From assembly GCA_946965045.2 (NCBI GenBank), contig OX337235.1, positions 1,302,001 through 1,366,000 of the forward strand: a stretch of 64,000 nt of DNA. The letters run 5' to 3'. This DNA comes from Epithemia pelagica (taxonomy: Eukaryota > Protista > Bacillariophyta). Below are positions 1 to 64,000 of this stretch, piece after piece. The position numbers were made by a program, and so were the translations under genes. Position 1 is the stretch's first letter. Every line of letters starts with the position of its first letter. The notes under the pieces are model-generated. The model saw only the letters and a list, made by a program, of their open reading frames with translations, made no database searches and was not told where the DNA came from.

Positions 1-1
1 G

Positions 2-1711
2 GCCAAAGCTGAGGACGACAAAGCAGAGGAACCTGAGACTAGGAACAAGGAGGAATGCGAAAAAGATTGCTTGTCGAATGGAGACGTCGTTACTCCTCAA
101 ACAACTTCGGAACAACCGCATGGAGAGGACGACGACATGGATGAAAAGGCCCATACGTTTCGTAAACGACGGCTTTCGCTTACCTTCAATCGTATGCCAA
201 ACTTGGAAGAAGATCCTTCCAATAATGAGGACGACGATGCTGATGGACCGGATCCGAAGCGACAGAGGCGTTTATCGACAGCCGAGAGCAGTGTTGCATC
301 CAATACATCTGCGTCGCCCTCATTGAACAATAATAACAACAACAACAATAGCAAGGCGCGCATTATGCATTCGGCTGAAATGATTTCTGGTCCATTCGCC
401 CCTCCCAGTCCGATCCATCACAATCATGTGTTGCACAAACAGAATCCGTTGCCTCCGTCACAATCTTCGGCCTTGGATGATGATGCCGCGGATACTGTAC
501 ATTCTACGCACTTGGAGTCCCATTTGTTGGAGTTTAGCCCTCGCAGACTTCGCACGAGAAGTCGACGAAGATATTCGTGGAAGCAACGGCACCATCATTC
601 GGACGAAGAAATGTTGCCCTTTCCCAAGCATGTGGTGGGGACTTACTCTTGTCATGGTATTGAACCAATCTACGACGAGAGTGATTATGAACAATCACCC
701 CCTCCGAACGAACAACCATCCATAACTACCGGAGACAAGCTGAGCAGAGACAATGAGTCATTTTGGGGTGATTATCAAGACAGCGCGGAAAGCTTTGACA
801 ACGAAGCCAAGATAAATGGTACACAGAAAGAGCAACAAACATCCATATCGGCCAAAATCAATCAAGATCGAGGTGGAATAACATATCCATATGCCAATTC
901 CGATAAGACAGCCTTATTTGCTGTGTATGATGGTCATGGACAAGGTGGTGAATTGGTTTCCCAATTTGCCTTGCATGAAATCCAACGTCGCCTTGAAAAA
1001 CATCCTTTGTTCTCAACCAACTTGGAAGCTGCCATGAGGGAAACCTTTCTTACTGTGGACGAAGCCCTAAAGCACGAACCTATTATTGAACCATTTTTTG
1101 CTGGCACCACGGCCTGTTTGGCCTTGTTGCAGGACAAGAAAATAACCTTGGCGAACGCAGGGGACTCGCGTGCCGTCTTGGGTCGAAAACGCGAGGACAA
1201 TGGTGATTGGGAAGGTATTGATTTAACAAACGATCAAAATCCGGACTCGCCTTTGGAAATGGAACGAATCTTAAATCTGGGTGGTTTTGTGTCGCCACCG
1301 CCCGGTCCAGGGCTTTCAGCGCGTGTGTGGTTGGATGCGGAAATGACTCAAATTGGATTAGCCATGGCGCGATCGATTGGAGACCATGCCGTGTCCGACG
1401 TGGGCGTGATTGCCGATCCCGTCGTCTCGACACATACTGTGAACGAACGGGATGAATTCATGATACTGGCATCGGATGGTGTCTGGGAATTTTTGGAGTC
1501 TCAGGAAGCAGTGCAAATTGTAGGTGACCATTTGGAAGAACTCGGCGCAACCAAGGCCTGTCAAGCGTTAATTGAAGCAGCCGCGTCGAAATGGCACGAA
1601 GAAGAAGGGGAATATCGAGACGATATCACTGCGATTGTGGTACAATTGCACCACTTGTGGAGTGGACAACCATCCAAGTCACAGAAACGGCAACAGACAG
1701 AATCAAACTAA
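2..1711 (+). CDS. Protein phosphatase 2C (PPM family), 5'-truncated by window edge
   Basis: Frame open from base 2; PP2C motifs AVYDGHG, AGTTAC, ANAGDSRAVLG, LAMARSIGD, ILASDGVWEFL, RDDITAIVV; long low-complexity N-terminus. Confidence 0.95.
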   Translation, partial: AKAEDDKAEEPETRNKEECEKDCLSNGDVVTPQTTSEQPHGEDDDMDEKAHTFRKRRLSLTFNRMPNLEEDPSNNEDDDADGPDPKRQRRLSTAESSVASNTSASPSLNNNNNNNNSKARIMHSAEMISGPFAPPSPIHHNHVLHKQNPLPPSQSSALDDDAADTVHSTHLESHLLEFSPRRLRTRSRRRYSWKQRHHHSDEEMLPFPKHVVGTYSCHGIEPIYDESDYEQSPPPNEQPSITTGDKLSRDNESFWGDYQDSAESFDNEAKINGTQKEQQTSISAKINQDRGGITYPYANSDKTALFAVYDGHGQGGELVSQFALHEIQRRLEKHPLFSTNLEAAMRETFLTVDEALKHEPIIEPFFAGTTACLALLQDKKITLANAGDSRAVLGRKREDNGDWEGIDLTNDQNPDSPLEMERILNLGGFVSPPPGPGLSARVWLDAEMTQIGLAMARSIGDHAVSDVGVIADPVVSTHTVNERDEFMILASDGVWEFLESQEAVQIVGDHLEELGATKACQALIEAAASKWHEEEGEYRDDITAIVVQLHHLWSGQPSKSQKRQQTESN

Positions 1712-2967
1712 AAAGGGTTATATTATTTTTCCAATGACAAAATGAATGGTTGCACAACCAATCATATCTTTCACGTTGAGAACAGATCCTCTCTTGTATT
1801 TTGACAAGCGGGTATAGGTCGAACCTGTTTGCAAATTCGGTCAGAATTTCTGTGAAACTGAACCTTGGTTCGAAGAGGTGACTGCTTGTCTTGTCGCACG
1901 TTCTTAGAGAACTGAACGGTGGTCTGTTGTCGTATATGCGGAGCCCTTCTTGAAGTCCTTCTCCTCCTGCTTGGCGATCACCGTTGTTGTGATGTTGTTG
2001 ATTGTTTCTTGTGCAAAGAACCCATCCTTTGTCCACGAACCGTGCAACGACAACGCGAACATCATACTACTTTGTCGCGCATGCTGCTTATATGCTTGAC
2101 TTTGTAGTTGGCTTGTATCTCCAATTCGAAACACACTACTGGGATCATATGGTTCTGCAAGGATGAAGCACGACGTTTGCTCGTTTCCAAAGTCGTGTTC
2201 TATCGCTGCAAAGCAGGTACCAAGCAAGATATGAAGGTTCCAACCGTACGGAGTGTTGGGGATTCCAGCGGGAATCCAATACTAAGCACAAAAAGAAACA
2301 AGGAAGAAATTTGGGACCCAAGAGATCTCATGAATAGTATAAGCTACAGATTTTCTCTTGTTCGTTCTAGATTGTGTCTTTTCCACGAACTCTTTTGTGT
2401 TTTCTCTGGCATGGATTTGTACTCTAGGAGTAGTAGATCCATGAGAAAGGAACCCTAAAGTCACTCTCCACATGTACCATGCCTACGTATACCTTTGTTT
2501 TTGGCATGGGTACAATGACCATTGACTCCCATGTGATATCTTTTGAGTGAGACACGTTCTGTTGTCGCGTGCCTTTGAATATTTCGGTGATCCCGCCATT
2601 GTCCGACGCATCTATTTCTGGTGGCTTGCTCTGTATGGTATGCTTCGTTTGGTAGGCTTCATAGATCGAGTCATGTGTTCTGTTGAGTCACCCACGAGCG
2701 AGCATATCTACATCCGCGACCAAGGAAATTTCGTCGCGCAGGGACACCTACGAAAATTATTACCGATGGCCAGTTGCACGTGTAGCCCAATTAGTATTAA
2801 GAGCTCTACTTCCAAACATCGCCTAATACGGAGCGGGCCATATCAACAAGAAAAATACTTATTATGGTTCCTGATAGTAACTAGAAAGTTAACGTTTATC
2901 CTGCCACCTTAACGGACTTACTGTTATGAAGAATGTTTAATTTTGGTCTTGCAAAACTTACTTAAGA

Positions 2968-3026
2968 TGTTTCCAGTCGTGATACCAGTTGTTTCCGTTG
3001 TTTCCGTTGTTTCCAGTCGTGATACC
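2968..3026. repeat. Left part of a degenerate TGTTTCC/CCAGTCGTG tandem array interrupted by the transposon
   Basis: tgtttccagtcgtgataccagttgtttccgttgtttccgttgtttccagtcgtgatacc; the array resumes at 9176. Confidence 0.85.
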
Positions 3027-3053
3027 CACGTTCGACAAGGAGCCGATTTTGTA
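3027..3053 (+). repeat. Left bipartite terminal inverted repeat
   Basis: CACGTTCGACAAGG + AG + CCGATTTTGTA (second block at 3043-3053, element position 17). Confidence 0.9.
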
Positions 3054-3358
3054 TTGTAATATTATGCCTACAGTATTCACTTGGTCTTGGTCTCTAGGTT
3101 GTAGGTCTTCGCCGGCCGACCCTCCACACGTGCCCATGTGTGTATCGTATCTCGTATCTCGTTCCATTTTTTGAAGTGCAGAACTCGTGATTTGCGCATC
3201 AACAATGATGATACCGCGGGATGTAGTTCTCCAATCGCGAACATATTGCACAGCTTCATTCAGATGATAGTTGTCCATAATACCCTAGAAAGTGTTCGCG
3301 ATTGCACTATTTTTGCCATCTTCCGCTGGAGTAGTAGCCTCCAACAACTTGGATCGTC

Positions 3359-4324
3359 ATGGACGAAGCACTCGCAAAGTTGATCCGTGAAATTGGTTCG
3401 GCCAATAGGCCATGGTGGTATGGCATAAATGTAGGTGAAAGCGATGAGAACAGTCTCGCTAATCTACTTGGGATCTCTACGGAGTCCCTAATGTGCCTAT
3501 TGAGTGTTGTCGGATGGGTGTCACGAGTGGCAACAACGAACGAATCAACATCCTCGTCGTGGAGAGTTCAAGAGAGGAAAATTGAAACCTTCCTAGACCG
3601 GTTTCACCTACGAGACATCACAGCGCTCACGAAAAGCAGGTATGGAAATGAGCAACGGCGACATTTCCTTGAAGTGGGTTGCGACAAAACGAGTGCAAGT
3701 CCGCTTTATGTCTTCCGAAATTTCACCAAGCCATCGATTCAAAATACCAAATCCATTGCAGTACAAACAAAAAAGCTGCTTCTGAATGCAACAACAAAAC
3801 AAGCTGGTGACAGTTCTACGGGGACGACTACGAATCCAACAACGCTGATAAAAACCCCATCTCCAAGGCGGCGCAGAAGTAGCATCCTGAAGAGGCCAAG
3901 AGGAGCAGCTGCTGATGACAAGAGGACGCAAAAGCGAGTTTCTCTCTCCAGTGAGACATTGGAGAATGAAAGAAAACGAGCGATGAGAATGGAGAACAAT
4001 TCAAAGATCACCACTCCTGCTACCAACCAGAACAACAACAAGCAGCACGTGAGCCGGAATCAACTCATCAAGCAACAGCTGATTTGCCATTTGTTTCCGA
4101 AAGTCTTCAAGCCGGAGTTCTTCGATGTGATGGAAGAATACTTTTTGGAATCCGAATCTTTTGAGGAGCAAGATCTTGCTGGTGCCCTCGCCTCCGTCAT
4201 GAAAGTACTGTATGAACACAACGAGAGAGAAAGAGGCGAAATGTTGGGGGTTCAAAGTTTTATGACCCCCAATCAAAAATTGAGCACACCTACGTTGCAT
4301 GCCTATGGAATTGACACCGGTTAG
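3359..4324 (+). CDS. Transposon ORF1 (321 aa): probable N-terminal part of the transposase or a separate accessory protein
   Basis: Intact ORF inside the element, basic NLS-like patches (PRRRRS, KRPR), overlaps ORF2 by 26 bp in another frame. Confidence 0.65.
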   Translation: MDEALAKLIREIGSANRPWWYGINVGESDENSLANLLGISTESLMCLLSVVGWVSRVATTNESTSSSWRVQERKIETFLDRFHLRDITALTKSRYGNEQRRHFLEVGCDKTSASPLYVFRNFTKPSIQNTKSIAVQTKKLLLNATTKQAGDSSTGTTTNPTTLIKTPSPRRRRSSILKRPRGAAADDKRTQKRVSLSSETLENERKRAMRMENNSKITTPATNQNNNKQHVSRNQLIKQQLICHLFPKVFKPEFFDVMEEYFLESESFEEQDLAGALASVMKVLYEHNERERGEMLGVQSFMTPNQKLSTPTLHAYGIDTG

Positions 4325-5804
4325 TGATCTTGTGCGAGACCTTGTCACTCTATCTGACAAGCGAAGAAAGCACGATGTGCTCACGACCCGGATGTCTAAC
4401 GGTAGGATGGTATCTTTGGTTCGGATACCAAAATCTACCAATTTGAAAAGCTTCCATGAGCAAGACAGACACTTCAAGTGGATTGATCAAGTCTTGGAAG
4501 CACTCGGGAAACAAAACGACAGGCCGCGGAAGGTGTTGAAGCCGAGTACAGATGTGCGAAATGACGAGGTAGATGAGCTAGAGGAGGATCAGTTAGAGGA
4601 GGGGCAAGAAGAGGAGCTGACCGACATGGAGTATACGGCAAAGAATCTCTTTGCCCATCTCGGCAAGAGATTTCCGAATGGGGTCAAGGAGGCAGTGAAA
4701 CAACAAAAGTTTGCGTGCGTTGCAATGGACCCGGTTGCAACGTTTGCCATGTGGTCGGACGCAAACATAAACTACTCGCAGGCAAGACTGATTGCACGTC
4801 ACCTCAAGTACTGGTTCGGATGTCCCCTGGTTAGCTCACCTGATGAGCTAAAGAGAGTCCTAGTAACTAAGAAGGCTGTGGCACCGGAATGCAATACGCT
4901 ACAATTAAACAACGAGTCAATCGAATGGAGTGTGCGAGATGCGACACAGGTATTGCTTTACTTTTGCAATACTGTGTTTAATCGAGCTGACACTCGACAG
5001 CATTGGACCTCTATTGATATGGTTGTGTCGGCCGACCATGGGAAAGGCTTCTCTCGTGCCCATGCGGTCTTAATTTGTCGGAAACATGACCCTAGCTCAA
5101 ATAAGTGGACGGAACACAAAGACTCCTACAGTCTAGCAGATGCTAGGTGCAAGAAGGACACCTACGAGATCCTGAAAAGCACCTACATGCCAAAACTAGA
5201 CAGTGCGCTAAGTCAGTTGACAGAGAAAGGCGGTATCGACGTGTGGAAGCGAGCCCAACTAAATGAAAATGAAGAGTGGTACTACTCAAGGCTTGCGGGG
5301 TCACGTCCTGACCAACCTAGCGACACACGCTTCTATGGAGGACTCCCAGTAGAAGTGTTCTTGGCAGGAGACCTAGCCCAAATTATGACCAACTATGGGC
5401 GAGAAGGCATGTCTAGCTGCTGGTGTGCCTTTTGTCAGCTGACAAAGGCAGAATGGCAGCCACTTAGTCATGCTCGAGGCACAAAGTGGTCGCTTGCGAC
5501 AATGAAGGCCCAGCTTGAATACAACAAAACGCTCGATGAGAATGCAAAGGGTGCCCTGCAAAAGGGAATAAAAAATGTGCCTTTGCTTACTGCCGTGGAT
5601 GTGTGTCATGTGTCAATGCCTGTTCTCCACATCAAGTTGGGCGTTGTGAACAAGGCTCTAGATTGTTTGTACAGTGATCTCCAGGCTGCCTGTGAGATCT
5701 ACACAGCAGCCTGGATCGATCTTGAAACGGAATGGCTCAGACGGAAAAAGGAAGAAGAACAAGTGGTGAGCGAGCTGATGGAAATCACGCGGCAGATACA
5801 GGAA

Positions 5805-5842
<38 letters not shown>

Positions 5843-6779
5843 GGTTCCGGATGAGCACATTGCAGCTGAGATTGCTTTGTTGAAACAAAGCCTGAAGGAG
5901 AAGGATGGTGAGCGGAAGGCAAGGGCAAAGTTGGTTAAAGAAGCAAAACATGAATGGGACAAAGAGAAGAGTGTCCCTGAGAACTCACGAAAGCATGGAC
6001 AACCTGTCTATCGCAAGTTCGAAGGGATCGAGCGTGCCCATGGAATTGACAGGGCAGCGTTTCATGGGGGTGCTCTGCAAGGCAACCCCTGCAGCACAGT
6101 GTTGGTTGATCGGAAGTTTATCTTCGAAGAGATTTGGGTCTACGTCCGGGACCTCCCGGACGAACAGAAATGGGTGGATAATGCGACAATCAAAAGGGTG
6201 ATTGATGCCTATGAACGATTGATGGGGCATCTCGATGCCACTTTTTCTATTTTGCAGACGCCTCGGAATCACATCACGCCACAACAGGTGCTCCACTTAG
6301 AGCATCATTTGAAGCATGCTTCTTCGGTATGGCGAGCACTCGACATCCCAATTTCACCCAAGATGCACATTTTGGAAGACCATGCACTTGACGCAGTGAA
6401 ACGGTACGGCGGAATCGGTGATTTGGGTGAAGATGAAGGCGAGCGCGCCCATCAGACTGGGGCGCAGATGGAAAGCCGCATGAAGTCTCTAAACCACTCA
6501 ACAAAGGGGCAAGTTGTAGCTCAGTTGGAGGTGATGACAAAGAATGACGCAGTGCAAGACAGGCTTGTTGCGGTCACGAAAGCGGTACAACGGAACGTGA
6601 ACAGGAGAAATGGTGAGGGGGGTGATCAAGAAGCCCCCAAATCCTACAAAGGCAACAAGCACAAGGCCTTGCGTGACTCTGAGCGGGTGGCACTTCTATC
6701 GATGTTCGCTATCCAAGAGGAGAAGTACCCCCGACTTGATGAACTACGACACCAAAAGTTGCTTCAGTCGGAATCATGA
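4299..6779 (+). CDS. DDE transposase, RAG1-core/Transib/Chapaev3-like (826 aa)
   Basis: Colinear motifs: VVSAD246HGKG, LAGD358L...C376xxC379, PVLHIKLG, LQGN, PKMH690ILEDH695...GIGDLGEDEGE715RAHQ; these match the RAG1 DDE triad plus C2H2 zinc site and the Chapaev3 motifs PLHIKLG and SDEHGERFHQ (recalled). Confidence 0.88.
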
Positions 6780-6830
6780 TAGCTACCATAATCGCATGTA
6801 AGGAATACTAAGTAAGGTTTTGGTTAATGA

Positions 6831-7373
6831 CTAAGCTTTCTCTAGTACAAGTCCCCGCTTCGGGAAACCACTGTCACGGCACGCTGTTTTTAGGAGCTTG
6901 AAAGACTCATGGTGCCCCATGATGGTGAAGCGAAGCATCCACTCCCGACACTCTTCTCCAACGTGACATCGGTCTCCTTCATGTCCCAAAGGCAATGGAA
7001 CGACTGCGAAGAACTCGAGTCCCTCGTGTCCATTGCGTTGACTCCTGACACGAAAGACATCCCAAGCCAACACTTCATGGGACAGAAATGTCTTATGGAC
7101 CAGCGTTTTGTCGGCGCCGGTGTAAGACACTTGAAAGCCATGCCCAAAGTTTGTCTTGCCGACAAAGAGAGCGGCACTGTGGCTCCGAGTCCACCTGTGA
7201 TCCTCTGAATCACGGTCTACTATTCCGACCTCAAACATTCCACCAGTCAATCTCATTGTTGTTGCGTCGTTTTTGCCGCCACCAGCAGTCCTGTTCTTTT
7301 CCGTTGCTTCTGCCACGGGGGCGTGTGTTGTCGTGGCTTGTGTCGTTGTCGTTCTTCTTGTTGTTGTTTGAGG
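6831..7373 (-). CDS. Possible convergent ORF inside the transposon (unknown function)
   Basis: Open frame of ~180 codons ending 52 bp from the transposase stop; ordinary amino-acid composition after a T-rich start; no clear ATG/exon structure. Confidence 0.25.
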   Translation of the reverse strand, partial: PQTTTRRTTTTQATTTHAPVAEATEKNRTAGGGKNDATTMRLTGGMFEVGIVDRDSEDHRWTRSHSAALFVGKTNFGHGFQVSYTGADKTLVHKTFLSHEVLAWDVFRVRSQRNGHEGLEFFAVVPLPLGHEGDRCHVGEECREWMLRFTIMGHHESFKLLKTACRDSGFPKRGLVLEKA

Positions 7374-7930
7374 TCAGCGTGGTTGCTTGCGTTGTCGTTG
7401 TTGATGTTGTTGTTGTCGTCGCGGCTTGTGTTGCTACTGTTGTTGTTGCCACGGCTTGTTTTGACGTTGTTGCTGTTGTCTTCGTCGCGGGTTGTGTTGT
7501 CGTCGTCGTTGTTGTCGTCGCTTGTTGTTGCGGGTTGTGTTGTTGGTGTTGTTGTTGTTGTTTCCTGTCAGCGTCGTGGATTGTGTTGTTGTTGTCGTTT
7601 GTTGATGTCGCAGTGGTGTGTTGTTGTTGCCACGGCTTGTCTTGACGTTGTTGCTGTTGTCTTTGTCGCGGGTTGTGTTGTCGTCGTCGTTGTTGTCGTC
7701 GCTTGTTGTCGCGGGTTGTGTTGTTGGTGTTGTTGTTGTTGTTGTTTCCTGTCAGCGTCGTGGATTGTGTTGTTGATGTCGCCGTGGTGTGTTTTGTTGT
7801 TGTTGTTGTTTGTTGATGTCGCCGTGGCGTGTTTTGTTGTTGTTGTTGTTTGCTGTCAGCTCCGTGGTCCGTGGATTGGGTTGTTGTCGTCGTCGTCAAA
7901 GTTTGTTTGTTGTGTTAGTTCCGTCGCCGT
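7250..7930. repeat. (GTT)n/(GTC)n-rich low-complexity tract with an internal 181-bp tandem duplication
   Basis: Block starting tgttgttgccacggcttg at 7441 recurs at 7622. Confidence 0.85.
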
Positions 7931-8195
7931 CCTCGTCCTTGGCTGCTGGCGCGGACGATGGAGTGGCCTCCTGCGCTGTTTGATTGTTGCATCTTGCATC
8001 ACCATGTGCTTCGCTCTCTCATCATTCCCGATTGTGGAATGATTGTTGATATTCAAAAAGTGGGAACGTCGTTCCCACAGGTCAAGCACGTGTGCAGTCT
8101 TGTTGCAGACAAGGCGGGAAGCGCACGCAAGCTCTTCTACACATGGTGGAGAAGCACTTCGTTTGATTGTTGCATCTCTTCACTTTTTGGAAACC

Positions 8196-8860
8196 ATGCA
8201 AGCAGATGAGCAGAAGCAACCGGATGGATATTGCCTCACGGCAATCCTGAAGGACCAAGCTTCAGGCACCACTGCTGTCCTCAATGGTGTTGCCACTGAT
8301 GGCATTGTCGTGTCGTCATCGTCGTCTTCGTCGCCTTTTTCGTTTTCTGTGGACAACTTCACAGGTGAGAAACACGTTGTACACTTGTCTCTGCTGTTTC
8401 ACGTACTTACCTTTTTGTTGTATCGGTTCCAGGAACCATTTGCATCGACGGTGACTGCTGGAAGCTTGTTTACCTCGACCAGCGTCACCGTTCGATGCAA
8501 TCCAAAGACCCGTTGAGCGTCATTGCCTTCAAGATGAAGGATGCTGAACGCACGGACCACGGGGTTGGTACCATTCATGAAGGAGAAGGAGAAGAAGAAG
8601 CCTCAACTGACGAGTCGTCGGACGATGGTGTTGTGTACACCAAGGACTCATTTTCTCAGGATGTCACCATGATGCAAGACGAGCGCCTTCTCAAGGCTTT
8701 CGACTTGATGAGCCCTGATTCACGACATGAACGTGAAGAGGATGATGAGTTACAGAAGAAGAAGAAGAAATGGAACAACAACAACAACAGCAATGATAGC
8801 AATGACTCACCTTTGTTTGCTCGTCGGTCGACGCGACGCAACAACAAAAAGAAGAACTAA
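8196..8860 (+). CDS. Small spliced hypothetical gene inside the transposon (~198 aa, acidic then basic tail)
   Basis: GT-AG intron 8365-8432 (68 bp, GTGAGA...TTCCAG) joins ORF 8043-8516 in frame to ORF 8495-8860: MQADEQKQPDGYCLTAILK...DNFTG|TICIDGDCWKLVY...RRNNKKKN. Confidence 0.5.
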
Positions 8861-9137
8861 TCACAGGTGGTGGGGCAGCCGTTCATGATTCTTGTTTGAT
8901 TGTTGAATAATGAACCAACCCGCCAGGAATAAGTAGTAGTAGTAGTGAGCAGTGCACGTTGTTGACATGTCTGTTGTTGTGCTCGTTCATATCCGTAGTA
9001 GTTTATCACCCGCTTTGCTTTTGCATCTGTTGTTGTTGCACGCTGGTGGAGGCATGTTCTAATAGGTTATGATGCACCTTGGAGGTACGTTCTAATAGGT
9101 TATGAGACTTCAAGAGAAGTGGAAAATAGTACTAAAG

Positions 9138-9175
9138 TACAAAATCGGGGTTTACTGTACCCCTTGTCGAACGTG
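9138..9175 (-). repeat. Right bipartite terminal inverted repeat
   Basis: Read inward: CACGTTCGACAAGG + GGTACAGTAAACC + CCGATTTTGTA (second block at element position 28). Confidence 0.9.
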
Positions 9176-9292
9176 ACCAGTTGTTTCCGTTGTTTCCAGT
9201 TGTTTTTCCAGTTGTTTCCAGTCGTGTTTCCGTTGTTTCCACGCTGTTCCAGTCGTGTGCCCGTTGTTTCCAGTCGTGTGCCCGTTGTTTCC
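9176..9292. repeat. Right continuation of the TGTTTCC/CCAGTCGTG array
   Basis: accagttgtttccgttgtttccagttgtttttccagttgtttccagtcgtg...; includes a duplicated 21-bp unit ccagtcgtgtgcccgttgttt. Confidence 0.85.
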
Positions 9293-9889
9293 GGTCGCCG
9301 TTCGCATGAGACTCTCGGCCCAACGAGATTCAGGACTCCACTCATTTTCCTTTAGTAAACAATATGCGTAAAACCAACCAAGGCTCACCACTCACTCGAT
9401 GGTGACGAGACGCTAGCACAACAATCAACCCGCCTCCTCTTTGCATACGAACAGCTACTAATAGAGAGCATCAACCTAGTTGTACATGCACGTATGTGTC
9501 GTAGGCCGTAGCTATCGTTTCCGCCGTCATTCATCTGTCTTCATCCATCCTCGTTCGCCACCCTCTCTTTTGCCTGCATCGATCCATTTGTCTTTGTCTT
9601 TCTTGATTGTCACCATGTCTACCAAGAGACTCAAGATTCCATGGATGGTTGTGATGGCGGCTGACTTGATTGTTGCGTTTGATGTTTGATTGTTTTGTTT
9701 TGTTTTGACGAAGAGCTGTTTGTTGCGTTCGCACGCCATTGTCGTTGATTGTTTTGTGTTCGATGTTGAATGTTGAATGCTCGTCAACGTCCAAGGATCA
9801 TTCCACCAAAGCCCCCTACCGTGAGGATCCGAGTGCTTTTCAGCCAGAAAGTTCAGGATCTTTCTTGGGATCTTTCTTCGTGTATCCAA

Positions 9890-10074
9890 TGTTTCCAGTC
9901 GTGTATCCGTTGTTTCCAAGATGCTCTCAGAGTTTCCAATCGTGTGTCCGATGCTTCCATGTTGTTTCCATTTGATCTTCCACTTGTTTCCATTGTTTCC
10001 AGTCGTGTTCCCACTTGTTTCCGATGTTTCCAGTCACGCTTCCAGTTTTGGCGATATGTTTCCACTCGTGTTTC
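9890..10074. repeat. Second degenerate TGTTTCC/CCAGTCGTG array, same orientation
   Basis: Multiple tgtttcc and ttccagtcgtg cores. Confidence 0.8.
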
Positions 10075-10566
10075 TAGAAAATTCATTAAATATATTGTTT
10101 ACCCCTGTGTCGTAGAGGACTCTAATTCATGTCCTTGTTTCTAATGGCAATAAATAATAGAGTGTGTGTGGTTCGCATCTTCAGAAACATATCATCACCA
10201 CTTATTGGGAAAACTCAATGCTTTTAAATACTTATCCTTTTTAATAGGAAACAGTCATTTTGGCCACTGGGAACAATATTCGTAGGTGTTCCAGGACCAA
10301 ACATTCCCCCCGGAACTCCGGAAGACACATGACTCTAGACTCTCACAATGTCCTTTGACCTTTGTAGAAATGACCACTGATCACTCTTGAAAGAAAAATC
10401 AAGATATCTTGTTGACTGTGTGTGACAACGACACAACGACGACGGTAACCGAGCGAACAACAACAATAATAGCGTCGATCAAGCTCTCGTCAAGAACCGA
10501 CATTACAAAGCAATTCAAACAACAAAAACTGTTTTCGATTTTTAACAACACATTTTTCTAGGCAAA

Positions 10567-12252
10567 ATGATGGATGCCCTGCAATCCGAGTTTGCCCAAG
10601 TGCAACATGTGGTGGAAGATGAAGAAGAGAAAAAGGAGGTGGTCTTGAATGCCGTTCGATCCAAATGCAACTCCATCGTACAGTCCAACGAAAAAGAAGA
10701 GTTGGGTGATTTGGGTCGTTTGGCACACTTGGTCGAATCGGGGAGTGGAACACTGCAAGCGGAATTGATCGCCGGTGGGAAAACCAATTATTCCTTCAAA
10801 GTGTTTGTTTCGAAGACTGATAGTACCAACGAAGGAGAGAAACAGGTTGAAAATGCAGTGGACAACCTTGCCATTTATACCAAGCTGTATCTCCCACACG
10901 CTATTTGGGATAAGGATCACAACTTTGAGTTTGACATTGAACGTGCCGTGAGTGAATTCGAAACCTTACAAAAGCTCGATCGAATTGGCAACGAAGCAGA
11001 CGCCACTCCATTTCCAGTTGTCTCGTCCTATTGCGTTTTGGATGTGGAGGGTGATGCCAAGTTATTGTTGGCCGAGTGGGCAACCAACACGGAAGAACAG
11101 TGGGCCAATCAGTTTATCGATGGGGAAGTAGATGAGAGAATTGTGCACAAGGCGGCCGAGGCTTTTGCCATTCTCAATCTTACCCAGGTGGACCAAGCGT
11201 GGAACGACAGTGCGCGAAGCGCCCTTTTGTCCGTCTGCTCCATGGTAAAACTTCATTTCACCAAACTCACCATGGCTCCGGACGAAGACTGTGATGCCTT
11301 GATGAACTTACTCAAGGAAGTGGGACAAGGAACCTTTGACAATGTGGTAGACAAATATTCTCATCAGATCATGGAAGTGAGAGAGTCACTCTGTCACAGC
11401 GACAGCCATCCGTTTAACATTTTGGTCGAAACAAAATGTAAAAGTACTGAAAACGACTACGAAAAAGTGTTTGGACCGAATGGGAATGTGATTCTCTGTG
11501 ATTGGGAAACTGCCATTTGTGGTCCTCTGGGACGAGATGCCGGAACCTTCATGTCGTTTCCCACCGCCTGCGCGCTTTGTCTGGCCGTTCAAGGTCATAA
11601 AGACGAAGCAATGCACTTGGTAGATTGCGCCGCACAGTTTTGGGATACCTACGCAAAAACCTTGTCTGAACGGACGAACAACAAAAAGGATGAGGCAGAA
11701 TTATGTACGATTTACCGCGCGGCCATGGCAGCCATGGGTTCCTTTCTATTATTCAATCTTTATATGCTGGGTGTACTAATGGATACACTGCCGTTGGAGG
11801 GCGTCCCAGGCGATGAAGCCGACAAGGCACGGGCTTCAATTGGCATTGTAGGAATGAAGTTACTCCTGGTGGGCTTTGGTGAAACAACAACAATACCATC
11901 CACCAAGGGTGACGAAAATCAAACCCCGAATTTAGAAAGTCTGGACGGACTTAAGGAGTTTTATCAAAATCTCATGAACAATCAAATTGATGAGCTTGTG
12001 TTGGCGAACCGACGCACAAAGCCCCGCCGGGCTTCCTTTTTACGGAGCTTGCATCGGCGAGTCAGTGATGCATCCACTGTAGAGGAGGCAACAAAACGCT
12101 TGACCACCCAGGGATTGGATCATTCCTTTCATCGAAGAATCTCGGCTTTTGATAGCTCTGATTTGGGAGCCTCCATGTGCAGCTTTATGGACGATGATTT
12201 GGACATGTTCCCTGTAAGCGAAGAAATGAAAATGCAGTGGGCGGATGACTAG
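10567..12252 (+). CDS. Protein-kinase-like small-molecule kinase (5-methylthioribose kinase/APH-like), 561 aa
   Basis: AGGKTNYSFKV P-loop region, Brenner-type CHSDSHPFNILV, ILCDWE...GPLGRDAG. Confidence 0.75.
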   Translation: MMDALQSEFAQVQHVVEDEEEKKEVVLNAVRSKCNSIVQSNEKEELGDLGRLAHLVESGSGTLQAELIAGGKTNYSFKVFVSKTDSTNEGEKQVENAVDNLAIYTKLYLPHAIWDKDHNFEFDIERAVSEFETLQKLDRIGNEADATPFPVVSSYCVLDVEGDAKLLLAEWATNTEEQWANQFIDGEVDERIVHKAAEAFAILNLTQVDQAWNDSARSALLSVCSMVKLHFTKLTMAPDEDCDALMNLLKEVGQGTFDNVVDKYSHQIMEVRESLCHSDSHPFNILVETKCKSTENDYEKVFGPNGNVILCDWETAICGPLGRDAGTFMSFPTACALCLAVQGHKDEAMHLVDCAAQFWDTYAKTLSERTNNKKDEAELCTIYRAAMAAMGSFLLFNLYMLGVLMDTLPLEGVPGDEADKARASIGIVGMKLLLVGFGETTTIPSTKGDENQTPNLESLDGLKEFYQNLMNNQIDELVLANRRTKPRRASFLRSLHRRVSDASTVEEATKRLTTQGLDHSFHRRISAFDSSDLGASMCSFMDDDLDMFPVSEEMKMQWADD

Positions 12253-12902
12253 AGGAATAGCGACAAGGGTCTTAGCAAAAATAAATTAGCAATGTTGTAC
12301 TAGTAGAATGTCTCGTATCACAACAGTTCTCAGGTGTGTCAATCGAAAAGGACGAGTAAATGTTCCGACTGTGGCATGATGAGACTAATTGCTGTTCGCT
12401 TTTGCCTACGCGTTATGCGGATCGACATGCTTCAGCGATCTGTACAGAAGCCCAATGTTTGGTGAGTGGTTTCAATGTCCATTGATCCAGTCAATGCAAC
12501 ACCTGACAATAAGAAAAGTCATGACACGGTTTGCAGAAAACCAGGTCGTGTCGACCCGAAGAGACTCAATGGGGAACGTGTACCGAAACCAACGAGAAAC
12601 TAGCATGACCAGTCGCCCTGCTGGTGGAGTATGCGACTCCCAAATCATAACACGTTCACTTTTGACCCGAGTAGTCAGAAAAGTCCTGTAGCCGCACGCA
12701 TTTACGGAATGTTCCAATGATAGAAAATAACTACTACCCTGGACTTTCGCCAAATGGTATCTCATGGCGCTCCGGTTACATATGCGGCCCAAACTGAAAC
12801 GCCACCCATTTTTCAGAACTTACCTGCGAGGACAGCGTAGGCCGTTCGCTACTGCCATGTACAACCCGATCGGTTCGAATCATGTCGAGGAATTGCCGGT
12901 CT

Positions 12903-14435
12903 CTATTTGTTTGCCATGTAACTGTGCAGCGGCAATGAATGACGAAGAAAGAGGTAAATGGGTGATACTTCTCCATAGCTGACTCCAAGTCTCTCAACTA
13001 GCTTTGGCCATAGACAAGAAGAAATGTTTGTTCCAGTGTTGTCCCTTCGTTTGGTGTCGGTGTTGTTACTGTTCTGACGAGTGGCAGTCAAAATCAATGT
13101 ACGTATCATCCACAATAATCGATTTCGATAGAGGATACGAATGGCTGTAACATTGTGATGAAAACCTTTCGAGCCCAACACAACACTTGTCAAACTCATG
13201 TTTTGTTGCATGGAAGAAACAAAAAACTCTTCTCCTTGGTAGTCACTCCCAAAGGAATCCAACTCCAGTCGGAGAAGTGTTCTTGATTCGAGCAAGGGCT
13301 TGATCCAATGTCCGGCATCCCAATGAATGGCAGCAGCTTCCACAGTACCTCTCATGTCAAATCGCCACAGCGTTTGTCGATTTCGCCCCAGGGCCATGCA
13401 AAGCCGATCACGTATTTCGACTCCCATACGGCAATCCTTGACGACAAGCTGTCCCAAACAAGGGCAGACTTCAATCGACTTTAGGAAGTGAACAAATTTG
13501 GAATCATCCCCTCCATCCTTTATTTGGAACAGTTCACGATTTCCGCTCACATCGAGATGCTGGACCGCGTCAAGAGAGCTCATCAATCGAGCCAAGGACG
13601 GAAATGACTCCGGGGACAAGACTCCAGTGGTCCACGCGAGATGTTCGGGCCACCGATTCGTGGTTGCCATGCTTTCGACAAAGATCCGAAGATGGTCATC
13701 GCCCAATTCTAGACAGCGGTTGAATGTTAGCGACTTGAGCCTCTGACGCTGACTAAAGGCCTGGCCCAGATTCTGAAGAAACTCCTTGTCGATTGGACAG
13801 CAGTCGAACGCGAGTTCTTGTAGGGAATCATTGCTAGGACTCAACAATGCCCCTGATAGACACTCGGTGCTGATGGAGTTTCCAAACAGTTGACCACTCG
13901 TAATAGTGATGCTGCAAAGCTTTGGCATACGACAAAGGCCTCCAAGCAGCTGTGCCATGTTTTCACTGATCCACGGTTCGCCAGATCGTCCCTTCTCTAA
14001 CAAGAGGAATTCGACAAGATGCGATCCGAGAGAATGAATGAATTTCACGAAAGCAGGAAAGGATCCATTTGTCTGATCAATTTCCAATCGTTCCAGTTTC
14101 ACTTTTGACGGACGATGAGATGAAGGCAGCTGAAGGATCGAATCTTTGAGGTACTCGAAACCCAAATGGTTTATTTGAGCACTCGAGATCTCTAAATGTT
14201 GAAAGGCTGCCAATCGCTTCTTCAAGGATTCTTCCCAGCAATTTTTTAGATTTTCCAACAACCGATGTTCATCATCGTTTTCCGTTTCGTCGTTATGATT
14301 GTTGTTCAGATCATTTTCGGGCAAGTCAAGATCATGATCCATTAATTGTGGTTGTTCCTCGGAAACAGAATCCGTTTCATTTTGCATGTCATCCAACGCT
14401 TCAACATTTCTTTGATCCTCATCCTCCTCAGCCAT
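12903..14435 (-). CDS. RNI-like leucine-rich repeat protein (diatom-expanded type), 510 aa
   Basis: Acidic N-terminus, then LRR units (LQELAFDCC, LKSLTFNRC, VQHLDVSGN, LGQLVVKDC, LTSVVL) and a C-terminal RNRLL...WPKLVERL...SPIYLFLR motif. Confidence 0.8.
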   Translation of the reverse strand: MAEEDEDQRNVEALDDMQNETDSVSEEQPQLMDHDLDLPENDLNNNHNDETENDDEHRLLENLKNCWEESLKKRLAAFQHLEISSAQINHLGFEYLKDSILQLPSSHRPSKVKLERLEIDQTNGSFPAFVKFIHSLGSHLVEFLLLEKGRSGEPWISENMAQLLGGLCRMPKLCSITITSGQLFGNSISTECLSGALLSPSNDSLQELAFDCCPIDKEFLQNLGQAFSQRQRLKSLTFNRCLELGDDHLRIFVESMATTNRWPEHLAWTTGVLSPESFPSLARLMSSLDAVQHLDVSGNRELFQIKDGGDDSKFVHFLKSIEVCPCLGQLVVKDCRMGVEIRDRLCMALGRNRQTLWRFDMRGTVEAAAIHWDAGHWIKPLLESRTLLRLELDSFGSDYQGEEFFVSSMQQNMSLTSVVLGSKGFHHNVTAIRILYRNRLLWMIRTLILTATRQNSNNTDTKRRDNTGTNISSCLWPKLVERLGVSYGEVSPIYLFLRHSLPLHSYMANK

Positions 14436-15697
14436 GGTTCAAGTTTGACCAGTTGCTTTCCTTCTTTCTCTCCCCCTCTCTTGCTCGGACTCTCCTGGCG
14501 TCAAAAATGGACGAGAGACGCGATCACCATGGCCGCTCGAGGAAGAGCGACTCGGATGCCACCACACACAGATCAGTGTCCGGAGCAGCAGGCGCGGTCA
14601 GCGATATGCGCGTGGTCGTGGTCTTGGTCATGGGGGTCTCGGTCTCTGCGCAGTTTTTGTTCGCAACACACATGCCGGCTGCACGAAATATTTCGCATGT
14701 TGCAGTCGCTCCAAGGCACTTTGCACTTCCTCGCGCTGATTTCACATTCGCAAGAACACCGAAACGGAAAACGGTTTGCTACGTACGCCAAGATTTGGCG
14801 ATCAGGTCGTGCATCTCTTTTTTCTGTATCCTTCATACCGGGATGCCAGCAAGCAATCAAGCCATCACAAAAATTCTGTGACGACTGACTGTCCACAGTC
14901 CATACTTGCTTGATAGGCGAGGACATTACTCCTACATCATACTATATCAGATCCAAAAAGAATATGCAACAAAGTATTGACATGAGTGCTCTCACTCGAA
15001 TCGGCCATGCCTCGCTGGCCCCCTCTGTGCCACCTCCCATGATTGGCCGTATCATTGCGATCGATCACCATTGCTCATCCTTGCCCAAAGAAAACTGGGG
15101 ACAATTTCACCGCACATTCCATTCGTCATGCTACAATTGGGACGCCCGGAACTCCAAGCTGCTCAAGAAAATTAGAAGAGGCGTTTGGTGTCGATTCCGA
15201 CAATAAAAATTCATCCAAGGCCGACTTCACGTCGACGACATGACAAGGCTACATCAACAACCATTGAAGTTTATGAAATTCTACATGGATTCACCACGTT
15301 GGCTTTGTTTTCATGAAAATCATGAGGGTCTCCAAATGGTTAGCTCGAGAAGATGACACAGAGATCATGAACTCTCTTGTACGGCTCCGCCCGCTCTTCC
15401 GTCTCCCAGTCCCCGCCCCTGTTTTGTTCCCATAGGGACATGACGTATTGGAGACCCTTTGGCCAGATTGTTCTCTGGTGATACGTAAGAATGAACTTAT
15501 AGCAACCTCTTTTTTCTGAAACAAGACTGGCGATTGCCCTAGGCTCAACCTTGTTGTAGGAATGATGCAGCCAGTTCACGCATTGGTTGCACCAAAAGTG
15601 CAAACTCAGGCTCTGGACAAGACGATCCAGTCAAAGATCTCTTTGCCCCAATTCGCTGAGTGATCAAATTTGGTGGAATCTTTTTCAAGAGTGTGTT

Positions 15698-17154
15698 TCA
15701 GTCACCGGATCGTGCAATGGGACTAAAGACCAGTAGCCCTAGCAACATGGCCAGGATGAGCGATCCACTGACGTACGCGAGCGATTGTTTCGGGTTATCC
15801 ATGGTAGCCATCTCCTTGATCATGGTCGAGACCGTGCTAAGACTCCCGGCAAATCCCACCTTGACGGCTGGTAACAATTCGGATAACCACGGATCATGAT
15901 AATCGGACAGATATCGCAGTTCGACCGCTGCGATCAATGCCGAAATAGTGGAAGCGAGGAGATTGGCAAACAATGTTCCACGGGGTATCCACGACCAGCG
16001 GTTCGGAACCCCACAGAATGGACCTCGCGTTGGATCGTTCCAGGCCGACAATTTCCATCGAACCAGGGCACCGACTGGGGCCATGGCCAAACCCAATACT
16101 CGTGCCTCGTATTGTTCAATGTCGTATATCAATGCCCCCACCAAAAAGTAAGTCACAAAAGCTGCGACAAAGAAGAGAGGTCCAAAGTAGACATTGAAGA
16201 TCAGTGTGATCCATTTCCACCAACGTGAGTCACCTCTCCATTCGCCGTACTTGTCTGTGTCTTCTTCGCAGTGATTGGAGACTGGTTCTGCCCCGTGAGT
16301 CAGATTTGTTGTGAGTTGTACATCGTCATGTTCGTCAACAATTTCTGCATTCGAATGTTCAAAGAAGGAAGCCAAAACACCGTGCGTATGAAGACCTAAG
16401 ATGAAGAACGCATATGCACAACTCACTCCAATCACGTAACCACACAGAGCCGGGACGACTTGTGGACCGAGTACAGTGCCTGACCCATCCAACATTCGAA
16501 CCATTTGAGCGTTCCACGAAGCGACTGTGAAAGATACGATTTGAGCAGAGGAAATGACACCATCGATACAACAACAGCTCTACCACAAACGTAGTACTCA
16601 CAGGTAGTCAAGCAACCACAGAAACCCGTACTTAGTCCGATACGCAACGCCTCGTGTTTCTGGAGAGGATGTTGGGGATGAAACCATGGCAATGTGTGCG
16701 TCGAGTCTGTCTTGGAGATCAGTCCCATGAGAAAACACCCAATCATGTTGGCCGGGAGATCCAAGAACAAGGCTCCTCCCGTTTGTTCCGTCGTACCACT
16801 GTTGGTGACACAAATCTTGACAAAGAAGGGAGAAAGGTAGTCGTCAGGAGCGTCGTCTCGTCCCTGACTGCAGTCGGACCCAAAAAAGCGACCGATAAAA
16901 ACTCGAAACACTTCTCCAAAGGTTGCAAATAAGGCAATGTAGAGAGTCATCGCATTTTGATGCCATTCATGGTACTCGTCATCTTTCTCATCGACCACGG
17001 ATTTTGACGAGTCGTCGTTGTGTTTGTCGACACCTTCCTCTATTACGTCTTCATCATCTTCAGCAACTCTAGTTCGTTCTTCAGACTCTTTTCTTCCTGT
17101 ATCTTTTCTGTCAACGTCCTCCCGGAAAGCCTGAACCTCTTGCTCATGGCCCAT
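15698..17154 (-). CDS. FEX: Fluoride export channel, two fused CrcB/Fluc domains (FEX-type); intron 16525-16601
   Basis: Splicing restores GFCGCLTT|FASWN; second domain GTLFANLLA and GFAGSLSTVST; multiple TM segments. Confidence 0.88.
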
Positions 17155-17396
17155 TTCCTGACGGCCAAACACACCAAACGAGGAGCGATGATACAACAGA
17201 AGAATTCAATGGACAGCAAACGCGCAGCCCCCATAATGACCGTGGTTTTGTGGTTGTGGTTGTGGGGATTATCAAAGTTTTCAGTGTGACACGTGTTGAT
17301 CTGCTTGGAAGCGAGCCATCTCAAAGTACTTACCGAAATCGCGCATGCACCTGTAAGTTACTAGCATGTCAGTCTTTTCCAAACGCGTGCTGAACT

Positions 17397-17490
17397 CGTG
17401 CGCGCCACATACATATTATTGTATCTTGTACTTGCTCTATTATTTTATTATTGTATTCGTCCCCGGCCAAAATACGTGCGCGCCACATAC
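17397..17490. promoter_or_regulatory. 16-bp direct repeat in the divergent FEX/sulfotransferase intergenic region
   Basis: CGTGCGCGCCACATAC at 17397-17412 and 17475-17490. Confidence 0.35.
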
Positions 17491-17695
17491 GAGCCCCCAA
17501 AATACCGGTCAGACAGACAGAATAAACGTTAACTCTAATGTGTGACGTCTACCGCCCGTCTCACCAGCCATGCGTCTAAGTAATCCTTCCATTGTAAGGG
17601 CCGGCGTCGAAATGACATTTGGTGGTTGGCATTTTCACAAATTTGGGCTCTCGTCACAAAATGGCCATCAGCCGCACTCAAAAATTCGTAAAACG

Positions 17696-19009
17696 ATGCT
17701 AGATCTAAGAGCAATGGCCATGACAAGGCGATCCACCATATTCATCATAATTCTCATCGTGGTCCTCCTCAATGCCATGAACTCGAGACAGAACCAGGCA
17801 CTTAGTGATTTTGCTAGGGTCGTATCGGAACGACGACAGGGAGCATGTGAGGATGCAAGTAATGCTTCGACGAAGATAGTACCTCATTCGAGCTCCTCGA
17901 AAGTCATCTTGCGGGGAGCATCGGCTGTCGAACGAAAGATGCTCCAAGCTCGTGTTCAGAAAGAAGTCGATAAATTCTTGCGAAAGCTCAAGTCTTCAGA
18001 GAACAAAACCCGAATCCGTCGCTCCTTGCTTCCTCCCCACACACCAGGGGCGGTAATTCATATTGGCAAGACGGGAGGATCCAGTTTGACTCATATTTTG
18101 GAACATAGTTGTCATTCTTTCATACGGAAACCTTGTCCTGGTTTTCAAGAAAAGACAAAAAGGACTTCTGTCTTGTCCAAAACGGCAACCTATGTCCATG
18201 TTCCAGATTTTCGCCTGCTGAATCAAACCAAAAGTGGATACACCAACTTCTTTTTTTACACGGTTACATCGCGGGATCCTTTCCAACGAGCACCCTCGGC
18301 CTACACATTTGAGCATCCTCGAAATTCCCCCAAATTCAAGCGAAACAAAAGGGTCTATTCATGCTTCCCTACGTTGGAACGAATGACGGAGCTGCTCGGC
18401 GACAACCCGACAGACTACCACAACGAAGAAAACCCCGATTCGGACACACGGGCTTCCTCTATCCCGCCTGATAAGTGTGCTAATCTTACGAGGGCAGTTC
18501 TGGATGGACAACATGAACTTCCCGATCATTTTTATTTTGGGTATCGCAAAGTACTGGAAGAGTTCTCTCTTCAGTATCGACAAGGCATGGACGTCGGAGG
18601 CGTCAACGAAACAAGGAGTGTACCTGGTGCTCTTGACGATGCCAAAGAAAGAAATACCATCCCTCCTCTCGTCATTTTGACGATTCGTAACGAACACTTG
18701 TGGGATGACTACGTTGGAGTCCACTATTGGCTGTCTGGAACGTCCCCGAATGAGACACGCCGACAAACAGACGCTCCCTATGTACCGTTTTCAACGGAAC
18801 GAAAACAGGAAACATTTGTAGTGGACAAGAGCATCTCCTCCCTGGGCCGAACACGACTCTGTCGAGCCCTGCAAAGTGAATACGAGGCCTACCTGGAATT
18901 ACTCCGCCGTTCCATCAATCTTTCACAAGAGGAAAAGAATGAAAGTTTGGAGATCTCGCGGAAAAGTTGTCCAGACCTGGAGATTCTGAAAACTGTCGAG
19001 TTTGCATAA
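17696..19009 (+). CDS. Type II membrane (Golgi-type) sulfotransferase-family protein
   Basis: N-terminal TM (IFIIILIVVLLNAM); 5'-PAPS motif IHIGKTGGSS; 3'-PAPS-like SRDPFQRAPSAY. Confidence 0.75.
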   Translation: MLDLRAMAMTRRSTIFIIILIVVLLNAMNSRQNQALSDFARVVSERRQGACEDASNASTKIVPHSSSSKVILRGASAVERKMLQARVQKEVDKFLRKLKSSENKTRIRRSLLPPHTPGAVIHIGKTGGSSLTHILEHSCHSFIRKPCPGFQEKTKRTSVLSKTATYVHVPDFRLLNQTKSGYTNFFFYTVTSRDPFQRAPSAYTFEHPRNSPKFKRNKRVYSCFPTLERMTELLGDNPTDYHNEENPDSDTRASSIPPDKCANLTRAVLDGQHELPDHFYFGYRKVLEEFSLQYRQGMDVGGVNETRSVPGALDDAKERNTIPPLVILTIRNEHLWDDYVGVHYWLSGTSPNETRRQTDAPYVPFSTERKQETFVVDKSISSLGRTRLCRALQSEYEAYLELLRRSINLSQEEKNESLEISRKSCPDLEILKTVEFA

Positions 19010-19983
19010 CCCCCGACGAGTCGCAATCAGGAGGTTTTGTCTAGCCCATCCGGTTGACACGTTCATATGTTGTCGTCCAGGGAACAAAGGAGCCGAACGG
19101 TCATCTCTCGTCGCTCTCTCCTCTGATGACGAGTTTTGCGACTCAGGTCCGTCCCATGTAGACGATATAGCAACCGTGCGCAAGGAGTCCAGGAGGAATG
19201 TGTTGTTCCGGTTCCACCAAAGCTCATTTGTTTTGTCCTGCACCACAAAACTAGAGTTTCCCGCTCCTGTGTCGACCGAGAACGGTCCGAGCTGCCACGA
19301 TGAGATCCAATAATGGCTTGGTCAAGCCCTGCTTTATGCACGAAACCGCATACTAAAACAAGGGTTCCTCTACTCATAGTTTCATGTTGCGAGGGAGTCG
19401 ATCGAATCGTGCTCCCCTAGCTAGTAAGAAACCATAGACTAGGTCATTCCTCGGCTTCACAGTCTCGCGTACCTGTTTGCTCAACGACCGACGCATCGTT
19501 TGCGGTTGCGATCCATTCTTCTGGCAATTCTGGACAAAAACCATTCGCCGCAATGAATCATTGTCGAACTACGCCTATATCTCCGTTCGATGATACGAGT
19601 GGATCATGGTCGGTGAGATAGCATTGCTAGCTACTCCAACCTGAGACTTCCCCGCGTTTCGGTTTCGATACAGGAAATGGAAAATGGGGAAAACATTGCA
19701 CATCTGTTTGGTTGGGGGATGTGGGAATGGATGCTTCGTATGAGATGAAACGCTTCGTATTTTCCACAATCGATCCCTCCTCGCCACTTTTGGCCAGAGT
19801 CTAGCTAGTACAGTCAACGAAGCAGTTGGAACGCGCGAGAAGGAAAGAAAGGCGAGCTGTCGTCGACCTCACAAAATTGCCGTCACTCGGGTTGGTTCGT
19901 GGAAGTGGAAGTGCATTTTTTCTAGATCCATCGCTTTGCGTCATTCCTTGTTCAACCAAAGGACAAGATCTGCGTGTCAAATA

Positions 19984-22464
19984 ATGGTAGCTTTGGAGGT
20001 GACAGCAACAGATCCTTCTTCTTCTCAGTTACCAACTCCTTCATCCACAACCACGTCGTCGGGAGATTCGCAGAAACCAGTGGAATCGACGCACCAGCAA
20101 CAAGAACCAAAGGTATCATCGACTGAATCTTTGCCCAAGACAAAAAAGTTGTCCAAGAAAAAGTCCAAAAAGAGCCCCAAGTCGTCGTCAAAGGATCATC
20201 ATCGTCGCAAGAGCTCAAAAGTTCCGACGGTAGACGATATGACGGAAGATCCTACCGAGTCGACCACCGGCAGCAACAACAGTGGAACGACCGACAAACA
20301 GTCGACCTCCAAAAAGAAGCAAGACTTGAAAGAAGGCCAAATCGTCTATTACAAAACGACTGGAAAAGCAACCATTCTCAAAGTGCATTACGATGATGAA
20401 TTGGAACCTTTTTTTACCATTTCGCTCCCGGATGGTCGCGAAAAGCAAACCACAGAGAATCATTTGAGCATTCGAAACCCATTGCCCGCAGTCCTTCAAG
20501 AAATGATTCAAAAGCTCTCGGATACACAGTTGCAATCGGTCTACGACTTTGTCTCCCAAATGAATTCTTCTTCTCCCACGGAAGGTCCCAACTCGAATCA
20601 CCGTCCGCAAGCGTCTGAAGTTTCGCTCAACCATGCCATTCAGGATGCCATGGCCGGTTTTCATCACCGCCGCCAAGAGAGTACGGCGAGCAGCAGTACT
20701 CCACCTCGTTCATCCCACAAAACGCAACAGACTGGTAGTCACTCGCCCATTCCTGCGTCGACTGCATCGAACATGCCGTCGCAACAACTACCACCACCGT
20801 CTCCCCTGCATCCACAACAACAACAGCAGCAAACACTCCACCAACCGTCCCAGACACCCAATGGTTTCGGTGTTGCTTCCGCTAATCCTACAGCAGCAGT
20901 CTCCGTGAATCCTCATCCGCATGCCATGTTGCAACAACCGACAATCTCACCGCATCCACAACAACCGCAACGGCCACAACAGTCTCCTTACCAAACAGGG
21001 GCAGCATCGGCTCATCCACAAGGACAAACGTCAGCGAGTCACATGACGGCGGCAGCAGCGGTAACCATGTCCATGCCAGTGCTGCAACACCCCCAGTCGA
21101 TGCAACCGTCGTCGTCTTCTATGGGACAAGTCATGTCTCCTCCTCAGCAGCAGCAGCAACCACTTCCACAACAACCAAATCATGGACAGCAGACAGCCGT
21201 GATGCAAGGACAAGGACCCACAGCCATGGCATCCCTACAAAATCCTCAACTACAGTTCCAACAGCAGCAGCAAGTGCAAGGACCTTCTCCGGCACATGCT
21301 CGAACGCTCTCGGGAACGCCACAAACGCAATTTCAACAACAGCAACAGACGCTTCCACAAAACCAGGCATTGCAACGGACCGTTCCTTCACATTCTCGAA
21401 CACTCTCGGGAACGCCACAAATGCAGTTTCAGCAGCAGCAACAACAACAGCAGATTCCTTACCAAAATCAGGCTCAAGGCCCGTCTCCGGCACACTCACG
21501 AACCCTATCGGGAACGCAACTATACCATTCGTCCATGACCACGACGAACCATGGACAGCATGCAACCGGAGCTGTAGGACACCAAGCTGCCGGCAGTGCA
21601 ACGGTTCTGCCAGGCCAGGTGCCTACACCGCAGGCTGCTGTCACGCCGCAAGGACATGCATCGGTTCAACCCAACAGAATTATGAATCAACAAGTGGTTC
21701 ATCATCCAGCAGCACAGCAGCAGCAAGCGCAGCAACATTTAGCTCCGCAACAGCAAGCGCAGCAACATATAACTCAGCAACAGCATGTTGCTGCAGCACA
21801 GCAACCGCCCACAAGTGGTGGATTCCAAGGACAAGCCCAGGCGCCAACCTCCTCTCAACCACCCCAACAGACGCCCCAGAAATTACCCGAGCAGTACAGC
21901 GACCCAAAGATTATGAAGTGTGTCGCCATGGGATTTGATCCAGCACAGAGTTTTGCAGCCTTGCAAAAAACAAGTGGAAACCTAGAAGAAGCAATTAACC
22001 TCTTGCTTTCCTCGCGAAGCCCCGCCCAAAACGGAATGGCCAATCATTCCACGACGACAATGCCAAGTCAAGGCCAACCAAACATGCAAACGCACCAAAA
22101 CCAACAACAACAACGACAACAACAGTTTCCTTTGAGTCAACAACAAGCTCAGCCCCACCCAATGTATCAACAACAGCCACAAGGACAACAACAACAACAA
22201 CAACAAGCTCCACACCCGTCTTTTGGGACCAACACGACTCAGGCGTCGACCGTATCCCAGCAGCCAGGTGCATTACAGCGACAGCAATCTTGGACAAGCG
22301 TCCAAAGTCAGGGAACTAGTTCCGTAGCAGGTGGTGGAATTTCGGACCCAACCAGTTATGCTCCGCCACAACAACAATCATTGCAACCACCACCTCCAGG
22401 GCATGTCAATCCGAACCAAGGATTGTACTATCCCAATCCATATCTGCCTCGACAGCAACAGTAA
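19984..22464 (+). CDS. Q/P/S-rich protein with a UBA domain and a small N-terminal beta domain
   Basis: UBA-like KCVAMGFDPAQSFAALQKTSGNLEEAINLLL; compact domain GQIVYY...KVHYDDELEPFFTISLPDGREKQT; poly-Q. Confidence 0.8.
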   Translation: MVALEVTATDPSSSQLPTPSSTTTSSGDSQKPVESTHQQQEPKVSSTESLPKTKKLSKKKSKKSPKSSSKDHHRRKSSKVPTVDDMTEDPTESTTGSNNSGTTDKQSTSKKKQDLKEGQIVYYKTTGKATILKVHYDDELEPFFTISLPDGREKQTTENHLSIRNPLPAVLQEMIQKLSDTQLQSVYDFVSQMNSSSPTEGPNSNHRPQASEVSLNHAIQDAMAGFHHRRQESTASSSTPPRSSHKTQQTGSHSPIPASTASNMPSQQLPPPSPLHPQQQQQQTLHQPSQTPNGFGVASANPTAAVSVNPHPHAMLQQPTISPHPQQPQRPQQSPYQTGAASAHPQGQTSASHMTAAAAVTMSMPVLQHPQSMQPSSSSMGQVMSPPQQQQQPLPQQPNHGQQTAVMQGQGPTAMASLQNPQLQFQQQQQVQGPSPAHARTLSGTPQTQFQQQQQTLPQNQALQRTVPSHSRTLSGTPQMQFQQQQQQQQIPYQNQAQGPSPAHSRTLSGTQLYHSSMTTTNHGQHATGAVGHQAAGSATVLPGQVPTPQAAVTPQGHASVQPNRIMNQQVVHHPAAQQQQAQQHLAPQQQAQQHITQQQHVAAAQQPPTSGGFQGQAQAPTSSQPPQQTPQKLPEQYSDPKIMKCVAMGFDPAQSFAALQKTSGNLEEAINLLLSSRSPAQNGMANHSTTTMPSQGQPNMQTHQNQQQQRQQQFPLSQQQAQPHPMYQQQPQGQQQQQQQAPHPSFGTNTTQASTVSQQPGALQRQQSWTSVQSQGTSSVAGGGISDPTSYAPPQQQSLQPPPPGHVNPNQGLYYPNPYLPRQQQ

Positions 22465-24131
22465 CCCACACACGGGCATTGTGAGCCCCTTCCTTTCGCT
22501 CCTGTCGTAGAACAATAAGGTGGTCGTGGTTGGCACGATGAATGAATAACAGCTCCAGTGACTGGCAACATGGGCGCTTGGGGGACTTGAAAACAATGAA
22601 ACGATAGAAAGACTAAACCGATTCTAACAATATTTGCCTACCTGGTAGTTTGCGGCATTGTGTGTTGGATCATGTCCAATCTGTGGTAGTACTGTCGGAG
22701 GACCATTGGCTGTCACTATTGTTTGATTCGCGCAAGTTTCGGTACCATGAGAAAGACACTGGTTGTCCTCCTCGAGACGACAGAAAATTAACATTCTTCG
22801 CAGTCTACGCCAGCTTGGACTCCAGCACGTGTGAATAATATCTATTTGGCATTCCAGGCCTCGACACACAACAAGAAAGAGTCCTTGTCGAGAGGACGAT
22901 ACCTTGCTTAGTACCTAGTGGGCTGCCGAACCCATCCTCTCCTACCACGACTCTTGTGCCCTCTCTGTCAAATTGTGTTTTTCGGGAATCCGGTCGTAGC
23001 ATTGCAGTATGCGGGCATTGTGTAAATGGGGAATAAACAATAATTTTCTCCAACATGAGAGCAGCTGCCCTTCTTGTTATAACAAGAAGGGAAACAAGTT
23101 GTGCTGTTGTACCCATGAAGGGTGACGTTTCGGTCCAGTCTCACAATGGCTGGACGGCCAATGGCAAGCAACCAAGGCCGAACGACTGGAGTCCTACGGA
23201 TAAAGCAAGTCAGCATACACCAACGAATGGCGTCCACAGGCTGGTAAGAATAGTGTCAAAGTCCAAGTGTATCCCTGAATGAAATGGATGGTGGTGAGAG
23301 TCCATGAAGCCAACCATAATGAAGAAATCCTCAGAGATTCTCATGTAGGAGCAAACTGGAGCGTGTCGTTGGCTTCGTCGAGCTTGGAAGGATTGCTTGG
23401 TCGTTCTTCCCAAATCTCTGTTGTATGTCGTTGATTGTTGAGCAGCAGACTTTTGGTCCATAATCACCTTCCATGCCTCGGATACCCACTACGAGTAGTG
23501 ACTTGACGCATGCAGGAGAGACAAGGCATCTTGTTGTTTGTGTTGTTCCTGTGCCACCTTGTTCGGAAGGTGGAATCATGGTCATTGCTCCGTGGCACTT
23601 TTGAGAATTGCAAAATAGCTTCCGGGAGAAAGGTATCGAAAAGGATGATACAGGAGAGATTCAGTTCCTGGGCCCCGAAACTCCTACCACATGGATGCAT
23701 TATCATGCTATACCATCTCACAGTCTCTTGGAATCGACATGTCGCCTCATTTGCATCTCTCACCTCTCACGACGTCGAACTTTGTGAGCGGTCACCGGTC
23801 ACCGGTCACATATCCAGAAGTTGATGCCAAGGACTCTGAAGCGTTCGGAACCATCTCTACTATTATAGTAACAGTACGAAATGGTACTTGAGCCGTGGAA
23901 AAAGTGCAACGGTTGAAGGAATTTGGGTGTACGTACTTCATCGCCACACAAGTTCGCTACGTGGAGCCCACGTAGAACAGAATCTTTTGGGTACGCGCGA
24001 ATCGCACGCGGTAATCTTTTTCTCGCCATCCATCGATCCGAACTCTTTTTGCGTTGTTCGACCAAACGACGACAGATTCTCTTCATTGGTCTCCCTGTGG
24101 TCGATTCCATTCAATCCGCCACCAACCAACC

Positions 24132-25678
24132 ATGACTTCCTTGACCGATATTGTTCCTCCCGGTGTCATTACGGGCGATGATGTCTTGACATTGTTTGAA
24201 CACGCTCGTACCAATGGATATGCCATTCCGGCCGTCAACTGTACCAGGTGCGTGAATGAATGGGCTTTGTTTTGTGGTGACGCATACGCCGTGTACACCA
24301 AGCATTGATTTCCTTGTCAATGGATCCAGATTGTCGGGCTCTAGGGCATTGGTGGCGTGGAATTAGTACGAGTGTGCAAACTGCTGTTGGAGGAGCATGA
24401 CGACGTCGAACCTCTTGGGTGTCTTGTCGCACACCGTCCCTTTTTATCCACGACGAGGCCCCCACTCGAATTGACTCTCGGCTGATATGGATGATATCGT
24501 GAAACCCGGTGTTTCCGGGAATGTCTGGAACTGCCGTCTCATGGTTGTTGTTGCTGTTTTTTCAATGATTCTTGTCCTTCTACAGTTCCTCCACTGCCAA
24601 TTCCGTCTTGGAGGCTGCTCGCAAGTCCAATTCTCCCATTATTATTCAAGTGTCCAATGGTGGAGGAACCTTTGTTTTTGGAAAGGGTGTCAAGCACGCT
24701 GACAGTTCGGCCATTGGTTCCGTCGCCTTGGCCATGCACGTTCGTTCCGTCGCCAAGTACTATGGTATTCCAGTCGTGTTGCATTCCGATCATTGTGCCA
24801 AAAAATTGCTGCCCTGGTTTGATGGCATGCTCCAGGCGGACGAAGAATTCTTTGACAAGTATGGAGAACCCTTGTTTGGATCGCACATGTTGGATCTTTC
24901 CGAAGAACCGGATGACGAAAATATTGCCATTTGTGTCGAATACTTTAAACGCATGGTCCCCATGAAAATTTGGCTCGAAATGGAAATTGGTATCACGGGT
25001 GGAGAAGAAGATGGAGTCAACAACGAAAATGTCGATCCCGAAAAGTTGTACACCTCACCCGAACAAGTGTACGCCGTCTACGAGGCCTTGTCCAAGATTG
25101 GTGACATGTTTTCTGTCGCGGCCGCCTTTGGAAATGTGCACGGTGTCTACAAGCCCGGAAATGTCGTTCTTTCTCCCGAACGTCTGGGCAAGCACCAAGC
25201 ATACACCAAGGAAATGATCAACTCACCCTTGCCGAAACCCATCTTTTTGGTCATGCACGGTGGATCGGGCAGTACGGACAAGGAAATCCAAACGGCCGTC
25301 GACCATGGAGTGATTAAGATGAACATTGACACGGACACTCAATGGGCCTACTGGGACGGTCTTCGTGCCTTTGAAAAGGAAAAGCACGATTACTTGCAGG
25401 GTCAGATTGGCAACCCGACGGGAAAAGACAAACCCAACAAGAAATTCTACGATCCTCGTGTGTGGATCCGAAAGGCCGAAGAATCCATGGTGGCCCGTGT
25501 CATGGTGTCGTGTGAAAAACTCTCCTCCAAGGGCACCTACACGGCCGTGACGAGTGAGGATGCCGCTCCGCAAATTGGAACGCCCAAAAAGACGCCTCCT
25601 CCCGTCGTGTTGGTCGCCGCCGGGGCCCTCGTCGGGGCGACGGCTACCATTCTGTTCAAGGCCTTTTCCAAGAAGTAA
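24132..25678 (+). CDS. FBA: Fructose-bisphosphate aldolase class II (type A), no plastid presequence, with C-terminal hydrophobic tail; intron 24248-24585
   Basis: AIPAVNCT|SSST, LHSDHC, HMLDLSEE, EMEIGITGGEEDG, AFGNVHGVY, VMHGGSG, KMNIDTD, KKFYDPRVW. Confidence 0.97.
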
Positions 25679-26153
25679 ACAGTGTCTCACAGCTCCATTA
25701 ATTGTATCATCATCATCTACATGAATTGCCCAAGATTCCCGTCACACACCAGGGTTCCTCACGACCCGCCCTGGTTCGCGCATGTCGAATGTCGACCCCA
25801 CTCACAATGACAAAGGTTTCCTCATGATACTCCTAATACTTTACTTTAAAACCAACCACTCTTATTATTTGTCAACACTATGATTCATCTTCCCCAGGAA
25901 CGCATGATATGTTTGTTCACTGTAGTAGTCAAACGATCTATCATCTTCCATTCGAAAGCATTACAATCTGTGATCTGTCGTGACCCATCTGCGATTGAAA
26001 CATGTTTCGGAAAATTGACGCAGATCGAATGCTGACGTTTTGGAGGGGACAAGGTGGGCACCTTCAAAATCTGAATTCGTCCGCCACCTCTATTGACCAT
26101 GCTGTCCAATCTGATTGCAGAATACGAGTAACAGAAAAAATGGTGTAGACAGG

Positions 26154-27337
26154 ATGTGGATGAGATTTGGTTGTACGATTTCGTTCCTTCTTCTTTCATC
26201 ACCACTTATCGTGGTACAAGGGTTCACCTTTTCGGACACAAGAACGTCGCATGTAGCGCAAGGAAAGAGGGTATCACCATCCTGGAAGCGTACTCCTTGG
26301 TCCCCAAGCAACAACAACCATAATAACAACAACAAATATGGTTCCAGCGGGAGACTGGAAATGGCGATTGTCGACTGGGAATCGATTGTTTTTAATGCCG
26401 AGTCTGTTGCCAATGATTTGGCTGGGCTGAGTTTGAAAGATCCATCCAATCTCGTGACATCCCTTCCCATTATGTATGGAGCTGGATTGCTTACCAGTGT
26501 ATCACCCTGTGTCTGGGGATTACTTCCCTTGACCATATCTTATATCAGCACAGCAGCAGGAGAGCGCTCCGACAAGGCCACAACCTTGCCCACCCTGGCG
26601 TTTGCGGCCGGATTGGCCGTTGTGTTTTGTACCTTGGGTGTGACGGCGGCCCAGCTGGGTGGAGTGTTTGGAGCGGCGAGTACAGGCAGCAATTACAGTA
26701 TTGTTCTCCCTCTCTTCTCGAACTCGATTTGTTTGGCAATGGGATTGCAACTACTTGGCTTTCTCAATCTTCCACTGCCCTCGTTGGAAGCCCTGAATGA
26801 GGTGCTGGGTACAAGACAATCTGGTTCCAGTACTTTGGACGAACCTATTCTCATTGATGGGTCTGGCCAAATATTATCCAGCAAGGGCAACGCGGATGAG
26901 AAGGGGTCTTTGTTTCGAACGTTTTTACTAGGAGGGTCTTCTGCCCTTGTGGCATCTCCGTGTGCGACTCCCGTGTTGACTTCTATTTTGGCCTTTGTGG
27001 CCAAGGCACAGAGTCCTGGGCTGGGTGCTCTATTGCTTTTGGGATATACTTTGGGGTATTCCACTCCTCTTCTACTCATTGCCGGTACGGGAGGTCAAGC
27101 ATTGGTCAATTTACGGCAATCGAACCAATCCGGAGGTCTCTACAGCAAATTTGCACCGTGGGTAACACGTAAGTTGTCGTTTTTTTTAGTTTTCGTTGCG
27201 CATCTTGAGATTTGTGCTCAAAGTTTCATTTTTTGGCAGCTGTTACGGGTGGTATCCTTCTGTGGTACGGAACGGGTGGTCTACTCACAGCTCTCTTTGG
27301 AGATCCGTCTGTCGCTGGTTTGGTGATTCTGGAGTAG
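26154..27337 (+). CDS. ccdA: Cytochrome c biogenesis protein CcdA (DsbD TM domain), plastid-targeted; intron 27169-27239
   Basis: AGLLTSVSPCVWGLLPLTISYI and LVASPCATPVL redox cysteines; signal peptide plus VQG-F cleavage motif; spliced C-terminus WVTPVTGGILLWYG. Confidence 0.92.
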
Positions 27338-27629
27338 ATCGATCCAAATTTCTGAATACAGTGTGAAAAGCATGACGGACAAACTTTGCGGGAAATGTTG
27401 TCCAGAGCTGAGATGGCTTTCACTCAACGTGAATTTTCGATATTGTCAAAGGCGAAAAGTAAGAGAGGCGTTCGCAGTAAAACGGATTTGGTGCACAGTC
27501 GACTATCTCTGTTGTTTCTTTGGCAAATGAATGGCTTTATTTTTACCCCAATAATATCAAGCAGAGATAAAATCTATTCTAGTGAATGGCCTCTATTCCA
27601 CGTCCCCTGTGAAACCACCTGTTGGTTGT

Positions 27630-30600
27630 TTATGTCGGCGGATGGCGTATGTCGTTGAAAAACTCTGTTGGCGGCGTACTCGAGTAGCTTGTTATTCTGT
27701 CAAAGTCATAGCTGGCTTCGTTCATAATGTCCTGTACAGGTCGTGCATCGCCTTCAAACGAATGCTCGAAACGAGGATCGCGAAGAGGGTCAATGTACTC
27801 TTCATTATGCGGTCTCAAGACAGTGAGACGGAGAAGCCCATTCCATGTTTTGGAAGCGTTGGACATGATTCTCAATACTTCACCCAAATTCAAGTGATCG
27901 GTTCTGGTCCCGTTCACGTTGACGATGCGATCTCCTGGCATAATCTGACCCAGGAGAGGAGAATAATCTTTCACCTTGGTAATGACAACGCCCTTAAAAG
28001 GCTGCTGTTCAATCAAAAGACCCAGCTTTCCTTTTGCGGGTGCTTCAAAGGTTTCCAAAACTCCCTCCTCGCTAAAGGAGCGTCCACCGCTGCTTGCAGA
28101 AGATGTTCGGCTGTTGGTACGAACATGATGAGAACCTTGGCTGTTGGACCGGACATGACTAGGCACTTGACCCACGGATGGACCGTGATTCGAGCCATTA
28201 CTGCTAGAACGGTTTAGACTTGGAGTTTGGCTACTCGCACGCGCAGTTCCATGTCCACTCGTTCGGTTAGCATGGCTACTGGTGTTGCTGCTTTGTACAG
28301 GGTTCGCAGAACGCCCCACCGACGAAGATCCTTGACTGGTTGGTCTTCCTCGAGCGGGTGTATCTTTCTTGTTTCGAGAGGATTTTTCTCCATCGCTGGT
28401 GTCTGACAACGACCTCTTTTGCGTTACTCTTGTCCATAGAGAGTCGAGAATACGCGTTCTAAACGCCCCGTTCGTATCATCAGCAGCATTGGACTGACCA
28501 GGTGTTCCTTCTCCCGATGTCTTTGATGGAGAACCATGGTTGTCGGAATTCTGCTGCTTCGGCGACTGTGTGGGCGGTGGAGTCAGCGATCTATCTCGGT
28601 TCATCATGGATGGAGAATCAGTGTTTGATCGGGGAGATCCTCGGGAGTTTGAGCCGTCACTCGGAACTCTCGGCGGACGGGACGCCATTGCCCATGGTCG
28701 TTTAGTGGGTGGTTTGACGGAAGCAGCGGCATACCTTGAAGTGGTGGTCGAACGCGATTCTGTATTAGGATTGCGATCACGAGATGAAGCGTTATTTGAA
28801 TTGCCTTCTGTAATGCGTTCCACTTCTTCGTCTTCTCGTGCGTCTACCGAAGAGGCGTAATCAGTGTCCTCAGCTTCGTCAGCGTCACTCGAGAAGACAT
28901 TGAAGGATTCTCCTCTGTTCAACTGGATGGTGTCCATAGTATGACGTGGAGCGGTATCAACCACTTTCTTTGAAATGAAATCAGCAATGACTGAAGCGTT
29001 GAATGGCTTCGTCTTGTCATTGATGGCGGAAACCAACGCAGAATCAGCGCGAAGCTGCATACCCGGAACGATATGAGACACCTTTTTCGATCGCTCAGTA
29101 TCAGTTGTGTCGCTTTCTATATTGTCAATGACAATCATTGGCGGAACAACTCCTGAAAACGGATGAGGTTCGACTTCCTCGCTTTCACTTGACACGACTG
29201 AGGTAGCCACAGATTGTTGGCTAGATCTGTTGAGCTCACCATCCGAATGAGGACTCATACTTGCGACTATTTTGGAGCCAAAACTGTTGGCAATGTCAAA
29301 TGAAGGTGACATTGAAGCCGATCGCGGTGAAGCTACTGAGTTTCCGGGAACGTTCTCAAACACGGTATTGTTCTCTGGCATGAAAGCCTGGCTCTTGTTT
29401 CGTCGCCGTGAGAAGATCATCAACCCGATAACAACAGCACCGATCACAGCTGCGGAAACTATCGATCCTGCAACAGCTCCTCTTGCAGGATTACCACTTC
29501 CAGTGTTTCCGACCACTTCTTGTATTTCTGAAGGTGAAGGAGGAAGCTTGACCACAGCTGTAGCCAGGGTTGTGTCACCGGAGCTTTGCAAAGCTTGTGT
29601 GAAGCCTGTAGATTGAAGTACATCGTCAACATTTTCCTGAGAGGTGGTAGTATCAATATTAATTGTCGCTCCTTTCAACTCATAAATGATTTCGATCTCA
29701 ATAGTTGTTGTATCTTGAAGGGCTCGAAGCTTTCTTTCTCCATTGTTTGCGACCTCTGTTTGCGACGTTACAACAATTGGATCCAACACAAATGTGTCAT
29801 CGGGAAATTGGGAAGTCAGGAAGTCAGAGATGAACGATGAAGTCACTTCCTCAAAAACACCAACCGATGTAGACCCCAGCTCTTCTTGGACGTTTAAGAG
29901 AGTCGTGGTGAAGGTCCAATCGATTTGCCCTATTGCCTCACATGCAACGTTGCATGAGACCGGACAGTTGTTGAGTAGTTCAAACACTTGAATCGAATTC
30001 AGCCCCAGAAACTGCCAGTTCAAGCAATTTGTTCCCCTATGAGATTCACAGCTGCTGCTAGTGACAGGGTTCTGATAAGATGCTTCGTCATGACAAGTTA
30101 ATGTTGGACTTGTCGATGGCGAAGTGGATGGGGAAGACGAGGGTTCAGTCGATGGTGATGATGAAGGACTGGTTGACGGGGAAGAACTGGGTTGACTCGA
30201 TGGCATATTTGATGGTGAAGTACTCGGTGAATTCGAGGGACTCGAAGAGGGAGAAGACGATGGCGCTGTGGATGGCTGCGCGGATGGGCTTTTCGATGGT
30301 ACGGAAGACGGTGATGACGTAGGTGATAGAGATGGTTGCATTGATGGGCTTCCGGATGGACTCGAAGACGGCGATGTCGACGGTGACGATGAAGGTGCTG
30401 AAGAGGGTTCAGACGACGGCGATGCGGTTGGTGACTCCGAGGGCGCAGTAGATGGCGTTGCAGTCGGGGATACTGAAGGCTCAGAAGACGGAACAGATGT
30501 TGGGCTTGTCGATGGCTGTGAAGAGGGAGATGATGTTGGGCTGGAAGAGGGAGATGATGATGGGTTGAAAGATGGAGGTGCCGATGGGTTGGAAGATGGA

Positions 30601-31820
30601 GTATTGGATGGAGAAAGACTTGGCGTTCCGGACGGACTTGACGATGGTTCAACAGATGGAATTGATGATGGACTGTCAGAGGGAGATGCTGATGGTATTG
30701 TCGAAGGTGACCATGTCGGAACCGATGATGGTGATACGGATGGAGAAGCAGAAGGTGTACTCGAAGGCATATGAGTCGGAGATGGGGTAGGAGCTGCTGA
30801 TGGAGAAGCCGATGGTTGTTCAGAAGGAAATGTCGAGGGCTGCATCGTTGGGGCTACCGACGGCTGATTGGTCGGCAATTCCGTTGGAAAGTGGGTTGGT
30901 TGCGACGAAGGCTTTGAACTCGGAGATTCACTCGGCGTCACGGTAGGCTCATTCGATGGTAATGGTGAGGGACCCTGACTTGGTGATTTCGTCGGCGTCA
31001 GTGATGGCTCGTCAGTGGGCGTGGCCGTAGGTGCAAAGGATGGTTCAAGAGAAGGTAGCGACGAAGGGAAATTGGTAGATTCATTACTCGGTGATGAACT
31101 AGGGATTGTTGAAGGAGTGGATGTTGGTAAGAGTGTCGGTGTTGAACTTGGTTTTGATGAAGGATGATTGGAAGGGAATAAAGTAAAGGCTGACGGAGTT
31201 GATGAAGGAATCGGACTCGGTAGTTGGCTTGCAAGAGGAGTAGGTGCTGCCGATGGTGAAACAGATGGGCTTTTTGTTGTGGGAGACGAACTTGGAAGGC
31301 CCGATGGATTGGTGGAAGGATTGTTGCTTTGTGATGTCGTTAGCTGGAAGGAAGGACTTGTTGGAAGAGACGTCGGAGATATACTGGAAGGATTCATGGA
31401 AGGTTGGACTGTTGGGCTCTCGACTGGTCTGCTTGATGGTACCGGCGTCGGAAACTGAGAGGGCACCAAAGTGGGTTCGGTACTTGTGGGCATCACAGAC
31501 GGAGGTATGCTAGGCCTCTCACTCGGATTGACCGACGGAATGGGTGAAGGAATGACTGATTCCGATGGAAGAGAGCTTGGAGCCATGCTGTCGGTCTCGC
31601 TTGATGTCGTTGTAGCTGTTTGATCGATATTTGGCCTTGATGAAGGCTCTGATGATAGAGTGGGTATTGTTGAATGTACACTTGGTGTAGAACTGGGACT
31701 AAAGGAAGGAAGGTTGCTCAATGACTCCACCCGTCTGGTCCTCAACAAGGAAGCGTCAGGGACCGCTTCGTTTGCCGATGCATCCGGTACAAACGGCAAC
31801 AGGAGCGTCCAGAAAAGCAT
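27630..31820 (-). CDS. Type I membrane protein: signal, PS/PT mucin-like stalk, Cys module, TM, cytoplasmic C-terminal PDZ domain (~1396 aa)
   Basis: MLFWTLLLPFV signal; long PSxx array; CHDE...C...C...CPVSCNVAC; RKLRAL; TM GAVAGSIVSAAVIGAVVIGLMIF-SRRR; PDZ KGKLGLLI...GVVITKVKDYSPLLGQIMPGDRIVNVNG. Confidence 0.85.
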   Translation of the reverse strand: MLFWTLLLPFVPDASANEAVPDASLLRTRRVESLSNLPSFSPSSTPSVHSTIPTLSSEPSSRPNIDQTATTTSSETDSMAPSSLPSESVIPSPIPSVNPSERPSIPPSVMPTSTEPTLVPSQFPTPVPSSRPVESPTVQPSMNPSSISPTSLPTSPSFQLTTSQSNNPSTNPSGLPSSSPTTKSPSVSPSAAPTPLASQLPSPIPSSTPSAFTLFPSNHPSSKPSSTPTLLPTSTPSTIPSSSPSNESTNFPSSLPSLEPSFAPTATPTDEPSLTPTKSPSQGPSPLPSNEPTVTPSESPSSKPSSQPTHFPTELPTNQPSVAPTMQPSTFPSEQPSASPSAAPTPSPTHMPSSTPSASPSVSPSSVPTWSPSTIPSASPSDSPSSIPSVEPSSSPSGTPSLSPSNTPSSNPSAPPSFNPSSSPSSSPTSSPSSQPSTSPTSVPSSEPSVSPTATPSTAPSESPTASPSSEPSSAPSSSPSTSPSSSPSGSPSMQPSLSPTSSPSSVPSKSPSAQPSTAPSSSPSSSPSNSPSTSPSNMPSSQPSSSPSTSPSSSPSTEPSSSPSTSPSTSPTLTCHDEASYQNPVTSSSCESHRGTNCLNWQFLGLNSIQVFELLNNCPVSCNVACEAIGQIDWTFTTTLLNVQEELGSTSVGVFEEVTSSFISDFLTSQFPDDTFVLDPIVVTSQTEVANNGERKLRALQDTTTIEIEIIYELKGATINIDTTTSQENVDDVLQSTGFTQALQSSGDTTLATAVVKLPPSPSEIQEVVGNTGSGNPARGAVAGSIVSAAVIGAVVIGLMIFSRRRNKSQAFMPENNTVFENVPGNSVASPRSASMSPSFDIANSFGSKIVASMSPHSDGELNRSSQQSVATSVVSSESEEVEPHPFSGVVPPMIVIDNIESDTTDTERSKKVSHIVPGMQLRADSALVSAINDKTKPFNASVIADFISKKVVDTAPRHTMDTIQLNRGESFNVFSSDADEAEDTDYASSVDAREDEEVERITEGNSNNASSRDRNPNTESRSTTTSRYAAASVKPPTKRPWAMASRPPRVPSDGSNSRGSPRSNTDSPSMMNRDRSLTPPPTQSPKQQNSDNHGSPSKTSGEGTPGQSNAADDTNGAFRTRILDSLWTRVTQKRSLSDTSDGEKSSRNKKDTPARGRPTSQGSSSVGRSANPVQSSNTSSHANRTSGHGTARASSQTPSLNRSSSNGSNHGPSVGQVPSHVRSNSQGSHHVRTNSRTSSASSGGRSFSEEGVLETFEAPAKGKLGLLIEQQPFKGVVITKVKDYSPLLGQIMPGDRIVNVNGTRTDHLNLGEVLRIMSNASKTWNGLLRLTVLRPHNEEYIDPLRDPRFEHSFEGDARPVQDIMNEASYDFDRITSYSSTPPTEFFNDIRHPPT
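30085..31600 (-). repeat. Degenerate 12-bp-period coding array (PSxx/PTxx tetrapeptides)
   Basis: PSSSPSTSPSSSPSTEPSSSPSTSPS-type repeats in the translation. Confidence 0.85.
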
Positions 31821-33033
31821 AGTAGGAAACGAATTTGGGCTACGATTGGTGGAGGAGCGGAACTTGTAGCATTCACAGCGTTCGGTCTCGTCGCAAGATG
31901 CACCACAAAATAGAGAGGACGGGGAAGGAAGACAATGAGTCTCATCCGTCTTGTGTGGGGATGCTCCGTCAACGAGTCGGCCTGCGTTCCCGTCTAAAAG
32001 ATTGTATAGTTCTTTAATTATTCTTAAACTGACCACGTCCGCACGCCGCTCGCCGATCCGGAGTGGCCACATTCAATCAATCGGACCAACCTGGCACGTG
32101 TCCAATCTACCTCTACTACACGTAGGCACGTAGGAGTAGTAAGGTAGGCTTCCGCCGAATTGGCGACTGTCACTTCTCTTCTGGGGCCATGATGGAGAGG
32201 ACACTCGGAAATTTGGCATGACATGGTCGGATGTGCATCTCCGTGCCGACAACATGAAACAATAGGTCGGAGCAGTAATTGGTATACACAGACCTACTTG
32301 GACGAGAGAGGAGAATTCCGAGCGCATTGAGGAAGTGAAATTGTAGACATAACGTATATAAGATAACTTTCCTGAATCCTGAATGTGATACAATTGCAAT
32401 TTCGCGGCATTTTGACTCCCAACTACCTACGAGGTCGCCACAGCATACATTGGGATGGGGACGTATCAACTCCACCACATAAATAGGATGCTTTATTCGG
32501 AGAGGCACCGTTTGCTTTTTTTGTTGTTCCTCCGCCTGCAATAATGTCAATGAATGTCTATGAATGCTCTCGTTAGTGCCTTTCCCACATGGATCTCCCT
32601 TGATAATTGAGATGAATCTCCATAGTCATGGTTGGCCTGTATGTTGACTCTATTTCGTTTGGTGTTGAGCGGTGCACCGACCTTTTCGTTGCTTCTTGTG
32701 GATGCGGCGTGTGCTCGCGTCGTGCTGGTACCCCTGGGAGCACGTCTGGACAGTTGCGATTCATCCCCAAACAGCATACATCAAAATTTGAAGGAAAAGG
32801 TTCATTCGAAGACACGGTCAGGTCCTTCGGTGTCTCCTCTTCTCTAGAACTAGCGGCCATACATGATGTGTTGATCATTTATATTAGGTATATCGAAACA
32901 ATTCCATACGGATAAATTAAAGGGGAAATACCAAAACGTTCCAGCCGTCCAGAGCTGGAATGGCGTTCTTTCCCCGGCTTGTGTTGTTGATGGCCACCAC
33001 ACTTCATCATCAACCCCCATTAATAAAATTAAA

Positions 33034-34232
33034 TTAGTACCGTCCTTCTTCCATGCCATCGTTTTGGATACGTTCGCCTCCTGAACTACTTCCTTCCAAT
33101 CGGTTCCAGTCCCAATCCAGACTGCTGTGATTGTTCGTGTAACCTTGAGACCGGAAAAGGTCACGGAACATACCTCGAAGATAGGCGATATTAGGTTTCG
33201 CCTCGAACTTGAGGGAACGGCAATAAGCCAAGTATTCTGCAAACTGGGAAGGGCATCCTTGACATAGGGCGGGGATGGTAATCGACTGTTTCTTCTCCAT
33301 AATCAACTTGTATTTCTTGGTGGCCGACTTAGCCTTGAGACCTTGCCACGGGAGTCCTCCTTTCAAGAAATAAACAAGAACGTATCCAATGGATTCCAAA
33401 TCGTCACGTCGCGATTGTTCTACACCCAAGTGATTATTGATAGATGCATAACGAGGAGTTCCGGTGAGAGACCGACCTTCTCTCTGCGGAATGTGTTGGA
33501 GTGTTCGAGGGTGACGGTATCGCTTTGACAAACCGAAATCAATGCAGTAAATGAAATTTCCATTGCCTCGTCCGGCATCCGTAACAAAATTGGCTGGTTT
33601 GATATCACGATGGATCAAATGCCGAGAATGCATCAATTCTACACGTTCCAACATTTGATCCGCCACCATGAGAACCGTCTTTAAAGAAAACCGCCGGCCA
33701 CATTTGTTGAATTGATCCTCAAGAGAAGGACCCAAAAGGTCCATGACCATCAGGTTGTAGGAATCTTGGGTTCCGAAATAGTGGACCTTGGCGAATCCGG
33801 GAGCATTTTGCAATTCACGGTACACCTTATACTCATGACGAAGCTGAGGGCATCTGGCACCGTGCTTTTCAAATTTTACGGCAACCTATAGACACAATGT
33901 AGTTATCATGGTCAGAAATCGGCATCCAAAGCGCAACAGAAAGTGAAAACTGTTGGGACTGACCGCGGTACCCGGCGCCGCCGCGTCTTTGTGAACCGAA
34001 AAAGTCTGTGTCCCACCATCAACGTACCTTTTCACCATTGGCTCCAACTCCAAGGTAAATATCACCAAACGATCCCCCACCCACACGTTTTGTGATGCGG
34101 TATTTCTAATTTCCATCAAACAAACAAAACCAAACGATTGTCATGGAAACGAAACGAGACGGTCAGTGCCATGGTCATCCACAGTCCCTACGAGGCCCTA
34201 CGTAGAAAACGTACCGAGATCGACGACTGCAT
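33034..34232 (-). CDS. CK1: Casein kinase 1 (315 aa); exons 34232-34215, 34105-34028, 33885-33034
   Basis: Spliced MQSSIS|KYRITKRVGGGSFGDIYLG...EK|VAVKFE; HRDIKPANF, IDFGLSK, SLTGTPRYASIN, SRRDDLES. Confidence 0.97.
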
Positions 34233-34733
34233 GGCGGGCTGTTTTCCTTCGTGCGGCCAAAACCCGTTTTATGTTCGAGACCGAATTGTGCTATCTCTCT
34301 CTCGCTGTCTGTCACTGCGGCGGGCGGCGGCTGTGTGTGAGTCGCCAATCGATTCGAAGGTACTCCTCCAACCGATAGTGGCTCACGCTCGTTACCACTG
34401 CCGCCAATCTCCCACCGCTTACATAAGCCGGCAAGTGGGGTCGGCGAGAATCCTTCATAGTATTCCATAATTGAGAGAAGCCTCCCCGGCCGGCACGTGT
34501 CAGACACCCCCTCCCCGCTCTCCAAAAAACAACGCCCAATAGGATACGAGTCCTCAAAGCTGGGGAGTGTCGCGTTTGGATTAGACCCATACAGCTTACG
34601 ACACACACGCCTGACAACACCCGCGCTCCGCGCTCTGTTCTCCGATTCTGCTCCCCAAATCCCAAAAACTGCATCAGTCCGGATCTTTGTGCTGCCAATC
34701 GAGAATCCTCTTCGTCGTCATCATTCATCAATC

Positions 34734-36176
34734 ATGCGAGAGATTCCTCCCTTGCAGGTTTTGTGTCTCCGTGTGGTTGGATCACACGCTTGTTCCGCCG
34801 AAACCACCTTTGCCAAAGATGGCAAAGAAGAGCCGAGCTTGGCGAGTCGATTGCTTCGAAGTTTTCACCGTCGTCCGGCCGTACTGGTGGAATCTCCCAA
34901 CCATGAACAACAACAACAACAACAACTAGTAGCTACGGAAGAACTACCACCGCTTCGACGGACGCCCTGTATTGGACCAGGAAGCGCACGTCGAGCACAA
35001 GCCAATGAAGTGGATTTGCATCATCCCTTTGCGGGATGCAAGGCCGGAAGCAACCACCACCAGCCACAGCAGCAGACAACCAACACGGCCTTTTGGATGC
35101 AATATGGAAATCCCGCCATGGATTGTCTCCAATGCTACATTGACGCTCTGGTAGAACTAGGTCGTATGGATGACAGTCGATTGGGTCGTCACTTTTTTGA
35201 AGAATGGAGAGCCAATGTTCTTTTGGCCCATTCGTCCCAGATGCCGACCGAAACGCCCACAGCTCCGACGACACGGACGCCTGCTTCCAAAAAACGACGA
35301 CGGACGTTACCTACATCTTCTTTGGCATCCAAAGCGTCGCCCTCGGAACTGGGCAATGACGGAGGAATTCCCATTGTGGGTTCCCTATCCCTACACAATT
35401 GTACGATTTCCACTGAAACCTTTTCGGCCATGCAATCCAGTCAAATGGGTGTGTATTTGGCCGTCCTCGATCTTTCCGGTGTCGGCGGCCTCACCGACAC
35501 CATGTTGGAAGGCTTCCTTCCACAATGCACCCAACTGGAACGGTTATCGATTAAAAATTGTCGTCGTGTCACCAACAAGGGTGCCAACGCCATTGCCAAG
35601 CACGAGGCCAGTACTCTGGTGAGTCTGGATCTCGGTGGTGTCTACAACATTGACATTTCCAAAGTTTTGGAACTAGTGGAACAAATGACCAAACTACAAG
35701 AATTGCATGCCAGTGGTTTGGGTTGGACCGACAGCACGATGGAACAATTGACTCAACTTTGTCCCGATTGGAAGGCCCTCAGCTTATCGTACAGCTTACA
35801 ACTCTCTCAAACAGCCTTGCGGCAAGCCTTGCTTCCAGTCGGCACGTCTCTTTTGTCCTTGTCCTTGGCCTTTTGCGAAGCGGTTGTGGACAATGCCCTT
35901 TTGGGCATGTTGGGTCGCAATTTGCCTCGGTTGTTGTATTTGGATATTCGGGGCAATTCCAGTTTGACGACACTGACGGGATGGTACGATGGTCGAGTTT
36001 CGGCCGATTTACTCCAGAGTCAACCCTTGACTGTATTGGGACGGTATTCCGGCCTCTCCCAAGCCAGTGTGGAAGAAACGAGACGTGTGCATCCCCGGGA
36101 ATCCTCCGAATTGACCGTCGTTTTGGATGGAACAGGGACTGGCTTGGGTATCATGAGTGAACTGGCGTCCAACTGA
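34734..36176 (+). CDS. RNI-like LRR protein (Rad7/AMN1/FBXL-like) with N-terminal BC-box-like motif
   Basis: IPPLQVLCLRVV; LRRs LAVLDLSGVGGLTD, LERLSIKNCRRVTN, LVSLDLGGVYNI, LLYLDIRGNSSLT; start uncertain (ORF open from 34497). Confidence 0.75.
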   Translation: MREIPPLQVLCLRVVGSHACSAETTFAKDGKEEPSLASRLLRSFHRRPAVLVESPNHEQQQQQQLVATEELPPLRRTPCIGPGSARRAQANEVDLHHPFAGCKAGSNHHQPQQQTTNTAFWMQYGNPAMDCLQCYIDALVELGRMDDSRLGRHFFEEWRANVLLAHSSQMPTETPTAPTTRTPASKKRRRTLPTSSLASKASPSELGNDGGIPIVGSLSLHNCTISTETFSAMQSSQMGVYLAVLDLSGVGGLTDTMLEGFLPQCTQLERLSIKNCRRVTNKGANAIAKHEASTLVSLDLGGVYNIDISKVLELVEQMTKLQELHASGLGWTDSTMEQLTQLCPDWKALSLSYSLQLSQTALRQALLPVGTSLLSLSLAFCEAVVDNALLGMLGRNLPRLLYLDIRGNSSLTTLTGWYDGRVSADLLQSQPLTVLGRYSGLSQASVEETRRVHPRESSELTVVLDGTGTGLGIMSELASN

Positions 36177-36991
36177 ACCTCGTTTGTGGTGGTTTCTCCC
36201 ACGCATGATGGCGTTGCTCCTTGGATGCAGCAATTGTCCTCGTCGCAGCGGCACAACGTCTCGAGTCGTTTCTACTTGCAAAGTCTACCTCGCACTCTAC
36301 TTGGTAACCTTTTCATGACACGAACAATTTCTGATTCTCCTGTCCATTTACCCACCAGACTAGAGATTTGGTCCAAAAGGACGTGGTGCGACAGTTCCAA
36401 TCAAAAGACAGCATCGATCGAAACGTTTCTACTCGTATCCCTCTACAGCGTCCATGGACCCTTGCTTTCGGAGATGGGGGTGGGGAATCTATAATGTATC
36501 GTCGTCCTGTGCTCCGTTGCTTTGACCATTTGCTTTCAACTCTAGGGAGTTTTTGATCCAAGAGTACGGATACGAGTACTGGAGCAGTTGGCAACACAAT
36601 TGGCACGATAGGAGAACGAATACATGACTTGTAGTTGTTACAAAATCGAACAATGGGTTCCATTTCCTAATGTAGTAGCATCATCTTTGAACCTTGAACT
36701 AGGACGGCGACTCTCTACTAGTAGAGGCATGAAACTGGGTTCAACATTGTTCGTAGCGTTGCTGGAATCTGGAATACCTCCTACCTACCTAGATCAATAT
36801 GGATTTCAAATCGATCCGATTGGCAATCGGGACCAACTCTGGATTTATGAAGAAAGAAAAAGACCCCTCGCTTCGGCAGCATGCGCATCGGATGGGGCTG
36901 TTTTGAATCAAAGAGTGAACGCGTATTTGAAATAGAGCCATTTGTTATGTGACCTGATCTTGGAATACCTCTAATCAAGCCAGCCGACAGT

Positions 36992-38488
36992 GTGAATACG
37001 CAGGCCCATCCGCTTCCGGGTGGACATCCTTCTCCCGCCGACACATCCAGGTCCTCCTCTCGAACCAGTAGTACCCCAAACAACAAACAACAAAGTGATT
37101 TGCAACAAGGCAACCGGACAATGGTAGTATACTTGGACCGTTGCTTTCCAATAATGATGGAGACCAAGACCCGTACACACGATTGTCTCGAGTCAAGAAG
37201 GACATCACGACGGTCCAATTCTTGTAGTAGTATTTTGTTGACCTGGGTACTACTACTCAGTCTCCTGAATCGGGTGGACAGTGCCCTGACCGATCTCACG
37301 GAACCGGAGGAGGAGACAACACGAGAATTGTACACTTGGACGGACTATCCATCGTTTTCACCCGTTTCCACTCCTCGAATAAGTACCAACGACTGGAAGA
37401 CTGCGGTAACATCGGATCAGGAACGAAGCCAATGGAGAAAGGACGACGACGACGACGACTATTACTACAACTACAAACAAGGAAAAAAGGACAAACAGGC
37501 ATGGAAGAGATATTACTATAATGACGATAGTGACAGCGACCGAGGAAAGAAACGCACCAAAGAAAACAGCTCGTACAATGACTCGGATCGGCAGGGGAAA
37601 AAGAAAAAGCGTGTACGAGTGTATCACCACTATCATCGTGGCAAGAAGGATGACGATCGTCGTGGCAAGAAGGATCGTACTCCAAAACCCTCTTATCCGG
37701 CTCCCAAACCCACGTCGAAACCAACTCCCAAACCCACCGACTCACAGACGCCTGTACCAACACCACGAACCACCGTGACACCGCGGCCCACAACGCCCGA
37801 ACCCTCCTCGGCTCCTTCGGGGAAAAAGAAAACCGAGGCACCCACTTCCATCCCTGTCCCAACGGAAATGCCAGTGGGCAAAAAGACTTCAGCGCCGACT
37901 CCTCAACCCATGGATGGGCCAACCGCCATGCCCACCGGCAAAAAGGGACCCGAACCGACACCTCCACCCATGGATGGGCCTACCGCCATGCCCACCGGCA
38001 AAAAGGGACCCGAACCGACTCCTCCCCCCATTGACGGGCCGACCGCCATGCCCACGGGGAAAAAGGGACCCGAACCGACACCTCCACCCACGACAGAGGC
38101 ACCCACACCCAACATTGCTGTGCCAACCGTGAAACCCAGTTTGACGACGACTCCGGCTCCCACGGGCAAAAAGGGGGACAACAACACTGGAGCACCCACC
38201 CGGTTGCCACCCACGGGAGCTCCCGTTCCTGGAGGCGTACCACCATCCCCCGCACCCACGGGCAAGAAAACGGATCCCACGCTAGCACCGGGAGAGACGG
38301 CGGCCCCCACGGCGGGCAAAAAGGGTGGTGCGACACCGGCACCTTCGGCGGCGGCGACGGGTCCAACGACCCAGCCCTTGAATAGCCCCACTCCCACGGG
38401 CAAAAAGGGAAGTGACACGGAGGATGATGCGGATGACGACGACGATGACGTCACTTCGCCGGCACCCACAGGAAAGAAACGTTTGTAA
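36992..38488 (+). CDS. Secreted Lys/Tyr/Asp-rich and PT-repeat protein with 15 GKK motifs (silaffin/cingulin-like candidate)
   Basis: Hydrophobic ILLTWVLLLSLL segment, REL (RXL) motif, DDDDDDYYYNYKQGKK block, PTGKKG repeats; true start uncertain. Confidence 0.75.
   Translation: MNTQAHPLPGGHPSPADTSRSSSRTSSTPNNKQQSDLQQGNRTMVVYLDRCFPIMMETKTRTHDCLESRRTSRRSNSCSSILLTWVLLLSLLNRVDSALTDLTEPEEETTRELYTWTDYPSFSPVSTPRISTNDWKTAVTSDQERSQWRKDDDDDDYYYNYKQGKKDKQAWKRYYYNDDSDSDRGKKRTKENSSYNDSDRQGKKKKRVRVYHHYHRGKKDDDRRGKKDRTPKPSYPAPKPTSKPTPKPTDSQTPVPTPRTTVTPRPTTPEPSSAPSGKKKTEAPTSIPVPTEMPVGKKTSAPTPQPMDGPTAMPTGKKGPEPTPPPMDGPTAMPTGKKGPEPTPPPIDGPTAMPTGKKGPEPTPPPTTEAPTPNIAVPTVKPSLTTTPAPTGKKGDNNTGAPTRLPPTGAPVPGGVPPSPAPTGKKTDPTLAPGETAAPTAGKKGGATPAPSAAATGPTTQPLNSPTPTGKKGSDTEDDADDDDDDVTSPAPTGKKRL
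37907..38086 (+). repeat. 3 x 60-bp coding tandem repeat (PMDGPTAMPTGKKGPEPTPP)
   Basis: Units at 37907, 37967, 38027. Confidence 0.9.
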
Positions 38489-39768
38489 GAACGAGAATCA
38501 CGAAAGGTTTGGTTCTTTGTTGTTGAAAAGAAGAAGATGCATCCTTGCGTAATTTCGGATCGACAAAGGCCTTACTCCGAACCAATCGAAAAACGATCCA
38601 ACTGTACTCGTGGCCCTCCGGGACGATCCGGACCGACTCTGTGGGAGCCATGGTGTCATGTGTGAATTCACAGACATTGTAGTACGACTCATGTCCAGGA
38701 GTGCCTTGAAATCACTCCGCAGGAGCAGTCCACAGGGTCTATTGACACTCTATGTTTCGATATATACGAGACGAATCGAATGTGCAGGTCATGGATTCGA
38801 CCTCGTTTATTACTGTAGTTCTAGATATAATGTGTGACTAGTATGAAACCTTGAATTTCCTTGCGCGTTCGTCTTGTCTTGGACTGAAACACCAGAGTGT
38901 CGGGGGTGCGACCGCGATTTCAGACGACAAGTTGTATGGGGTGCATAGAAGACCTGGGGGTTGTCCCTTTTAGAAGAAACATTCATTTTCCTCTCTTTGT
39001 TTGCATCGTCTGAGACAGACACGCCAAAGTAGATTGAGGGGGTCTAACAGTGGAATGGTGCACTGGAAAAGGAGAGGAACACACGTGTGAGTGTGAGTGG
39101 GAGTTGCCACCACCCACCCCCGTTCGAATTTCTGTAGCGAGAACGAGTGGTTGGAGTTGTTGTTGTAATTTGGAAAAAGTGTGGAGAAATGGCTCCCGGT
39201 CGGTGCGCCCAGATTTCGGGGCTATGGAATGGTAACGGTCCTTGTTGTGCGATCGATGTGGGTCCTATGTAGGGTGCGCGCTGGAGATCTGTCGAAGGAT
39301 GGACATGCTCGCTTCTTACAACTTTCCAGTGGTTTGTACATCTGAAACTCATTACAATGTTTGAATAGAAATGAGTCGGTTCGCTGGAGCGTACCGAAAC
39401 TTGTCATTTGAGTGTGCATCCCATAACAACACGACCAAAAGCCCTCCTACGGGATCTTCAACGGATCAATGGGTACGCTGTTAGGGACCAACTCGCTGCT
39501 CTTCCACAGAACCAGGATGAGCCGCACTTGGACGTTTGGTTGGATGGAGCCGTTCCATCATTGCCATTGTGTTTCGTAGTGTGGTCTTGTTCATTTTGGA
39601 AAAGGCGCCTTTTTCCTTTCTTCTTGTCTTGTTTGGTGCAAGCGACTGTCCAGAGGAGTTTTACGGGTGGTGTTTGGTTTACACACACAATTGTCATCCT
39701 CCCCGTGTCTCTTTCGCCTCCTCTCTGTTGGTTGGCCATTCGGAACGAGACCCAGGAGCACCACCACC

Positions 39769-42105
39769 ATGTCCAAGTTGTTGCGGTCCAGAATGTTGCC
39801 TCACTCCAATTGGCTGCTGACACTGGTGTATATCTGCAGTGTAGCTGTCCAACACGTTCAATCGCAACCATCGGCCGCACCGTCCGATTTCCCTTCGGAT
39901 TTCCCATCCTTTGCACCCAGTGGTTCTCCGACCACGAGTCGGTCTCCATCCAATCCTCCTTCCCTATCGGCCGTTCCCACGACCACTCCCACCGTGTTTC
40001 CATCCACGACACCCTCCACGTCCCCCTCGCAACGCGATGACGACCAGGATGGATTTCCCGCCAGTGAGGATTGCAATGACAATGATCCCACTATCAATCG
40101 GGATCGACCCGAAATTTGTGGCGATGGCATTGACAACAATTGCAATGGTGAAACGGACGAATTGCCCTGTTTGGCCGATGCCGATGGCGATGAATGGTTT
40201 GTCGTCACATGTGCCGTCCCAGGGGACGCCGAGTGTCTGGACTTTACCACCCGATTTGAACCGGATACGGTCGATTGTGACGACACAACGTCCGTCATTT
40301 CACCCTCGGCGCCCGAAGTCTGTGGCGATGGCATTGATAACAATTGCGATGGTGTGGATGATACCTGTCCCGTGACAACCTCTGGTAAGTTTGGGTGATG
40401 GAGGAGGAGTTTCTCTGGGACTTTTATTTTGGACTACGGGTCCTCACGTGGTTCTGTCGTCCTTTGCTTGTAGCTCCATCTTCAAGTCCCTCCGATGCTC
40501 CATCTGCCGCTCCATCCGTGGCTCCGTCTGTTTCTCCCTCCCAGTCGGCGGCTCCCTCGCCTCGGGCTACCCAAAGTCCTACGCCCGTCCCTTCGGCAAT
40601 GCCCTCCAGTACGGTCAAACCCAGTGCCGAGCCATCCGTGTCGAGTGCTCCTTCGACGGTTCCGTCCGTAGAACCCTCGCACGCACCATCGGCCTCCCCA
40701 TCGACTTCATCTCCCGTCGTATCTTTGCCCACGACAACCTCCAGCCCTACCCAGGCTCCTTCGACCGCATCTCCGACACCCTCGTTGGTGACTGTCACAC
40801 AAACCTTTCGCAATCTCAACATTGAACTCGTTGGGATTGATGAGGAACTGGGACCCGAGGCAACGGACGTGTTTGCGCAGGAACTGGTCCAGGCCTTTGA
40901 TACCTTTTACAATACCAATCCCGCAACTCGACTGTTACTTCGTCGGTCGTTGGTGGCACAATCGGTCGTGTCCGACGTGGAAACCACGATTGATGTGGTG
41001 GGTCAACAAGTTCGTACCAACGACCAAAATGATCCGGTCCTCGTCGTGTTGTTTGATCAAACATTGGCCTACAAAATTCCTTCCACTGCGCAATCGGACG
41101 TCAGTGCGATTGACGTTGTCTCGGAACCCCTCCAGGATAGCAATGTGGCGGATCAATTCTCATCGGATTTGATTGTCGGTCATCCCGAATTTTCCTCCTT
41201 GGCCACCGTGTCAAGTGTCACTCTTCCCAGTGGTCCCACCCCCAGCAGCAATGACAACAATGAGGATGATGGCGACAGTGGTTTGGATTTGGGCATTATC
41301 ATTGCCATTGCCGCCGCCGGTGGTGCCGTAGTCGTGGGAGCCATTGTCGTCTTGGCCTTGCGACGCAAACGAGACAAGATGGGTCATGAATCGCTCCCGG
41401 CAACTATTGATCCACCACCCCGCAACGAACTCATGGGTGGAGAAGATGTGAGCATGGTCAGTGACAACAATACCTACGATGAAACCAAATCCGCCCTACG
41501 AGGAGATCAAAGGTACGTGTCTCAACACCACACAATAGGATGGAGCAAACTGCGCATGTTTCGCGCTTCTCCATGCTTACCAACCGTTTTCTCGTGTATT
41601 GTGTCGACACATTAGTATTGAGACTATAGATTACGATTACTCCAAGGCCTACGGTGGCGGGGAGCAATCGGTGGTATCGTCCGCGGGTGGGACCTTGGGA
41701 GATAATACCAGAGAGGCGGGGAGTCAAGCCTTGGCCAGTAACGTGGGTGGCCGAGCCGCCTTGGGAGCCAGCTTTGATTCGGATGGGGCCGGCAACAACA
41801 GTGCTACGGCGCAAGAACCCATTGTTCAAGAACAAACCATTCAAATATGTGCACCACCCGGAAAATTGGGGGTGGTCATTGACACGCCCAATTCCGGTGC
41901 ACCCGTCGTACATGCCGTCAAGGATTCGTCCGTCATTGCCAATCTCATTAGTGTGGGAGATCAACTCATAATGGTGGATGATATTGACGTGTCCGATATG
42001 ACCGCCATCAAGGTCAGCAAACTCATTAGCAAGAAATCGGCAAATCCACAAAGAAAGCTGACTATTGTGCGAAAGGTTGTCATTGAACCTGGGGATGCAC
42101 AGTAG
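39769..42105 (+). CDS. Type I membrane protein with two Cys/Asp-rich MopE-like repeats, PS stalk, TM and C-terminal PDZ; introns 40385-40473 and 41513-41615
   Basis: DCNDNDPTIN...EICGDGIDNNCNGETDE and DCDD...EVCGDGIDNNCDGVDD; TM LGIIIAIAAAGGAVVVGAIVVLAL-RRKR; PDZ PPGKLGVVID...VVHAVKDSS...VGDQLIMVDD; both introns frame-consistent. Confidence 0.85.
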
Positions 42106-43323
42106 ATATCATCATCATTTTCCGGTCATTCATATTTTTATTTGTTACTGTAGATGCATATTGATCACATTTGAGAGGATGTATAAAACATAATATTATG
42201 AGTCTTGAAAAACAACAATACTGCTCTCGATAACCAAAGAAGTAACGAGAAATGTCTCTGAGCAAGGACACTGCCTTAGTTGTAAAGGTCGACATTGTAC
42301 GGGTCCGTTTCCTTTTGCCGCAACAGGGGGATATGACTGTCGTCGTCTTGTTCGGTAAACCTTGAGTAGTCATCGTCTGATGATGTGTATCTTCGAAATC
42401 CAATGGGAAAGCAGACTATTTTTCTCGCTCTTCGTTTACTTCGTGACAACTTCCAAACCTTTTGTGCGTCGATCCGTACACTTGGTTCTTGTATGCTTGG
42501 AAAAGCTCCATTCCGGTGATGAATCTGTGCTTGGGGGAACGAAAGGGGGCATCTCTTTCGATTCCTTTGCTCTTCCATTGTGTGCAAGTCCATAACAGTT
42601 ACAGGTGGCAGTAATCCAATCGGCCAGGACTCCTCTAGTCTGGGTGAATGATTGTTTTGTGGTATTGTGGATGGAGCACGTCAACCAACAAGAAACTGTG
42701 TGACCATTCCAAAAATGTGGCACGGCTTCCGGTTGCGATTCTTGGTTTTTTTGGTGTCTCGACGGCCTCGCCCATGTCACTGCGTTACTTATGCTTTGTT
42801 CCGCAGGTCTGCGTTGCCGCCCAACACGGGGCCGGTCGTTCTATGAAATTTTGAGGCACGGTCACCAAATCCACTCACAAATAATACGGGGATAACGGTA
42901 GAATGCATGTAGTTACGACTCAGGCGCGGGACTCTTATCAAACATTTTTCTAAATAGCTTCATGTGTTCATGTGCCTACTCGCATGCTGGCGACAATGCC
43001 CAGTCGCAGTTTCGTTCGTGGTTCCGCGCTCGAAGCTCGAAAGTCGAAAGGCCTAAAATTGAGGCGACGTAGACGACAGACGACAGGCCTCACCTACCCC
43101 CCAGCGGGGGTGAGTGAGTCCCGCAGGCCTCAGTCGGAAAAAAGCTGCACCCTATGCAACACTAGGTGCGACTGACCGGTTCGTCCCTGCTTGGGGGTAA
43201 GGCCTCACCATTATTTGCCGATCCCACATCCCACTGCACCCGTCATGTATCGAACAACGAGAATCAAGAAGAAGAGACTCCAGAGAGAGTAGTCCTAGAT
43301 AATCTACACTGGGATGATCAACA

Positions 43324-43965
43324 ATGCCTCCTCACGGCCATGATCACGATCACGATCATGAAGACGACAATGATCCAGGGCTAAGTTTGAGGCAGTACAT
43401 TGACATCCAAGGGGTGACTTGTTTGAACGAAGAAGTAGCTGGGTCTGGTAGATCAGTATTGAAGATGCACGATGAACGAATGACGGAGACTCCCTCTGTA
43501 ATGTCACCCGAAGATGATCCCGAGCTTTTATTCTACATTCCATTTAAAGAGAGCGTCACCATTCGTCACATCACCATCCACAACGCGAGTAAAAACACTG
43601 CCAATGCATCTCCGCGACGAGTCAAAATCTTTACAAACCGAGATGATATCGACTTTGAGACAGCACGAGAATTGCCGGCTCATTTCGAACTCCATCTTGT
43701 GCCTCCCGAACATTTTATCGAGGGAACCGTTGATTATCCAGCAAGACCAGCGGCACCGTTCGTTAATATTAGCTCCATTGCACTATTTGTGATGGACAAT
43801 TTTGATGATTCAGGAGAGGCTCCAACAGAGATCACCTTTCTTGGTTTCAAAGGGAAGGGGACCAATATGAAGCGAGTGCCGGTTGAGACGGTGTACGAAT
43901 CTAGACCAATGCCAGAGGACCACAAAACTCCAGGTGCAGAGTTTGCTGCACGTGATCTAGTGTAA
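43324..43965 (+). CDS. PITHD1: PITH domain-containing protein, copy 1 (213 aa)
   Basis: His-rich N-terminus; LRQYIDIQGVTCLNE, DDPELLFYIPF, PRRVKIFTN, TEITFLGFKG. Confidence 0.9.
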   Translation: MPPHGHDHDHDHEDDNDPGLSLRQYIDIQGVTCLNEEVAGSGRSVLKMHDERMTETPSVMSPEDDPELLFYIPFKESVTIRHITIHNASKNTANASPRRVKIFTNRDDIDFETARELPAHFELHLVPPEHFIEGTVDYPARPAAPFVNISSIALFVMDNFDDSGEAPTEITFLGFKGKGTNMKRVPVETVYESRPMPEDHKTPGAEFAARDLV

Positions 43966-44268
43966 CCTGCCCCAGGAATTCGATCTCACCCTCAAATGTT
44001 GGTCTGACCATTGCATTGAAAATAGTTCTCTCTACATTTTTCAATTGATGAGAAGATCACAAACGCAGAGGCATCCTTCAGCTGTGAGCTCCTACTCCCC
44101 TAGGAGCTAGAGCTAGCCTCTCTTAACTATGATGCATAGTTTTTTCGCTTCGTATTTTCATCCCATATCCCATTGCACCCCATCAATCGAACAACGAGAA
44201 TCGAGAACTCATCGTTTCTATCTGAAGACTCTAGACAGAGAAGATACTCTACACCGGGCTCATCAACA

Positions 44269-44907
44269 ATGTCTTGCGGCCATGACCACGATCACGATCA
44301 TGAAGACGACAATGATCCAGGGCTAAGTTTGAGGCAGTATATTGACATCCAAGGGGTGACTTGTTTGAACGAAGAAGAAGCTGGGTCTGGTAGATCAGTG
44401 TTGAAGATGCACGATGAACGAATGACGGAGACTCCCTCTGTAATGTCACCCGAAGATGATCCCGAGCTTTTATTCTACATTCCATTTAAAGAGAGCGTCA
44501 CCATTCGTCACATCACCATCCACAACGCGAGTAAAAACACGGCCAATGCATCTCCGCGACGAGTCAAAATCTTTACAAACCGAGATGATATCGACTTTGA
44601 GACAGCACGAGAACTCCCGGCTCATCTCGAACTCGAACTTATGCCACCCGAACATTTTATTGAGGGAACCGTTGATTATCCTGCAAGACCACCGGCACCG
44701 TTTGTTAATATCAGCTCCATTGCACTATTTGTGATGGACAATTTTGATGATTCAGGAGAGGCTCCAACAGAGATCACCTTTCTTGGTTTCAAAGGGAAGG
44801 GGACCCATATGAAGCGAATACCGGTTGAGACGGTGTACGAATCTAGACCAATGCCAGAGGACCACAAAACTCCAGGTGCAGAGTTTGCTGCACGTGATCT
44901 AGTGTAA
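44269..44907 (+). CDS. PITHD1: PITH domain-containing protein, copy 2 (212 aa)
   Basis: Same motifs as copy 1 with a few substitutions. Confidence 0.9.
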   Translation: MSCGHDHDHDHEDDNDPGLSLRQYIDIQGVTCLNEEEAGSGRSVLKMHDERMTETPSVMSPEDDPELLFYIPFKESVTIRHITIHNASKNTANASPRRVKIFTNRDDIDFETARELPAHLELELMPPEHFIEGTVDYPARPPAPFVNISSIALFVMDNFDDSGEAPTEITFLGFKGKGTHMKRIPVETVYESRPMPEDHKTPGAEFAARDLV

Positions 44908-45157
44908 CCTGCCCCAGGAATTCGATCTCACCCTCCAATGTTGGTCTGACCATTGCATTGAAAATAGTTCCCTCTATTTTCAATTAATGAGAAGAGAGAA
45001 GATTACATTCGCATATCCGTAGAGGCATCAATCAGCTCGTCATGTGAGCTAGAGCAGTAGCTAGAACTAGCCTCTCTAGGCTATTGTACATACTCCTAGT
45101 TTTTCTTGTGGTCGTATCTTTTGTTGGATCCGAAATCTGGGAATCAGTGTTGTCACC

Positions 45158-45806
45158 ATGGTCTTGCGGTCCGTTCTTTCATCCGTCAAGCACGGCAGTA
45201 TCAAGATCAAACGAGGATTAGACGCAAAATCATGCGCTCGATTCATACATGTGGAGAAGCACCTTGAGGAGCTTGGTATCACTCTCCCTCCGGCTCCTGG
45301 ACCCAAAGCAAACTACAACATTGTTTGTCACGCGTCAGGGAATATCATGTATGTTTCAGGCCATTTGCCGGTCCGACCAGATGGGACTATGATGACGGGA
45401 CGTATTGGACCAGATGGGTCTTCTGAGGGACAATCATCAGAGCATGGTTACGAGGCAGCACGGCATGCTGGATTGAATATTGTCAGCACACTCAAAACTC
45501 AACTGGGAGATTTGGATCGGGTGAAGCAAGTTGTCAAGGTAAGTCACCAATATATGGATCGTATCTTCCTAGCACACTCGTATTTTGACACCCCATTGAT
45601 GCATTCTGTAGGTTTTTGGCATCGTCCAATCCACGGATGATTTCAAGGAGCAACATCGTGTGATGGATGGTTGTTCTGATTTGATGATGGAGGTGTTTGG
45701 TAAACCTGTTGGATACCATGCTAGATCTGCAATTGGAACAAGCACACTTCCACTTGATATCTCGGTGGAAGTGGAGGCAATCGTTGAGCTCCACGAGAAA
45801 CCTTAG
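45158..45806 (+). CDS. RidA/YjgF/YER057c/UK114 family protein, likely mitochondrial; intron 45539-45611
   Basis: LGITLPPAP...ANY, YVSGHLP, DLDRVKQVVK|VFGIV, HARSAIG...LPLDISVEVEAIVE. Confidence 0.9.
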
Positions 45807-46265
45807 TCGGTGATCGTATCTCATCTGTTCAAATGGTTATAGATAACCCCCAAAAGACCCCCTTCAAAGATACAACAAGCTACTTCATCGTGGAAGCTAG
45901 AAGACTTAAGTAATGACTTTATTTAGACTGTCTATGCGAGATCCAAACAAGTATGAAAGAATCAACCTGTTAAAGACGTATTGAGGTGGAGGCAAAAGTC
46001 CTTGTTTCGGGCAGTCCACATTTCCGATGAAGACAAGATATGAAAAAGAGGTAATGTAAAAAGGGAACAGAAATGCATAATGCTGCGTTTCGTTGTGGTA
46101 GCATGTGGAAGACTTCAGACATACGCGATACAAAATTTCAGGACACTCAAAGATGAAGACCCGAATGAACTTCGTGACTGTGTATCGCAAAATGTACGAG
46201 GGTACAAAGGATCATTGGTTCTGTTCTTTGGCCGATTTCTCTTTTCCATACTTTTTGGGATGTAT

Positions 46266-46691
46266 CTACGATTTGCTACTGGGTGAGGTCATGCGACGCT
46301 GGAGCTGAGCGCTGTTCAAGCTACCGTTTTTGCGAGCAGCGCGGAAGGATGCAACTTCGGGGCCACTCAATCCTTTGAAAGCAATGGCATGGTTGGACCT
46401 GTCAGAATTGCGTCGCTTCAATTCCATGGTCACATCCTCAAAGCGCTCGCACTCTGTAGGCAAAGGATGGGCGGGACATACTTTAGAAATGAGATCAAAG
46501 CACGTCCTCCTTGAATTGGGGCTCGGGGGGCTTGCCATATTCTCCTCTGTCAAACAAAGATGTGAGATATGATCTGGAATTCGTCCAACGGACGACCCTG
46601 TCCGTCACAGCTTTCAAGGCAACTTACGCATCATGTCAGGCTCATTCTGCACACTTAGGCGTCGTGCGAGATTGTAGGCATTCGTACTCAT
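46266..46691 (-). CDS. Small hypothetical protein (114 aa); intron 46547-46627
   Basis: GTAAGT...GACAG intron joins MSTNAYNLARRLSVQNEPDMM in frame to ENMASPPSPNSRRTCFDL... Confidence 0.4.
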
Positions 46692-47345
46692 TGTGGGTTG
46701 CTTTTGACAATTTCGAATGTGATGGTTTCAAACTATCCAATGAACAATTTTGTGTTCCGAATCCAGAAGTTGTCTCAATGATTCTCCTAACAAACTGCCG
46801 TAGGATTTGTACTTGAGCCTCCTCGTACAAAAAGATAGATCTTAACGTTTAAGATCACTCTTTGTTTTCTCTGGAATGTGATAGTGATCAATCACACGAT
46901 GTCAATATGGATTCAGTATCTTTTCTACTGGGTAGCACAGTTCTCACAATTCAATTCAATACGAATACTGCTACCAGATGATAGAGATGATGCTTCTCGG
47001 TTAAATTCTAAATTTGACATGGCGTTCCATTCATCAATTCTTCGGAACATAGAAAATAGTGTCGATAGAATACAAACTCTAGGTCGTAAATTTTGATTTA
47101 AAACCTACAGAGTCTAGAATGATTTTTCTGATAATAAACATAACTCTTTTGGGACGGCGACCTCTACTTTTGACCATATGGTCGGTCATTTCACATTTTT
47201 AGTGACCCATTTCGCCACTTAACAAAATGGACAAAAAATCTCTTGGGGATTCCAAACCACGTAAGAATAATCTACAGGGAATATTGTTACAGGACTCGAA
47301 TTCATAACTGTGCTTCATTAGTGTCGTCCTTACGACCTTTGCACC

Positions 47346-48089
47346 ATGGACTCTCCTTCCAAACACTCGAAACGGTACAAGCCAAGTACTCCAACATCTG
47401 AATCACAGACGATTTACATAGACGAAGAGGATCCCGCTACCTACAAGCATGTTTGCAAAGCATCGTCGTCCCCTCTCTTCCTAAGTCCGTTGGGTGGTGA
47501 ATTGTTACAACAAGCACAACAAGAGAACAAGAAAATTGATCTTCAAGCAATCAACCAGCAGATCATCGATTCCGACGTGAAGGCAATGATCAAGAAAGAT
47601 GAAGACAAGGAACGGACCAAAGGAGTTGACACCGAAACTGAAGGAGACAAAGAAGACAAGGAGGACAAAGCCGAAGACTCCAAACCAGCAGCAGTTGTCT
47701 CTTCTTTTATACAAAACAACAACGACCTTCTTTGCGACCAATGTGGACTTTCCCCCTGTGATGGCGTGACTTATGAAATTGCCCTTCAAACCGCAGGTCT
47801 TGAAGCCCATAAACGAAACAACGGACACAATCGCGCCACACGGCATCACCTCTACAAGTTCTATATCGCGTCCAAGTATGGATCATTGGGTCGTTGGAAC
47901 CGAGTTCGGATTCCACAGTGTATTGAGCTAATGATTCACAAAATGTACCCCGATCCAAATGGCGACTACGTTGGATTCCGTAATTCCGGTGCTCCATTCG
48001 ACGCCGATTCGTCCCTCAAAGAAGGTGATACCAACCACGAAGATAGTGATGACAATTCGGCCTCCTCTACAGATGACAGCGTAGAATAA
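47346..48089 (+). CDS. Transposon accessory protein (247 aa) with P2X7-ballast-like Cys/His domain
   Basis: CDQCGLSPC...RHHLYKFYIASKYGSLGRWNRVRIPQCIELMIHKMYPDPNGDYVGFR. Confidence 0.75.
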   Translation: MDSPSKHSKRYKPSTPTSESQTIYIDEEDPATYKHVCKASSSPLFLSPLGGELLQQAQQENKKIDLQAINQQIIDSDVKAMIKKDEDKERTKGVDTETEGDKEDKEDKAEDSKPAAVVSSFIQNNNDLLCDQCGLSPCDGVTYEIALQTAGLEAHKRNNGHNRATRHHLYKFYIASKYGSLGRWNRVRIPQCIELMIHKMYPDPNGDYVGFRNSGAPFDADSSLKEGDTNHEDSDDNSASSTDDSVE

Positions 48090-48156
48090 ACCTCATTACT
48101 AAATTATTGAATTTCTCATCGTGTACCTAGTTTTCTATGAATCAAATCTCTCTCTC

Positions 48157-50664
48157 TTATTCTCCAAATTTTCGAATGTCTTCTTCTTTCGCACAAATTC
48201 CCTTCTTGCCTTGTTGAATCTCGTACTCTTCCACATCTTCCTTTGTTGGTGTATCTTCGCCTTCCATGTTGTATTCGAGAACATGGGGATTCGCGGTCCA
48301 GAAACCCTCCAACAGATCGCGAATCTCTTTACAACGATCATTGCAAAAGGCCACCTTCCAACTGTTGTGATAGAGTGAAAAACACTCGGGATGGAAGCAC
48401 CGTTGACATTGCACACATCCATAGCTCGTGACTGGATGTGTGCCGCCAGTGCCAATGATGCTACACAAGTAGCATGTGCTTCTGTGTCGGCGTCCATGAT
48501 TGACTGGGTTGGGTTGAAGAATGTGATGAGACAAATTGGTCTCAAAACGGAGTGGCTGGACAGTCTTTTCTGTTTCCGTCGAAGCTTCGGAGGCTTTGGT
48601 TACCTCGCTTGCACCACCAGGAGTATCCGCTTCCAGGTCAACTTCAAAACGGGCACTCTTCCTTGTCGAAGACGTAGAACGTCTTAGTTTTCTTCCTCGG
48701 ACCGGCGGTGTCTTGTATCGTGCTGGGGGACGAGGTGGCAACTTGGCTTGAACGTTCTCAGCCGACGCAACCTGTGGACCGGCTTTGCTATTTGTTTTCT
48801 TCGTGGCATTGTAGGTTTCTGCATACGGCATGCACAATGCCACACAGACCTTCCTCTTGAACTCCCTCAAAGGCATCTCTTTGGCCATTCGAATTTCTTC
48901 TTCTTCTGTGCCTTGCTTTTTAGCGTCGATCAATTGTGAATTGCGAAGTTTCAGGTACACTTGGAACGCATTCAGAATACAGAGATCCACGACAAAATGC
49001 CAGATCGTCATATGGAGATGTTTCTCCTTGCGTCGACAAGCATTCGTCGATCGCATCTGGTCCGCCCGATCAACCCCGTTCATGAACAAATTGTATGCCA
49101 CCACAGGGGCTGGGACCTTGAATGATTGCTTGGCGTGATACGAATCCCCCGTCCACCGAAACAACGTGGCAAGACCATGTACACATCTTACGGCATGCTC
49201 GTCACTCTTGTCACCGAACAAAGTCTGGGGAGTATCCGCCAGATCATTCGTATAGAAAACGACGGGCTTTTTATCATGAAAGACAATGAAACCGCATCGT
49301 TTCGCAACAATACAGTATTCATTGGCGACCTCGAGTATATCGGACTCGTTGAAGCCGACTTTCGCTCTTGGTAACGACTTAGAATAACCGTCCTTTTTTT
49401 CTTTCTCTTTTTGTATTTTACTGTCCGGATGAATCACGGCCGTGTAGACCTGGACCAAAATCCAGGAACCACGAGGAAGTTTTTCTAAATCTTTCGTTGC
49501 CTGGATCACAGATGGTTTGTTCACCTTGTCAACAAGGTTCATCTTGACGGTACCGGTCACTTTCATGGAATTGTCTGTGAAATCCGAACAAGCCCGGGCT
49601 AATGCGTGTCGTGTATAGTAATTGTCCATATACACGACAGTATGGACTTGGGAATCGTTGCTGCGGCGATGAGAAGCAGCTCCTGCTATCGACCTGTATA
49701 GCAATCCAATCATCAGCACCCAAAGCATTGATGCGCTGTCAAATGCCACTGGACAAGCGTTGCGCATCCGACTTTTGCACGCTTGTGAAAACTGATTGAA
49801 GGAGGACCAAAGTTCACCGAAGACCTTCATAAAGCGTTCGGCAGGCGTTTGGTTGAGTCCATTACCGGTGCCATTATCCCACAAGGCGAACGTATAAACG
49901 CTCTTCCAACCAACAAGAGCGTAAAAACGGATGGCAAATTTATCCGGTTTAGACGGAAGGTAGGACGACGCTTTGGTCCTTGCTTTGGTCGGACAACTCG
50001 CCTCGTCAAGCGCAACGGGCCCAACAACATACCCAACAGAAGCGAAATTTCGGAGAACGTGTCCAAGAAGCGGTCGGACTTGCCACAGCGGGTCTTCCAT
50101 GTTGCGACATGTCGATGTCGAATACACCTTCAACGAACCACGGACGGTAGTGAAGGTGTCTCTGGCCATAGAATTCGAGAATGACAAAGAGCCGAGAAAC
50201 ATTTTAGAGCTCCACAGTTCCTTGATGGAGGTACTGTTGCAAAGAGATAATGCGATATCTAATCCAATGACACACCGAAAAAGCTTGGGTGTAAGGACAA
50301 TCTTCTTGCCAGAGTTGCCATCCTTGGAGGCCAATTCTTCTTGTGTGGCCTTGAGCATGAAGCGATCAATGAATCCTCGCGGGATGAACTGGAAGAATAG
50401 TCCAAGTGGGCCGTCGTCTTTGTAAGCCTGAGCACAAGCCACCGGGTTGAATAGAACCAGGTCCGACGCAGCCATCTGTTCATCAATGTACTTGTTTTCC
50501 GATCTCCAAGCACTGATTTGTTCTTCTGTGGGAGTATGAGCAGAAATCAAAGGGACAGAGGTTTCTTCGTTATCTTCGTCATCATCAGAGTCAGGCTGTC
50601 GAAAGTCAAGTTCCCTCGCAGCCGTAGGAGGCTTGTCGGTGTCTTGTGTTGACCGATCTGCCAT
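48157..50664 (-). CDS. piggyBac-family DDD transposase (835 aa), intact
   Basis: ALDEA...YLPSKPDKFAIRFY, YMDNYYT, YNLFMNGVDRADQMR, C-terminal Cys-rich CYLC...CVQCQRCFHPEC. Confidence 0.93.
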   Translation of the reverse strand: MADRSTQDTDKPPTAARELDFRQPDSDDDEDNEETSVPLISAHTPTEEQISAWRSENKYIDEQMAASDLVLFNPVACAQAYKDDGPLGLFFQFIPRGFIDRFMLKATQEELASKDGNSGKKIVLTPKLFRCVIGLDIALSLCNSTSIKELWSSKMFLGSLSFSNSMARDTFTTVRGSLKVYSTSTCRNMEDPLWQVRPLLGHVLRNFASVGYVVGPVALDEASCPTKARTKASSYLPSKPDKFAIRFYALVGWKSVYTFALWDNGTGNGLNQTPAERFMKVFGELWSSFNQFSQACKSRMRNACPVAFDSASMLWVLMIGLLYRSIAGAASHRRSNDSQVHTVVYMDNYYTRHALARACSDFTDNSMKVTGTVKMNLVDKVNKPSVIQATKDLEKLPRGSWILVQVYTAVIHPDSKIQKEKEKKDGYSKSLPRAKVGFNESDILEVANEYCIVAKRCGFIVFHDKKPVVFYTNDLADTPQTLFGDKSDEHAVRCVHGLATLFRWTGDSYHAKQSFKVPAPVVAYNLFMNGVDRADQMRSTNACRRKEKHLHMTIWHFVVDLCILNAFQVYLKLRNSQLIDAKKQGTEEEEIRMAKEMPLREFKRKVCVALCMPYAETYNATKKTNSKAGPQVASAENVQAKLPPRPPARYKTPPVRGRKLRRSTSSTRKSARFEVDLEADTPGGASEVTKASEASTETEKTVQPLRFETNLSHHILQPNPVNHGRRHRSTCYLCSIIGTGGTHPVTSYGCVQCQRCFHPECFSLYHNSWKVAFCNDRCKEIRDLLEGFWTANPHVLEYNMEGEDTPTKEDVEEYEIQQGKKGICAKEEDIRKFGE

Positions 50665-51420
50665 GGTGAAGGTCGTAGACGAAGGAGGTGCAACAAAAAT
50701 GAGGGTACGAAATACTCCCAAAACTGCTCGTACGCAAGAACTACCGGTCGGAATTCGGCATTTGGACCGGCTACTGAAAGCTTGTAACAAATGGAAGAGT
50801 ATGTATGAAGGAGTAATGACCAAATGGTTTGGTTGTTGAGTTACATTAACGACAAAGTCTCGATTTTCGGAATTGTCCTTATGGTCAATGGTTTTTGAAT
50901 CACGAGTTGGGAGTCATCGCTTACGTGGAGAATCCTATAAGTGATCGGTGATTTTGTTAAGTAAAAATTTTAACCAAATGGTCAATGACCGGAGTAAAAA
51001 ATTTGCCGTCCCAAAAGAGATAAGTTTCCAGTCTATCAGCATAGACAAAATATTAAATCTCCAGCGCACGTCCTGAAAGTGAAAGATCCAGAAAAACCTC
51101 GCAAGAGTCAAGACTTCGAAAGAATATAACGGAACGGATTCATTGCTTTTCGCCCCTATCAACGTCATCTGTTTCTTGTTGGCGTGTCTTCGATCCGGAA
51201 TAACAAAACTATGTCGTCTACCATTGTAGAAATGATGTTATTAAGGTCAAAGAGGACTCCTTACGATTTTTTGGAGAGGGTGTAACAATCCCGTTGTCCC
51301 TGTTGTAGTTTGAGCAAAACTCAACAGCGATCCGTTTCGATAGGAAACTGAAACTCGAGCTTTAAGTGAATGTGCTTCGAGATCGGTAGAGCGCTGGATT
51401 TGCAGTGTTCAATTAATAGT

Positions 51421-54400
51421 TCATCGTAGACTTGTTTGCCTACTCGAAGAAACAAGTTCTGGGACGATATCCAAGGTTGCATCTTCTTGGATTCCGTCCA
51501 GTATACGACGTGCATCTTGCAACCTCTTACTGGTGGTGACAGGAATGACCTCTCGACTCATAGTAGTTTCTGCTTCGTCGACTTTCTCATCGGTTTTCGA
51601 CTCCGGGGTAGGAGTTGGATCTTCTTCTCTGTAAGGCAAGACCCTAGAGTCCCGTTCACCTCTTTCAAGTTGTTCCGCAATGAGCTCGAACGATCGCCGC
51701 AAAAACCGGTTACTCGTTTGGACCACGCCATTCCGTCGTTGCCAAAACTTTCGAACCAAAATCGTAGTTAGGGCGAACGCTTCCTCTCTCGACAGGGTAC
51801 TCAAATTCAGCATGGGATTGTTGGAAGAATCTGCTTGCCTTTGCATGAGATCAACAATCTTTAGCGTAGTCTCCACAGTACGCTGATCAAGTTCGTTCGG
51901 CCGTACAAGAGGGCTAGTTCGGAAAAGACCCAAAGGGTCGACGAGAAAACCTAGCACTGTCCGTCCAGACGGCAACACACCTGACCTTTCGCGAAGCTGA
52001 GACAGAAGGGATCGACCAGACGAGGCGACAATTTTGGCCAACTGATCAACAATGATCTCTTGCAAAGGAGATTCTTCCTCAGTGAACACAAGGTCAAGAA
52101 TCTGCTCTGCCGATTCCTCCAACATTTCTACTCGACTAACATTTTGTCTGCCAATCATTGCTCCCGACGCAGAAGTAGTGTAGTCTCCAAAGCCTTCAAC
52201 CAGCTGCTCCACTCTGTCATAGTCCACAATTCGATCAACGCTGTTCTTGTCTGGACCAAAAATGAACGTCGAAAGAGCGGGTCCACATTTTTCTTTGTCT
52301 GTTAGCAGACGTTTGGACACGTAGGGGAGACACTCCATCACAATCGAGTACTTTGCGTCGTTGGAAAGACCGATGCCTTCCAGAACACTGAATGACTTTG
52401 CAATGTATGCAAAGTAAGGAGGGATCTGGAATAGGTTGCCCTTCTCGGCTGTCAAGTCTTGCAATTTTACAATCACGTCGTTTACATTGAATGCGGCGGC
52501 ACCACCGCCACCGGTCCAGGTTCCATAAATCTCAGCCAACACTTCCACAACACCACTATCGGCAATCAAATCCTTTTTATCTTCCGGAATAAAGCCAAGA
52601 AGAAGCAAGTCTTTGGGAATTTCTGCATAGTCTGCAGACGTCAAATGTGCCATGTGTTCAATCAGCTTGAGTTGAATGTCATTTTCAAGTTTGGTTACCA
52701 TTCCCCAATCCAAAATACAGAGTCGGCCATCAGGTGTTCGAAGTACTGAGGAAGCAAAGCATTCAATGTAAGCAATTTTGAACCCAAGTGACTCAAGACA
52801 CTATGATACTTACGATTTCCAGGGTGGGGATCGCAGTGTAGCAGTCCCAATTCCAGCATCATTGTCAGATACGTGTTCATTGCAATGCTACATAAGATGG
52901 TAACGTCCTTGGCAGAACTTTCATCCAAGCGTTGTCCATCAATCCACTCAGTGACAAGGACCTGTGGGGTGGTTAGAGACTGCACCACGTTGGGGGCCAG
53001 AACTACATCCGCAAGAGGTGTTTTCTTGATTTGCTCTGAGAAAAACTCTGCGTTGGATGCTTCCTGTATGTAGTCCAGCTCATCCACGAAACCAGATCCC
53101 CAGGCATCCACAGTACCAACCGTGTCCGAATTCAAGTTGAACGTCCGTTTCACCACCGGTGCCACTTCACGTAAAAGATGCATATCGAGAGCAATTTGTT
53201 CCATAATATCCGGTCGTTGTACTTTGATTGCCACCACTTGACCAGATTCTTTGAGTTTTGCTTTGTACACTTGACCAAGCGAAGCCGCAGCAATAGGTTT
53301 GGGTGGCAAATCTTCCACAATAGCAGTTACTGGTCGACCCCTGTACAAACATGATGATATACATCAGAACGGTTCTCATGAACGACAAATGAACTTTAGG
53401 CCATAACACACTTACCATTCGGCTTCCATAATCTGCTTCGCCGTGGTGGTATCAAACTCCGGTACTTGGTCTTGCAAGGTTGCCAAACCACGTTGGTAGG
53501 CTGGAGATAACAAATCCGTACGAATCGACAAAGACTGGCCTACTTTGATGAATGTAGGTCCCAATTTGGTCAACAGCGTGGCAAGTTGGCGACCGCGCAA
53601 GTCTTCATTCTCGGCCAGTTTGTTGCTAAAAGGGGGGAAAATATTTCAAAACAGCATAAGTGAGACACTGTCATCCCTTTTTAAAGAACAGTCGAGGCTG
53701 TAGGTGCATTGTGTACGTACTTGAGTTTGTCCTTTAACAAGTCAAAGCCAAATTGTAACGATTGGGCCAGAATTTGAAGGCCACGCGCCAGTACCATGGG
53801 CAATCGCTCGTCAAAGTAGGCACGAGCGGCAATCGGATCGTATTTCTTGAGGGGGTATGGTTGACTGGGTGGCGGAGGTTGACCCCACGTCAACAAGGCA
53901 TTAATGCACAAGTACGACAAGGCCGCCGATACCAAAATGGCTGTGGTGGGGCTGAGCGACAAGGGCTCCAACAACAAGGACACTTTTTGAAACACAAGCT
54001 TGAGCGTCGTGGCCGAGCCCGATGACAGTGCGTCTGGACCAAGGATGGTGCTTTCAAGCTGAGAGGCAGCACCACTGATCTGACAGAGAATTTCAGTGTC
54101 CAAGGCGTCCACCTGACGGCGAATATTTTCAATCGATGACAGTATGTCAAACTTGTGGAGCACCTGGTCCAAATTCCGTACCAAGTCTGGAACGAAATTG
54201 AGCTCACCCAGCTTTAAGTTTTCGAGACTCGGCAATGGAACGGAATCGAGGAGAGAGCGCATCAAGTCCGCCAACGGATTGCTTTCTTCAACGGTGGGTG
54301 TGATGGGTGGCGGCGGAGGTGGTGGTGGAGGGAGGCTGGACCGCGCATAAATGGCACTGCTGGTGGTTGAACCAGACCGCGACAAACGCTGCTGCGGTAA

Positions 54401-54505
54401 TGGCATCACAAACGCCACAGCAGTATTACCATCCTGTTGATCCAGGAGAAGGATTGTCGAACCGAGGACCGCAACAAGCGATACGAATTGCCGGATGAAC
54501 TTCAT
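51421..54505 (-). CDS. ABC1/UbiB atypical kinase (ABC1K), plastid-targeted (948 aa); introns 53626-53720, 53341-53415, 52746-52813
   Basis: [48 protein letters not shown]|LL...ILDWGM; signal plus AVAF motif; all introns frame-consistent. Confidence 0.93.
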
Positions 54506-55705
54506 GGTTCAGCTGTCGAATGCACCGAGTCGAGATATCCAAACCCAGGAGATTTTCCAGAATGGTTGCGGTACCGTCCAACTATTCCTTGAAAGAAACA
54601 CACAAGATGGGAGCTGGGAATGACTTGGTGGTTGCCATGTGCTGGTACCGTTGTCGAAAGACTCTGGTGGAGACGAATGTTGCATTCGGCAACTGTTATA
54701 TTGCACATCTGACGTGTCCATAGATAAAGATGAGTCTGATCTGATGGGTAGACAGAAGGGCGAAAGAAAAAGTGCGCACGAAGCGAGATAAATCTCCTCT
54801 CTGGCTAGCTATCCAGTTACTTTAGCTAGCTATAGTAGAGGATGCAATCGTTGCTTCATTCTAGTCTTTCAGTCAGATTTTCGTGCAACATAATTCGACC
54901 ATGACGGACAGAACCGGTGAAGAATTTTGTTTTGTCATTCTAGAGTGCGTTCTCCATCACTTGCCGTACGCAAGGGAAAAACACAGATGGTGGCCTTGGG
55001 AACTCAGATGATTCAACGACAACAACAAACATTATACAAACAGCATGATCCTCAAGATACTCAAGTGGAGGACGAGGACAAAGTGCCGCGATCATGTGGA
55101 CACTTTTTCCATTACCTTCGCGAACAAGGTCCGCCCCGGATGATGCGCTTTGGACTCCTCCTGAACTTCCCAAGGACAGGAAGCGGCGCTCGATCACGAG
55201 ACAGTAGGCGCAAGCGCAAAAAATGGGAGATGCGGCGGTTCCATTGAATCCATATGACAAATCATCCTAGGTACTAGTTCGTCCTTCCGTACAAACAACG
55301 AGTCTCTGTTGGACAAGAGAAACTCCCATCATTGACTCGAAAAAACAAATCTTAAATTCAGTCGCGCGGATGACGCTTTTATCACAGTCGCGTAGGCAGA
55401 TTCGTCACGAATGCGACTGCGATCCGGGCGACACGTGTACACCCGGTCGAAGGTTGTACTCCCCCTCTTTCGACGTATGACAAGGAATCAAGTGACGTGT
55501 CCCTCACATTTTTTCCTCACACACGCTTTTTTGCGCGAACGTTCTCTCTCGAGTTGCCACCGTCGTCGACAAACGATTCTTCGATTCTTCGATATCATCG
55601 GCCTTCCCATTCGTCTCTCTACTACGGGTGATCTAGGTAGGCAAACACGCTGTAAGAGTGTTTGTTGAAGAGCAAAAGCAGAGGAACAACAAAACTACAG
55701 TGACC

Positions 55706-57007
55706 ATGATGACAACTAGAACAACCTTGCTGACGGTTGCCGTCTTGTTGTCGAAAGGCACCCTCGCATGGGTGGCTCCCGTCTCGAGAAATGCCGTGGC
55801 CAAACGAACGCCCATGGTTTCGCAACCCTTGGTCCTTCGTTCCGTGGTCGAAGATGCGACCAGTACAGTAGCTTTGGCGAGTGCCAGTACCACCAACGAT
55901 GGACTCTTGCCCGAATACGAAGCCGCCTACAATGTCATTGTCGCCGAATTGGAGGCCAATGTGCCGGAAGCCTACAAGGAAAAAATGATGGCCATGCTTC
56001 CTCATTTTGCCAAGGAATACCTGACCGCCAACCAAAACAATATGAACTCTTCCATGGCCAGTGACGACGAGAACATCAAGGAAAATGCGCAGACACTCTG
56101 TCATCCCGAAAACGCCGCCAAACGCTTCTTGACCTGTCTCAAATTGGGCTTGACCTGGGGCCTTGGTCCCAACAAATACCAGTTTGAGGTGTACCACAAG
56201 GCCTTGCTCGGCGAAGATCCACAAGCCGAAAATGGCAACGAGCTGGATTACATGAAATTCGGGAACGACTTTTTCCGTCCCTGCATGGACTTGACCAAAT
56301 CCGTCTTGATGGGGATGGACAAGGTCGACACGATTATTAGCCAATTGGATCAAGGCCACAATGTGATTTTCTTTGCCAATCACCAATCCGAAGCTGATCC
56401 ACAAGTCGTTTCGTGTCTGACCGACGCCATGACGGAATACGGCAAGCGGTTTGACGAAATGATTTATGTGGCGGGGCACAAGGTGACGACAGATCCCTTG
56501 GCCGTTCCCTTTTCCATGGGTCGTAACTTGATTTGCATCCACAGCAAGAAGCACATCAATGCCGATGCCGCAACGAAACCCGAAAAGCAAAAGCAAAATC
56601 TCAAGGCCATGTCAGCCTTGACCGATCGTCTCAAGCAAGGTGGTGCTTTGATATGGTTGGCTCCCAGCGGAGGTCGCGATCGACGCAATGTCGAAACGGG
56701 CGACGTTCCCATCGCGCCCTTTGACAGCAAGACGATTGATATGTTCCGTTTGGTCAGTAACAAGTCCAAGGTGCCGACACATTTCTACACCATGTCGTTG
56801 GTCTCCTATGAGTTGTGTCCTCCTCCCGACACGGTCGAAGCGGGAGTCGGTGAAGCGCGGAACGTGCGATTTGTGCCCTGTGGTCTCGCCATTGGCAATG
56901 AATGCGAAAGCACGGGGGGACTGGAAGGCCGAAAAGAATTCTGCAACACGGTCTTTACGCAGTGTGAGGCCGATTACGAAAAGCTCGTCCAAGCGACGTC
57001 CAACTAA
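55706..57007 (+). CDS. ATS1: Plastid glycerol-3-phosphate acyltransferase (soluble GPAT)
   Basis: FFANHQSEADPQ (HxxxxD), YVAGHKV, FSMGRNLICIHSKKH, WLAPSGGRDR; bipartite presequence TLA-WVAP. Confidence 0.95.
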   Translation: MMTTRTTLLTVAVLLSKGTLAWVAPVSRNAVAKRTPMVSQPLVLRSVVEDATSTVALASASTTNDGLLPEYEAAYNVIVAELEANVPEAYKEKMMAMLPHFAKEYLTANQNNMNSSMASDDENIKENAQTLCHPENAAKRFLTCLKLGLTWGLGPNKYQFEVYHKALLGEDPQAENGNELDYMKFGNDFFRPCMDLTKSVLMGMDKVDTIISQLDQGHNVIFFANHQSEADPQVVSCLTDAMTEYGKRFDEMIYVAGHKVTTDPLAVPFSMGRNLICIHSKKHINADAATKPEKQKQNLKAMSALTDRLKQGGALIWLAPSGGRDRRNVETGDVPIAPFDSKTIDMFRLVSNKSKVPTHFYTMSLVSYELCPPPDTVEAGVGEARNVRFVPCGLAIGNECESTGGLEGRKEFCNTVFTQCEADYEKLVQATSN

Positions 57008-57546
57008 CCACACGACCCACTCTCCCCCCTTTGACGTGTTCACATTTATACTTTAGTTTCTGACTGTGTGCCAGCGGCCGTTTCGCTGAAGTGCGTTTGC
57101 CAAACTTTCCCCTTTAGAACGTCATATCGACCTTCACTAGTTGAAGACTAGGAGTAGGTAGGTAGGAATAGGACGACGAGAGAACAAACTGTTTCGCAAT
57201 CGTTTTGTTGCGGCGAGTTTCTGCTAGCATGGGTAACTTTCCTCCCATTTTTGAATTTTGACTTTTATTTTTAAAATTCAACTGTCGGGGGGAGACCATT
57301 CGCGAACACGCACAACAAAAATCTTCCCGAGAAAAAATGACAGACGACTGGGTCGCTTGTCATCGTCATCATCATCGCGCGTCGTGATCATCCTCGTCTT
57401 CATCATCATCACAAATCGGAGCAGGTAATTCAGTTCTGTCCATCTGGATCTCGAGGCTACAGGGATCGCTAAGAAAAGATCCGACCCCATCGATTCTAAT
57501 AGTGTTTCAGTTGCGATTCTAACACACACACAAGTAGTCCTGGACC

Positions 57547-58581
57547 ATGTCGACGCTCCAACCAAAGTTTGTTGGTTCCTTCCTAGTGGTCGTGTGGACC
57601 ATGATGATGATGATGATTCCAGTGGTCCAAGCATCGACGCCGTCGTTCGACGACCCTTCCTTTTTGGTTGTGATGGTGGTGACTGCTGTTTGTGGTGTGA
57701 TTGGTTTGGTGTACGTTGTCCAGTTATTGTCCGGTCCTCCGACACCACCCAAGGTGTTGCCCTTGGAGGACTTTCAACCCCTGCCCTTGATTCGTAAGGA
57801 CGTCTTGAGTCATGATACCTGCCGATTTACCTTGGGGTTACCCCCTGGTCATGTCTTGGGTTTGCCCATTGGTCAGCACATTTCTCTCAAATTCACCGGA
57901 CCCGATGGCAAGGCCGTCCAACGATCCTACACACCCGTCACCAACGATACCTTGACGGATGAAGTGCAACTCGTCATCAAAGTCTATCGTCCAGCACCGC
58001 CAAAGTTCCCCAATGGCGGTCTCATGAGTCAACATTTGGATTCCCTAAAGATTGGTGACACCATATTAGTCAAGGGACCCAAGGGTCACTTGAATTACAA
58101 GGGTCGAGGCAAGTTTTCGACCAAACCGCTGGGCAAACCATTGGAGGAACGGTCTTGTCGTTGTCTGGGACTCATGGCGGGTGGAACTGGTATTACACCC
58201 ATGTTGCAAATCTTGCAAGCTGTCTTGGTCCATCCTCACTATCGGGACACCAACACTCGGGTCAAGTTGCTCTATGCCAATCAAACTCCGCAAGACATTT
58301 TGGTGCGAACCGAATTGGAAGACTTGGCACAGCAGTTTCCCGATCGATTTCAACTCTGGTACACGGTCGATCGGTTAGACGATGGCGTGGCTCCCTCGGA
58401 ATGGAAGTATGATACCGGCTTTATCAACACGGAAATGGTCAAGAAACACTTGCTCTTTGACAATGCTGCCCCTGGCCAAACCCAATTCTTTATGTGTGGA
58501 CCCCCACCTATGATCAAATTTGCCTGTCTACCCGCACTCAAGGAATTGGGATTCTCGGAAAAGGACTGGTCCGTCTTTTAA
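57547..58581 (+). CDS. NADH-cytochrome b5 reductase
   Basis: HDTCRFTLGLP, GLPIGQHI, RSYTP, GPKG, AGGTGITPM, LLYANQT, MCGPPPM; N-terminal membrane anchor. Confidence 0.95.
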   Translation: MSTLQPKFVGSFLVVVWTMMMMMIPVVQASTPSFDDPSFLVVMVVTAVCGVIGLVYVVQLLSGPPTPPKVLPLEDFQPLPLIRKDVLSHDTCRFTLGLPPGHVLGLPIGQHISLKFTGPDGKAVQRSYTPVTNDTLTDEVQLVIKVYRPAPPKFPNGGLMSQHLDSLKIGDTILVKGPKGHLNYKGRGKFSTKPLGKPLEERSCRCLGLMAGGTGITPMLQILQAVLVHPHYRDTNTRVKLLYANQTPQDILVRTELEDLAQQFPDRFQLWYTVDRLDDGVAPSEWKYDTGFINTEMVKKHLLFDNAAPGQTQFFMCGPPPMIKFACLPALKELGFSEKDWSVF

Positions 58582-58978
58582 GGCCAAAAATCGTTCAAGT
58601 CGTCGGATGGAATGACGACATGTTGGATCCATCATGACGACAGGATGAATCATGAGGAAATTGAAACAGGCGTCATTTCGCTTTCATCCGTCATACGAGG
58701 AAATTGTACGTAATAGTCTCTCTTCTATATTCTTAAAATAAGTAGGAGTATTTTCCTAGAACTAGAGAACCCTCGTTGAACTAGAGTAAAAACCCTGTTC
58801 TACAAGTGCATAAATGATATACAACATATTATTGATCGGATTACTCAAGTTGCCCCCATATTTTCTGAATGTCAACGCTTGTCTTTCTCGTGAATAGCGC
58901 CGAATACTTCCCCTCGGACATAGTCGTAACACAACAAACACTGACTTTGTGATGACTGTGATCTACGCGAACTGACGG

Positions 58979-61073
58979 TTAGCTTCCCCAACTTTCCGTC
59001 TTGGCACTTTCGGGAATCCCATCCGTGTATACACCTGTAGCGGTACTATTACCCAAAGTACCACCACCACTACTCGGAACAGCATCCATCGAGGGAGTCG
59101 AAACCTCGGAAATAGACGTGGTCGTTTCGATGGATGAGGCCGAGTCGGACGGCATGGGCAGAGCGCCATGGACGGACGTGGGAGGTTGACGATCCTCCTG
59201 TTTGGAATCCCATGGATCTGGTTGAGTTGTTGTTTGACTGCACGTTGTTATGGTTGGTGTGCGACGAACCGGTATCTTTGGATGCAATGCATCGGCTTTG
59301 AGTTGTTTGGTAATCGCTGGTTCTTCATCAAAGATATCGTCGTCATCTTCATCGTCATCGTATTTGTCCTCATTATCATCGTCGTCATCATCATCATCAT
59401 CCGTGTCACTTTTCCTTTCATCGATTTGAGATGGAAGGTCATCACGATACGTCAAACTTTCTTGGTACCCGCGACGACGACTCTTTTTCAGACGTCGTTG
59501 CTGAACATAGAACGAAGCCCCAATGATAAAAATGCTGAGACCAGTCAGCAGTACCGCCAATACGGCCTTTTGAGCCCCTCGTTGGCCGTCTCCCGAAGAA
59601 GATGAGTTTGGAGACGCCTCGCCAGCCATGGACACGACAACTTCCCCACTTTTGTCACTATTCCCATTTCCACTGGTCGAGTCACTCGCAGCTTGATTAT
59701 CGCTATTGGTTTCCCCATCGGATTGTTGCTGATCACTGTTACCACCACCACCACCTGTTTGTGACTCGGATGATGGAACTCCTTGCATTTGTTGCTGGTC
59801 TTGTTGTTGCTGTTGCTGCTGCTGACTAGACGAAGATGAATTTCCGTTCCTTGAAGGAGCTCGGGGAGCACTATTCGGTTTGAAGGTGGGCATTGGTGTT
59901 GGTTTTAACGTCGGCGAAGAGACAGGACGGGGAGTAGGAGGATCTGGGACGCATGCCACTGGAGAAATGGGACGAAAGATGTTGGGTGAAGGCTTCCCTT
60001 TTCCGTATCCTTTTCCTTTCGCTCTGTCTGATCCTTTCCCCTTGGCGTATCCTTTCCCGTATCCTTTTCCATATCCTTTGCTCTTGCGAGCTCGTTCCTT
60101 TGTGTCTTTTGAATCATGCTTTTTTGATCTTTTCTTCCTGTAGTTGTAGCCATCAAAGGAATCCGAGGAGTCGCGACCCCAGCCCTTGCCCTTTCCTTTC
60201 GAGTTGTCCCATCCTTTCCCCTTACTCGGTTCGCATCGAGTTGGGCTAGAAGTTGGTTTTTGTCCATTTTGAGGCGGGTTTGTTGGAGTGTCCATGGGTG
60301 CAGGGGTGGGCCCACCACCACCAGACGGGCGCCGTGTCGGGTTGACCGTTGGGGCCGGTGTCGGATTCGGAGTTGGGTTGTTTGTCGGGGCTTCTGTCGG
60401 GGGTTCCGTCGGAGCTGCAAGTGGGCAAAGACTTGCATCTGGTGGAGTCACATCAGACTAAAGTAACAGGAGAGTGTGAGTTCCGTCATTCCATTGTCAA
60501 GATTGCGTCACAGTCATTCTCTTTTCGACTTACAAAGACTGTCCATGCAATCTGATCGCCCTCCGACAACACGGGGTACTGGGTACAACTGTTCGTAAAC
60601 CGAAGAATCCATCGCATCGATAATGGATTCCCCGCTGCATTTTGTCCAATCATGATCATTTGGATCCATTTTGGAATTGACTCCTCCGTGATCTCGTCGG
60701 GATTGGAAATGGCCGAGATATGGGAAAACTCGTCGCCCTCCACGTACTGTCCTTCAAAAATAGTCTGCTGAAGCACCTGGTTTATTTGATTGAACTCCGT
60801 AATATCTATGATTGACACTTCTACTGGAACCAAGTCGGTCACACCGTCCTCAATCGCTGTAATTTCACATAGCGAATCCTCAATACCAGCCGTGTCAAAC
60901 TGGTTGTCGTTACAGTTTATGGCAGTGTTGAATGTCCACTCATAAACTGACGGTGTACATGCACATATATCCCCTCTTTGTCCTTCACATGTCGAAACAA
61001 GGGCCAGAAAGATGATTGCTTGTGTTATTATGCGGTTGGATCGGCTTGGATGGATTCTCTTGGAACACTCCAT
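58979..61073 (-). CDS. Type I membrane protein: Cys-containing DICAC domain, PT stalk, K/G/Y-rich block, TM, acidic cytoplasmic tail; intron 60458-60533
   Basis: Signal IITQAIIFLALVSTCEG; DICACTPSVYEWTF...FTNSC; KSKGYGKGYGKGYAKGKGS; TM AVLAVLLTGLSIFIIGASFYV-QQRR. Confidence 0.82.
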
Positions 61074-62802
61074 CTCGCTACGTTGACCCGCTATTCTAAG
61101 TCTTTGTTCCGTTCCTATTTCCTGAATCATTGTTCTCTCCTTCTGTCCATGCCCATTTCTCTTCACGTCGTTCGAGGAAAACATTCGACTTGTAGGCCTG
61201 TATGGAACCGCTCCGTCAGTACCTCGGATCGTGTTGTCTGAACCAAATTTGTGGGCAAGAAATCTTGATTTCGTGCTGTACACTACTTGTGTGAATTGCC
61301 AGGCAATTCAAAATGTGCCGTCAAAGACAAGAATTATTTCAATTGCCTTTGAAATCCAACGGTCGCATAAACAAACTCCTTAGATTCTAATCCATGTACA
61401 TGATTGAAAAATATCATACCGAATACATATATGAGAATGATAGGAAGTAAGGCATATGATTATATTTATTGTACAGTTGTCAGTACGAGTAGTTGTATTG
61501 TGTATTGTATACCTACCTATATAACGGTCATTATTCATTATCATCGAAACTAGCCAGATCTGTTGAGGCTTGATTATTAAAAAGCATTGCCCGCATCTGG
61601 TCTTGTGGGGTTTGTATTTTGTATATTATTTCGTTGTATTTGCCGAAAAGACAACTTCACCACAAAATTTGGGTGTCATTCGTCTTTTCCAATTTCCAGA
61701 ATGTCACCTAAAGATCAAGGCTCCAGAAACCAACGCGAAGAATGTTTAATTTCGATCCCATGACGATGGTCGACTTCGATGCTCTCGGAAATATTTAGTT
61801 CATGCCAGGGCAAAGAGCATTGGGATTTGGGATCTGCCAACGGCTACGTCTTGCGGATGTGAGAAGAAAACAAATGGAATAAAATTTTGCCTCATGAGGA
61901 CGCTTTAGGATGGTTCTTATAGAGGAAGTTGGAGCAAACCGAGATCAAGAGACTCTGAATCCACGCAAATTCCAAAGCAACATGCTCGTGCGAGTCAACG
62001 TACATGTGTTTGGACGAGGACTGAAAGGGTGTCTGCAGCGAGATTGATTTTCTTGGATTAATACTCTACTTTGATTATGATAATATTATTCTCGGGTAGT
62101 AGTTGAGAGTCATGCATCATAGTATAAACTGGTAATTTATCTTACTTGCTCGGGTGATATCTTTCGCAAGACGACAAACATTATATATGTTGAGGAATGA
62201 ATTTCTCCAGCACGATCTAGTTTGCAATTTGTGTTTGCGCTGAGGTTAGGATCCCTTACCATTGCGACACGACATGGAGGTGGAGAATTGAGACTCTACT
62301 GGGGAATTTGGGCCGACTCGTATGTTTCATATCCATTCGCAGCATAATCAGCCCAAAATTATCTGTGAATACATGACGGAAAATCCATCATCAGGGCTTT
62401 CGATTGTTTTTGGTTCCCACTTCTCACTTACACGACTGTCTATGATATAGGGCATCTGGTATCGATGTTGGATGATCGATGATGACAAGTACTACTCCTA
62501 CGAAGGTGGGATGATCAAAATCCGCCTACAGTAGAATTGCATTGAAAAATCCAGGATCAAGACCAAAAGCTATATGTCTCTGTGTTTATTACTCCAGATT
62601 ATTGCCCTGTGAACTGTCGAAAAAAGAGACCCTCACTCTTGTCTATATTTGCCAAAAACGAAGATACTCTCACAAAATTTGGTTGGTTGCCGTCGAGTCA
62701 GTGAAGCTGATCACTCATGGAACAAACCCAAATTTTCTTGTCTTTCGACAAGTCGGAGTCCTTCGATACAAAGACGAGTCGAAGTGAAGCCAAATCGGGA
62801 GC

Positions 62803-64000
62803 ATGGTACCCATCGAAGAGCTGGCTAGCGTTGTTGCTGGGAAGAAGACAAGACAAGTTTCCAGTTCATCATGGTTGCGAACGAGTGCTGTTATCATAGT
62901 TGCGGTGCTATTGAGCATGGCAAGGACAGCGCAGGCTCAAATTGGAACCGACATATGCGCATGTAGCCCAGCTACGTACACGTTTCAGGTTCGATTTGAC
63001 CTTACCTGTCCAGGAAACATCCAGGCAGACAATGGGATTCTGCAAACTGATTGTCAATTGCAAAATCAGGAGCAACCAGGTGACAACGAAGACTTCGTCC
63101 CAGTTTTTGTTTCTCAAATAACGCTTTTTGAACTTGGTGCGGAGCAACAAGTAATCGCAAGCCAACTATATACCGGAGATTTTATAAACGGGAGCACAAT
63201 CGTCTATACATCAGTCGTTGGGACGGATCCAAACTTGAACGAGCAAAATATTACTCAGGGCTTCCAATCAACCCTTTTGGGGCGTAACGCCGCTGAAATC
63301 GGCATTGAAAATACGTGGATTATTCTGTTCACTAATGAGTGTGGCGTTTTCCCACTTTTCACCGTTGGCGACCGAATTGGATGGCTGGAGTTAATTGATT
63401 TCACAAATCCGATCAATCGGTATTGTCCAGGTGAGGTAATCTGTGAGAAAGAGCGAAAGGCATATGATTCGAATCTAACCACTTTCTACGAACAGGTGTT
63501 CCGTCACCATCGCCGTCCAGTCGTCCGACAATATCAGAACAGCCATCCAACTTTCCATCGTTTTCCCCCACAGATCATCCGTCGGAAGTGCCTTCATTTT
63601 TACCCACAGAACATCCAAGTGAATCTCCATCTTTCACTCCGACTAGTCTCCCCTCGTTCTCGCCTTCAGCGCTTCCTTCGGTGTTCCCAAGTGCCAACCC
63701 GACACCCACTGCACCGACTACTAGCAGGCCAACCGAACAACCGTCGGACTTTCCAAGCGCTGCACCTTCAGGTTCAGATAATAAACCAACCAACAAGCCG
63801 ATACAAACAGACGAGCCAACCGGAAAGCCGACGGAAAAGCCCACGCCTGAATCTTGTCCTCCAGTATCTAAAGGCAAGGGCAAGGGCAAGGGCAAGGGCA
63901 AAGGCGGAAAGAAATCGGACAGTGGAAAGGGAGGAAAAGGAAAGAAATCAAAGAGTGGAAAGGGAGAAAAGGGAGGACAGGGAGACAAAGGAGAGAGTTC
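62803..64000 (+). CDS. Divergent paralog of the 58979-61073 gene, 3'-truncated by window edge; intron 63431-63495
   Basis: Manual translation: MVPIEE...AVIIVAVLLSMARTAQAQIGTDICACSPATYTF...FTNEC...RYCP|GVPSP...SKGKGKGKGKGKGGKKSDSGKGGKGKKSKSGK; absent from the ORF track because no stop lies in the window. Confidence 0.82.
   Translation, partial: MVPIEELASVVAGKKTRQVSSSSWLRTSAVIIVAVLLSMARTAQAQIGTDICACSPATYTFQVRFDLTCPGNIQADNGILQTDCQLQNQEQPGDNEDFVPVFVSQITLFELGAEQQVIASQLYTGDFINGSTIVYTSVVGTDPNLNEQNITQGFQSTLLGRNAAEIGIENTWIILFTNECGVFPLFTVGDRIGWLELIDFTNPINRYCPGEVICEKERKAYDSNLTTFYEQVFRHHRRPVVRQYQNSHPTFHRFPPQIIRRKCLHFYPQNIQVNLHLSLRLVSPRSRLQRFLRCSQVPTRHPLHRLLAGQPNNRRTFQALHLQVQIINQPTSRYKQTSQPESRRKSPRLNLVLQYLKARARARARAKAERNRTVEREEKERNQRVEREKREDRETKERV

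Follow-up and report, generated by a model that had tools for sequence, protein, structure and literature searches.

The element at positions 3027-9175 of Epithemia pelagica contig OX337235.1 (the window, that is, the whole analysed stretch of 64,000 nt) is one copy of an autonomous DNA transposon; it was mobile recently, but its own transposase gene is broken. At each end of this 6,149-bp cut-and-paste transposon a terminal repeat is followed by an inner block, which lies one helical turn deeper at one end than at the other, and this one-turn offset recurs across distant transposon families with the same polarity, short at the 5' end and long at the 3' end. We place the element in a protist lineage of the CACTA-Mirage-Chapaev-Transib (CMCT) group that has not been described before, and the catalytic core of its transposase is predicted to have the RAG1 fold with the DDE, C(2)C and H(4)H motifs. 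We favor, with some reservation, the explanation that this is a CMCT transposon with bipartite ends whose one-turn offset is selected, the inner block being a candidate docking site.

Structure and mobility of the element

The boundaries of the element were fixed in three ways: by the loss of similarity between copies, by target-site duplications (TSDs) of 3 bp and by an uninterrupted paralogous target, GTCGTGATACCAGTTGTTTCCG, at 2976-2997. Two further copies (L001:9676-15813 and L008:7676-13470) are about 99% identical to it, and the similarity ends exactly at the element termini; the three copies, referred to below as family A, have different flanks and identical ends. The TSDs are ACC/ACC in the window copy and AGA/AGA in L001, and those of family B, whose boundaries were set by comparing three copies, are likewise 3 bp long (AAG/AAG and TGT/TGT). 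The transposase gene of the window copy is broken by a 14-nt deletion at about 4317/4318, where most contigs from the organism's own sequencing runs hold 14 extra nt, and the transposase of other copies is intact at 1,139-1,143 aa. The GTT-rich region also occurs in a form that is 361 bp shorter, which gives copies of 5,795 bp; the joint 7304->7666 is present in contigs.

The 14-bp terminal repeats are identical at both ends, with no further exact copy within the window. From the tip inwards, the left end consists of the terminal repeat, 2 nt and the second block, and the right end of the terminal repeat, 13 nt and the same block. The sequence-only reading had described a shared second block with an offset of exactly 11 bp, and this is confirmed (17 vs 28 from the respective ends). 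The 11-mer match is not a chance one: for the +10/+11 diagonal and the outermost 60 bp, the shuffle P is 5e-5. The spacers of 12 and 23 bp that had been counted after a heptamer depended on a register that the sequence-only reading had itself called a choice; measured up to the first base of the shared block, a 7-bp heptamer leaves spacers of 9 and 20 bp, and the exact 12/23 register is not supported. Across three sequencing runs of the organism, examined as Logan contigs, which drop rare variants, no other length of the right-end spacer was encountered. The subterminal 12-mer of the right end was found by eye to recur without mismatch at the family C right end (L009, positions 45-56).

Table 1. 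Features of the transposon and its target site in the window
Feature	Position	Strand	Remarks
Left TSD copy, ACC, 3 bp	3024-3026	.	Uninterrupted paralogous target; copy L001 with AGA/AGA
Left (5') terminal inverted repeat (TIR), CACGTTCGACAAGG	3027-3040	+	Similarity between independent copies begins exactly here
Short spacer, AG, 2 nt	3041-3042	+	Between TIR and second block
Left second block, CCGATTTTGTA	3043-3053	+	Positions 17-27 from the left end
Transposase gene, predicted RAG1-fold DDE core	3359-6779	+	Split in this copy into ORFs 3359-4324 and 4299-6779
AAC repeat	5806-5842	+	Poly-Q tract in the long coiled-coil insertion of the transposase
GTT-rich tandem repeats	7399-7867	.	Copy number differs between copies
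Subterminal 12-mer, TTAGTACTATTT	9124-9135	-	Positions 41-52 from the right end
Right second block, CCGATTTTGTA	9138-9148	-	Positions 28-38 from the right end
Long spacer, GGTACAGTAAACC (read from the end), 13 nt	9149-9161	-	11 nt longer than the left spacer
Right (3') TIR, CACGTTCGACAAGG	9162-9175	-	Similarity between copies stops here
Right TSD copy, ACC, 3 bp	9176-9178	.

Transposase and gene content

A relationship of the enzyme to RAG1 is supported at the level of the fold. The predicted transposase structure (pLDDT 88.5) was aligned by VIA-align with mouse RAG1 460-1008 at Z 23 and with BbRAGL and HzTransib at Z 20, all three over ~470 residues. In an alignment of 35 relatives, the D of SADHG, the D of AGDLA, CxxC, HxxxxH and E..HQ are nearly invariant. 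Sequence searches gave no corresponding signal: Pfam scans of all element ORFs, the N-terminal 420 aa and the small second ORFs returned no match, and neither the query nor the 35 relatives matched the Pfam RAG1, Transib or CACTA transposase families (Transposase_21 and relatives), two of the relatives showing weak matches to DUF1280. Searched against PDB sequences, neither phmmer nor the profile of 35 sequences found RAG1, BbRAGL or HzTransib, and both returned poly-Q or coiled-coil noise only. The link of the transposase to RAG1 is thus one of predicted fold, not of sequence.

In the model, the coiled coil occupies residues 386-481. Two predicted helices (P0001 427-453) that directly precede the DDBD-like region can be loosely superposed on the RAG1 nonamer-binding domain (NBD, 421-459), in some alignments only and with a Z of 7.2 (rmsd 5 A) carried mostly by the DDBD. 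They are preceded by an acidic linker without a conserved GRPR motif; family A alone has a DRPRK stretch, and it is not conserved. Residues ~310-390 of P0001 are predicted to fold as a small alpha/beta unit, for which there was no convincing structural or Atlas match.

Families B, D and E carry a small second gene of about 150-175 aa, which is not kelch and has no Pfam match, and families A and G have no second gene. No homologue of the B, D and E second-gene products was detected in family A by tblastn, and the family A ORF 6831-7316(-) is not homologous to the second ORFs of these families.

End geometry across eight families

The ends were compared across eight families (A-H), the seven others being related to family A at ~20-35% protein identity with both ends recovered; L003, L004 and L005, in which one or both ends are missing, were left out. 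The ends of C (L009), D (L010), F and H come from a single copy each, and in E (L012) the right boundary only is fixed by a second copy (L011). A search for related loci with a narrower alignment gave six metagenome loci and none in viral or prokaryotic collections.

The sequence-only reading had proposed conservation of the offset in relatives as a check, and the result speaks for it, though not in every family. Family D has TCAGGTG at L23/R34 (offset +11, shuffle P 0.003), family E has GGCG[A/C]TGAACAGG at L18/R28 (offset +10, shuffle P 5e-5) and family G, represented by L017-L026, has GCGAATG at L16/R26 (offset +10, shuffle P 0.004). In A, D, E and G a terminal CAC repeat is thus accompanied by a second block displaced by 10-11 bp, and in all four the wider spacing belongs to the end that lies downstream of the transposase gene. 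For the seven families other than A, the Fisher P is 3.5e-6 for +10/+11 vs 0.91 for the opposite polarity (-10/-11). The offset is absent in the other four of the eight families (B, -2; C, about +1; F, none; H, +4). The families that show it are spread over the two major clades of the transposase tree, and family B, which groups with A and was recently mobile, is without it, which means that enzymes of this type can do without the geometry.

A neutral accident, in which a long imperfect inverted repeat was hit by an 11-bp indel and the offsets of the relatives are coincidental, is highly improbable in our judgment. A single indel would account for family A taken alone, half of the families have no offset, and since all copies are about 99% identical, conservation within the family is uninformative. 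Three more families with unrelated sequences, however, show the same 10-11 bp polarity, with the combined P given above, and the offset in family G is not a simple indel, because a further, deeper block stays in register there (0/+1).

As the geometry was kept although the end sequences have diverged beyond recognition, we take it to be selected. In the favored explanation, the terminal CAC repeat would be cut by the RAG1-like catalytic core. The inner block lies ~16-21 bp inside the 5' tip and 10-11 bp deeper at the 3' end, most likely because it serves as the docking site for another DNA-binding portion of the transposase, on the N-terminal side of this core. On this view the inner block would bind protein, and a pair of one short and one long end would be preferred or required.

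The offset could also reflect helical phasing without any pairing rule, which we consider possible but rather unlikely. The inner blocks would then be sites for the transposase or a host factor on the same helix face as the TIR, placed at n or n+1 turns, and pairs of two left or two right ends would still transpose; the ends would differ for other reasons, for instance to be told apart in ordered cleavage or to leave room for a 5' promoter. Family G, with one block at +10, the deeper one in register and a third copy at +11/+12, fits such phasing, as do the several xGTA-type motifs ~9-11 bp apart in families A and C, and families that lack the one-turn offset (B, C and H) are mobile or intact. 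CACTA elements, too, are known to have multiple, unequally distributed subterminal binding motifs. Pure phasing, however, predicts both polarities, whereas the long form is 3' in all four positive families, with a flat -10/-11 control, and the offset is one turn every time and never two.

Classification and comparison with known systems

The DDE, C(2)C and H(4)H motifs define the CMCT group, to which CAC termini are general (Kojima 2025, PMC12730594). The lineage described here has the conserved catalytic motifs together with the predicted RAG1-type fold, and the group's 5'-CA..TG-3' termini and TSDs of 2-5 bp take the form of CACG...CGTG and, in families A and B, 3 bp.

The Transib families with RSS12/RSS23-like ends (Transib5, Transib2_AG and TransibN1-N3_AG; Kapitonov & Jurka 2005, PMC1131882) are similar in the RAG1 fold, the CAC-type termini, the bipartite ends with an asymmetry of about one helical turn, and the 5'-short/3'-long polarity reported for them (PMC1131882). 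They differ in the 5-bp TSD, the A-rich nonamer-like block and a transposase of ~700 aa recognizably RAG1-like in sequence, whereas the diatom elements have a 3-bp TSD, family-specific blocks and a 1,139-aa protein with a long N-terminal region and the coiled-coil insertion. Membership in the Transib superfamily was rejected on the length of the TSD and because the transposase has no sequence similarity to the Transib/RAG1 core.

RAG-like (RAGL) transposons share the asymmetric bipartite ends, the conserved first CAC and the RAG1-fold core; the TIR asymmetry is 10 bp in PflRAGL-A (PMC10462144), and amphioxus ProtoRAG has 27/31 spacers and needs a 5'/3' TIR pair (PMC8289069). They are distinguished by a convergent RAG2-like kelch gene, a 5-bp TSD and TR2/nonamer-like elements read by CTT/NBD domains, whereas the diatom elements have no second gene or a small unrelated one. 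The predicted fold agrees with RAGL/ProtoRAG membership, which was nevertheless rejected, as there is no RAG2-like (kelch/PHD) gene, the TSD is 3 bp and sequence similarity is lacking. A close tie to Transib or ProtoRAG is therefore not upheld.

V(D)J recombination signal sequences (RSSs) have in common with these ends a terminal CAC element and an inner element ~11 bp further in at one partner. The two bipartite ends, with inner elements offset by about one helical turn relative to the tip (+11 for A and D, +10 for E and G), correspond to a 12/23-type arrangement; an A-rich nonamer-like inner element in RSS orientation was not found, the diatom elements conserve neither the sequence nor the orientation of the nonamer, and an NBD with GRPR is not demonstrable. 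The noted likeness of the block to the RSS nonamer is arithmetically right, ACAAAATCG being 7/9 identical and inverted, but it does not extend to homology, because the blocks of families D, E and G (TCAGGTG, GGCGATGAACAGG and GCGAATG) are neither A/T-rich nor alike, and the family A block is inverted relative to the RSS.

Direct descent from RSS-type signals, with heptamer, spacer and nonamer homologous to those of Transib/RAG and 12/23 literally conserved, would explain this 7/9 identity, the termini beginning with CAC, an enzyme with the RAG1 fold, and block centers (~22/33 in A, 25/36 in D, 24/34 in E) near the 24/35 of RSS nonamers. We nevertheless give it hardly any credence: the inner blocks speak against it as just described, the CAC termini are those of the CMCT group as a whole (PMC12730594), and the TSD length, the missing RAG2-like gene and the lack of sequence similarity to RAG1/Transib point away from it as well.

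EnSpm/CACTA elements resemble the diatom elements in the 3-bp TSD, the CAC...GTG termini, the short terminal repeats, the DDE/C(2)C/H(4)H motifs and the presence of subterminal motifs. Different here are the termini, which read CACGT.. and not CACTA, the lack of a CACTA Pfam match and of a TnpD-type transposase, and the lack of a TnpA-type second protein. To our knowledge, a one-turn bipartite asymmetry has not been described as a CACTA feature.

Implications for the origin of asymmetric ends

Whether the one-turn asymmetry (5' short, 3' long) is ancestral to RAG1-fold transposases and was inherited by Transib/RAGL and the protist lineage alike is a tentative idea that we consider unlikely. 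Were it so, the geometric root of the 12/23 rule would predate animals and the split between Transib- and CACTA-type elements, with a dimeric DNA-binding module at the N-terminus, the counterpart of the RAG1 NBD, enforcing the asymmetry. The current debate draws on Transib and animal RAG-like transposons only, setting the Transib-seed hypothesis against descent from RAGL-A, and it is also debated whether the first RAGL already had asymmetric ends. The lineage described here adds protist transposons with a predicted RAG1 fold that are set apart from Transib/RAGL in TSD length, gene content and sequence, and it offers fresh, near-identical copies and a repeated one-turn asymmetry of the same polarity. 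If this asymmetry is functional, the lineage is an independent and experimentally tractable system, with an intact 1,139-aa transposase, defined 40-bp ends and several natural spacer variants among the families in hand. Such a system could reveal what in a RAG1-fold dimer favors unlike ends and could tell an ancestral origin from a convergent one.

In the Drosophila P element the origin is necessarily convergent. Its terminal repeat and transposase site are separated by 9 bp at one end vs 21 bp at the other, a resemblance to 12/23 that has already been noted in the literature (PMC7776569). The 5' end is short, the 3' end is long and the difference is about one helical turn, as in the diatom elements. 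Its TIR of 31 bp, its TSD of 8 bp and its unrelated transposase (THAP, GTP-binding and RNase H) set it apart, which shows that such asymmetry can arise independently.

Ends and copies of the window element

The sequence-only reading had likened the ends of the 6,149-bp cut-and-paste transposon at window 3027-9175 (family A) to the 12/23 rule of V(D)J recombination signal sequences (RSSs), and the layout that it described was fully borne out: the terminal inverted repeats (TIRs) are exact, the second block, an 11-mer inside each end, has its first base at position 17 of the left end vs 28 of the right end, and the offset (R start minus L start) is thus 11 bp (see table). Exact copies of CACGTTCGACAAGG occur at these two places only in the 64 kb. 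Read from the tip inward, the left end consists of the 14-bp TIR, AG and the block, and the right end of the TIR, GGTACAGTAAACC and the block. When the two ends were compared by k-mers over their terminal 400 bp, no further common word of at least 9 bp turned up in the same orientation, and the sole other common word in the terminal 70 bp was TACAGTA (left 43, right 17), a 7-mer that is by itself not significant.

The element is real and recently mobile, and it has transposed with these very ends. A protein search identified P0001, an intact family A transposase of 1,139 aa that is 98% identical to the window's two large ORFs, and its contig carries a second whole-element copy (L001:9676-15813) with 98.9% identity. 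Similarity ends exactly at the termini in this copy and likewise in a third one of 5,795 bp (L008:7676-13470). The first 67-70 bases of each end are identical across the three copies; since family A copies are about 99% identical, they give no information on constraint within the family. Target site duplications (TSDs) of 3 bp flank the window copy (ACC/ACC) and the L001 copy (AGA/AGA), and no matching duplication was found at the flanks of the L008 copy (ACC vs ATA). The element lies inside a minisatellite of the GTTTCC/CAGTCGTG type (window 2958-3026 and 9176-9300), thus a paralogous uninterrupted target, GTCGTGATACCAGTTGTTTCCG, is available 30 bp upstream within the same microsatellite-like flank, and read data cannot tell an empty allele from an adjacent repeat unit. 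Clustered at 90% identity, P0001 belongs to a group of 11 sequences that lie on seven contigs of a single ENA assembly, indicating several copies in the genome.

The window copy is defective. Most contigs from three sequencing runs of the organism have 14 extra nucleotides at 4317/4318 (AACAAACAAACG+GT or equivalent), and their loss splits the window gene into ORFs 3359-4324 and 4299-6779, whereas L001 has one frame (L001:10001-13420); the transposase gene is intact in both L001 and L008. A 361-bp stretch of GTT-rich tandem repeats (window 7304-7666) is missing in some copies, which gives the 5,795-bp form, and the joint of this shorter form is present in all three runs. The read evidence on the ends concerns the right end and comes from assembled contigs, where rare variants stay hidden. 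In runs X1 and X2, contigs match up to 9163 and then carry CAAACGAACGTG in place of TTGTCGAACGTG. This variant is a sub-family, the right TIR of which differs at positions 8-12, with the terminal CACGTTC unchanged; none of the loci examined had a left end to match.

Features of the window element and of related families. L, end upstream of the transposase gene; R, opposite end, read as reverse complement; offsets in brackets.
Feature	Location	Strand	Copies and boundaries	TIR	Second block
A, left TIR	window 3027-3040	+		CACGTTCGACAAGG, exact	
A, right TIR	window 9162-9175	-		CACGTTCGACAAGG, exact	
A, left second block	window 3043-3053	+			CCGATTTTGTA
A, right second block	window 9138-9148	- (reverse strand)			CCGATTTTGTA
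B	L006:7691-11920		three copies; 3-bp TSD AAG, TGT	CAC[G/A]TTCCGA	CACATAG at L37/R35 (-2)
C	L009:800-6672			CACATCCCACAAA	weak matches only (+1; +29/+31)
D	L010:141-4698			18 bp, 15/18	G[T/C]TCAGGTG at L21/R32 (+11)
E	L012:4-4247		right boundary confirmed by L011	16 bp, 15/16	GGCG[A/C]TGAACAGG at L18/R28 (+10)
F	L013:137-3784			CACACTGATTT	none
G	L017-L026		ten contigs	CACGGTAGTTCA	GCGAATG at L16/R26 (+10)
G, deeper block					TCGTAGAA at L34-35/R35 (0/+1); second CGTAGAAAG on right (+11/+12)
H	L016:163-5719		4-bp TSD GCAT	CACAGTAGTTTT	TTTA[C/G]ACCC[A/G]CCC (+4)
Second gene, B	L006:11258-11713	-			
Second gene, D	L010:3905-4429	-			
Second gene, E	L012:3627-4073	-			
Second gene, L005 family	L005:3565-4089	-			

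One-turn offset in related families

Both ends were recovered for the seven related families B-H, so that eight families were compared; C, D, F and H are represented by one copy each, and in E a second copy fixes the right boundary alone. Each family was scored by its best ungapped segment past the TIR in the first 60 bp, taken on diagonals +10 and +11, and 20,000 shuffles of its right subterminal region served as the reference. The offset claimed for family A (P = 5e-5) recurs in D (0.003), the transposase of which is 33% identical to that of A in a representative search, in E (5e-5) and in G (0.004), but not in B (0.97), C (0.25), F (0.21) or H (0.22). With family A left out because the hypothesis came from it, Fisher's combined P over the seven other families was 3.5e-6, the mirror control (-10/-11) gave a combined P of 0.91, and the diagonal profile summed over B-H peaked at +10. 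The long form is at the 3' end in all four positive families. The one-turn geometry has persisted through the replacement of the TIR, block and spacer sequences alike, a pattern that favours selection acting on the spacing. Of the two major clades of the transposase tree, one includes A, B, C and D, where B groups with A, and D belongs to the sister group; the other includes E, F and G. The geometry is therefore either old with losses or was gained repeatedly.

We consider it somewhat probable that the offset reflects a selected, asymmetric second contact of the transposase. The main rival is helical phasing of the binding sites with no rule on how ends are paired; it is favoured by the four families that lack the offset and by family G. 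In G the deeper block keeps its register, so that the shift is more than a simple indel. We regard helical phasing as unlikely overall. Given a selected second contact, whether it amounts to a true pairing preference could go either way.

The closer parallels to RSSs did not hold. The family A block matches the RSS nonamer at 7/9 positions, but on the strand opposite to that of an RSS, and the blocks of D, E and G do not share the likeness; we take it as chance. The 12/23 count varies with the register that is chosen: measured between a 7-bp heptamer and the first base in common, the spacers are 9/20 in A, 13/24 in D, 10/20 in E and 8/18 in G. In sum, the comparison of families lends real support to the core of the reading, bipartite ends of a RAG1-fold transposon that keep a one-turn asymmetry, and none to specific RSS homology.

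Transposase and classification

Sequence searches placed the transposase in no known family: it matched no Pfam family, and neither a single-sequence search nor a profile of 35 sequences retrieved a solved structure. An exhaustive search returned 1,015 relatives at E <= 0.001, and an alignment of 35 of them showed two D, CxxC, HxxxxH and E..HQ to be near-invariant. The confident AlphaFold model of residues 400-1139 (pLDDT 88.5, pTM 0.85) resembles mouse RAG1 460-1008 (Foldseek E 1e-12, VIA-align Z 23) as well as amphioxus BbRAGL and the Helicoverpa Transib transposase (Z 20). A long antiparallel coiled-coil insertion lies between CxxC and HxxxxH (window 5400-5960, model residues 386-481 of P0001:400-1139); it contains a poly-Q tract, the length of which varies among copies.

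The hallmarks of the CACTA/EnSpm-Mirage-Chapaev-Transib (CMCT) group are DDE with C(2)C and H(3-4)H, CA..TG termini and duplications of 2-5 bp (PMC12730594), and the element fits this group. Membership in Transib, which has a 5-bp duplication (PMC1131882), or in the RAG-like elements was rejected on account of the 3-bp duplication and the lack of a RAG2-like gene and of sequence-level similarity. As the CACTA transposase model gave no match either, we file the element as an undescribed lineage inside CMCT. Family G shows weak DUF1280 Pfam matches, and in one of its contigs (L022, 51-3922) both flanks carry the 5-bp direct repeat CCGGT, which as a TSD would be Transib-like; the flanks of the other G contigs are unmatched, and chimerism of repeat-collapsed metagenome contigs is the probable reason.

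Known asymmetric ends and a possible mechanism

In several Transib families the 5' and 3' termini resemble RSS12 and RSS23, respectively, as described by Kapitonov and Jurka (PMC1131882), which is the same polarity as in the present element. The ends of PflRAGL-A have a 10-bp asymmetry, and its authors argue that asymmetric ends were already present in the first RAG-like transposon (PMC10462144). Yakovenko et al. emphasise that, V(D)J aside, some Transibs are the only known cases of 12/23-type asymmetry (PMC8355894). In the unrelated P element the spacings are 9 vs 21 bp (PMC7776569), thus convergence is possible. In a limited literature set, we found no reports of such asymmetry in protists or in non-Transib CMCT members with a 3-bp TSD. 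A known kind of end architecture is present here in a lineage where it was previously unseen, and it is directly testable there.

The element combines bipartite ends, a one-turn offset of fixed polarity and a RAG1-fold core with recent transposition. The inner block would be contacted by a transposase region other than the catalytic core, and the candidates are a conserved small alpha/beta unit (residues ~310-390 of P0001), for which no structural match was found, and two helices (427-453) directly before the DDBD-like helices; the linker between the two regions is acidic and disordered. The RAG1 NBD dimerises on a flexible tether (PMC10462144), and if the candidate module did so by analogy, a synapse of one short and one long end would be preferred. 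The DRPRK stretch behind the small N-terminal domain of family A is not conserved.

Further features of the related families

The more distant family H, found in the 131-kb contig WLWD01006145.1, has a perfect 12-bp TIR with a 6/7 match to the RSS heptamer, and the displacement of its second block equals the difference between the unlike 27/31 ends on which ProtoRAG relies (PMC8289069). In families B, D and E and the L005 family, the transposase gene is directly followed by a small second gene (148-174 aa) in convergent orientation. Its products are mutually homologous (blastp E 1e-3 to 1e-12) and had no Pfam match; no homologue was found in family A, and no second gene in family G.

An exact 12-mer, TTAGTACTATTT, is common to the right subterminal regions of families A (window 9124-9135, minus strand) and C (L009, right end 45-56), with a chance expectation of ~2e-4 for such a match between two 70-bp windows. 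The transposases of the two families belong to different subclades and the contigs come from different samples, and the 12-mer may be a conserved binding site. TACAG opens the long spacers of A (window 9155-9159, minus strand) and E (L012), at right-tip positions 17-21 in both, and family D has TACAA at positions 23-27 of its right end; this motif may be a third conserved element that is specific to the long end.

Follow-up and report, generated by a model that had tools for sequence, protein, structure and literature searches.

A mobile DNA transposon of a diatom with a RAG1/Transib-like predicted transposase core, probably nearest to Chapaev

What kind of element occupies positions 3027 to 9175 of this stretch of Epithemia pelagica DNA (the window, 64,000 nucleotides at its full length), and how does its transposase relate to RAG1, the enzyme that assembles antibody genes? 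We consider it very probable that these positions hold a young DDE cut-and-paste DNA transposon, one of several copies in a diatom, which belongs to the CACTA-Mirage-Chapaev-Transib (CMCT) group and is nearest to the Chapaev/DUF1280 type. The features on which this reading draws are collected in Table 1.

Table 1. Features of the element and its insertion site, in window positions
Feature	Positions	Strand	Remark
Paralogous empty site, neighbouring host minisatellite unit	2972..3001	.	30/30 identity
Left TSD copy, ACC, 3 bp	3024..3026	.	
Left TIR block 1 (CACGTTCGACAAGG)	3027..3040	+	Perfect 14-nt CAC...GTG inverted end
Left block 2 (CCGATTTTGTA)	3043..3053	+	2 nt inside block 1
Transposase N-terminal 321 aa, own frame, stop created by frameshift	3359..4324	+	
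826-aa ORF, RAG1-fold core of transposase	4299..6779	+	Model residues 140-761 align to mouse RAG1 459-1008
14-bp deletion site relative to intact copies	4318..4319	+	Splits 1139-aa gene
Catalytic and zinc-site residues	5034..6443	+	From conservation among relatives
D246	5034-5036	+	
D358	5370-5372	+	
C376/C379	5424-5435	+	
Antiparallel coiled-coil hairpin, residues 467-562, variable poly-Q	5697..5984	+	From model
H690/H695	6366-6383	+	
E715	6441-6443	+	
Convergent ORF, 141 aa from ATG or 161 aa from GTG	6831..7316	-	
Internal GTT-rich minisatellite with 181-bp tandem duplication	7326..7900	.	
Two 26-nt subterminal direct repeats, 33 nt apart	9047..9105	+	
Right block 2 (CCGATTTTGTA on minus strand)	9138..9148	-	13 nt inside block 1
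Right TIR block 1	9162..9175	-	Exact reverse complement of CACGTTCGACAAGG
Right TSD copy, ACC, 3 bp	9176..9178	.	

Ends, target site and copies

The element is 6.1 kb long and sits in an intergenic minisatellite. The earlier note had described perfect 14-bp terminal inverted repeats (TIRs) starting with CAC and a 3-bp target-site duplication (TSD) backed by a reconstructed empty site, and both are present. The empty-site query, which joins 15 nt each of left and right flank and contains ACC once, matches the neighbouring unit of the host minisatellite over its whole length. When TIR block 1 was sought with up to two mismatches, three matches were reached in none of 100 shuffles.

The earlier note had also proposed looking for other copies and their TSDs. 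Assembly ERZ21939226 yielded three (L001, L009 and L010), 98.8-99.0% identical to the window copy, with homology bounded by the inverted ends; at most five bases of the left flank and one of the right match by chance. Perfect 3-bp TSDs are found in three of the four copies, that is, in the window copy and in two of the three others, which have their own (AGA, TAC); copy L009 has no duplication, its left flank being ACC and its right flank ATA. Read contigs added one more left flank, ...GTATGGT followed by CAC. Because the four copies have boundaries defined by their ends, three have their own TSDs and an empty site is preserved, we accept that the element is a mobile cut-and-paste DNA transposon. 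The same end-bounded copies and duplications rule out a domesticated, immobile gene. Some reads have loose ends at 3026 whose sequence corresponds to that of the empty site. Since the adjacent minisatellite unit reads identically, we do not count them as an empty allele or as evidence of a hemizygous insertion.

Behind both inverted ends lies a second block, CCGATTTTGTA, which was overlooked in the earlier note. The spacer between the two blocks is 2 nt on the left versus 13 nt on the right, differing by one helical turn. Should the transposase need one end of each kind to pair and cut, a pairing rule of the 12/23 type would exist in a protist branch of the RAG1 fold, and spacer asymmetry would predate the Transib/RAG lineage; we regard this as a long shot. 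The idea stays speculative because the two-block arrangement is not repeated on the right end of a sister family (L002). The left end of that family has the same first 7 nt, CACGTTC, and a similar block, CCAGATTTATAC, 3 nt inside block 1, one base deeper than in the window copy; its right end is CACATTC. The bipartite end pattern had 0 matches in a metagenome scan, and a search for inverted ends in the single-copy relatives L005, L006 and L008 gave chance-level matches only.

The transposase gene and the 14-bp deletion

Intact copies encode a transposase of 1139-1143 aa, and one such protein, P0001 (1139 aa), is 98% identical to that of the window copy, which lacks 14 nt at 4318/4319. The 826-aa frame reported in the earlier note does exist, but the description of the gene as complete and uninterrupted has to be withdrawn: the gene is frameshifted, and the 826-aa ORF represents its C-terminal 72%, without the conserved N-terminal 320 aa. 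Judged from the sequence, the window copy probably cannot make the full-length enzyme. Since its ends do not differ from those of the intact copies, it should still be mobilisable in trans. Full-length genes are kept in at least three copies of the assembly, and in read contigs X1-X3 the form with the 14 nt accounts for ~90% of the depth and the deleted form for ~7-10%. The ratio of synonymous to nonsynonymous differences among copies, 6-11 : 10-18, suggests mild constraint.

The 826-aa product, begun at the internal ATG at 4299, could also be a functional, N-terminally truncated 'core' transposase or a regulator, making this copy autonomous or a repressor. The frame does start with ATG, is fully open and includes every domain that aligns with the RAG1 core, and RAG1 does not need its N-terminus for its core to be active. 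We nevertheless think this improbable: the family conserves the 110-aa N-terminal domain, whose frame is preserved in all three intact copies examined, the deleted form is the minor one in the reads, and the ATG lies in a different frame inside the upstream ORF, with no sign of its use.

The convergent ORF ends 52 nt past the transposase stop and is open in all four copies, and neither a Pfam family nor a homologue was detected for it. Homology does exist between the ORFs of L002 and L003 (36% identity, E 3e-22). The convergent ORF of the window copy has no detectable similarity to either of them by BLASTP, hhalign or tblastn, and a conserved second gene was rejected as a candidate. At the internal minisatellite, L009, L010 and reads lack ~360-362 bp (window ~7305-7666).

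Predicted fold and active site

In its structure model (pLDDT 91.4, pTM 0.84), the 826-aa core is RAG1/Transib-like in fold and catalytic layout; the earlier note had called the element RAG1/Transib-like from its motifs and had proposed a check with Foldseek. The best 49 Foldseek matches in the PDB are all RAG1, BbRAGL or HzTransib (best E 8.6e-12). VIA-align gives Z 21.9 for RAG1 (469 residues, rmsd 4.0 A) and 19.4 for both BbRAGL and HzTransib, the latter alignment covering 426 of 480 residues; the next transposase, the P element, reaches 9.4. The RAG1-core fold is found across all core domains. At the level of sequence, neither RAG1 nor Transib turned up among PDB chains in searches with the single protein or with the A1 and A4 profiles, which gave nothing but coiled-coil noise from residues 467-562.

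The triad named in the earlier note, D246/D358/E715, corresponds to the D..D..E that the family keeps nearly invariant. These residues, C376-x2-C379 and H690-x4-H695 are invariant or near-invariant in 41-88 relatives, and L443-H444 (the LH motif) is nearly invariant to invariant. The spacings D358-C376, C376-C379, H690-H695 and H695-E715 are 18, 3, 5 and 20, compared with 19, 3, 5 and 20 in RAG1 (reference residues D600/D708/E962 and C727/C730/H937/H942; numbering from PMC4914335). The offset of 247 at the end of the alignment (residue 761 = RAG1 1008) maps E962/H937/H942 to E715/H690/H695 if no indel intervenes.

Two parts of the protein set it apart. The coiled-coil hairpin is inserted between the C(2)C/LH and H(4)H parts, and nothing in the RAG1 alignment corresponds to it. 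At the N-terminus, residues 1-110 are modelled with confidence as an alpha/beta domain that is possibly winged-helix-like, its matches of that kind being weak; the N-terminal 321 aa contain 3 Cys and 6 His, with no conserved Cys/His column in 20 relatives, and hence no zinc finger.

The intact transposase would combine an N-terminal domain without a zinc finger, a complete RAG1/Transib core (dimerisation/DNA-binding, pre-RNase H, RNase H, split C2/H2 zinc site and C-terminal domain) and the extra hairpin. By analogy with RAG1, Transib and CACTA-Mirage-Chapaev (CMC) elements, a transposase dimer would bind the CAC ends, the D246/D358/E715 metal site would cut them, and the 3' ends would be joined to target DNA 3 bp apart, giving the 3-bp duplication after repair. 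The transposition chemistry and hairpin formation are both predicted.

Family placement and comparison with known systems

RAG1, BbRAGL and HzTransib are the best solved-structure matches, and one might conclude that the element is itself a Transib or RAG-like transposon, directly akin to RAG1, its TSD having drifted from 5 to 3 bp. Its ends are asymmetric, TSD length is variable within Transib, and some Transib relatives have 3-bp TSDs (bioRxiv 10.64898/2026.08.26.747230). However, RAG1 and Transib lead among solved structures by default, because no CMC element structure has been solved. In predicted-structure libraries, DUF1280-type proteins outrank RAG1: the best fold match in the ESM Atlas is a DUF1280 cluster (TM 0.52/0.54, 495 residues), and among AFDB clusters a DUF1280 cluster ranks 2 and RAG1 ranks 10. 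The Z-score is lower for HzTransib than for RAG1, and the RAG1 Pfam families have no sequence match. A RAG2-like (kelch/beta-propeller) partner gene was not found, the sole convergent ORF being 141-161 aa long and without a family match. Neither the 5-bp TSD nor the CACAATG-type heptamer of Transib was found; the TSD is 3 bp, and the terminus, CACGTTC, shares only CAC with that heptamer. Direct RAG1 kinship is, in our view, very unlikely.

We favour a diatom branch of the CMCT group nearest to Chapaev, a placement suggested by motifs, DUF1280 matches and fold. The CMCT clade has 5'-CA...TG-3' termini and 2-5-bp TSDs (PMC12730594), and the element has CAC...GTG termini, 3-bp TSDs and the conserved D/D/C2/H2/E residues. 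Chapaev is described by C(2)C, LH and H(4)H motifs, CAC/GTG termini and a 3-4-bp TSD (PMC4079192), all of which the window element possesses. The window protein itself matches no Pfam family, DUF1280 and RAG1 families included; among its relatives, the full-length protein P0028 reaches 28.5 bits against PF06918 (DUF1280; cut-off 25), and P0087 and P0021 reach 16-17 bits, below that cut-off. DUF1280 has been equated with Chapaev (PMC3985635). The motifs, the DUF1280 matches and the fold agree with the Chapaev side favoured in the earlier note, but its assignment to Chapaev3 does not stand: Chapaev3 targets TWA and integrates between A and T (PMC4079192), the TSDs here are ACC, AGA and TAC, and the Chapa zinc finger is absent.

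The element could instead be of the CACTA/EnSpm type, being large, CAC-ended and repeat-rich, with a 3-bp TSD and possibly a second gene. Its TSDs show no TWA preference, its ~6 kb include 2.4 kb of non-transposase sequence with an internal minisatellite and subterminal repeats, a convergent ORF exists, and C(2)C and H(3-4)H motifs also occur in EnSpm (PMC12730594). Yet no Transposase_21 match was obtained in Pfam for the window protein or 41 relatives; DUF1280 is the only transposase-type Pfam family matched by the relatives, and, of the named relatives in fold, DUF1280 clusters come closest. The spacing of H(4)H fits Chapaev and RAG1 (PMC4079192, PMC4914335), and the termini are CACGT, not CACTA. 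We judge an EnSpm origin unlikely and retain the placement nearest to Chapaev.

Close relatives of the transposase occur as hypothetical proteins in at least two Thalassiosira species, T. exigua and T. oceanica, and a family profile search reached 5615 cluster representatives; the earlier view that the group is known mainly from animals has to be revised in the light of both. Word-indexed homologue searches with alignment A3 and with P0028 gained almost nothing. In the literature examined, RAG1-fold transposases (Transib, Chapaev) are almost exclusively animal, and intact, recently mobile ones are few; our literature search, of limited coverage, found no description of diatom Chapaev- or Transib-type elements. 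Here is a recently mobile diatom family, with full-length genes in at least three copies and precisely defined ends and TSDs. By its predicted structure, the complete RAG1 core architecture, split zinc site included, exists in stramenopiles, joined to a different N-terminal domain and an added coiled coil. This would broaden the base for reconstructing the origin of the V(D)J recombinase core, and it offers a tractable element for end-pairing rules, and possibly a genetic tool, in a transformable algal group.

Among known systems, CACTA/EnSpm, Plavaka, ESTA and Lanisha (CMCT lineages, PMC12730594) differ in that the diatom element has no Transposase_21 match, no CACTA termini and no recognisable TnpA-like second protein. 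RAG1, BbRAGL (ProtoRAG) and HzTransib resemble it in the whole core fold (Z 19-22, 426-487 aligned residues), the order D, D, C2, H2, E at near-equal spacing, the CAC start and unequal subterminal ends; the diatom element differs from them in sequence (~10-12% identity, with no sequence-level match), in a TSD of 3 bp rather than 5, in lacking a RAG2-like partner gene and a heptamer/nonamer signal, and in its added coiled-coil hairpin.

Chapaev belongs to the CMC superfamily; Kapitonov and Koonin (2015) reportedly include it in the Transib superfamily. Chapaev elements carry an N-terminal Chapa (NZD-like) zinc finger (PMC4411706; bioRxiv 10.64898/2026.01.24.700457), replaced in the diatom element by the Cys-poor alpha/beta domain, and their catalytic insertion is without the extra ~100-aa coiled-coil hairpin. 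Their hosts in the literature examined are all animals, and the window protein itself has no DUF1280 match. At 556 aa, the Chapaev3 (Garfield) transposase (PMC4079192) is about half as large as the diatom one. Chapaev3 elements (Merrow, Garfield, Conan), set apart by their Chapa domain and by TWA targets that the diatom flanking bases do not fit, have the same 3-bp TSD, CAC termini and motif set. With Chapaev as a whole the element shares 5'-CAC...GTG-3' termini, a DDE core bearing the C(2)C, LH and H(4)H motifs, a TSD within the 3-4-bp range, a relative that passes the DUF1280 threshold, and DUF1280 proteins as its nearest named relatives in fold.

A RAG1-fold DDE enzyme in a frameshifted copy

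The element at 3027-9175 codes for a DDE enzyme of RAG1 fold whose active-site set is conserved. The window protein itself had no match in Pfam or in PDB sequence searches. An AlphaFold2 model of its 826-aa core (ORF at 4299-6779), made with an 88-sequence alignment, reached a pLDDT of 91.4 and a pTM of 0.84, and in a Foldseek search of the PDB with this model, ranks 1-49 were exclusively RAG1, BbRAGL or HzTransib (best E 8.6e-12), which bears out the RAG1-like transposase proposed in the earlier note. The comparison with RAG1 and HzTransib suggested there was carried out using VIA-align: residues 140-761 of the model align with 459-1008 of mouse RAG1 at Z 21.9 (469 residues at 4.0 A), followed by BbRAGL at Z 19.4 and HzTransib at Z 19.4 (426/480 residues). 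After these, the best-scoring transposase is the P element, at Z 9.4.

In mouse RAG1, the triad is D600, D708 and E962, and the zinc site consists of C727/C730 and H937/H942 (PMC4914335). At the last aligned residues, the offset between the two proteins is 247 (1008 - 761), which, absent indels, takes E962, H937 and H942 to E715, H690 and H695. The D-to-C, C-to-C, H-to-H and H-to-E spacings are 19, 3, 5 and 20 in RAG1 and 18, 3, 5 and 20 in the window protein.

Relatives were gathered with a profile of eight relatives, which retrieved 5615 cluster representatives at E <=0.001 and 538 at <=1e-30. Across 41 full-length relatives, D564, C694, C697, H762, E1028 and H1031 are invariant and D676, L761, H1003 and H1008 nearly so (numbering of P0001, an intact 1139-aa relative). 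The equivalents in the window ORF are D246, D358, C376, C379, L443-H444, H690, H695 and E715, and the previously named triad D246/D358/E715 thus corresponds to invariant or nearly invariant residues. The relatives that could be named are hypothetical proteins from Thalassiosira exigua and T. oceanica; judging from accession prefixes, the AFDB matches presumably include Fragilariopsis, Rhizophagus, Naegleria and Porphyra too.

Residues 467-562 of the model form a long coiled-coil hairpin, which matches dynein-stalk and SMC-type coiled coils and has no match in RAG1. A CAA (poly-Q) run in this insertion, at window 5802-5842, differs in length among copies, the window having 15 nt more than L001, the contig of P0001.

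In intact copies, the transposase is a single uninterrupted ORF. The window copy is frameshifted: compared with L001, it lacks 14 nt at 4318/4319, the first frame stops at 4324 (321 aa) and the 826-aa ORF is left in another frame. The earlier description of a complete element with an uninterrupted 826-aa ORF therefore holds for the ORF but not for the gene, which is split by this loss and encodes at least 1139 aa in intact copies. As the frames are split, the window copy is a broken member of its family, with ends identical to those of the intact copies. In read contigs, the form carrying the 14 nt accounts for ~90% of the depth at this site.

Ends, copies and mobility

The element moves and duplicates 3 bp of its target. 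The perfect 14-bp inverted ends starting with CAC that the earlier note described are present; with <=2 mismatches allowed, the window contains their pattern three times, a number reached by 0 of 100 shuffles. When 15 nt of left flank (one ACC included) are joined to 15 nt of right flank, the resulting 30-mer is found exactly at 2972-3001, a paralogous empty site, and this match confirms the 3-bp duplication and the reconstructed empty site on which that note had relied. The host site (2960-3026 and 9176-9300) is a short-unit minisatellite of GTTGTTTCC-type units, one of which is split by the insertion while the adjacent unit keeps the empty site. Since its neighbours are a PP2C-like and a kinase-like gene, the insertion is intergenic.

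Features of the window element, its surroundings and the sister-family copies
Feature	Position	Strand	Remark
Left terminal inverted repeat, block 1	3027-3040	+	CACGTTCGACAAGG
Right end	9162-9175	-	exact reverse complement of left end CACGTTCGACAAGG
Flanking duplication	3024-3026 and 9176-9178	.	ACC
PP2C-like gene	71-1711		neighbour
Kinase-like gene	10567-12252		neighbour
Convergent ORF	6831-7316	-	ends 52 nt past transposase stop; open in all four copies
Sister-family copy	L002:5691-9919
Sister-family copy	L011:5691-9920
Sister-family copy	L012:5695-9916

In the protein search, P0001 is 98% identical to the window protein. Its contig (L001; ENA ERZ21939226) is 98.9% identical to the window over 3027-9176, matches it nowhere outside this stretch, and has flanks of its own with an AGA duplication. 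The 90% cluster of P0001 comprises 11 members on seven contigs, three of them full-length (1139, 1142 and 1143 aa) and the others fragments. Two further loci, L009 and L010, have the same ends as the window element, and both are missing ~360 bp of internal tandem repeat. The duplication is TAC in L010. The flanks of L009 (3664-3675 and 9471-9482) are unequal, ACC on the left vs ATA on the right, so this copy has no target-site duplication; it may have arisen through recombination between two copies or through aberrant transposition. Contigs of three 'organism A' runs contain one more left flank of the element, and a ~362-bp deletion of the L009/L010 type is also present in run contigs as a DNA variant. 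These observations mark the family as young, multi-copy and recently mobile. Synonymous and non-synonymous differences among copies stand at 6-11 : 10-18, the non-synonymous share being slightly below the neutral share. The 181-bp internal tandem repeat (window 7305-7666) varies in copy number among elements, with a two-unit deletion (~360-362 bp) in L009, L010 and the read contigs.

A sister family (P0004) in the same assembly has a transposase 32% identical and a 4.2-kb element, delimited from three copies, with ends CACGTTCCGA and CACATTCCGA. Its 3-bp duplications are TGT and AAG, the third copy having CAT vs CGT. A Copia-type (RVT_2) fragment adjoins the right end of one copy (L002:9915-11378) and a DDE_Tnp_4 (Harbinger-type) gene lies close to another (L012:12742-14034); these neighbours point to transposon-rich surroundings.

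End architecture and the 3' 2.4 kb

Both ends consist of block 1, a spacer (2 nt left, 13 nt right), block 2 CCGATTTTGTA and then more similarity, and the ends are the same in all four copies. By our own estimate, an exact 11-mer common to two 200-nt ends would arise by chance in ~1 of 100 trials. The left end of the sister family has CACGTTC in common with the window element and carries a block-2-like CCAGATTTATAC that begins one base further in; on the strength of this sequence, left block 2 is probably functional. At the sister family's right end, block-2-like sequence was not found, and a 12/23-like pairing rule is of low probability because the one-turn offset is not conserved.

At the position of the window's convergent ORF, both the sister family and the element of P0009 (L003, on a JGI metagenome contig) have one of 130-151 aa. 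The products of these two, the sister-family one conserved and 151 aa long, are homologous (36% identity, E 3e-22). The window ORF, a candidate gene, has no detectable similarity to either and no family match. In X3, one of three 'organism A' read runs, depth over 6937-8700 and 2997-3390 is 10-50x that over the transposase region, whereas it is flat along the element in X1 and X2. X3 may be RNA, in which case the element ends are transcribed far more than the transposase.

Probable placement within the CMCT group

A language-model search placed the window protein beside DUF1280 and RAG1_RNase_H clusters. The top fold match in the ESM Atlas was a nematode DUF1280 cluster (TM 0.52/0.54 over 495 residues), and among AFDB clusters, C. 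elegans Q9XWD9 ranked 2 and RAG1 ranked 10. PF06918 (DUF1280) is matched by 3 of the 41 relatives. P0028, a relative that is full-length and shares the N-terminal domain, scores 28.5 bits against it (cut-off 25 bits). DUF1280 has been equated with Chapaev transposases and grouped with RAG1 (PMC3985635).

The earlier leaning towards Chapaev3 is upheld in that DUF1280/Chapaev is nearest, but not for Chapaev3 itself. The N-terminal 321 aa contain no zinc finger (3 Cys, 0 conserved); the model of their first 110 residues is an alpha/beta domain, for which the winged-helix-like matches are only weak (E ~0.1). The duplications of the window family are not TWA. Both the missing zinc finger and the duplications speak against a filing under plain Chapaev or Chapaev3. 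We file the family as a diatom branch of the CACTA-Mirage-Chapaev-Transib (CMCT) group, nearest Chapaev/DUF1280.

By analogy with RAG1, Transib and CACTA-Mirage-Chapaev (CMC) elements, a transposase dimer would bind the element ends, nick at CAC with hairpins formed on the flanks, and carry out strand transfer with a 3-bp stagger; the window copy could be mobilised in trans by intact copies. The motif set C(2)C, LH and H(4)H given for Chapaev (PMC4079192) is also given for the whole CMCT group and RAG1 (PMC12730594), and the window family has this Chapaev set.
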